NCBI GenBank assembly: GCA_964016885.1
Contig: OZ024743.1
Location: forward strand, 206,398,001-206,462,000
Reading direction: 5' to 3'
DNA from: Eledone cirrhosa
Lineage: Eukaryota
DNA: 64,000 nucleotides
The notes under the pieces were generated by a model, which had not been told where the DNA came from, ran no database searches, and worked only from the letters and a program-made list of their open reading frames with translations. The position numbers and the translations under genes were made by a program. Every line of letters starts with the position of its first letter. Within the stretch, counting starts at the first letter, position 1. Of this stretch, positions 1 through 64,000 are shown one piece after another.

Positions 1-3000
1 ATTATCTCTCTTTGGACGGCTGGAAATTATCTCCCCTTGATTTTTTTTACAAATTATCACCCCCTGATTTTTTTTACAAATCTCCCAGTGATTTTTTTAA
101 AAAAATTATCTCCCCTTCGCTGGCTGGAAATTATCTCCCCTTGGACGCTGGAAATTATAGCCCCTTGGAGGGCTGGAAGTTATCTTCCCTTGGAGGTCTG
201 GAAATTATCTTTCCTTGGACGGCTGGAAATTATCTTCCCTTGATTTTTTTTACAAATTATCTCCCCCTGATTTTTTTTTACAAATTATCTCCCCCTGATT
301 TTTTTTTTACCAATTATCTCCTACTGATTTTTTTAAAAATTATTTCCCCTTGGACGGCTGGAAATTATCTCCCCTTGGACGGCTGGAAATTATCTCCCCT
401 TGGACGGCTAGAAATTACCTCTCCTTGGACGGCTGAAAATTATCTCCCCTTGGACGGCTGGAAATTATCTCCCCTTGATTTTTTTTACAAATTATCTCCC
501 CCTGATTTTTTTTTACAAATTATCTCCCCCTGATTTTTTTTTACAAATTATCTCCCACTGATTTTTTTTTACAAATTATCTCCTGATTTTTTTTACAAAT
601 TATCTCCCCTTGGCTGGCTGGAAATTATCTCCCCTTGGAGGCTGGAAATTATCTCCCCTTGGACGGCTAGAAATTACCTCTCCTTGGACGGCTGGAAATT
701 ATCTGCCCTTGGACGGCTGGAAATTATCTCTCCTTGGACGGCTGGAAATTATCTGCCCTTGGACGGCTGGAAATTACCTCCATTTGGACGGCTGGAAATT
801 ATTTCCCCTTGATTTTTTTTACAAATTATCTCCACCTGATTTTTTTTTACAAATCTCCCCCTAATTTTAAAAAAAATTATCTCCCCTTCGCTGGCTGGAA
901 ATTATCTTCCTTTGGACGGTTGGAAATTATAGCCGCTTGTAGGGCTGGAAATTATCTCCCCTTGGACGGCTGGGAATTATCTCCCCTTGATTTTTTTACT
1001 AATTATCTCACCCTGATTTTTTTTTACAAATTATCTCCGCCTCATTTTTAAAAAAAAATTATCTCCCCTTGGCTGGATGGAAATTATCTCCCCTTGGACG
1101 GCTGGAAATTATCTCCCATTGATTTCTTCTACAAATTATCTACACCTGATTTTTTTTTTACAAATTATCTCTCCCTGATTTTTTTTTACAAATATCTCCC
1201 CTTGGCTGGCTGGAAATTATCTCCCGTTGGCTGGCTGGAAATTATCTCCCCTTGGACGGCTGGAAATTATCTACCATTGATTTTTTTTACAAATTATCTC
1301 CCCTTGGCTGGCTGGAAATTATCTCCCCTTGGCTGGCTGGAAATTATCTCCCCCTGATATTTTTTTACAAATTAGCTCCCCCTGATTTTTTTTTACAAAT
1401 TATCTCCCCCTGATTTTTTTTTTTACAAATTATCTCCGCCTGATTTTTTTAAAATTATCTCCCCTTGGCTGGATGGAAATTATCTCCCCTTGGACGGCTG
1501 GAAATTATCTCCCCTTGGAAGGATGGAAATTATCTCCCCTTGGACGGCTGGAAATTATCTCCCCTTGCACGGCTGGAAATTATCTCCCCTTGGACGGCTA
1601 GAAATTACCTCTCCTTGGACGGCTGAAAATTATCTCCCCTTGGACGGCTGGAAATTATCTCCCCCTGATTTTTTTTACAAATTATCTCCCCTTGCACGGC
1701 TGGAAATTATCTCCCCTTGGACGGCTGGAAATTATCTGCCCTTGATTTTGTTTTTACAAATTATCTCCCCCTGATTTTTTTTACAAATTATCTCCACCTG
1801 ATATTTAAAAAAATTATCTCCCCTTGGACGGCTGGAAATTATCTCCCCTTGGCTGGAAATTATCTCCCCTTGGACGATTAGAAATTATCTCTCTTTGGAC
1901 GGCTGGAAATTATCTCCCCTTGATTTTTTTTACAAATTATCTCCCCCTGATTTTTTTTACAAATCTCCCAGTGATTTTTAAAAAAAAATTATCTTCCCTT
2001 CGCTGGCTGGAAATTACCTCCCCTTGGACGCTGGAAATTATAGACCCTTGGAGGGCTGGAAATTATCTTCCCTTGGACGGCTGGAAATTATCTCCCCTTG
2101 ATTTTTTTTACATATTATCACCCCTGATTTTTTTTTACAAATTATCTCCCCCTGATTTTTTTTACAAATTATCTCCCCCTGATTTTTTTACAAATTATCT
2201 CCCCTTGGCTGGGTGGAAATTATCTCCCCTTGGAGGCTGGAATTTATCTCCGCTTGGACGGCTGGAAATTATCTCCCCTTGGACGGCTAGAAATTATCTC
2301 CCCTTGAACGGCTGGAAATTATCTCCCCTTGGACGGCTGGAAATTATCTCCCCTTGGAAGGATGGAAATTATCTCCCCTTGGACGGCTGGAAATTATCTC
2401 CCCTTGCACGGCTGGAAATTATCTTCCCTTGGACGGCTAGAAATTACCTCTCCTTGGACGGCTGAAAATTATCTCCCCTTGGACGGCTGGAAATTATCTC
2501 CCCCTGATTTTTTTTACAAATTATCTCCCCTTGCAAGGCTGGAAATTATCTCCCCTTGGACGGCTGGAAATTATCTGCCCTTGATTTTGTTTTTACAAAT
2601 TATCTCCCCCTGATTTTTTTTACAAATTATCTGCCCCTGATTTTTTTTTTACAAATTATCTCCCCTTGGACGGCTGGAAATTATCTCCCCTTGGACGGCT
2701 GGAAATTATCTCCCCTTGATTTTTTTACAAATTATCTCCACCTGATTTTTTTTTTACAAATTATCTCCGCCTGATTTTTTTTAAAAATTATCTCCCCTTG
2801 GACGGCTGGAAATTATCTCCCCTTGGACGGCTGGAAATTATCTCCCCTTGATTTTTTTTTCCAAATTATCTCCCCCTGATTTTTTTTTACAAATTATCTA
2901 CCCCTGATTTTTTTTTACAAATTATCTCCCCCTGATTTTTTTTACAAATTATCTCCCCCTGATTTTTTTTTTACAAATTATCTCCCCCCGATTTTTTTAC

Positions 3001-6000
3001 AAATTATCTCCCCCTGATTTTTTTTACAAATTATCTCCGCCTGATTTTTTAAAGTATTATCTTCCCTTGGCTGGCGGGAAATTATCTCCCCTTGGACGGC
3101 TGGAAATTATCTCCCCTTGGAAGGATGGAAATTATCTCCCCTTGGACGGCTGGAAATTATCTCCCCTTGCACTGCTGGAAATTATCTCGCCTTGGACGGC
3201 TGGAAATTATCTGCCCTTGATTTTGTTTTTACAAATTATCTTCCCCTGATTTTTTTTACAAATTATCTCCACCTGATTTTTTAAAAAATTATCTCCCCTT
3301 GGACGGCTGGAAATTATCTCCCCTTGGCTGGAAATTATCTCCCTTTGGCTGGCTGGAAATTATCTCCCCCTGATATTTTTTTACAAATTAGCTCCCCCTG
3401 ATTTTTTTTTACAAATTATCTCCCCCTGATTTTTTTCACAAATTATCTCCCCCTGATTTTTTTTACAAATTATCTCCTCTGATTTAAAAAAAAAAATTAT
3501 CTCCCCTTGGACGGCTGGAAATTATCTCCCCTTGGACGGCTGGAAATTATCGCCCCCTGATTTGTTTTAACAAATTATCTCCACCTGATTTTTTTACAAA
3601 TCATCTCCGCCTGATTTTTTAAAAAAATTATCTCCCTTGGCTTGCTGGAAATTATCTCCCCTTGGACGGCTATAAATTATCTCTCCTTCGACGGCTGGAA
3701 ATTATCTCCACTTGATTTTTTTACAAATTATCTCCCCGTGATTTTTTTTTACCAATCTACCCCTGATTTAAAAAAAAAAATTATCTCCCCTTCGCTGGCT
3801 GGAAATTATCTCCCCTTGGACGGCTGGAAATTATCTCCCCTTGATTTTTTTTACAAATTATCTCCCCCTGATTTTTTTTTACAAATTATCTCCCCCTGAT
3901 TTTTTTTTTTACAAATTATCTCCGCCTGATTTTTTAAAAATTATCTCTCCTTGGCTGGATGGAAATCATCTCCCCCTGATTTTTTTTACAAATTATCTCC
4001 CCTTGCACGGCTGGAAATTATCTCCCCTTGGACGGCTGGAAATTATCTCCCGTTGGCTGCAAATTATCTCCCCTTGGACGGCTAGAAATTACCTCTCTTT
4101 GGACGGCTGGAAATTATCTCCCCTTGATTTTTTTTTACAAATTATCTACCCCTGATTTTTTTACAAATCTCCCAGTGATTTTTTTAAAAAAATTATCTCC
4201 CCTTCGCTGGCTGGAAATTATCTCCCCTTGGACGCTGGAAATTATAGCCCCTTGGAGGGCTGGAAATTATCTTCCCTTGGACGGCTGGAAATTATCTCCC
4301 CCTGATTTTTTTTTACAAATTATCTCCCCGATTTTTTTCTACAAATTATCTCCCCCTGATTTTTTTTTTACAAATTATCTCCGCCTGATTTTTTAAAAAA
4401 AATTATCTCCCCTTGGACGGCTGGAAATTATCTCCCCTTGGACGGCTGGAAATTATCTCCCCTAGGACGGCTAGAAATTACCTCTCCTTGGACGGCTGAA
4501 AATTATCTCCCCTTGGACGGCTGGAAATTATCTCCCCTTGATTTTTTTACAAATTATCTCCCTCTGATTTTTTTTTACAAATTATCTCCCCCTGATTTTT
4601 TTTTACAAATTATCTCCCCCTGATTTTTTTTTACAAATTATCTCCCCCTGAATTTTTTACAAATTATCTCCCCTTGGCTGGCTGGCAATTATCTCCCCTT
4701 GGAGGTTGGAATTTATCTCCCCTTGGACGGCTGGAAATTATCTCCCCTTGGACGGCTAGAAATTACCTCTCCTTGTACGGCTGGAAATTATCTCCCCTTG
4801 AACGGCTGGAAATTATCTCCCCTTGGACGGCTGGAAATTATCTCCCCTTGGACGGCTGGAAATTACCTCTCCTTGGACGGCTGGAAATTATCTCCCCTTG
4901 GACGGCTGGAAATTATCTCCCCTTGGACGGCTGGAAATTATTTCCCCTTGATTTTTTTTACAAATTATCTCCCCCTGATTTTTTTTACAAATCTCCCCCT
5001 AATTTAAAAAAAAATTATCTCCCCTTCGCTGGCTGGAAATTATCTCCCTTTGGACGGCTTGAAATTATAGCTGCTTGTAGGGCTGGAAATTATCTCCCCT
5101 TGGACGGCTGGAAATTACCTCTCCTTGGACGGCTGAAAATTATCTCCCCTTGGACGGCTGGAAATTATCTCCCCCTGATTTTTTTTTTAAAATTATCTCC
5201 CCTTGGCTGGATGGAAATTTTCTCCCCTTGGACGGCTGGAAATTATCTCCCCTTTATGTTTTCTACAAATTATCTACCCCTGATTTTTTTTTTACAAATT
5301 ATCTCTCCCTGATTTTTTTTACAAATATCTCCCCTTGGCTGGCTGGAAATTATCTCCCCTTGGCTGGCTGGAAATTATCTCCCCTTGGACGGCTGGAAAT
5401 TATCTCCCCTTGGACGCCTAGAAATCACCTCTACTTGGACAGCTGTAAATTATCTCCCCTTGGACGGCTGGAAATTATCTCGCCTTGGACGGCTGGAAAT
5501 TATCTCCCCTTGATTTTGTATACAAATTATCTCCCCCTGATTTTTTTTTACAAATTATCTGCCCCTGATTATTTTTTTACAAATTAGCTCCGCCTGATTT
5601 TTTTAAAAAATTATCTCCCCTTGGACGGCTGGAAATTATCTCCCCTTGGACGGCTGGAAATTATCTCCCCTTGGACGGCTGGAAATTATCTCCCCTTGAT
5701 TTTTTTACAAATTATCTCCCCCTGATTTTTTTTTTACAAATTATCTCCGCCTGATTTTTTTTAAAAATTATCTCCCCTTGGACGGCTGGAAATTATCTCC
5801 CCTTGGACGGCTGGAAATTATCTCCCCTTGATTTTTTTTTCCAAATTATCTCCCCCTGATTTTTTTTTACAAATTATCTACCCCTGATTTTTTTTACAAA
5901 TTATCTCCCCCTAATTTTTTTTACAAATTATCTCCCCCTGATTTTTTTTACAAATTATCTCCCCCTGATTTTTTTTACAAATTATCTCCGCCTGATTTTT

Positions 6001-9000
6001 TTTAATATTATCTTCCCTTGGCTGGCGGGAAATTATCTCCCCTTGGACGGCTGGAAATTATCTCCCCTTGGAAGGATGGAAATTATCTCCCCTTGGACGG
6101 CTGGAAATTATCTCCCCTTGGACGGCTGGAAATTATCTGCCCTTGATTTTGTTTTTACAAATTATCTTCCCCTGATTTTTTTACAAATTATCTCCACCTG
6201 ATTTTTAAAAAAATTATCTCCCCTTGGACGGCTGGAAATTATCTCCCCTTGGCTGGAAATTATCTCCCCTTGGACGGCTAGAAATTATCTCTCTTTGGAC
6301 GGCTGGAAATTATCTCCCCTTGATTTTTTTTACAAATTATCTCCCCCTGATTTTTTTTACAAATCTCCCAGTGATTTTTTAAAAAAAATTATCTCCCCTT
6401 CGCTGGCTGGAAATTATCTCCCCTTGGACGCTGGAAATTATAGCCCCTTGGAGGGCTGGAAGTTATCTTCCCTTGGAGGGCTGGAAATTATCTTCCCTTG
6501 GACGGCTAGAAATTACCTCTCCTTGGACGGCTGAAAATTATCTCTCCTTGGACGGCTGGAAATTATCTCCCCTTGATTTTTTTTACAAATTATCTCCCCC
6601 TGATTTTTTTTTCAAATTATCTCCCCCTGATTTTTTTTTTACAAATTATCTCCCCTTGGACGGCTGGAAATTATCTCCCCTTGGACGGCTGGAAATTATC
6701 TTCCCTTGGACGGCTAGAAATTACCTCTCCTTGGACGGCTGAAAATTATCTCCCCTTGGACGGCTGGAAATTATCTCCCCTTTATGTCTTCTACAAATTA
6801 TCTACCCCTGATTTTATTTTACAAATTATCTCTCCCTGATTTTTTTTACAAATATCTCCCCTTGGTTGGCTGGAAATTATCTCCCCTTGGCTGGCTGGAA
6901 ATTATCTCCCCTTGGACGCCTAGAAATTACCTCTCCTTGGACAGCTGTAAATTATCTCCCCTTGGACGGCTGGAAATTATCTCGCCTTGGACGGCTGGAA
7001 ATTATCTCCCCTTGATTTTGTATACAAATTATCTCCCCCTGATTTTTTTTTACAAATTATCTGCCCCTGATTATTTATTTTACAAATTAGCTCCGCCTGA
7101 TTTTTTTTAAAAATTATCTCCCCTTGGACGGCTGGAAATTATCTCCCCTTGGACGGCTGGAAATTATCTCCCCTTGATTTTTTTACAAATTATCTCCCCC
7201 TGATTTTTTTTTTACAAATTATCTCCCCCTGATTTTTTTTTACAAATTATCTCCCCCTATTTTTTTTTACAAATTATTTCACCCTGATTTTTTTTACAAA
7301 TTATCTCCGCCTGATTTTTTTAAATATGATCTTCCCTTGGCTGGCGGAAAATTATCTCCCCTTGGACGCCTGGAAATTATCTCCCCTTGGAAGGATGGAA
7401 ATTATCTCCCCTTGGACGGCTGGAAATTATCTCCCCTTGCACTGCTGGAAATTATCTCCCCTTGGACGGCTGGAAATTATCTGCCCTTGATTTTGATTTT
7501 ACAAATTATCTTCCCCTGATTTTTTTTACAAATTATTTCCACCTGATTTTTTAAAAAATTATCTCCCCTTGGACGGCTGGAAATTATCTCCCCTTGGCTG
7601 GAAATTATCTCCCCTTGGACGATTAGAAATTATCTCTCTTTGGACGGCTGGAAATTATCTCCCCTTGATTTTTTTTACAAATTATCTCCCCCTGATTTTT
7701 TTTACAAATCTCCCAGTGATTTTTTAAAAAAAATTATCTCCCCTTCGCTGGCTGGAAATTATCTCCCCTTGGACGCTGGAAATTATAGCCCCTTGGAGGG
7801 CTGGAAGTTATCTTCCCTTGGAGGGCTGGAAATTATCTTCCCTTGGACGGCTGGAAATTATCTCCCCTTGATTTTTTTTACAAATTATCTCCCCCTGATT
7901 TTTTTTTACAAATTATCTCCCCCTGATTTTTTTTTTACCAATTATCTCCACCTGATTTTTTTAAAAATTATTTCCCCTTGGACGGCTGGAAATTATCTCC
8001 CCTTGGACGGCTGGAAATTATCTCCCCTTGGACGGCTAGAAATTACCTCTCCTTGGACGGCTGAAAATTATCTCCCCTTGGACGGCTGGAAATTATCTCC
8101 CCTTGATTTTTTTTACAAATTATCTCCCCCTGATTTTTTTTTACAAATTATCTCCCCCTGATTTTTTTTTACAAATTATCTCCCCCTGATTTTTTTTTAC
8201 AAATTATCTCCTGATTTTTTTTACAAATTATCTCCCCTTGGCTGGCTGGAAATTATCTCCCCTTGGAGGCTGGAAATTATCTCCCCTTGGACGGCTAGAA
8301 ATTACCTCTCCTTGGACGGCTGGAAATTATCTGCCCTTGGACGGCTGGAAATTATCTCTCCTTGGACGGCTGGAAATTATCTGCCCTTGGACGGCTGGAA
8401 ATTATATCCCCTTGGACGGCTGGAAATTATTTCCCCTTGATTTTTTTTACAAATTATCTCCCCCTGATTTTTTTTTACAAATCTCCCCCTAATTTAAAAA
8501 AAAATTATCTCCCCTTCGCTGGCTGGAAATTATCTTCCTTTGGACGGTTGGAAATTATAGCCGCTTGTAGGGCTGGAAATTATCTCCCCTTGGACGGCTG
8601 GGAATTATCTCCCCTTGATTTTTTTACTAATTATCTCACCCTGATTTTTTTTTACAAATTATCTCCGCCTCATTTTTTAAAAAAAATTATCTCCCCTTGG
8701 CTGGATGGAAATTATCTCCCCTTGGACGGCTGGAAATTATCTCCCATTGATTTCTTCTACAAATTATCTACCCCTGATTTTTTTTTTACAAATTATCTCT
8801 CCCTGATTTTTTTTTACAAATATCTCCCCTTGGCTGGCTGGAAATTATCTCCCGTTGGCTGGCTGGAAATTATCTCCCCTTGGACGGCTGGAAATTATCT
8901 CCCATTGATTTTTTTTACAAATTATCTCCCCTTGGCTGGCTGGAAATTATCTCCCCTTGGCTGGCTGGAAATTATCTCCCCTTGATATTTTTTTACAAAT

Positions 9001-12000
9001 TAGCTCCCCCTGATTTTTTTTTACAAATTATCTCCCCCTGATTTTTTTTTTTACAAATTATCTCCGCCTGATTTTTTTAAAATTATCTCCCCTTGGCTGG
9101 ATGGAAATTATCTCCCCTTGGACGGCTGGAAATTATCTCCCCTTGGAAGGATCGAAATTATCTCCCCTTGGACGGCTGGAAATTATCTCCCCTTGCACGG
9201 CTGGAAATTATCTTCCCTTGGACGGCTAGAAATTACCTCTCCTTGGACGGCTGAAAATTATCTCCCCTTGGACGGCTGGAAATTATCTCCCCCTGATTTT
9301 TTTTACAAATTATCTCCCCTTGCACGGCTGGAAATTATCTCCCCTTGGACGGCTGGAAATTATCTGCCCTTGATTTTGTTTTTACAAATTATCTCCCCCT
9401 GATTTTTTTTACAAATTATCTCCACCTGATATTTAAAAAAATTATCTCCCCTTGGACGGCTGGAAATTATCTCCCCTTGGCTGGAAATTATCTCCCCTTG
9501 GACGATTAGAAATTATCTCTGTTTGGACGGCTGGAAATTATCTCCCCTTGATTTTTTTTACAAATTATCTCCCCCTGATTTTTTTTACAAATCTCTCAGT
9601 GATTTTTAAAAAAAAATTATCTCCCCTTCGCTGGCTGGAAATTACCTCCCCTTGGACGCTGGAAATTATAGCCCCTTGGAGGGCTGGAAATTATCTTCCC
9701 TTGGACGGCTGGAAATTATCTCCCCTTGATTTTTTTTACATATTATCACCCCTGATTTTTTTTTACAAATTATCTCCCCCTGATTTTTTTTACAAATTAT
9801 CTCCCCCTGATTTTTTTACAAATTATCTCCCCTTGGCTGGGTGGAAATTATCTCCCCTTGGAGGCTGGAATTTATCTCCCCTTGGACGGCTGGAAATTAT
9901 CTCCCCTTGGACGGCTAGAAATTATCTCCCCTTGAACGGCTGGAAATTATCTCCCCTTGGACAGCTGGAAATTATCTCCCCTTGGAAGGATGGAAATTAT
10001 CTCCCCTTGGACGGCTGGAAATTATCTCCCCTTGCACGGCTGGAAATTATCTTCCCTTGGACGGCTAGAAATTACCTCTCCTTGGACGGCTGAAAATTAT
10101 CTCCCCTTGGACGGCTGGAAATTATCTCCCCCTGATTTTTTTTACAAATTATCTCCCCTTGCACGGCTGGAAATTATCTCCCCTTGGACGGCTGGAAATT
10201 ATCTGCCCTTGATTTTGTTTTTACAAATTATCTCCCCCTGATTTTTTTTACAAATTATCTGCCCCTGATTTTTTTTTTACAAATTATCTCCGCCTGATTT
10301 TTTTTAAAAATTATCTCCCCCTGGACGGCTGGAAATTATCTCCCCTTGGACGGCTGGAAATTATCTCCCCTTGATTTTTTTACAAATTATCTCCCCCTGA
10401 TTTTTTTTTTACAAATTATCTTCGCCTGATTTTTTTTTTAAATTATCTCCCCTTGGACGGCTGGAAATTATCTCCCCTTGGACGGCTGGAAATTATTTCC
10501 CCTTGATTTTTTTTCCAAATTATCTCCCCCTGATTTTTTTTTACAAATTATCTACCCCTGATTTTTTTTTACAAATTATCTCCCCCTGATTTTTTTTACA
10601 AATTATCTCCCCCTGATTTTTTTTTTACAAATTATCTCCCCCCGATTTTTTTACAAATTATCTCCCCCTGATTTTTTTTACAAATTATCTCCGCCTGATT
10701 TTTTAAAGTATTATCTTCCCTTGGCTGGCGGGAAATTATCTCCCCTTGGACGGCTGGAAATTATCTCCCCTTGGAAGGATGGAAATTATCTCCCCTTGGA
10801 CGGCTGGAAATTATCTCCCCTTGCACTGCTGGAAATTATCTCCCCTTGGACGGCTGGAAATTATCTGCCCTTGATTTTGTTTTTACAAATTATCTTCCCC
10901 TGATTTTTTTTACAAATTATCTCCACCTGATTTTTTAAAAAATTATCTCGCCTTGGACGGCTGGAAATTATCTCCCCTTGGCTGGAAATTATCTCCCTTT
11001 GGCTGGCTGGAAATTATCTCCCCCTGATATTTTTTTACAAATTAGCTCCCCCTGATTTTTTTTTACAAATTATCTCCCCCTGATTTTTTTCACAAATTAT
11101 CTCCCCCTGATTTTTTTTACAAATTATCTCCTCTGATTTAAAAAAAAAAATTATCTCCCCTTGGACGGCTGGAAATTATCGCCCCCTGATTTGTTTTAAC
11201 AAATTATCTCCACCTGATTTTTTTACAAATCATCTCCGCCTGATTTTTTAAAAAAATTATCTCCCTTGGCTTGCTGGAAATTATCTCCCCTTGGACGGCT
11301 ATAAATTATCTCTCCTTCGACGGCTGGAAATTATCTCCACTTGATTTTTTTACAAATTATCTCCCCGTGATTTTTTTTTACCAATCTACGCCTGATTTAA
11401 AAAAAAAATTATCTCCCCTTCGCTGGCTGGAAATTATCTCCCCTTGGACGGCTGGAAATTATCTCCCTTTGATTTTTTTTACAAATTATCTCCCCCTGAT
11501 TTTTTTTTACAAATTATCTCCCCCTGATTTTTTTTTTTACAAATTATCTCCGCCAGATTTTTTTAAAATTATCTCTCCTTGGCTGGATGGAAATCATCTC
11601 CCCCTGATTTTTTTTACAAATTATCTCCCCTTGCACGGCTGGAAATTATCTCCCCTTGGACGGCTGGAAATTATCTCCCGTTGGCTGCAAATTATCTCCC
11701 CTTGGACGGCTAGAAATTACCTCTCTTTGGACGGCTGGAAATTATCTCCCCTTGATTTTTTTTACAAATTATCTCCCCCTGATTTTTTTTAGAAATCTCC
11801 CAGTGATTTTTTTAAAAAAATTATCTCCCCTTCGCTGGCTGAAAATTATCTCCCCTTGGACGCTGGAAATTATAGCCCCTTGGAGGGCTGGAAATTATCT
11901 TCCCTTGGACGGCTGGAAATTATCTCCCCTTGATTTTTTTTACATATTATCTCCCCCTGATTTTTTTTTACAAATTATCTCCCCGATTTTTTTCTACAAA

Positions 12001-15000
12001 TTATCTCCCCCTGATTTTTTTTTTACAAATTATCTCCGCCTGATTTTTAAAAAAAAATTATCTCCCCTTGGACGGCTGGAAATTATCTCCCCTTGGACGG
12101 CTGGAAATTATCTCCCCTAGGACGGCTAGAAATTACCTCTCCTTGGACGGCTGAAAATTATCTCCCCTTGGACGGCTGGAAATTATCTCCCCTTGATTTT
12201 TTTTAAAAATTATCTCCCTCTGATTTTTTTTTACAAATTATCTCCCCCTGATTTTTTTTTACAAATTATCTCCCCCTGATTTTTTTTTACAAATTATCTC
12301 CCCCTGATTTTTTTACAAATTATCTCCCCTTGGCTGGCTGGCAATTATCTCCCCTTGGAGGCTGGAATTTATCTCCCCTTGGACGGCTGGAAATTATCTC
12401 CCCTTGGACGGCTAGAAATTACCTCTCCTTGTACGGCTGGAAATTATCTCCCCTTGAACGGCTGGAAATTATCTCCCCTTGGACGGCTGGAAATTATCTC
12501 CCCTTGGACGGCTGGAAATTACCTCTCCTTGGACGGCTGGAAATTATCTCCCCTTGGACGGCTGGAAATTATCTTCCCTTGGACGGCTGGAAATTATTTC
12601 CCCTTGATTTGTTTTACAAATTATCTCCCCCTGATTTTTTTTACAAATCTCCCCCTAATTTAAAAAAAAATTATCTCCCCTTCGCTGGCTGGAAATTATC
12701 TCCCTTTGGACGGCTTGAAATTATAGCTGCTTGTAGGGCTGGAAATTATCTCCCCTTGGACGGCTGGAAATTACCTCTCCTTGGACGGCTGAAAATTATC
12801 TCCCCTTGGACGGCTGGAAATTATCTCCCCCTGATTTTTTTTTACAAATTATCTCCGCCTGATTTTTTTTAAAAAATTATCTCCCCTTGGCTGGATGGAA
12901 ATTTTCTCCCCTTGGACGGCTGGAAATTATCTCCCCTTTATGTTTTCTACAAATTATCTACCCCTGATTTTTTTTTTACAAATTATCTCTCCCTGATTTT
13001 TTTTACAAATATCTCCCCTTGGCTGGCTGGAAATTATCTCCCCTTGGCTGGCTGGAAATTATCTCCCCTTGGACGGCTGGAAATTATCTCCCCTTGGACG
13101 CCTAGAAATCACCTCTACTTGGACAGCTGTAAATTATCTCCCCTTGGACGGCTGGAAATTATCTCGCCTTGGATGGCTGGAAATTATCTCCCCTTGGACG
13201 GCTGGAAATTATCTGCCCTTGATTTTGTTTTTACAAATTATCTTCCCCTGATTTTTTTTACAAATTATCTCCACCTGATTTTTTAAAAAATTATCTCCCC
13301 TTGGACGGCTGGAAATTATCTCCCCTTGGCTGGAAATTATCTCCCTTTGGCTGGCTGGAAATTATCTCCCCCTGATATTTTTTTACAAATTAGCTCCCCC
13401 TGATTTTTTTTTACAAATTATCTCCCCCTGATTTTTTTCACAAATTATCTCCCCCTGATTTTTTTTACAAATTATCTCCTCTGATTTAAAAAAAAAAATT
13501 ATCTCCCCTTGGACGGCTGGAAATTATCTCCCCTTGGACGGCTGGAAATTATCGCCCCCTGATTTGTTTTAACAAATTATCTCCACCTGATTTTTTTACA
13601 AATCATCTCCGCCTGATTTTTTAAAAAAATTATCTCCCTTGGCTTGCTGGAAATTATCTCCCCTTGGACGGCTATAAATTATCTCTCCTTCGACGGCTGG
13701 AAATTATCTCCACTTGATTTTTTTACAAATTATCTCCCCGTGATTTTTTTTACCAATCTACCCCTGATTTAAAAAAAAAAATTATCTCCCCTTCGCTGGC
13801 TGGAAATTATCTCCCCTTGGACGGCTGGAAATTATCTCCCCTTGATTTTTTTTACAAATTATCTCCCCCTGATTTTTTTTTACAAATTATCTCCCCCTGA
13901 TTTTTTTTTTTACAAATTATCTCCGCCTGATTTTTTAAAAATTATCTCTCCTTGGCTGGATGGAAATCATCTCCCCCTGATTTTTTTTACAAATTATCTC
14001 CCCTTGCACGGCTGGAAATTATCTCCCCTTGGACGGCTGGAAATTATCTCCCGTTGGCTGCAAATTATCTCCCCTTGGACGGCTAGAAATTACCTCTCTT
14101 TGGACGGCTGGAAATTATCTCCCCTTGATTTTTTTTACAAATTATCTCCCCCTGATTTTTTTTACAAATCTCCCAGTGATTTTTAAAAAAAAATTATCTC
14201 CCAGTGATTTTTAAAAAAAAATTATCTCCCCTTCGCTGGCTGGAAATTATCTCCCCTTGGACGCTGGAAATTATAGCCCCTTGGAGGGCTGGAAATTATC
14301 TTCCCTTGGACGGCTGGAAATTATCTCCCCTTGATTTTTTTTACATATTATCTCCCCCTGATTTTTTTTTTACAAATTATCTCCGCCTGATTTTTAAAAA
14401 AAAATATCTCCCCTTGGACGGCTGGAAATTATCTCCCCTTGGCTGGCTGGAAATTATCTCCACTTGGACGGCTGGAAATTATCTCCCCTTGGACGCCTAG
14501 AAATTACCTCTCCTTGGACAGCTGTAAATTATCTCCCCTTGGACGGCTGGAAATTATCTCGCCTTGGACGGCTGGAAATTATCTCCCCTTGATTTTGTAT
14601 ACAAATTATCTCCCCCTGATTTTTTTTTACAAATTATCTGCCCCTGATTATTTTTTTACAAATTAGCTCCGCCTGATTTTTTTTAAAAATTATCTCCCCT
14701 TGGACGGCTGGAAATTATCTCCCCTTGGACGGCTGGAAATTATCTCCCCTTGAACGGCTAGAAATTACCTCTCCTTGGACGGCTGAAAATTATCTCTCCT
14801 TGGACGGCTGGAAATTATCTCCCCTTGATTTTTTTACAAATTATCTCCCCCTGATTTTTTTTTACAAATTATCTACCCCTGATTTTTTTTTCCAAATTAT
14901 CTCCCCCTGATTTTTTTTTACAAATTATCTCCCCCTGATTTTTTTTTACAAATTATCTCCCCCTGATTTTTTTACAAATTATCTCCCCTTGGCTGGCTGG

Positions 15001-18000
15001 AAATTATCTCCCCTTGGAGGCTGGAATTTATCTCCCCTTGGACGGCTGGAAATTATCTCCCCTTGGACGGCTAGAAATTACCTCTCCTTGGACGGCTGGA
15101 AATTATCTCCCCTTGAACGGCTGGAAATTATCTCCCCTTGGACGGCTGGAAATTATCTCCCCTTGGACGGCTGGAAATTACCTCTCCTTGGACGGCTGGA
15201 AATTATCTCCCCTTGGACGGCTGGAAATTATCTCCCCTTGGACGGCTGGAAATTATTTCCCCTTGATTTTTTTTACAAATTATCTCCCCCTGATTTTTTT
15301 TACAAATATCCCCCTAATTTAAAAAAAAATTATCTCCCCTTCGCTGGCTGGAAATTATCTCCCTTTGGACGGCTGGAAATTATAGCTGCTTGTAGGGCTG
15401 GAAATTATCTCCCCTTGGACGGCTGGAAATTATCTCCCCTTCATTTTTTTACTAATTATCTCCCCCTGATTTTTTTTTACAAATTATCTCCGCCTGATTT
15501 TAAAAAAAAAATTATCTCCCCTTGGCTGGATGGAAATTTTCTCCCCTTGGACGGCTGGAAATTATCTCCCCTTTATGTCTTCTACAAATTATCTACCCCT
15601 GATTTTTTTTTTACAAATTATCTCTCCCTGATTTTTTTTACAAATATCTCCCCTTGGCTGGCTGGAAATTATCTCCCCTTGGACGGCTGGAAATTATCTC
15701 CCCTTGGACGCCTAGAAATTACCTCTCCTTGGACAGCTGTAAATTATCTCCCCTTGGACGGCTGGAAATTATCTCGCCTTGGACGGCTGGAAATTATCTC
15801 CCCTTGATTTTGTATACAAATTATCTCCCCCTGATTTTTTTTTACAAATTATCTGCCCCTGATTATTTATTTTACAAATTAGCTCCGCCTGATTTTTTTT
15901 TAAAATTATCTCCCCTTGGACGGCTGGAAATTATCTCCCCTTGGACGGCTGGAAATTATCTCCCCTTGATTTTTTACAAATTATCTCCCCCTGATTTTTT
16001 TTTTACAAATTATCTCCCCCTGATTTTTTTTTACAAATTATCTCCCCCTGTTTTTTTTTACAAATTATTTCACCCTGATTTTTTTACAAATTATCTCCCC
16101 CTGATTTTTTTTACAAATTATCTCCGCCTGATTTTTTTAAATATGATCTTCCCTTGGCTGGCGGAAAATTATCTCCCCTTGGACGCCTGGAAATTATCTC
16201 CCCTTGGAAGGATGGAAATTATCTCCCCTTGGACGGCTGGAAATTATCTCCCCTTGCACTGCTGGAAATTATCTCCCCTTGGACGGCTGGAAATTATCTG
16301 CCCTTGATTTTGATTTTACAAATTATCTTCCCCTGATTTTTTTTACAAATTATTTCCACCTGATTTTTAAAAAAATTATCTCCCCTTGGACGGCTGGAAA
16401 TTATCTCCCCTTGGCTGGAAATTATCTCCCCTTGGCTGGAAATCATCTCCCCTTGGACGATTAGAAATTATCTCTCTTTGGACGGCTGGAAATTATCTCC
16501 CCTTGATTTTTTTTACAAATTATCTCCCCCTGATTTTTTTTACAAATCTCCCAGTGATTTTTTTAAAAAAATTATCTCCCCTTCGCTGGCTGGAAATTAT
16601 CTCCCCTTGGACGCTGGAAATTATAGCCCCTTGGAGGGCTGGAAGTTATCTTCCCTTGGAGGGCTGGAAATTATCTTCCCTTGGACGGCTGGAAATTATC
16701 TCCCCTTGATTTTTTTTACAAATTATCTCCCCCTGATTTTTTTTTACAAATTATCTCCCCCTGATTTTTTTTTTACCAATTATCTCCACCTGATTTTTTT
16801 AAAAATTATTTCCCCTTGGACGGCTGGAAATTATCTCCCCTTGGACGGCTGGAAATTATCTCCCCTTGGACGGCTAGAAATTACCTCTCCTTGGACGGCT
16901 GAAAATTATCTCCCCTTGGACGGCTGGAAATTATCTCCCCTTGATTTTTTTTACAAATTATCTCCCCCTGATTTTTTTTTACAAATTATCTCCCCCTGAT
17001 TTTTTTTTACAAATTATCTTTCCCTGATTTTTTTTTACAAATTATCTCCTGATTTTTTTTACAAATTATCTCCCCTTGGCTGGCTGGAAATTATCTCCCC
17101 TTGGAGGCTGGAAATTATCTCCCCTTGGACGGCTAGAAATTACCTCTCCTTGGACGGCTGGAAATTATCTGCCCTTGGACGGCTGGAAATTATCTCTCCT
17201 TGGACGGCTGGAAATTATCTGCCCTTGGACGGCTGGAAATTATATCCCCTTGGACGGCTGGAAATTATTTCCCCTTGATTTTTTTTACAAATTATCTCCC
17301 CCTGATTTTTTTTTACAAATCTCCACCTAATTTAAAAAAAAATTATCTCCCCTTCGCTGGCTGGAAATTATCTTCCTTTGGACGGTTGGAAATTATAGCC
17401 GCTTGTAGGGCTGGAAATTATCTCCCCTTGGACGGCTGGGAATTATCTCCCCTTGATTTTTTTACTAATTATCTCACCCTGATTTTTTTTTACAAATTAT
17501 CTCCGCCTCATTTTTTAAAAAAAATTATCTCCCCTTGGCTGGATGGAAATTATCTCCCCTTGGACGGCTGGAAATTATCTCCCATTGATTTCTTCTACAA
17601 ATTATCTACCCCTGATTTTTTTTTACAAATTATCTCTCCCTGATTTTTTTTTACAAATATCTCCCCTTGGCTGGCTGGAAATTATCTCCCGTTGGCTGGC
17701 TGGAAATTATCTCCCCTTGGACGGCTGGAAATTATCTCCCATTGATTTTTTTTACAAATTATCTCCCCTTGGCTGGCTGGAAATTATCTCCCCTTGGCTG
17801 GCTGGAAATTATCTCCCCCTGATATTTTTTTACAAATTAGCTCCCCCTGATTTTTTTTTACAAATTATCTCCCCCTGATTTTTTTTTTTACAAATTATCT
17901 CCGCCTGATTTTTTTAAGATTATCTCCCCTTGGCTGGATGGAAATTATCTCCCCTTGGACGGCTGGAAATTATCTCCCCTTGGAAGGATGGAAATTATCT

Positions 18001-21000
18001 CCCCTTGGACGGCTGGAAATTATCTCCCCTTGCACGGCTGGAAATTATGTTCCCTTGGACGGCTAGAAATTACCTCTCCTTGGACGGCTGAAAATTATCT
18101 CCCCTTGGACGGCTGGAAATTATCTCCCCCTGATTTTTTTTACAAATTATCTCTCCTTGCATGGCTGGAAATTATCTCCCCTTGGACGGCTGGAAATTAT
18201 CTGCCCTTGATTTTGTTTTTACAAATTATCTCCCCCTGATTTTTTTTACAAATTATCTCCACCTGATATTTAAAAAAATTATCTCCCCTTGGACGAATGG
18301 AAATTATCTCCCCTTGGCTGGAAATTATCTCCCCTTGGACGATTAGAAATTATCTCTCTTTGGACGGCTGGAAATTATCTCCCCTTGATTTTTTTTACAA
18401 ATTATCTCCCCCTGATTTTTTTTACAAATCTCCCAGTGATTTTTTAAAAAAAATTATCTCCCCTTCGCTGGCTGGAAATTACCTCCCCTTGGACGCTGGA
18501 AATTATAGCCCCTTGGAGGGCTGGAAATTATCTTCCCTTGGACGGCTGGAAATTATCTCCCCTTGATTTTTTTACATATTATCACCCCTGATTTTTTTTT
18601 ACAAATTATCTCCCCCTGATTTTTTTTACAAATTATCTCCCCCTGATTTTTTTACAAATTATCTCCCCTTGGCTGGGTGGAAATTATCTCCCCTTGGAGG
18701 CTGGAATTTATCTCCCCTTGGACGGCTGGAAATTATCTCCTCTTGGACGGCTAGAAATTATCTCCCCTTGAACGGCTGGAAATTATCTCCCCTTGGACAG
18801 CTGGAAATTATCTCCCCTTGGAAGGATGGAAATTATCTCCCCTTGGACGGCTGGAAATTATCTCCCCTTGCACGGCTGGAAATTATCTTCCCTTGGACGG
18901 CTAGAAATTACCTTTCCTTGGACGGCTGAAAATTATCTCCCCTTGGAGTCTGGAAATTATCTCCCCCTGATTTTTTTTACAAATTATCTCCCCTTGCACG
19001 GCTGGAAATTATCTCCCCTTGGACGGCTGGAAATTATCTGCCCTAGATTTTGTTTTTACAAATTATCTCCCCCTGATTTTTTTTACAAATTATCTGCCCC
19101 TGATTTTTTTTTTACAAATTATCTCCGCCTGATTTTTTTTAAAAATTATCTCCCCTTGGACGGCTGGAAATTATCTCCCCTTGGACGGCTGGAAATTATC
19201 TCCCCTTGATTTTTTTACAAATTATCTCCCCCTGATTTTTTTTTTACAAATTATCTCCGCCTGATTTTTTTAAAAAATTATCTCCCCTTGGACGGCTAGA
19301 AATTATCTCCCCTTGGACGGCTGGAAATTATCTCCCCTTGATTTTTTTTTCCAAATTATCTCCCCCTGATTTTTTTTTACAAATTATCTACCCCTGATTT
19401 TTTTTTACAAATTATCTCCCCCTGATTTTTTTTACAAATTATCTCCCCCTAATTTTTTTTTACAAATTATCTCCCCCCGATTTTTTTACAAATTATCTCC
19501 CCCTGATTTTTTTAACAAATTATCTCCGCCTGATTTTTTAAAGTATTATCTTCCCTTGGCTGGCGGGAAATTATCTCCCCTTGGACGGCTGGAAATTATC
19601 TCCCCTTGGAAGGATGGAAATTATCTCCCCTTGGAACGGCTGGAAATTATCTCCCCTTGCACTGCTGGAAATTATCTCCCCTTGGACGGCTGGAAATTAT
19701 CTGCCCTTGATTTTGTTTTTACAAATTATCTTCCCCTGATTTTTTTTACAAATTATCTCCACCTGATTTTTTAAAAAATTATCTCCCCTTGGACGGCTGG
19801 AAATTATCTCCCCTTGGCTGGAAATTATCTCCCTTTGGCTGGCTGGAAATTATCTCCCCCTGATATTTTTTTACAAATTAGCTCCCCCTGATTTTTTTTT
19901 ACAAATTATCTCCCCCTGATTTTTTTCACAAATTATCTCCCCCTGATTTTTTTTACAAATTATCTCCTCTGATTTAAAAAAAAAAATTATCTCCCCTTGG
20001 ACGGCTGGAAATTATCTCCCCTTGGACGGCTGGAAATTATCGCCCCCTGATTTGTTTTAACAAATTATCTCCACCTGATTTTTTTACAAATCATCTCCGC
20101 CTGATTTTTTAAAAAAATTATCTCCCTTGGCTTGCTGGAAATTATCTCCCCTTGGACGGCTATAAATTATCTCTCCTTCGACGGCTGGAAATTATCTCCA
20201 CTTGATTTTTTTACAAATTATCTCCCCGTGATTTTTTTTTACCAATCTACCCCTGATTTAAAAAAAAAAATTATCTCCCCTTCGCTGGCTGGAAATTATC
20301 TCCCCTTGGACGGCTGGAAATTATCTCCCCTTGATTTTTTTTACAAATTATCTCCCCCTGATTTTTTTTTACAAATTATCTCCCCCTGATTTTTTTTTTT
20401 ACAAATTATCTCCGCCAGATTTTTTTAAAATTATCTCTCCTTGGCTGGATGGAAATCATCTCCCCCTGATTTTTTTTACAAATTATCTCCCCTTGCACGG
20501 CTGGAAATTATCTCCCCTTGGACGGCTGGAAATTATCTCCCGTTGGCTGCAAATTATCTCCCCTTGGACGGCTAGAAATTACCTCTCTTTGGACGGCTGG
20601 AAATTATCTCCCCTTGATTTTTTTTACAAATTATCTCCCCCTGATTTTTTTTACAAATCTCCCAGTGATTTTTTAAAAAAAATTATCTCCCCTTCGCTGG
20701 CTGGAAATTATCTCCCCTTGGACGCTGGAAATTATAGCCCCTTGGAGGGCTGGAAATTATCTTCCCTTGGACGGCTGGAAATTATCTCCCCTTGATTTTT
20801 TTTACATATTATCTCCCCCTGATTTTTTTTTACAAATTATGTCCCCGATTTTTTTCTACAAATTATCTCCCCCTGATTTTTTTTTTACAAATTATCTCCG
20901 CCTGATTTTTAAAAAAAAATTATCTCCCCTTGGACGGCTGGAAATTATCTCCCCTTGGACGGCTGGAAATTATCTCCCCTAGGACGGCTAGAAATTACCT

Positions 21001-24000
21001 CTCCTTGGACGGCTGAAAATTATCTCCCCTTGGACGGCTGGAAATTATCTGCCCTTGATTTTGTTTTTACAAATTATCTTCCCCTGATTTTTTTACAAAT
21101 TATCTCCACCTGATTTTTAAAAAAATTATCTCCCCTTGGACGGCTGGAAATTATCTCCCCTTGGCTGGAAATTATCTCCCCTTGGACGGCTAGAAATTAT
21201 CTCTCTTTGGACGGCTGGAAATTATCTCCCCTTGATTTTTTTTACAAATTATCTCCCCCTGATTTTTTTTACAAATCTCCCAGTGATTTTTAAAAAAAAA
21301 TTATCTCCCCTTCGCTGGCTGGAAATTATCTCCCCTTGGACGCTGGAAATTATAGCCCCTTGGAGGGCTGGAAGTTATCTTCCCTTGGAGGGCTGGAAAT
21401 TATCTTCCCTTGGACGGCTAGAAATTACCTCTCCTTGGACGGCTGAAAATTATCTCTCCTTGGACGGCTGGAAATTATCTCCCCTTGATTTTTTTTACAA
21501 ATTATCTCCCCCTGATTTTTTTTTCAAATTATCTCCCCCTGATTTTTTTTTTACAAATTATCTCCCCTTGGACGGCTGGAAATTATCTCCCCTTGGACGG
21601 CTAGAAATTACCTCTCCTTGGACGGCTGAAAATTATCTCCCCTTGGACGGCTGGAAATTATCTCCCCTTTATGTCTTCTACAAATTATCTACCCCTGATT
21701 TTTTTTTACAAATTATCTCTGCCTGATTTTTTTTACAAATATCTCCCCTTGGTTGGCTGGAAATTATCTCCCCTTGGCTGGCTGGAAATTATCTCCACTT
21801 GGACGGCTGGAAATTATCTCCCCTTGGACGCCTAGAAATTACCTCTCCTTGGACAGCTGTAAATTATCTCCCCTTGGACGGCTGGAAATTATCTCGCCTT
21901 GGACGGCTGGAAATTATCTCCCCTTGATTTTGTATACAAATTATCTCCCCCTGATTTTTTTTTACAAATTATCTGCCCCTGATTATTTTTTTACAAATTA
22001 GCTCCGCCTGATTTTTTAAAAAAATTATCTCCCCTTGGACGGCTGGAAATTATCTCCCCTTGGACGGCTGGAAATTATCTCCCCTTGAACGGCTAGAAAT
22101 TACCTCTCCTTGGACGGCTGAAAATTATCTCTCCTTGGACGGCTGGAAATTATCTCCCCTTGATTTTTTTACAAATTATCTCCCCCTGATTTTTTTTTAC
22201 AAATTATCTACCCCTGATTTTTTTTTCCAAATTATCTCCCCCTGATTTTTTTTTTACAAATTATCTCCCCCTGATTTTTTTTACAAATATCTCCCCTTGG
22301 CTGGCTGGAAATTATCTCCCCTTGGACGGCTGGAAATTATCTCCCCTTGGACGCCTAGAAATTACCTCTCCTTGGACAGCTGTAAATTATCTCCCCTTGG
22401 ACGGCTGGAAATTATCTCGCCTTGGACGGCTGGAAATTATCTCCCCTTGATTTTGTATACAAATTATCTCCCCCTGATTTTTTTTTACAAATTATCTGCC
22501 CCTGATTATTTATTTTACAAATTAGCTCCGCCTGATTTTTTTTAAAAATTATCTCCCCTTGGACGGCTGGAAATTATCTCCCCTTGGACGGCTGGAAATT
22601 ATCTCCCCTTGGACGGCTGGAAATTATCTCCCCTTGATTTTTTTACAAATTATCTCCCCCTGATTTTTTTTTTACAAATTATCTCCCCCTGATTTTTTTT
22701 TACAAATTATCTCCCCCTGTTTTTTTTTACAAATTATTTCACCCTGATTTTTTTACAAATTATCTCCCCCTGATTTTTTTACAAATTATCTCCGCCTGAT
22801 TTTTTTAAATATGATCTTCCCTTGGCTGGCGGAAAATTATCTCCCCTTGGACGCCTGGAAATTATCTCCCCTTGGAAGGATGGAAATTATCTCCCCTTGG
22901 ACGGCTGGAAATTATCTCCCCTTGCACTGCTGGAAATTATCTCCCCTTGGACGGCTGGAAATTATCTGCCCTTGATTTTGATTTTACAAATTATCTTCCC
23001 CTGATTTTTTTTACAAATTATTTCCACCTGATTTTTTAAAAAATTATCTCCCCTTGGACGGCTGGAAATTATCTCCCCTTGGCTGGAAATTATCTCCCCT
23101 TGGCTGGAAATTATCTCCCCTTGGACGATTAGAAATTATCTCTCTTTGGACGGCTGGAAATTATCTCCCCTTGATTTTTTTTACAAATTATCTCCCCCTG
23201 ATTTTTTTTACAAATCTCCCAGTGATTTTTTAAAAAAAATTATCTCCCCTTCGCTGGCTGGAAATTATCTCCCCTTGGACGCTGGAAATTATAGCCCCTT
23301 GGAGGGCTGGAAGTTATCTTCCCTTGGAGGGCTGGAAATTATCTTCCCTTGGACGGCTGGAAATTATCTCCCCTTGATTTTTTTTACAAATTATCTCCCC
23401 CTGATTTTTTTTTACAAATTATCTCCCCCTGATTTTTTTTTTACCAATTATCTCCACCTGATTTTTTTAAAAATTATTTCCCCTTGGACGGCTGGAAATT
23501 ATCTCCCCTTGGACGGCTGGAAATTATCTCCCCTTGGACGGCTAGAAATTACCTCTCCTTGGACGGCTGAAAATTATCTCCCCTTGGACGGCTGGAAATT
23601 ATCTCCCCTTGATTTTTTTTACAAATTATCTCCCCCTGATTTTTTTTTACAAATTATCTCCCCCTGATTTTTTTTTACAAATTATCTCCCCCTGATTTTT
23701 TTTTACAAATTATTTCCTGATTTTTTTTTACAAATTATCTCCCCTTGGCTGGCTGGAAATTATCTCCCCTTGGACGGCTAGAAATTACCTCTCCTTGGAC
23801 GGCTGGAAATTATCTGCCCTTGGACGGCTGGAAATTATCTCTCCTTGGACGGCTGGAAATTATCTGCCCTTGGACGGCTGGAAATTATCTGCCCTTGGAC
23901 GGCTGGAAATTATCTCTCCTTGGACGGCTGGAAATTATCTTCCTTTGGACGGTTGGAAATTATAGCCGCTTGTAGGGCTGGAAATTATCTCCCCTTGGAC

Positions 24001-27000
24001 GGCTGGGAATTATCTCCCCTTGATTTTTTTTACTAATTATCTCACCCTGATTTTTTTTTACAAATTATCTCCGCCTCATTTTTTAAAAAAAATTATCTCC
24101 CCTTGGCTGGATGGAAATTATCTCCCCTTGGACGGCTGGAAATTATCTCCCATTGATTTCTTCTACAAATTATCTACCCCTGATTTTTTTTTTACAAATT
24201 ATCTCTCCCTGATTTTTTTTTACAAATATCTCCCCTTGGCTGGCTGGAAATTATCTCCCGTTGGCTGGCTGGAAATTATCTCCCCTTGGACGGCTGGAAA
24301 TTATCTCCCATTGATTTTTTTTACAAATTATCTCCCCTTGGCTGGCTGGAAATTATCTCCCCTTGGCTGGCTGGAAATTATCTCCCCTTGGCTGGCTGGA
24401 AATTATCTCCCCCTGATATTTTTTTACAAATTAGCTCCCCCTGATTTTTTTTTACAAATTATCTCCCCCTGATTTTTTTTTTTACAAATTATCTCCGCCT
24501 GATTTTTTTAAAATTATCTCCCCTTGGCTGGATGGAAATTATCTCCCCTTGGACGGCTGGAAATTATCTCCCCTTGGAAGGATGGAAATTATCTCCCCTT
24601 GGACGGCTGGAAATTATCTCCCCTTGCACGGCTGGAAATTATCTTCCCTTGGACGGCTAGAAATTACCTCTCCTTGGACGGCTGAAAATTATCTCCCCTT
24701 GGACGGCTGGAAATTATCTCCCCCTGATTTTTTTTACAAATTATCTCCCCTTGCACGGCTGGAAATTATCTCCCCTTGGACGGCTGGAAATTATCTGCCC
24801 TTGATTTTGTTTTTACAAATTATCTCCCCCTTATTTTTTTTACAAATTATCTCCACCTGATATTTAAAAAAATTATCTCCCCTTGGACGGCTGGAAATTA
24901 TCTCCCCTTGGCTGGAAATTATCTCCCCTTGGACGATTAGAAATTATCTCTCTTTGGACGGCTGGAAATTATCTCCCCATGATTTTTTTTACAAATTATC
25001 TCCCCTTCGCTGGCTGGAAATTACCTCCCCTTGGACGCTGGAAATTATAGCCCCTTGGAGGGCTGGAAATTATCTTCCCTTGGACGGCTGGAAATTATCT
25101 TCCCTTGATTTTTTTTACATATTATCACCCCTGATTTTTTTTTACAAATTATCTCCCCCTGATTTTTTTAACAAATTATCTCCCCCTGATTTTTTTACAA
25201 ATTATCTCCCCTTGGCTGGGTGGAAATTATCTCCCCTTGGAGGCTGGAATTTATCTCCCCTTGGACGGCTGGAAATTATCTCCCCTTGGACGGCTAGAAA
25301 TTATCTCCCCTTGAACGGCTGGAAATTATCTCCCCTTGGACAGCTGGAAATTATCTCCCCTTGGAAGGATGGAAATTATCTCCCCTTGGACGGCTGGAAA
25401 TTATCTCCCCTTGCACGGCTGGAAATTATCTTCCCTTGGACGGCTAGAAATTACCTCTCCTTGGACGGCTGAAAATTATCTCCCCTTGGACGGCTGGAAA
25501 TTATCTCCCCCTGATTTTTTTTACAAATTATCTCCCCTTGGACGGCTGGAAATTATCTGCCCTTGATTTTGTTTTTACAAATTATCTCCCCCTGATTTTT
25601 TTTACAAATTATCTGCCCCTGATTTTTTTTTTACAAATTATCTCCGCCTGATTTTTTTTAAAAATTATCTCCCCCTGGACGGCTGGAAATTATCTCCCCT
25701 TGGACGGCTGGAAATTATCTCCCCTTGATTTTTTTACAAATATCTCCCCCTGATTTTTTTTTTACAAATTATCTCCGCCTGATTTTTTTTAAAAATTATC
25801 TCCCCTTGGACGGCTGGAAATTATCTCCCCTTGGACGGCTGGAAATTATCTCCCCTTGATTTTTTTTTCCAAATTATCTCCCCCTGATTTTTTTTTACAA
25901 ATTATCTACCCCTGATTTTTTTTTACAAATTATCTCCCCCTGATTTTTTTTACAAATTATCTCCCCCTGATTTTTTTTTTACAAATTATCTCCCCCCGAT
26001 TTTTTTACAAATTATCTCCGCCTGATTTTTTAAAGTATTATCTTCCCTTGGCTGGCGGGAAATTATCTCCCCTTGGACGGCTGGAAATTATCTCCCCTTG
26101 GAAGGATGGAAATTATCTCCCCTTGGACGGCTGGAAATTATCTCCCCTTGCACTGCTGGAAATTATCTCCCCTTGGACGGCTGGAAATTATCTGCCCTTG
26201 ATTTTGTTTTTACAAATTATCTTCCCCTGATTTTTTTTACAAATTATCTCCACCTGATTTTTTAAAAAATTATCTCCCCTTGGACGGCTGGAAATTATCT
26301 CCCCTTGGCTGGAAATTATCTCCCTTTGGCTGGCTGGAAATTATCTCCCCCTGATATTTTTTTACAAATTAGCTCCCCCTGATTTTTTTTTACAAATTAT
26401 CTCCCCCTGATTTTTTTCACAAATTATCTCCCCCTGATTTTTTTTACAAATTATCTCCTCTGATTTAAAAAAAAAAATTATCTCCCCTTGGACGGCTGGA
26501 AATTATCTCCCCTTGGACGGCTGGAAATTATCGCCCCCTGATTTGTTTTAACAAATTATCTCCACCTGATTTTTTTACAAATCATCTCCGCCTGATTTTT
26601 TAAAAAAATTATCTCCCTTGGCTTGCTGGAAATTATCTCCCCTTGGACGGCTATAAATTATCTCTCCTTCGACGGCTGGAAATTATCTCCACTTGATTTT
26701 TTTACAAATTATCTCCCCGTGATTTTTTTTTACCAATCTACCCCTGATTTAAAAAAAAAAATTATCTCCCCTTCGCTGGCTGGAAATTATCTCCCCTTGG
26801 ACGGCTGGAAATTATCTCCCCTTGATTTTTTTTACAAATTATCTCCCCCTGATTTTTTTTTACAAATTATCTCCCCCTGATTTTTTTTTTTACAAATTAT
26901 CTCCGCCTGATTTTTTTAAAATTATCTCTCCTTGGCTGGATGGAAATCATCTCCCCCTGATTTTTTTTACAAATTATCTCCCCTTGCACGGCTGGAAATT

Positions 27001-29690
27001 ATCTCCCCTTGGACGGCTGGAAATTATCTCCCGTTGGCTGCAAATTATCTCCCCTTGGACGGCTAGAAATTACCTCTCTTTGGACGGCTGGAAATTATCT
27101 CCCCTTGATTTTTTTTACAAATTATCTCCCCCTGATTTTTTTTACAAATCTCCCAGTGATTTTTAAAAAAAAATTATCTCCCCTTCGCTGGCTGGAAATT
27201 ATCTCCCCTTGGACGCTGGAAATTATAGCCCCTTGGAGGGCTGGAAATTATCTTCCCTTGGACGGCTGGAAATTATCTCCCCTTGATTTTTTTTACATAT
27301 TATCTCCCCCTGATTTTTTTTTACAAATTATCTCCCCGATTTTTTTCTACAAATTATCTCCCCCTGATTTTTTTTTTACAAATTATCTCCGCCTGATTTT
27401 TAAAAAAAAATTATCTCCCCTTGGACGGCTGGAAATTATCTCCCCTTGGACGGCTGGAAATTATCTCCCCTAGGACGGCTAGAAATTACCTCTCCTTGGA
27501 CGGCTGAAAATTATCTCCCCTTGGACGGCTGGAAATTATCTCCCCTTGATTTTTTTTAAAAATTATCTCCCTCTGATTTTTTTTTACAAATTATCTCCCC
27601 CTGATTTTTTTTTACAAATTATCTCCCCCTGATTTTTTTTTACAAATTATCTCCCCCTGATTTTTTTACAAATTATCTCCCCTTGGCTGGCTGGCAATTA
27701 TCTCCCCTTGGAGGCTGGAATTTATCTCCCCTTGGACGGCTGGAAATTATCTCCCCTTGGACGGCTAGAAATTACCTCTCCTTGTACGGCTGGAAATTAT
27801 CTCCCCTTGAACGGCTGGAAATTATCTCCCCTTGGACGGCTGGAAATTATCTCACCTTGGACGGCTGGAAATTACCTCTCCTTGGACGGCTGGAAATTAT
27901 CTCCCCTCGGACGGCTGGAAATTATCTCCCCTTGGACGGCTGGAAATTATTTCCCCTTGATTTTTTTTACAAATTATCTCCCCCTGATTTTTTTTTACAA
28001 ATCTCCCCCTAATTTAAAAAAAAATTATCTCCCCTTCGCTGGCTGGAAATTATCTCCCTTTGGACGGCTTGAAATTATAGCTGCTTGTAGGGCTGGAAAT
28101 TATCTCCCCTTGGACGGCTGGAAATTACCTCTCCTTGGACGGCTGAAAATTATCTCCCCTTGGACGGCTGGAAATTATCTCCCCCTGATTTTTTTTTACA
28201 AATTATCTCCGCCTGATTTTTTTTTAAAAATTATCTCCCCTTGGCTGGATGGAAATTTTCTCCCCTTGGACGGCTGGAAATTATCTCCCCTTTATGTTTT
28301 CTACAAATTATCTACCCCTGATTTTTTTTTTACAAATTATCTCTCCCTGATTTTTTTTACGAATATCTCCCCTTGGCTGGCTGGAAATTATCTCCCCTTG
28401 GCTGGCTGGAAATTATCTCCCCTTGGACGGCTGGAAATTATCTCCCCTTGGACGCCTAGAAATCACCTCTACTTGGACAGCTGTAAATTATCTCCCCTTG
28501 GACGGCTGGAAATTATCTCGCCTTGATTTTTTTTTCCAAATTATCTCCCCCTGATTTTTTTTTACAAATTATCTACCCCTGATTTTTTTTTACAAATTAT
28601 CTCCCCCTCATTTTTTTTACAAATTATCTCCCCCCGATTTTTTTACAAATTATCTCCCCCTGATTTTTTTTTTACAAATTATCTCCGCCTGATTTTTTTT
28701 TAAAATTATCTCCCCTTGGACGGCTGGAAATTATCTCCCCTTGATTTTTTTTTCCAAATTATCTCCCCCTGATTTTTTTTTACAAATTATCTACCCCTGA
28801 TTTTTTTTTACAAATTATCTCCCCCTCATTTTTTTTACAAATTATCTCCCCCTGATTTTTTTTTACAAATTATCTCCCCCCGATTTTTTTACAAATTATC
28901 TCCCCCTGATTTTTTTTACAAATAATCTCCGCCTGATTTTTTTTAATATTATCTTCCCTTGGCTGGCGGGAAATTATCTCCTCTTGGACGGCTGGAAATT
29001 ATCTCCCCTTGGAAGGATGGAAATTATCTCCCCTTGGACGGCTGGAAATTATCTCCCCTTGCACTGCTGGAAATTATCTCCCCTTGGACGGCTGGAAATT
29101 ATCTGCCCTTGATTTTGTTTTTACAAATTATCTTCCCCTGATTTTTTTACAAATTATCTCCACCTGATTTTAAAAAAAATTATCTCCCCTTGGACGGCTG
29201 GAAATTATCTCCCCTTGGCTGGAAATTATCTCCCCTTGGACGGCTAGAAATTATCTCTCTTTGGACGGCTGGAAATTATCTCCCCTTGATTTTTTTTACA
29301 AATTATCTCCCCCTGATTTTTTTTACAAATCTCCCAGTGATTTTTTAAAAAAAATTATCTCCCCTTCGCTGGCTGGAAATTATCTCCCCTTGGACGCTGG
29401 AAATTATAGCCCCTTGGAGGGCTGGAAGTTATCTTCCCTTGGAGGGCTGGAAATTATCTTCCCTTGGACGGCTAGAAATTACCTCTCCTTGGACGGCTGA
29501 AAATTATCTCCCCTTGGACGGCTGGAAATTATCTCCCCTTGATTTTTTTTACAAATTATCTCCCCCTGATTTTTTTTTACAAATTATCTCCCCCTGATTT
29601 TTTTTTTACAAATTATCTCCCCTTGGACGGCTGGAAATTATCTCCCCTTGGACGGCTGGAAATTATCTCCCCTTGGACGCCTAGAAATTA
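1..29690. repeat. Satellite DNA array of two monomer types (AAATTATCTCCCCTTGGACGGCTGG, 25 bp; AAATTATCTCCCCCTGA(T)nAC, ~26-29 bp) with higher-order repeats
   Basis: Both monomers are read directly throughout. Identical blocks of rare variants recur; for example, ORF-track starts 12/7640/16478/23146 and 610/8238/17076 mark near-identical sequence. The array runs off the window start and into the N gap. Confidence 0.97.
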
Positions 29691-29890
29691 NNNNNNNNNN
29701 NNNNNNNNNNNNNNNNNNNNNNNNNNNNNNNNNNNNNNNNNNNNNNNNNNNNNNNNNNNNNNNNNNNNNNNNNNNNNNNNNNNNNNNNNNNNNNNNNNNN
29801 NNNNNNNNNNNNNNNNNNNNNNNNNNNNNNNNNNNNNNNNNNNNNNNNNNNNNNNNNNNNNNNNNNNNNNNNNNNNNNNNNNNNNNNNNN
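29691..29890. other. Assembly gap (200 N)
   Basis: Run of exactly 200 N. The round size suggests a scaffolding join of unknown true length. Confidence 0.99.
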
Positions 29891-53284: not shown

Positions 53285-53373
53285 ATTCTCGACAAAAGCA
53301 AGGGAAGTAATCTACGCGTTTCATTCTTATTAGAAATCTTCAGGACTACATATCCAGTGCTTTTATCGAGAAT
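53285..53373 (-). ncRNA. Type I hammerhead ribozyme, intact catalytic core
   Basis: Minus strand reads GTAGTC-CTGAAGA-T TTCT AATA AGAA T-GAA-ACGCGT-A-GATTAC (53349-53307). Stem I is extended by a 16-bp helix (53285-53300 with 53358-53373). Both G-U wobbles work only on the minus strand. Predicted cleavage between 53313 and 53312. Confidence 0.88.
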
Positions 53374-53594
53374 GACACAGCTAGAGACTTATAGAATACT
53401 TAGCTGTGTACAGGAACTGGTTTGAAAGAGCGGTTGCCGGTCCGGCAGAAATTAGAAATTGGAATAAATGCTCTGAAATAGCGATATATATGTGAATATA
53501 GACATAGAATATTCAAACATATTCTGTATGTTTATAATAAACATTTTGAAGACCTAATCGCTATAGAATAGAATATGTCACGTATTACAATTAG

Positions 53595-53683
53595 ATTCTC
53601 GACAAAAGCAAGGGAAGTAATCTGCGCGTTTCATTCTTATTAGAAATCTTCAGGACTACATATCCAGTGCTTTTATCGAGAAT
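53595..53683 (-). ncRNA. Second hammerhead copy with a U16.1>C change (probably impaired)
   Basis: Same as 53285-53373 except A>G at 53624 (plus strand), converting the GUA cleavage triplet to GCA. Confidence 0.8.
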
Positions 53684-54009
53684 GACACAGCTAGAGACTT
53701 ATAGAATACTTAGCTGTGTACAGGAACTGGTTTGAAAGAGCGGTTGCCGGTCCGGCAGAAATTAGAAATTGGAATAAATGCTCTGAAATAGCGATATATA
53801 TGTGAATATAGACATAGAATATTCGAACATATTCTGTATGTTTATAATAAACATTTTGAAGACCTAATCGCTATAGAATAGAATACGTCACGTATTACAA
53901 TTAGATTCTCGACAAAAGCAAGGGAAGTATTCTATAGCGATTAGGTCTTCAAAATGTTTATTATAAACATACAGAATATGTTTGAATATTCTATGTCTAT
54001 GCATATTCT

Positions 54010-55473
54010 ATGTGGCGGAACTCACTGGATGCTGGATATGTGCCAGAAAACCTTCTATCCCAGTCTGTTGTCCCAGTTTTCAAAAAGGGAAACAAATCCC
54101 TTGCCGTGAATTACCGTCCAATCTCACTCACCTCTCATATCATTAAGGTATTTGAGAGAGTGGTGAGATCGCGAATGACCCACTTCCTTGAGAGTAACAA
54201 TATGCTGAACTCCAACCAGCATGGATTCCGTAATGGAAGGGATTGCCTGACGCAGCTACTGCATCACTTTGATGACATTTTGAGAGCCTTGGGAGAGGGT
54301 TCCAACACTGATGTTATCTACCTTGATTTCAGCAAGGCCTTTGACAGGGTTGATCATAACATTCTACTGAGAAAGCTGTCCAATATTGGTGTCACTGGAA
54401 AGCTGCTGCAGTGGATCAAGAGCTTCCTGTCAAACAGAACCCAACATGTTGTAGTTGAGGGAGTCAAATCCAGCCCAGCGAAAGTCAGTAGTGGGGTCCC
54501 ACAAGGCACTGTGTTGGGCCCACTTCTCTTCATCATCTATATTAATGACATCACTGACATCATCAAACACAGCAACATTAAAATTTTCGCTGATGATTCC
54601 AAGCTCCAAAAGGTCATCAATGGCGTGGATGACCGGATAAGCCTTCAGTCAGACCTACTGGCTGTTACCCAATGGGCGGAAAAGAACAACATGTTACTGA
54701 ACGAAGACAAATTCGAACTGATCCACTTTGGAAAAGAGGATGCTCTGAAACTCCCGTACTCCCTTCCCTCCGGGGAAACTCTCGTGGCACCTAACAACAT
54801 CAGAGACTTGGAAGTAACCGTGGACAGCAACATAAGCTGGACCACGCATATAAGCAGCAAAGTTGACATGGCCCGCAGAATGTGTTCCTGGATCCTCAGA
54901 ACCTTCCAGTCGAGAGATTCCCGCACCATTATCCTTCTCTTCTCTACTTTTGCCCGACCACACCTTGAATACTGTTGTCCACTGTGGTCTCCCCACACGA
55001 AACAAAGTATCATGAAACTTGAAGCTCCTCAAAGGGCAATCACGAAAAAGATAGATGGCATGTCAGACCTTGACAACTGGGGTCGATTAGAAAACCTGAA
55101 ACTTTACTCACTCCAACGTCGCCGTGAGCGTTATATTATCTGCATGATGTGGAAAATGTTCCATCATCACTGCCCAAATGATGTTGGCATCGCCTTCAAG
55201 ATACACCCAAGGCTTGGGCCCCGTGCTATCCGTCCCATTCAAAAATCTAAATCGCAACTCATAACAACAATACGGCACAATTATTTCACCTCAATCGGCC
55301 CTGCTCTCTTCAACATCACACCAGGACACGTCAAAACAGAAACTGACCACACAAAATTCAAGAAGTCTTTGGACAAATTCCTCCAAGTAATCCCGGACAA
55401 ACCACCCACACCCGGATATGTCTCCGCAAACAGTAATTCTCTTCTCGAATGGGCCATGGTGCCCAAATCCTGA
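54010..55473 (+). CDS. Reverse transcriptase + C-terminal region of a CR1/L2-group ORF2 (5'-truncated, open frame)
   Basis: [55 protein letters not shown]. No APE domain is present. Confidence 0.88.
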   Translation: MWRNSLDAGYVPENLLSQSVVPVFKKGNKSLAVNYRPISLTSHIIKVFERVVRSRMTHFLESNNMLNSNQHGFRNGRDCLTQLLHHFDDILRALGEGSNTDVIYLDFSKAFDRVDHNILLRKLSNIGVTGKLLQWIKSFLSNRTQHVVVEGVKSSPAKVSSGVPQGTVLGPLLFIIYINDITDIIKHSNIKIFADDSKLQKVINGVDDRISLQSDLLAVTQWAEKNNMLLNEDKFELIHFGKEDALKLPYSLPSGETLVAPNNIRDLEVTVDSNISWTTHISSKVDMARRMCSWILRTFQSRDSRTIILLFSTFARPHLEYCCPLWSPHTKQSIMKLEAPQRAITKKIDGMSDLDNWGRLENLKLYSLQRRRERYIICMMWKMFHHHCPNDVGIAFKIHPRLGPRAIRPIQKSKSQLITTIRHNYFTSIGPALFNITPGHVKTETDHTKFKKSLDKFLQVIPDKPPTPGYVSANSNSLLEWAMVPKS

Positions 55474-55560
55474 ATTGAAAGACTTCGCCAGGTGGTGCTA
55501 TTAAGTTAGACATGGCCTGGGCCAATACTGGCCAAAACATTTCAAAGTTATTCAAAGTTA
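54010..55560 (+). mobile_element. 5'-truncated CR1/L2-group LINE, family B
   Basis: RT ORF remnant, 3' UTR hairpin GGCCA ATAC TGGCC and a (TTCAAAGTTA)2 tail, followed by (TA/CA)n. Confidence 0.9.
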
Positions 55561-55564
55561 TTTT

Positions 55565-55826
55565 TACATACATATATACATACATATATATATATACATA
55601 CATATATACATACATTTATATATATACATACATATATACATACATATATATACATACATACATACATATACATACATACATACATATACATACATACATA
55701 CATATATATACATACATACATACATATATATACATACATACATACATATATATATATATATACATACATATATATATATACATACATACATATATACATA
55801 CATACATATATATATATACATACATA

Positions 55827-55858
<32 letters not shown>

Positions 55859-55862
55859 CATA

Positions 55863-55908
<46 letters not shown>

Positions 55909-56193
55909 CATACATACATATATATACATACATACATACATACATATATATACATACATACATACATACATACATATACATACATACATACATATATATA
56001 TATACATACATACATACATATATATATATACATACATACATATATATATATACATACATACATATATATATATACATACATACATACATATATATATATA
56101 CATACATACATACATACATATATATACATACATACATACATATATATATATACATACATACATACATACATATACATACATACATACATACAT

Positions 56194-56226
<33 letters not shown>

Positions 56227-57985
56227 CATACATACATACATATATATATATACATACATATATATATATACATACATATATATATATATATACATACATA
56301 CATATATATATATACATACATACATATATACACATACATACATACATATATATATATACATACATACATATATATATATACATACATACATATATATATA
56401 TACATACATACATACATATATATATATACATACATACATATATATATATACATACATACATATATATATATACATACATACATACATATATATATATACA
56501 TACATATATATATATACATACATACATACATATATATACATACATACATACATATATATATATACATACATACATACATATATATATATACATACATATA
56601 TATATACATACATATATATATATATACATACATATATATATATATATACATACATATATATATATACATACATACATATATATATATACATACATATATA
56701 TATATACATACATATATATATATATATACATACATATATATATATACATACATATATATATATACATATATATATACATACACATATATATATATACATA
56801 TATATATACATACACATATATATATACATACATATATATATATACATACATATATATATATATATATATACATATATATATACATACACATATATATATA
56901 CATACATACATATATACATACATACATATATACATACATACATATATACATACATACATATATACATACATACATATATACATACATACATACATATATA
57001 TATACATACATATATATATACATACATATATACATACATATATATATACATACATATATACATACATATATACATACATACATACATACATATATATATA
57101 CATACATATATATATATACATACATATATATATATACATACATATATATATATACATACATACATATATATATACATACATATATATATACATACATATA
57201 TATATACATACATATATATATACATACATATATATATACATACATATATATATACATACATATATATATACATACATATATATATACATACATATATATA
57301 TACATACATATATATATACATACATATATATATACATACATACATATATACATACATACATATATACATACATACATATATACATACATATATACATACA
57401 TATATATATACATATATATATATACATATATATATACATATATATATACATATATATATACATATATATATACACATATATATACATATATATATACACA
57501 TATATATATACATATATATATACATACATATATATACATATATATATACATATATATATACATATATATATACATATATATATACATATATATATACACA
57601 TATATATATACATATATATATACATATATATATACATACATATATACATACATATATACATATATATATACATACATATATACATACATATATACATACA
57701 TATATACATACATATATACATACATATATACATACATACATATATACATACATATATATATATACATATATATATACATACATATATATATACATACATA
57801 TATATATATACATACATATATATATACATACATATATATATATACATACATATATATATATACATACATATATATATACATACATACATACATATATATA
57901 TATACATACATATATATATACATACATACATACATATATATATATACATACATATATATATATACATACATATATATATACATAC

Positions 57986-58024
<39 letters not shown>

Positions 58025-58083
58025 CATATATATATATATACATATATATATACATATATATATATATATACATATATATATAC

Positions 58084-58114
<31 letters not shown>

Positions 58115-58363
58115 CATATATATATATACATATATATATATACATATATATATATATACATATATATATATACATACATATATATACATATATATATATA
58201 TACATATATATATATACATATATATATATACATATATATATATATACATATATATACATATATATATACATATATATACATATATATATATACATATATA
58301 TATATACATATATATATATACATATATATATACATATATATATATATACATATATATATATAC

Positions 58364-58410
<47 letters not shown>

Positions 58411-59151
58411 CATATATATATATACATATATATATATATACATATATATATATACATATATATATATATACATACATACATATATATATATACATATAAA
58501 CATACATATATATATATACATATATACATACATATATATATATACATATAAACATACATATATATATATACATATAAACATACATATATATACATATAAA
58601 CATACATATATATACATATAAACATACATATATATATATATACATATATATATATACATATAAACATACATATATATATATATACATATAAACATACATA
58701 TATATATATATACATATAAACATACATATATATATATACATATAAACATACATATATATATATATATACATATAAACATACATATATATATATACATATA
58801 AACATATATATATATGCATACATATATATATATATATACATATAAACATACATATATATATATACATATAAACATATATATATATGCATACATATATATA
58901 TATATATATACATATAAACATATATATATATGCATACATATATATATATACATATAAACATATATATATATGCATACATATATATATATATATATATATA
59001 CATAAACATATATATATATATATATATACATAAACATATATATATATGCATACACATATATATATACATACATATATATGCATACACATATATATATACA
59101 TACATATATATGCATATATATATATATATATACATACATATATACATATAT
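55565..59151. repeat. (TA)n/(TACA)n compound microsatellite with TAAACA and TGCA sub-blocks
   Basis: Direct reading. Confidence 0.98.
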
Positions 59152-59198
59152 ATTCCTGATGATTTCTAAAGAATGAAACAGTTCTAGTCCTGTAGAAT
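59152..59198 (+). ncRNA. Type I hammerhead ribozyme candidate in a ~125-bp island
   Basis: ATTC-CTGATGA-T TTC TAAA GAA T-GAA-ACAG TTCTAGTC CTGT-A-GAAT. The core is canonical and stem III is near-palindromic. Predicted cleavage after 59194. Confidence 0.72.
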
Positions 59199-59575
59199 CT
59201 CATCTATATTAAAAATGTTATACTCTGCAATGTGGTTACTTACTGTGGTTACCTCCGATTCAACCCGGAATAACGTACTATATATACATATATATATATA
59301 TATACACATACATATGTATATATATACACGATATTAACAAATGGAAACTATATTTATAAAACCATATTTATTTCATTATACCTATTTCAAGGATTCCAAG
59401 TTAAATTATGGTATGCCTTCATCAGACAAAATACAATATATACCAGTTTTTATAAATAAAATAAATAATGGATGTATACATAAAATCGTCTCTCTTCTTT
59501 ATATATATATATATAAAGAAGATATATATATATATATATATATTTGTGTTTGTTATGAAGTGTCCTATTATTAAA

Positions 59576-60020
59576 GACGGCCATGTTTCTCGAATTTACC
59601 GGGTAGAGAACTTTATATACTCGAGGAAATAACATTGAAGAAAAAATAAATATCTTTAACGTATAAATACTTTTGAAAAGTTCAATTAAATCAGTGTTAC
59701 CTTTTTTACTTCGAATCTTTTCTTATTTCCTGGCTTATCTCCAGTAATAGCCTGAGAGGTTGAGGCTTCCCCAAACTCCTCGTCGTCAATTTCCATTGCG
59801 GCTGCCATTGAGATTCAGAAATAATGAAATCTCGTATCCAACAGAACTCTCATTCACAACGAGACTCTTCCTCATTAATTAAAAAAAGTTATTCAATTTC
59901 TGATTATAATTCCATTTATCACTCCTCTCTTTCCGGGATTTCTATAATTATTACTTTTTTTAATTATTAGAAATCCTTATTGGAAATATAAATCTCGTTA
60001 CAAACTCGGATATGGCCGTC
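59576..60020. mobile_element. Possible MITE
   Basis: GACGGCCAT (59576-59584) and ATGGCCGTC (60012-60020) are inverted, with loose further pairing. AT-rich non-coding interior; no clear TSD. Confidence 0.3.
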
Positions 60021-60309
60021 AATAAAATGAAACTGAAATGCACATGATTTTAGATGAATCCTAAATAATTAATTTATGAATATTTTTATTGTTAATTTTG
60101 AGCATTTTCCCCCATGCTCATTGCCATATATATTTTCCATACTCTGTGTAATGTATATTGACATCGTTAGGGATTTACAAAGTTCTGGTCACGAGCGTTA
60201 ACTTCACCTGCAAATTGATCGAGATTGCCAACACGATCCGTTTTTCTGACATTTACTTTTTTTTTATATATTACCTATTTATTCATAGTTGTATAAAAAG
60301 AAATATAAT

Positions 60310-60499
60310 AATTGTTTCTACTTTTGGCACAAGGCCATCAATTATTCCAGTGCATTACTGGTACTTTATTTTATCGACCTCGTAAGGATGAAAGGCAAAG
60401 TCAACCTCGGCGGGATTTGAACTCAGATCGTAAAGGGACGTAACTATGCTGGAAAGCATGGTGTCTGACCCTCTACCGATACTGCCAATCCACCGCCCT
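60310..60499 (-). mobile_element. tRNA-derived SINE
   Basis: Minus strand has A-box-like TGGCAGTATCGG, B-box GAGTTCAAATCC and central GCCTTTCATCCT..GTCGATAAAATAAAGTACCAG (resembles the Meta/MESC SINE domain). Homologous to the copies at 62738-63905. Confidence 0.85.
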
Positions 60500-60732
60500 A
60501 ATATAATAATATCATGTTTACAGAACGAAAGCACAAACAATTATAATATAAAAGAAAGGAAAAGAAAAACAAAAAACAAAGAGAAAATATAAAAAAATAA
60601 ACAGGTAGCACACACATTTCGGACCACATACAACAAAGAGCAGGAGAAAGAGCTGGACAAACGAACCGTCACCAAAGCCAAAGATAATATCGCGAGGAAG
60701 ACTTGGAAAGCCTTAATAATGTTTGAGTCAAG

Positions 60733-61090
60733 CCAGCACGCTTGCAGCGTTACCTCCTGGAACAACCAAGCGCCCTCACGAGCATCACCAGTTACCTCTG
60801 TTAGGCGAGCTTGCAGTCAGTAACCCGACTTCCTCGAACGCTACAGGCTGGATAATTTAGTTAGCCGACGGAACACGGTATTTCAGGATTGTATTCCGTT
60901 CGGCTCTCGCCCTGACCGCTGCATCCAGGGTGTGGGAAGAAGCAAAAGACTCGTTAACTATGATGTCCCGGATAAGGCACCTGCCACTTAACCAGGGGCA
61001 CAGGGTAAGATCGTTAGGTATTTTCGCATCGATTCTGGACAACCCAGACTGTTCCAAAATTGAAGGAATGTTTGTCCGAGTTATCCAGTG
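60733..61090 (-). mobile_element. Degenerate CRE-type non-LTR 3' fragment (restriction-like endonuclease)
   Basis: IPSILEQSGLSRIDAKIPNDLTLCPWLSGRCLIRD...KY, then QPVAFEEVG and GNAASVL in shifted frames. This resembles the LEP.GL.R.DGKRPDG..PW..G..L.WD RLE pattern. Confidence 0.7.
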
Positions 61091-61239
61091 TAACATGGCC
61101 TCGGACAGATTAGTGCGCCAGCTCGATCAGCACCGCCTCGCAACCCCACAGCGGTGTCTGGCCCTCCTTTCCAACTGGCACACAGCTGGATATTGATAGC
61201 CTGCGCATCGGAGTTTTCCTGAAGCTCGTCCTCCTGATC

Positions 61240-61658
61240 TGCGAGCCACAAATGTCGCTGCGGATCCACCGTAGACTCTTTCGGCCTCCACCCGCTTTCC
61301 TGTCGCTACAGTGCCTGCCGCCTTCTACGCCATGCTGCTTTCAACGAGGTCATAAAGCATGGTTTGGATGCTGCAGGCTTCCTCTCCCAGCTCGAGCCGG
61401 TGGGGCTGAACTGAGGGGACGGCAAAAAGGCCAGACGGCATGACCATCTTCCCGTTCCGCAGTGGCAAACCCCTCGTCTGGGATGCCAAATGCAGCGACA
61501 CATTCTCCAACAGCAACCTGGTGCAGTCTGCGACTAACTCAGGCTTTGCTGCACTTCGGGCTGAGGAGGGTAAACTCTCCAAATATCGATCGCTCTCCGA
61601 TAGGTTTGTAGTCGAGCCCGTAGCAGTGGAGGCTTCTGATGTCCTTGGCCCTATGACC
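61240..61658 (+). mobile_element. CRE-type non-LTR 3' fragment (CCHC knuckle + restriction-like endonuclease)
   Basis: CRCGSTVDSFGLHPLSC knuckle, RH..FN, LEPVGL, RPDGMTIFPFRSGKPLVWD, AEEGKLSKY, PVAVE. One stop and a frameshift lie near 61410-61428. Confidence 0.82.
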
Positions 61659-62214
61659 ACCTCCGCAGCTCGCTCATTATACTGCCTTCTCTATTCTGTC
61701 CGCCTGGGCCATGGGCGGCCTGCGCGTGGGACCCCATTTGCTCCTAATAGTGAGAGATGGAGGCGATGGCCGTGGGAGTTTGGTTCCTCTGTGTCGGACC
61801 TGGTGTACATGTGTGTGTGACTAATTTAATAGTATTTTTTTCCTTTTATATGTTGGATTATATAATGATATATAAGCGTTTTGATTTAGCGATGGAAATA
61901 CAATTAATTATCGTTAGGAACTTCACAAATATAATGCAGAAAAATATATGATCAAAGCGAGAAAAAACAAAACAAAAAAACAAATTATGTCTATACTTTC
62001 ATTCTGTAAGCATTTTATTATTATATTCTCAGAAAAGTAATAATGATGATATTTGTTGGTGACAGTAAAAAAAATGTTTAAATATATATATATAAAAAAA
62101 ACAAAACAAGTTAGCAGTAGGCAATATTCGAGGGAAATAACTCTTTCTGCAAATGTGAGAATTAGTTTCCTTTGTTTAAATACGAAAAAAAAATTAAAAA
62201 AAGTTTATATTGAC

Positions 62215-62515
62215 TACGGCGGGGTCGCAATTATGAGGTTTTTAGTTCGATCCTACTGCTTGGTGTCTTGAAAATTGTATTTACCATATCCTTTGGGTGG
62301 ACCCAACCTTTGTGAGGAAAATTTAGGCAGATGGAAACTGCGCAGAATCCCGATGGATGTATTGTGGCTGTAGTTCAAAGGTCCGGCTTGATCACTCACT
62401 GTGTCACGCTGGTTCTACGTGGGAATGTTAAATTGCATCTAATTGTCGAATGCTCAGCCATTTACACGCTAGTTCAATGAGTGGCTAGTTTAGTTGATCG
62501 ATGAACTGAATACTT
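62215..62515 (+). mobile_element. Possible highly degenerate SINE remnant(s)
   Basis: B-box-like GTTCGATCC near 62245. The downstream resemblance to cephalopod SINE tails is from memory only. Confidence 0.3.
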
Positions 62516-62737
62516 TTCATCTGTTTGCTTACTGCCAGTTGTTTGTCTATCAGCTTATCTGTCTTGTTACTGAGAACTTCCTACATGTCTGTCTGCCTAC
62601 TTTATCATTATCATCATCATCTATGGCCCATATTTTTCGACCTCCGCGCGATGGGCCCTGGTAACTGGTCACTGATCCCAGATCTTGATCAGGCGAATGA
62701 CAACAACCTGAAATAGTCTCATACGCAATAATAATTA

Positions 62738-63905
62738 TTATTTCTACTTTTGGCATAAGGCCAACAATTATTCCAGTGCATTACGGGTTCTTTATTTTAT
62801 CGAGCCCGTAAGGATGAAAGGCAAAGGTAACCTCGGCGGGATTTGAACTCAGAACGTAAAGGGCCATAATTCTATGTTGGTTTCTGGTTTAGGCACAAGA
62901 CCAACAATTTTGGGGTGAGTAAAGTCGAATAAGTCGATCCAAGTGTATTTCTGGTACTTGATTTTATTCACCTCGTAAGGGTGAAAAGCAAAGCTAACCG
63001 TGGCGGAATTTAAACACAGAATGTAAGGAGCAGTAACTCTACCGCAGAGCATGTTGTCAACGCTCCACCAATACCGTCAATCCATATACAATAATAATGA
63101 TAAATGGTTTCTGATTTAGGCACAAAGCCAGCAATTTGAAAGAAAGAAGGGAAAGTCGATTAGACCCCAGTCCATTACTGGTACTCTATTTCATCGACCC
63201 TGTAAGAATGAAAGGCAAAGCTAACTTCGGCGGGATTTGAACTCAGGGCTTAAAGGATCGTAAATCTATGCTGCGAAGCATTTTGTCCAATGCATTATCG
63301 ATACTGCTAATCCATATGCAATAATAATTGTTTCTACTGTAGGCACAAGGCCAGCAATTCACCAGTGCATTACTGGTACTTTATTTTATCGACCCCGTAG
63401 GGATGAAAGGCAAAGTTAACCTTGGCAGGATTTGAACTCAGACCATAAAGGGGCGTAACTCTATGCTACAAAGCATGGCGTCCGACTCTCTACCGATACT
63501 GCCAATCCATAATAATAATTGTTTCTACGTTTCGCACAAGGCCAGCAATTATCCCAGTGCATTACTGGTACTTTATTTTATCGACCCCATAAAGATGAAA
63601 GGCAAAGTTAACCTCGGCGGGAATTGAACTCAGAATGGCAAGGGCCATAACTCTATAAGTCAAAGCATGGCGTCCAACCCTCTACCGATACTGCCAATCC
63701 AATGATTTCTACTATAGGCACAGGGCCAGCAATTTTGGGAGATGGGAAAATCGATTAAATCGACTCCAGTGCATTACTGGTGCTTTATCGATACCGTAAG
63801 GATGAAAAGCAAAGTTAACTTCGGCAGATTTTGAACTCAGAACGTAAATGGCCATAACTCTATGCTGCAAAGAATGGTGTCTGACGCTCTACCAATACTG
63901 CCAAT
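62738..63905 (-). mobile_element. Six head-to-tail tRNA-derived SINE copies
   Basis: Approximate copies at 62738-62876, 62879-63083, 63105-63313, 63326-63508, 63517-63700 and 63704-63905. Each has the GAAAGGCAAAG...TTTGAACTCAG (B box) segment or a variant of it. Confidence 0.88.
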
Positions 63906-64000
63906 ATTAACCACAAGGGTTGACATAAAGTGTAAAATTAAGGACAGTACAGGACGGTACAAATGGACATTTCTGTGTGTAAACATATACATATAACAAA

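Follow-up and report, generated by a model that had tools for sequence, protein, structure and literature searches.

Head-to-head hammerhead arrays in (TA)n microsatellites of Eledone cirrhosa carry two paired outer ends

The window, a 64,000-nt stretch of Eledone cirrhosa contig OZ024743.1, contains a 310-bp tandem array that spans positions 53174/83 to 53929-53934 and lies between a (TA)n tract and a LINE. Positions on the monomer are numbered from the first base past the predicted hammerhead cut. The insertion target on the left side is a (TA)n/(TACA) microsatellite (52674-53182). It adjoins arm A (53174-53929, minus strand), which is ~750 nt or 2.4 units long; its 3′ (priming) end is at a site that we call S1 (here monomer 130-139, within an AT tract; 53174-53183), its 5′ end is at monomer position 4, and two cut sites are crossed on the way. 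Arm B (53928-54000, plus strand), a 73-bp remnant of a second arm covering monomer 53-125, stands head-to-head with arm A. The two share a TA microhomology at 53928-53929, and 6 of 7 positions match over 53928-53934. Ten nucleotides of filler follow (54001-54010, plus strand), and 54003-54013 repeats arm B monomer 111-121. The native sequence of a young, 5′-truncated LINE, which we take to be CR1-like, begins at 54011 and runs to 55567 on the plus strand, with an open reverse transcriptase (RT) frame of ~490 codons; it occupies the place of the outer end of arm B. A (TA)n microsatellite (55568-59153) forms the right side.

The coordinates given in the original prediction for the array, its 53929 edge, the cut-equivalent position at that edge (53933/53932), the 53928-54000 piece and the TA overlap were all borne out, as was the placement of the left end of the array in the monomer's AT tract against (TA)n. 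The 73-bp piece had also been described as an inverted copy of the array's other end. An inverted partner it is, but it matches the middle unit of arm A at 73/73 positions and the outer units at 72/73, and is not a copy of the other end. The 5′ edge of arm A is ambiguous: after a mismatch at 53930 the match resumes over 53931-53934, spanning the cut-equivalent site, and the edge may therefore lie on either side of the cut. A second copy of the family in the window is a lone 97-bp arm (47105-47201, minus strand; monomer 69-165) with its outer end, at a site called S2, in (TA)n; its 5′ side adjoins non-TA sequence.

The unit is non-coding, with an AT content of 52-77% per 31-nt bin. An intact type I hammerhead motif lies at 53307-53349 (minus strand; predicted cut at 53313/53312, GUA), and a second one at 53617-53659 (minus strand) carries a GUA to GCA change at 53624 and is likely inactive; the genome contains this GCA form 6 times in all. 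We recognised the motif by its pattern and through manual inspection; an Rfam scan of the sequence returned no match at the gathering score. The predicted parts are stem I (6 bp), CUGAAGA, stem II (4 bp, over a U.U pair), GAAA, stem III (2 bp, palindrome ACGCGU) and GUA, and they agree with the canonical metazoan hammerhead as described in the accessible text of PMC4209133. The core (CUGANGA/GAAA/UA) is nearly invariant across ~940 units. Variants at the 13 core positions make up 0/38 of the locus-fixed and 9/178 of the private changes, a difference that is not significant and in which 3 of the 9 come from one misaligned locus; selection on the ribozyme core may be suggested by these counts, short of significance. 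A 16-bp inverted repeat (monomer 13-28 with 250-265; 53285-53300 and 53358-53373 in the window) extends stem I of the ribozyme, and one junction elsewhere (L194) uses this repeat as a 17-nt microhomology. The unit is also present in contigs of four runs, which as contigs cannot show expression or circularity. Being a dispersed, multicopy tandem unit with a type I hammerhead, the element would qualify as a non-LTR retrozyme.

Exact matches to the unit number at least 18,137 genome-wide. Exact junctions of (TA)n with S1 (position ~139) number 1178 and those with position 165 (S2) number 973, and the reversed controls of both searches gave 0. We sampled 173 regions: 33 loci taken from the 150 matches listed of 263 DNA-search matches, 80 regions corresponding to 82 consecutive listed S1 places, and a replication set of 60 consecutive further S1 places of 341. 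With the window and three duplicate junctions left out, 150 head-to-head junctions were available (97 discovery, 53 replication). Head-to-head arrays were present at 148/173 loci overall, at 28/33 of the DNA-search picks and at 120/140 of those picked by a (TA)n end; the remaining loci are mostly single arms with TA-rich sequence to either side (seen for 15 of 20 such 5′ flanks). We conclude that the locus is one of over a thousand insertions of the family, mostly head-to-head.

The outer ends of the two arms are paired in a fixed manner. Among the 150 junctions, 132 combine one S1 with one S2 end, 14 have one arm running beyond the sampled DNA, and 4 are complex, so that the S1+S2 combination, ending in (TA)n, is found in 132/136 fully seen pairs. 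S1+S1 or S2+S2 pairs number 0 among the 150, of which 122 had been chosen by their S1 end and could not show S2+S2; the 28 junctions not selected by an end comprise 24 S1+S2, 2 cut off and 2 other. S1 falls at ~130-139 and S2 at ~151-173, mostly 165-172, with 82 of 132 at exactly 165. The interval between them forms a tail of ~26-42 nt at one of the insertion's ends. TA sequence flanks 182 of the 188 outer ends that are not cut off and 126 of 133 S2 ends. Having (TA)n on either side would mask any target-site duplication. With an inverted 5′-truncated copy, a one-sided tail and a microsatellite target, the insertions bear the marks seen in Penelope-like elements (PLEs). An insertion of Penelope type, made into (TA)n and accompanied by an inverted partner, had been proposed at the outset, with inversions and TA flanks expected to be common; both are indeed enriched, and the pairing is stricter than proposed. 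This family-wide rule is the result of value, and the original prediction was half right.

Both arms are typically multi-unit (median ~1 kb, up to 5.9 kb). Their lengths are uncorrelated and lie at least 310 nt apart in 95/136 pairs. Reading through the cut site is seen in 280/300 arms, and through two or more cut sites in 239/300, which means that no cleaved linear monomer served as template. The inner junctions are scattered along the monomer and show short microhomology or filler: an overlap of at least 2 nt was found at 55% of 71 insert-free joins vs 18% by chance, and filler at 37/150. At one of them (L059, 3756-3810), 55 nt of unrelated sequence was captured. The two inner ends of an insertion are slightly closer on the monomer than expected by chance (68.6 vs 76.2 nt, p=0.018). 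A closer match, with a mean of 57 nt in the first 28 junctions, was rejected, the mean being 77 nt in the next 69. A bias of inner ends to positions 1-155 was likewise set aside: it is significant in the pooled data (179 vs 150), absent from the replication set, and tracks AT content.

Judged at diagnostic sites, one haplotype extends across both arms at 131/132 loci vs 13% upon permutation. There are 46 haplotypes among 151 loci, and 202 variants are fixed in both arms vs 1 fixed in one arm only. Of these 202 variants, 27 are private to one locus, yet present in all units of both arms, and this requires a one-monomer bottleneck. Such a bottleneck would be a better indirect footprint of the ribozyme than the position of an edge. 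Variants confined to one unit number 179 and those spread over several units of one arm 12, and the arrays were therefore likely born long. At 4 loci, this one among them, a unit-specific variant is present in both arms, which points either to some templates exceeding a single monomer in length or to gene conversion. The longest arms (L058, L079, L100, L175, L189 and L216) have variants recurring every 4-8 units, a pattern that suggests later block duplication.

The 310-bp unit is too small for an RT + GIY-YIG ORF, and the adjacent RT frame belongs to the separate LINE, with no GIY-YIG match. ORFs with both domains do occur in the genome. A search for an autonomous PLE ending in this unit had been suggested as a check; among 10,596 first-look candidates, of which 150 were listed, 35 GIY-YIG loci were examined, and none shared sequence with the unit. 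The 3′ ends of 19 GIY-YIG/RT frames bore no significant likeness to the unit; three local-alignment scores slightly above those of 30 shuffles, on AT-rich text, were not counted as homology. Seven hammerhead variants with another stem III, considered as a partner, all proved to be changed units of the same 310-bp family. The Penelope-type reading is also backed by the genome's own RT+GIY-YIG elements, which have the same two-end anatomy, with one short and one long end in 3/3 head-to-head pairs seen (L248, L106, L122). Two sister hammerhead families share this pairing of a short end and a long end (L174, L191, L258; L228).

Several other observations were made on these elements. At L248 (3400-6570), PLE 3′ halves with 402-aa frames stand head-to-head around a near-perfect palindrome, with one short and one long end. 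An abundant RT+GIY-YIG family (L242, L243, L247, L251, L252, L254; frames up to 938 aa) ends in (TA)n ~220 nt past the stop, and no canonical hammerhead was found downstream of these frames. A sister hammerhead family (L228, 2428-2871; L242, 41-205) has a 3′ region 72-79% like monomer 31-165 and equivalent end sites, pointing to what may be a conserved recognition element. In the window itself, a single arm of a sister hammerhead family with a longer stem III lies at 59155-59280 between (TA)n tracts; elsewhere this family forms short head-to-head pairs with ends ~25 and 89 nt past the cut. Finally, at L049 (5178-6625) a 75-nt second arm runs into an inverted piece and a PLE 3′ end, in which a zinc finger, GIY-YIG, a hammerhead and the tail are followed by (TA)n; this may reflect either a jump between PLE and retrozyme RNA templates in one event or a later insertion.

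In animal non-LTR retrozymes circles have been demonstrated, and tandem cDNA made from circles has been proposed (Cervera and de la Pena 2020, PMC7229834, as far as its accessible text goes). Li et al. (2026, 10.64898/2026.07.22.740005) use co-occurrence and likeness to pLTRs to connect retrozymes with PLEs, and the life cycle proposed in the accessible text of these two works has a circular-RNA template and a PLE helper. Co-occurrence, sequence likeness and the proposed life cycle thus form the prior basis for retrozyme circles being moved by PLE enzymes. As in the animal non-LTR retrozymes described there, the unit studied here is a low-GC, non-coding tandem repeat of ~300 bp, each copy with a type I hammerhead, in arrays from dimers to long multimers. 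Here, unlike in those retrozymes, most insertions consist of two head-to-head arrays whose outer ends are paired and lie in (TA)n at two fixed sites. Expression, circles and cleavage are documented in the accessible parts of PMC7229834 and 10.64898/2026.07.22.740005, whereas the present family is known from sequence alone. The word 'inverted' does not occur in the main text of PMC7229834, and the accessible part of Li et al. 2026 (10.64898/2026.07.22.740005) does not describe a two-array head-to-head arrangement.

EN+ PLEs share with these insertions an inverted 5′-truncated copy, microsatellite targets, a tail (30-40 bp in EN+ PLEs) that is often found at one end only, and hammerheads on opposite strands (accessible text of PMC8557442 and PMC3846280). 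Unlike them, the present family has no ORF, a tail of ~26-42 nt and two multi-unit arms, and a one-end tail that is optional in EN+ PLEs, according to the same texts, is a near-rule here. The available text of Craig et al. (2021, PMC8557442) describes the origin of the tandem and inverted PLE structures and of the one-sided tail as still undefined. The closest biochemical comparison is PAc, a Poseidon PLE of Anolis, which in vitro cuts and extends both strands and initiates reverse transcription at a pair of neighbouring internal positions, by which the tail is defined (Frangieh et al. 2024, PMC11167929). According to the accessible part of that paper the enzyme is a predicted dimer, ribozyme cleavage is not needed, and RNA-seq reads do not end at the ribozyme cut. 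Common to PAc and the present family are an AT-rich target and a pair of adjacent internal start sites downstream of the hammerhead. The PAc start sites are the same on both strands and not homologous to the cut DNA, as far as PMC11167929 could be consulted, whereas here each end has a start site of its own and the AT tract containing S1 matches the target. The strict S1+S2 pairing is not reproduced by PAc in vitro in that part of PMC11167929. In a literature survey that covered few subscription papers (older Penelope work included) and few supplements, we found no description of two-armed retrozyme arrays, strict start-site pairing or same-template arms.

The reading that we favour, with rather more confidence than doubt, is that a PLE RT/GIY-YIG dimer would have both ends of a (TA)n break primed at S1 and S2 of one RNA, probably a circle, and that the products would be joined by microhomology. 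The dimer would cut both strands of (TA)n, and the two DNA ends would serve as reverse transcription primers on a single RNA, S1 being the start for one of them and S2 for the other. Where this RNA is a circular monomer, both cDNAs would go round a variable number of times; their ends would anneal by 1-5 nt or via filler, and repair would complete the insert. The ribozyme would likely act upstream, in the release of monomers for ligation, and not in setting the 5′ edge. We infer the enzyme, the priming of both ends, the single template molecule, its circularity and this earlier role of the ribozyme from the arrangement of the insertions. A head-to-head inversion with a microhomology join also arises in L1 twin priming, in which two primers act on one RNA. 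Here, unlike in twin priming, both primers would be at fixed sites ~26-35 nt apart, both arms recopy the same sequence, and the second primer site shows no clustering of inner ends. The family is young, and its more than a thousand near-identical insertions make the rules countable: one S1 and one S2 end, one haplotype, many rounds and no stop at the cut. The pairing rules are directly testable in the existing in vitro PLE assay. Whether the two subunits differ is nearly an even call, leaning slightly against: in such an asymmetric two-enzyme reaction on one RNA, an S1 subunit and an S2 subunit would both roll independently round a ribozyme-derived circle. If this holds, the tail and the inverted repeat would form a single footprint in every EN+ PLE, and the arrays would provide the first in-genome record of a circular RNA undergoing two-ended rolling-circle retrotransposition.

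The agreement of the arms in haplotype is also compatible with a pair of RNAs made from a homogeneous source array, or with an uncut linear multimer. That two-ended Penelope priming used, in place of a ligated circle, a linear multimer transcribed from an existing array and left uncut is unlikely in our view. In the accessible text of PMC11167929, mutation of the ribozyme does not abolish insertion in vitro, and the main substrate is unprocessed RNA; moreover, the short palindromic stem III is of a type reported as poorly cleaving in monomer form, and at L096 and L105 a unit-specific variant, when units are counted from the priming end, holds an equal rank in the two arms. However, transcripts of aged arrays should pass on more unit-specific variants than the 4 shared ones seen beside 179 single-unit ones, and both the 27 locus-private variants fixed in all units of both arms and the number of haplotypes (46 for 151 loci) run against a multimeric source.

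A single primed cDNA might instead fold back and copy itself, with the endonuclease resolving the hairpin at the other site, as was hypothesised for rotifer PLEs in the accessible text of PMC3846280. The common haplotype of the arms would be explained directly, the inner ends are mildly correlated, and the autonomous PLE pair at L248 has a near-perfect central palindrome. Fold-back nonetheless appears rather improbable: the start of the shorter arm is spread round the monomer relative to the longer one (offset 0-77 in 48/136 pairs, 233-309 in 36), either end type may be the longer arm (S1 in 71/136), and the mirrored unit holds only 8 of 128 testable unit variants, a count that is weak evidence if most variants postdate insertion.

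The 53929 edge, 3 nt from the cut-equivalent site, had been taken as the footprint of a self-cleaved RNA, with RT running off the ribozyme-cut 5′ end and setting the inner edge; a peak of breakpoints at the cut site was expected. Among 300 inner (5′) ends from the 150 other insertions, 0 fall at positions 1-5 (4.8 expected), 2 at 1-10 (9.7 expected) and 8 at 301-10 (19.4 expected). There is no peak in the discovery or the replication junctions; the site is depleted in the former and at expectation in the latter. Of 5 exact genome-wide matches to an arm beginning at position 1, 2 proved to be internal jumps and 3 true starts, where ~10 true starts would be expected (13.9 ends per position, with a pattern that misses subfamilies differing at 1-19). 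An excess of ends at 11-25 (27 vs 14.5) could represent cut ends trimmed before joining. This shoulder was noticed only after looking, accounts for ~4% of ends at most and is not significant in the replication set alone (8 vs 5.1); it also coincides with the base of the 16-bp stem (13-28/250-265) in a folded circle and is therefore not specific evidence of cleavage. About 10 putative starts genome-wide at position 13 count in favour of run-off; the 35 matches of that pattern include 22 array variants. With no end peak at the cut and with arms that cross it, copying of the insertion from a ribozyme-cut linear RNA was rejected. Run-off is already refuted as a general rule, and we regard it as very improbable as an explanation of the family.

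At this locus, which does end at position 4, the proximity of an edge to a cut would arise by chance in 4.5% of cases counting two junction ends, or 9% counting four, and chance is its likely explanation; a single edge near a ribozyme site is poor proof of cleavage. With its ribozyme dead in one unit, the variant pattern of this copy is compatible with a dimer template that has its live site at the edge, and a rare CpG-type allele is common to arm B and the middle unit only (5 single-unit cases in 1480 units). This shared allele would be accounted for by gene conversion or by a dimer template that includes the dead ribozyme. No source locus for the dead-ribozyme haplotype was found among the 6 GCA sites genome-wide, the other five being without its remaining alleles. 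Under the dimer reading, run-off at the live cut site would have an outside chance for this one copy.

Movement of the arrays by the neighbouring LINE machinery, or their growth by DNA recombination within microsatellites, is hardly credible: a young LINE adjoins arm B, shares its orientation and has a (TA)n end as well, and a few long arms hold periodic duplicated variants, but a LINE stands at an arm end only at this locus of 151, such periodic variants number 12 vs 179 single-unit ones, and two fixed internal ends with an inverted partner are marks of PLEs.

Arm B stops 40 nt before the usual second-arm end (S2, ~165), and the missing 40 nt are absent on that strand elsewhere in the 64-kb window. 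The LINE, with its own (TA)n tail, stands where they would be expected, and arm B was likely shortened by it. It is 98.3-99.5% identical to 11 other copies and 0.5-0.7% from its nearest copies, while the array has 3.7 private changes per kb, the 3rd of 151 loci. A later LINE insertion with loss of target sequence is the simplest account of the locus. LINE and array may also have been joined by a template jump within a single event, since their ages overlap.

Elsewhere in the window, a 5′-truncated LINE of a different family (51180-52675; open RT frame of ~470 codons) is flanked by (TA)n tracts. Positions 24-29690 consist of ~29.6 kb of a 25-28-bp satellite with higher-order structure, and after the satellite 12.2 kb of (TA)n-type microsatellite extends over 29971-42171.
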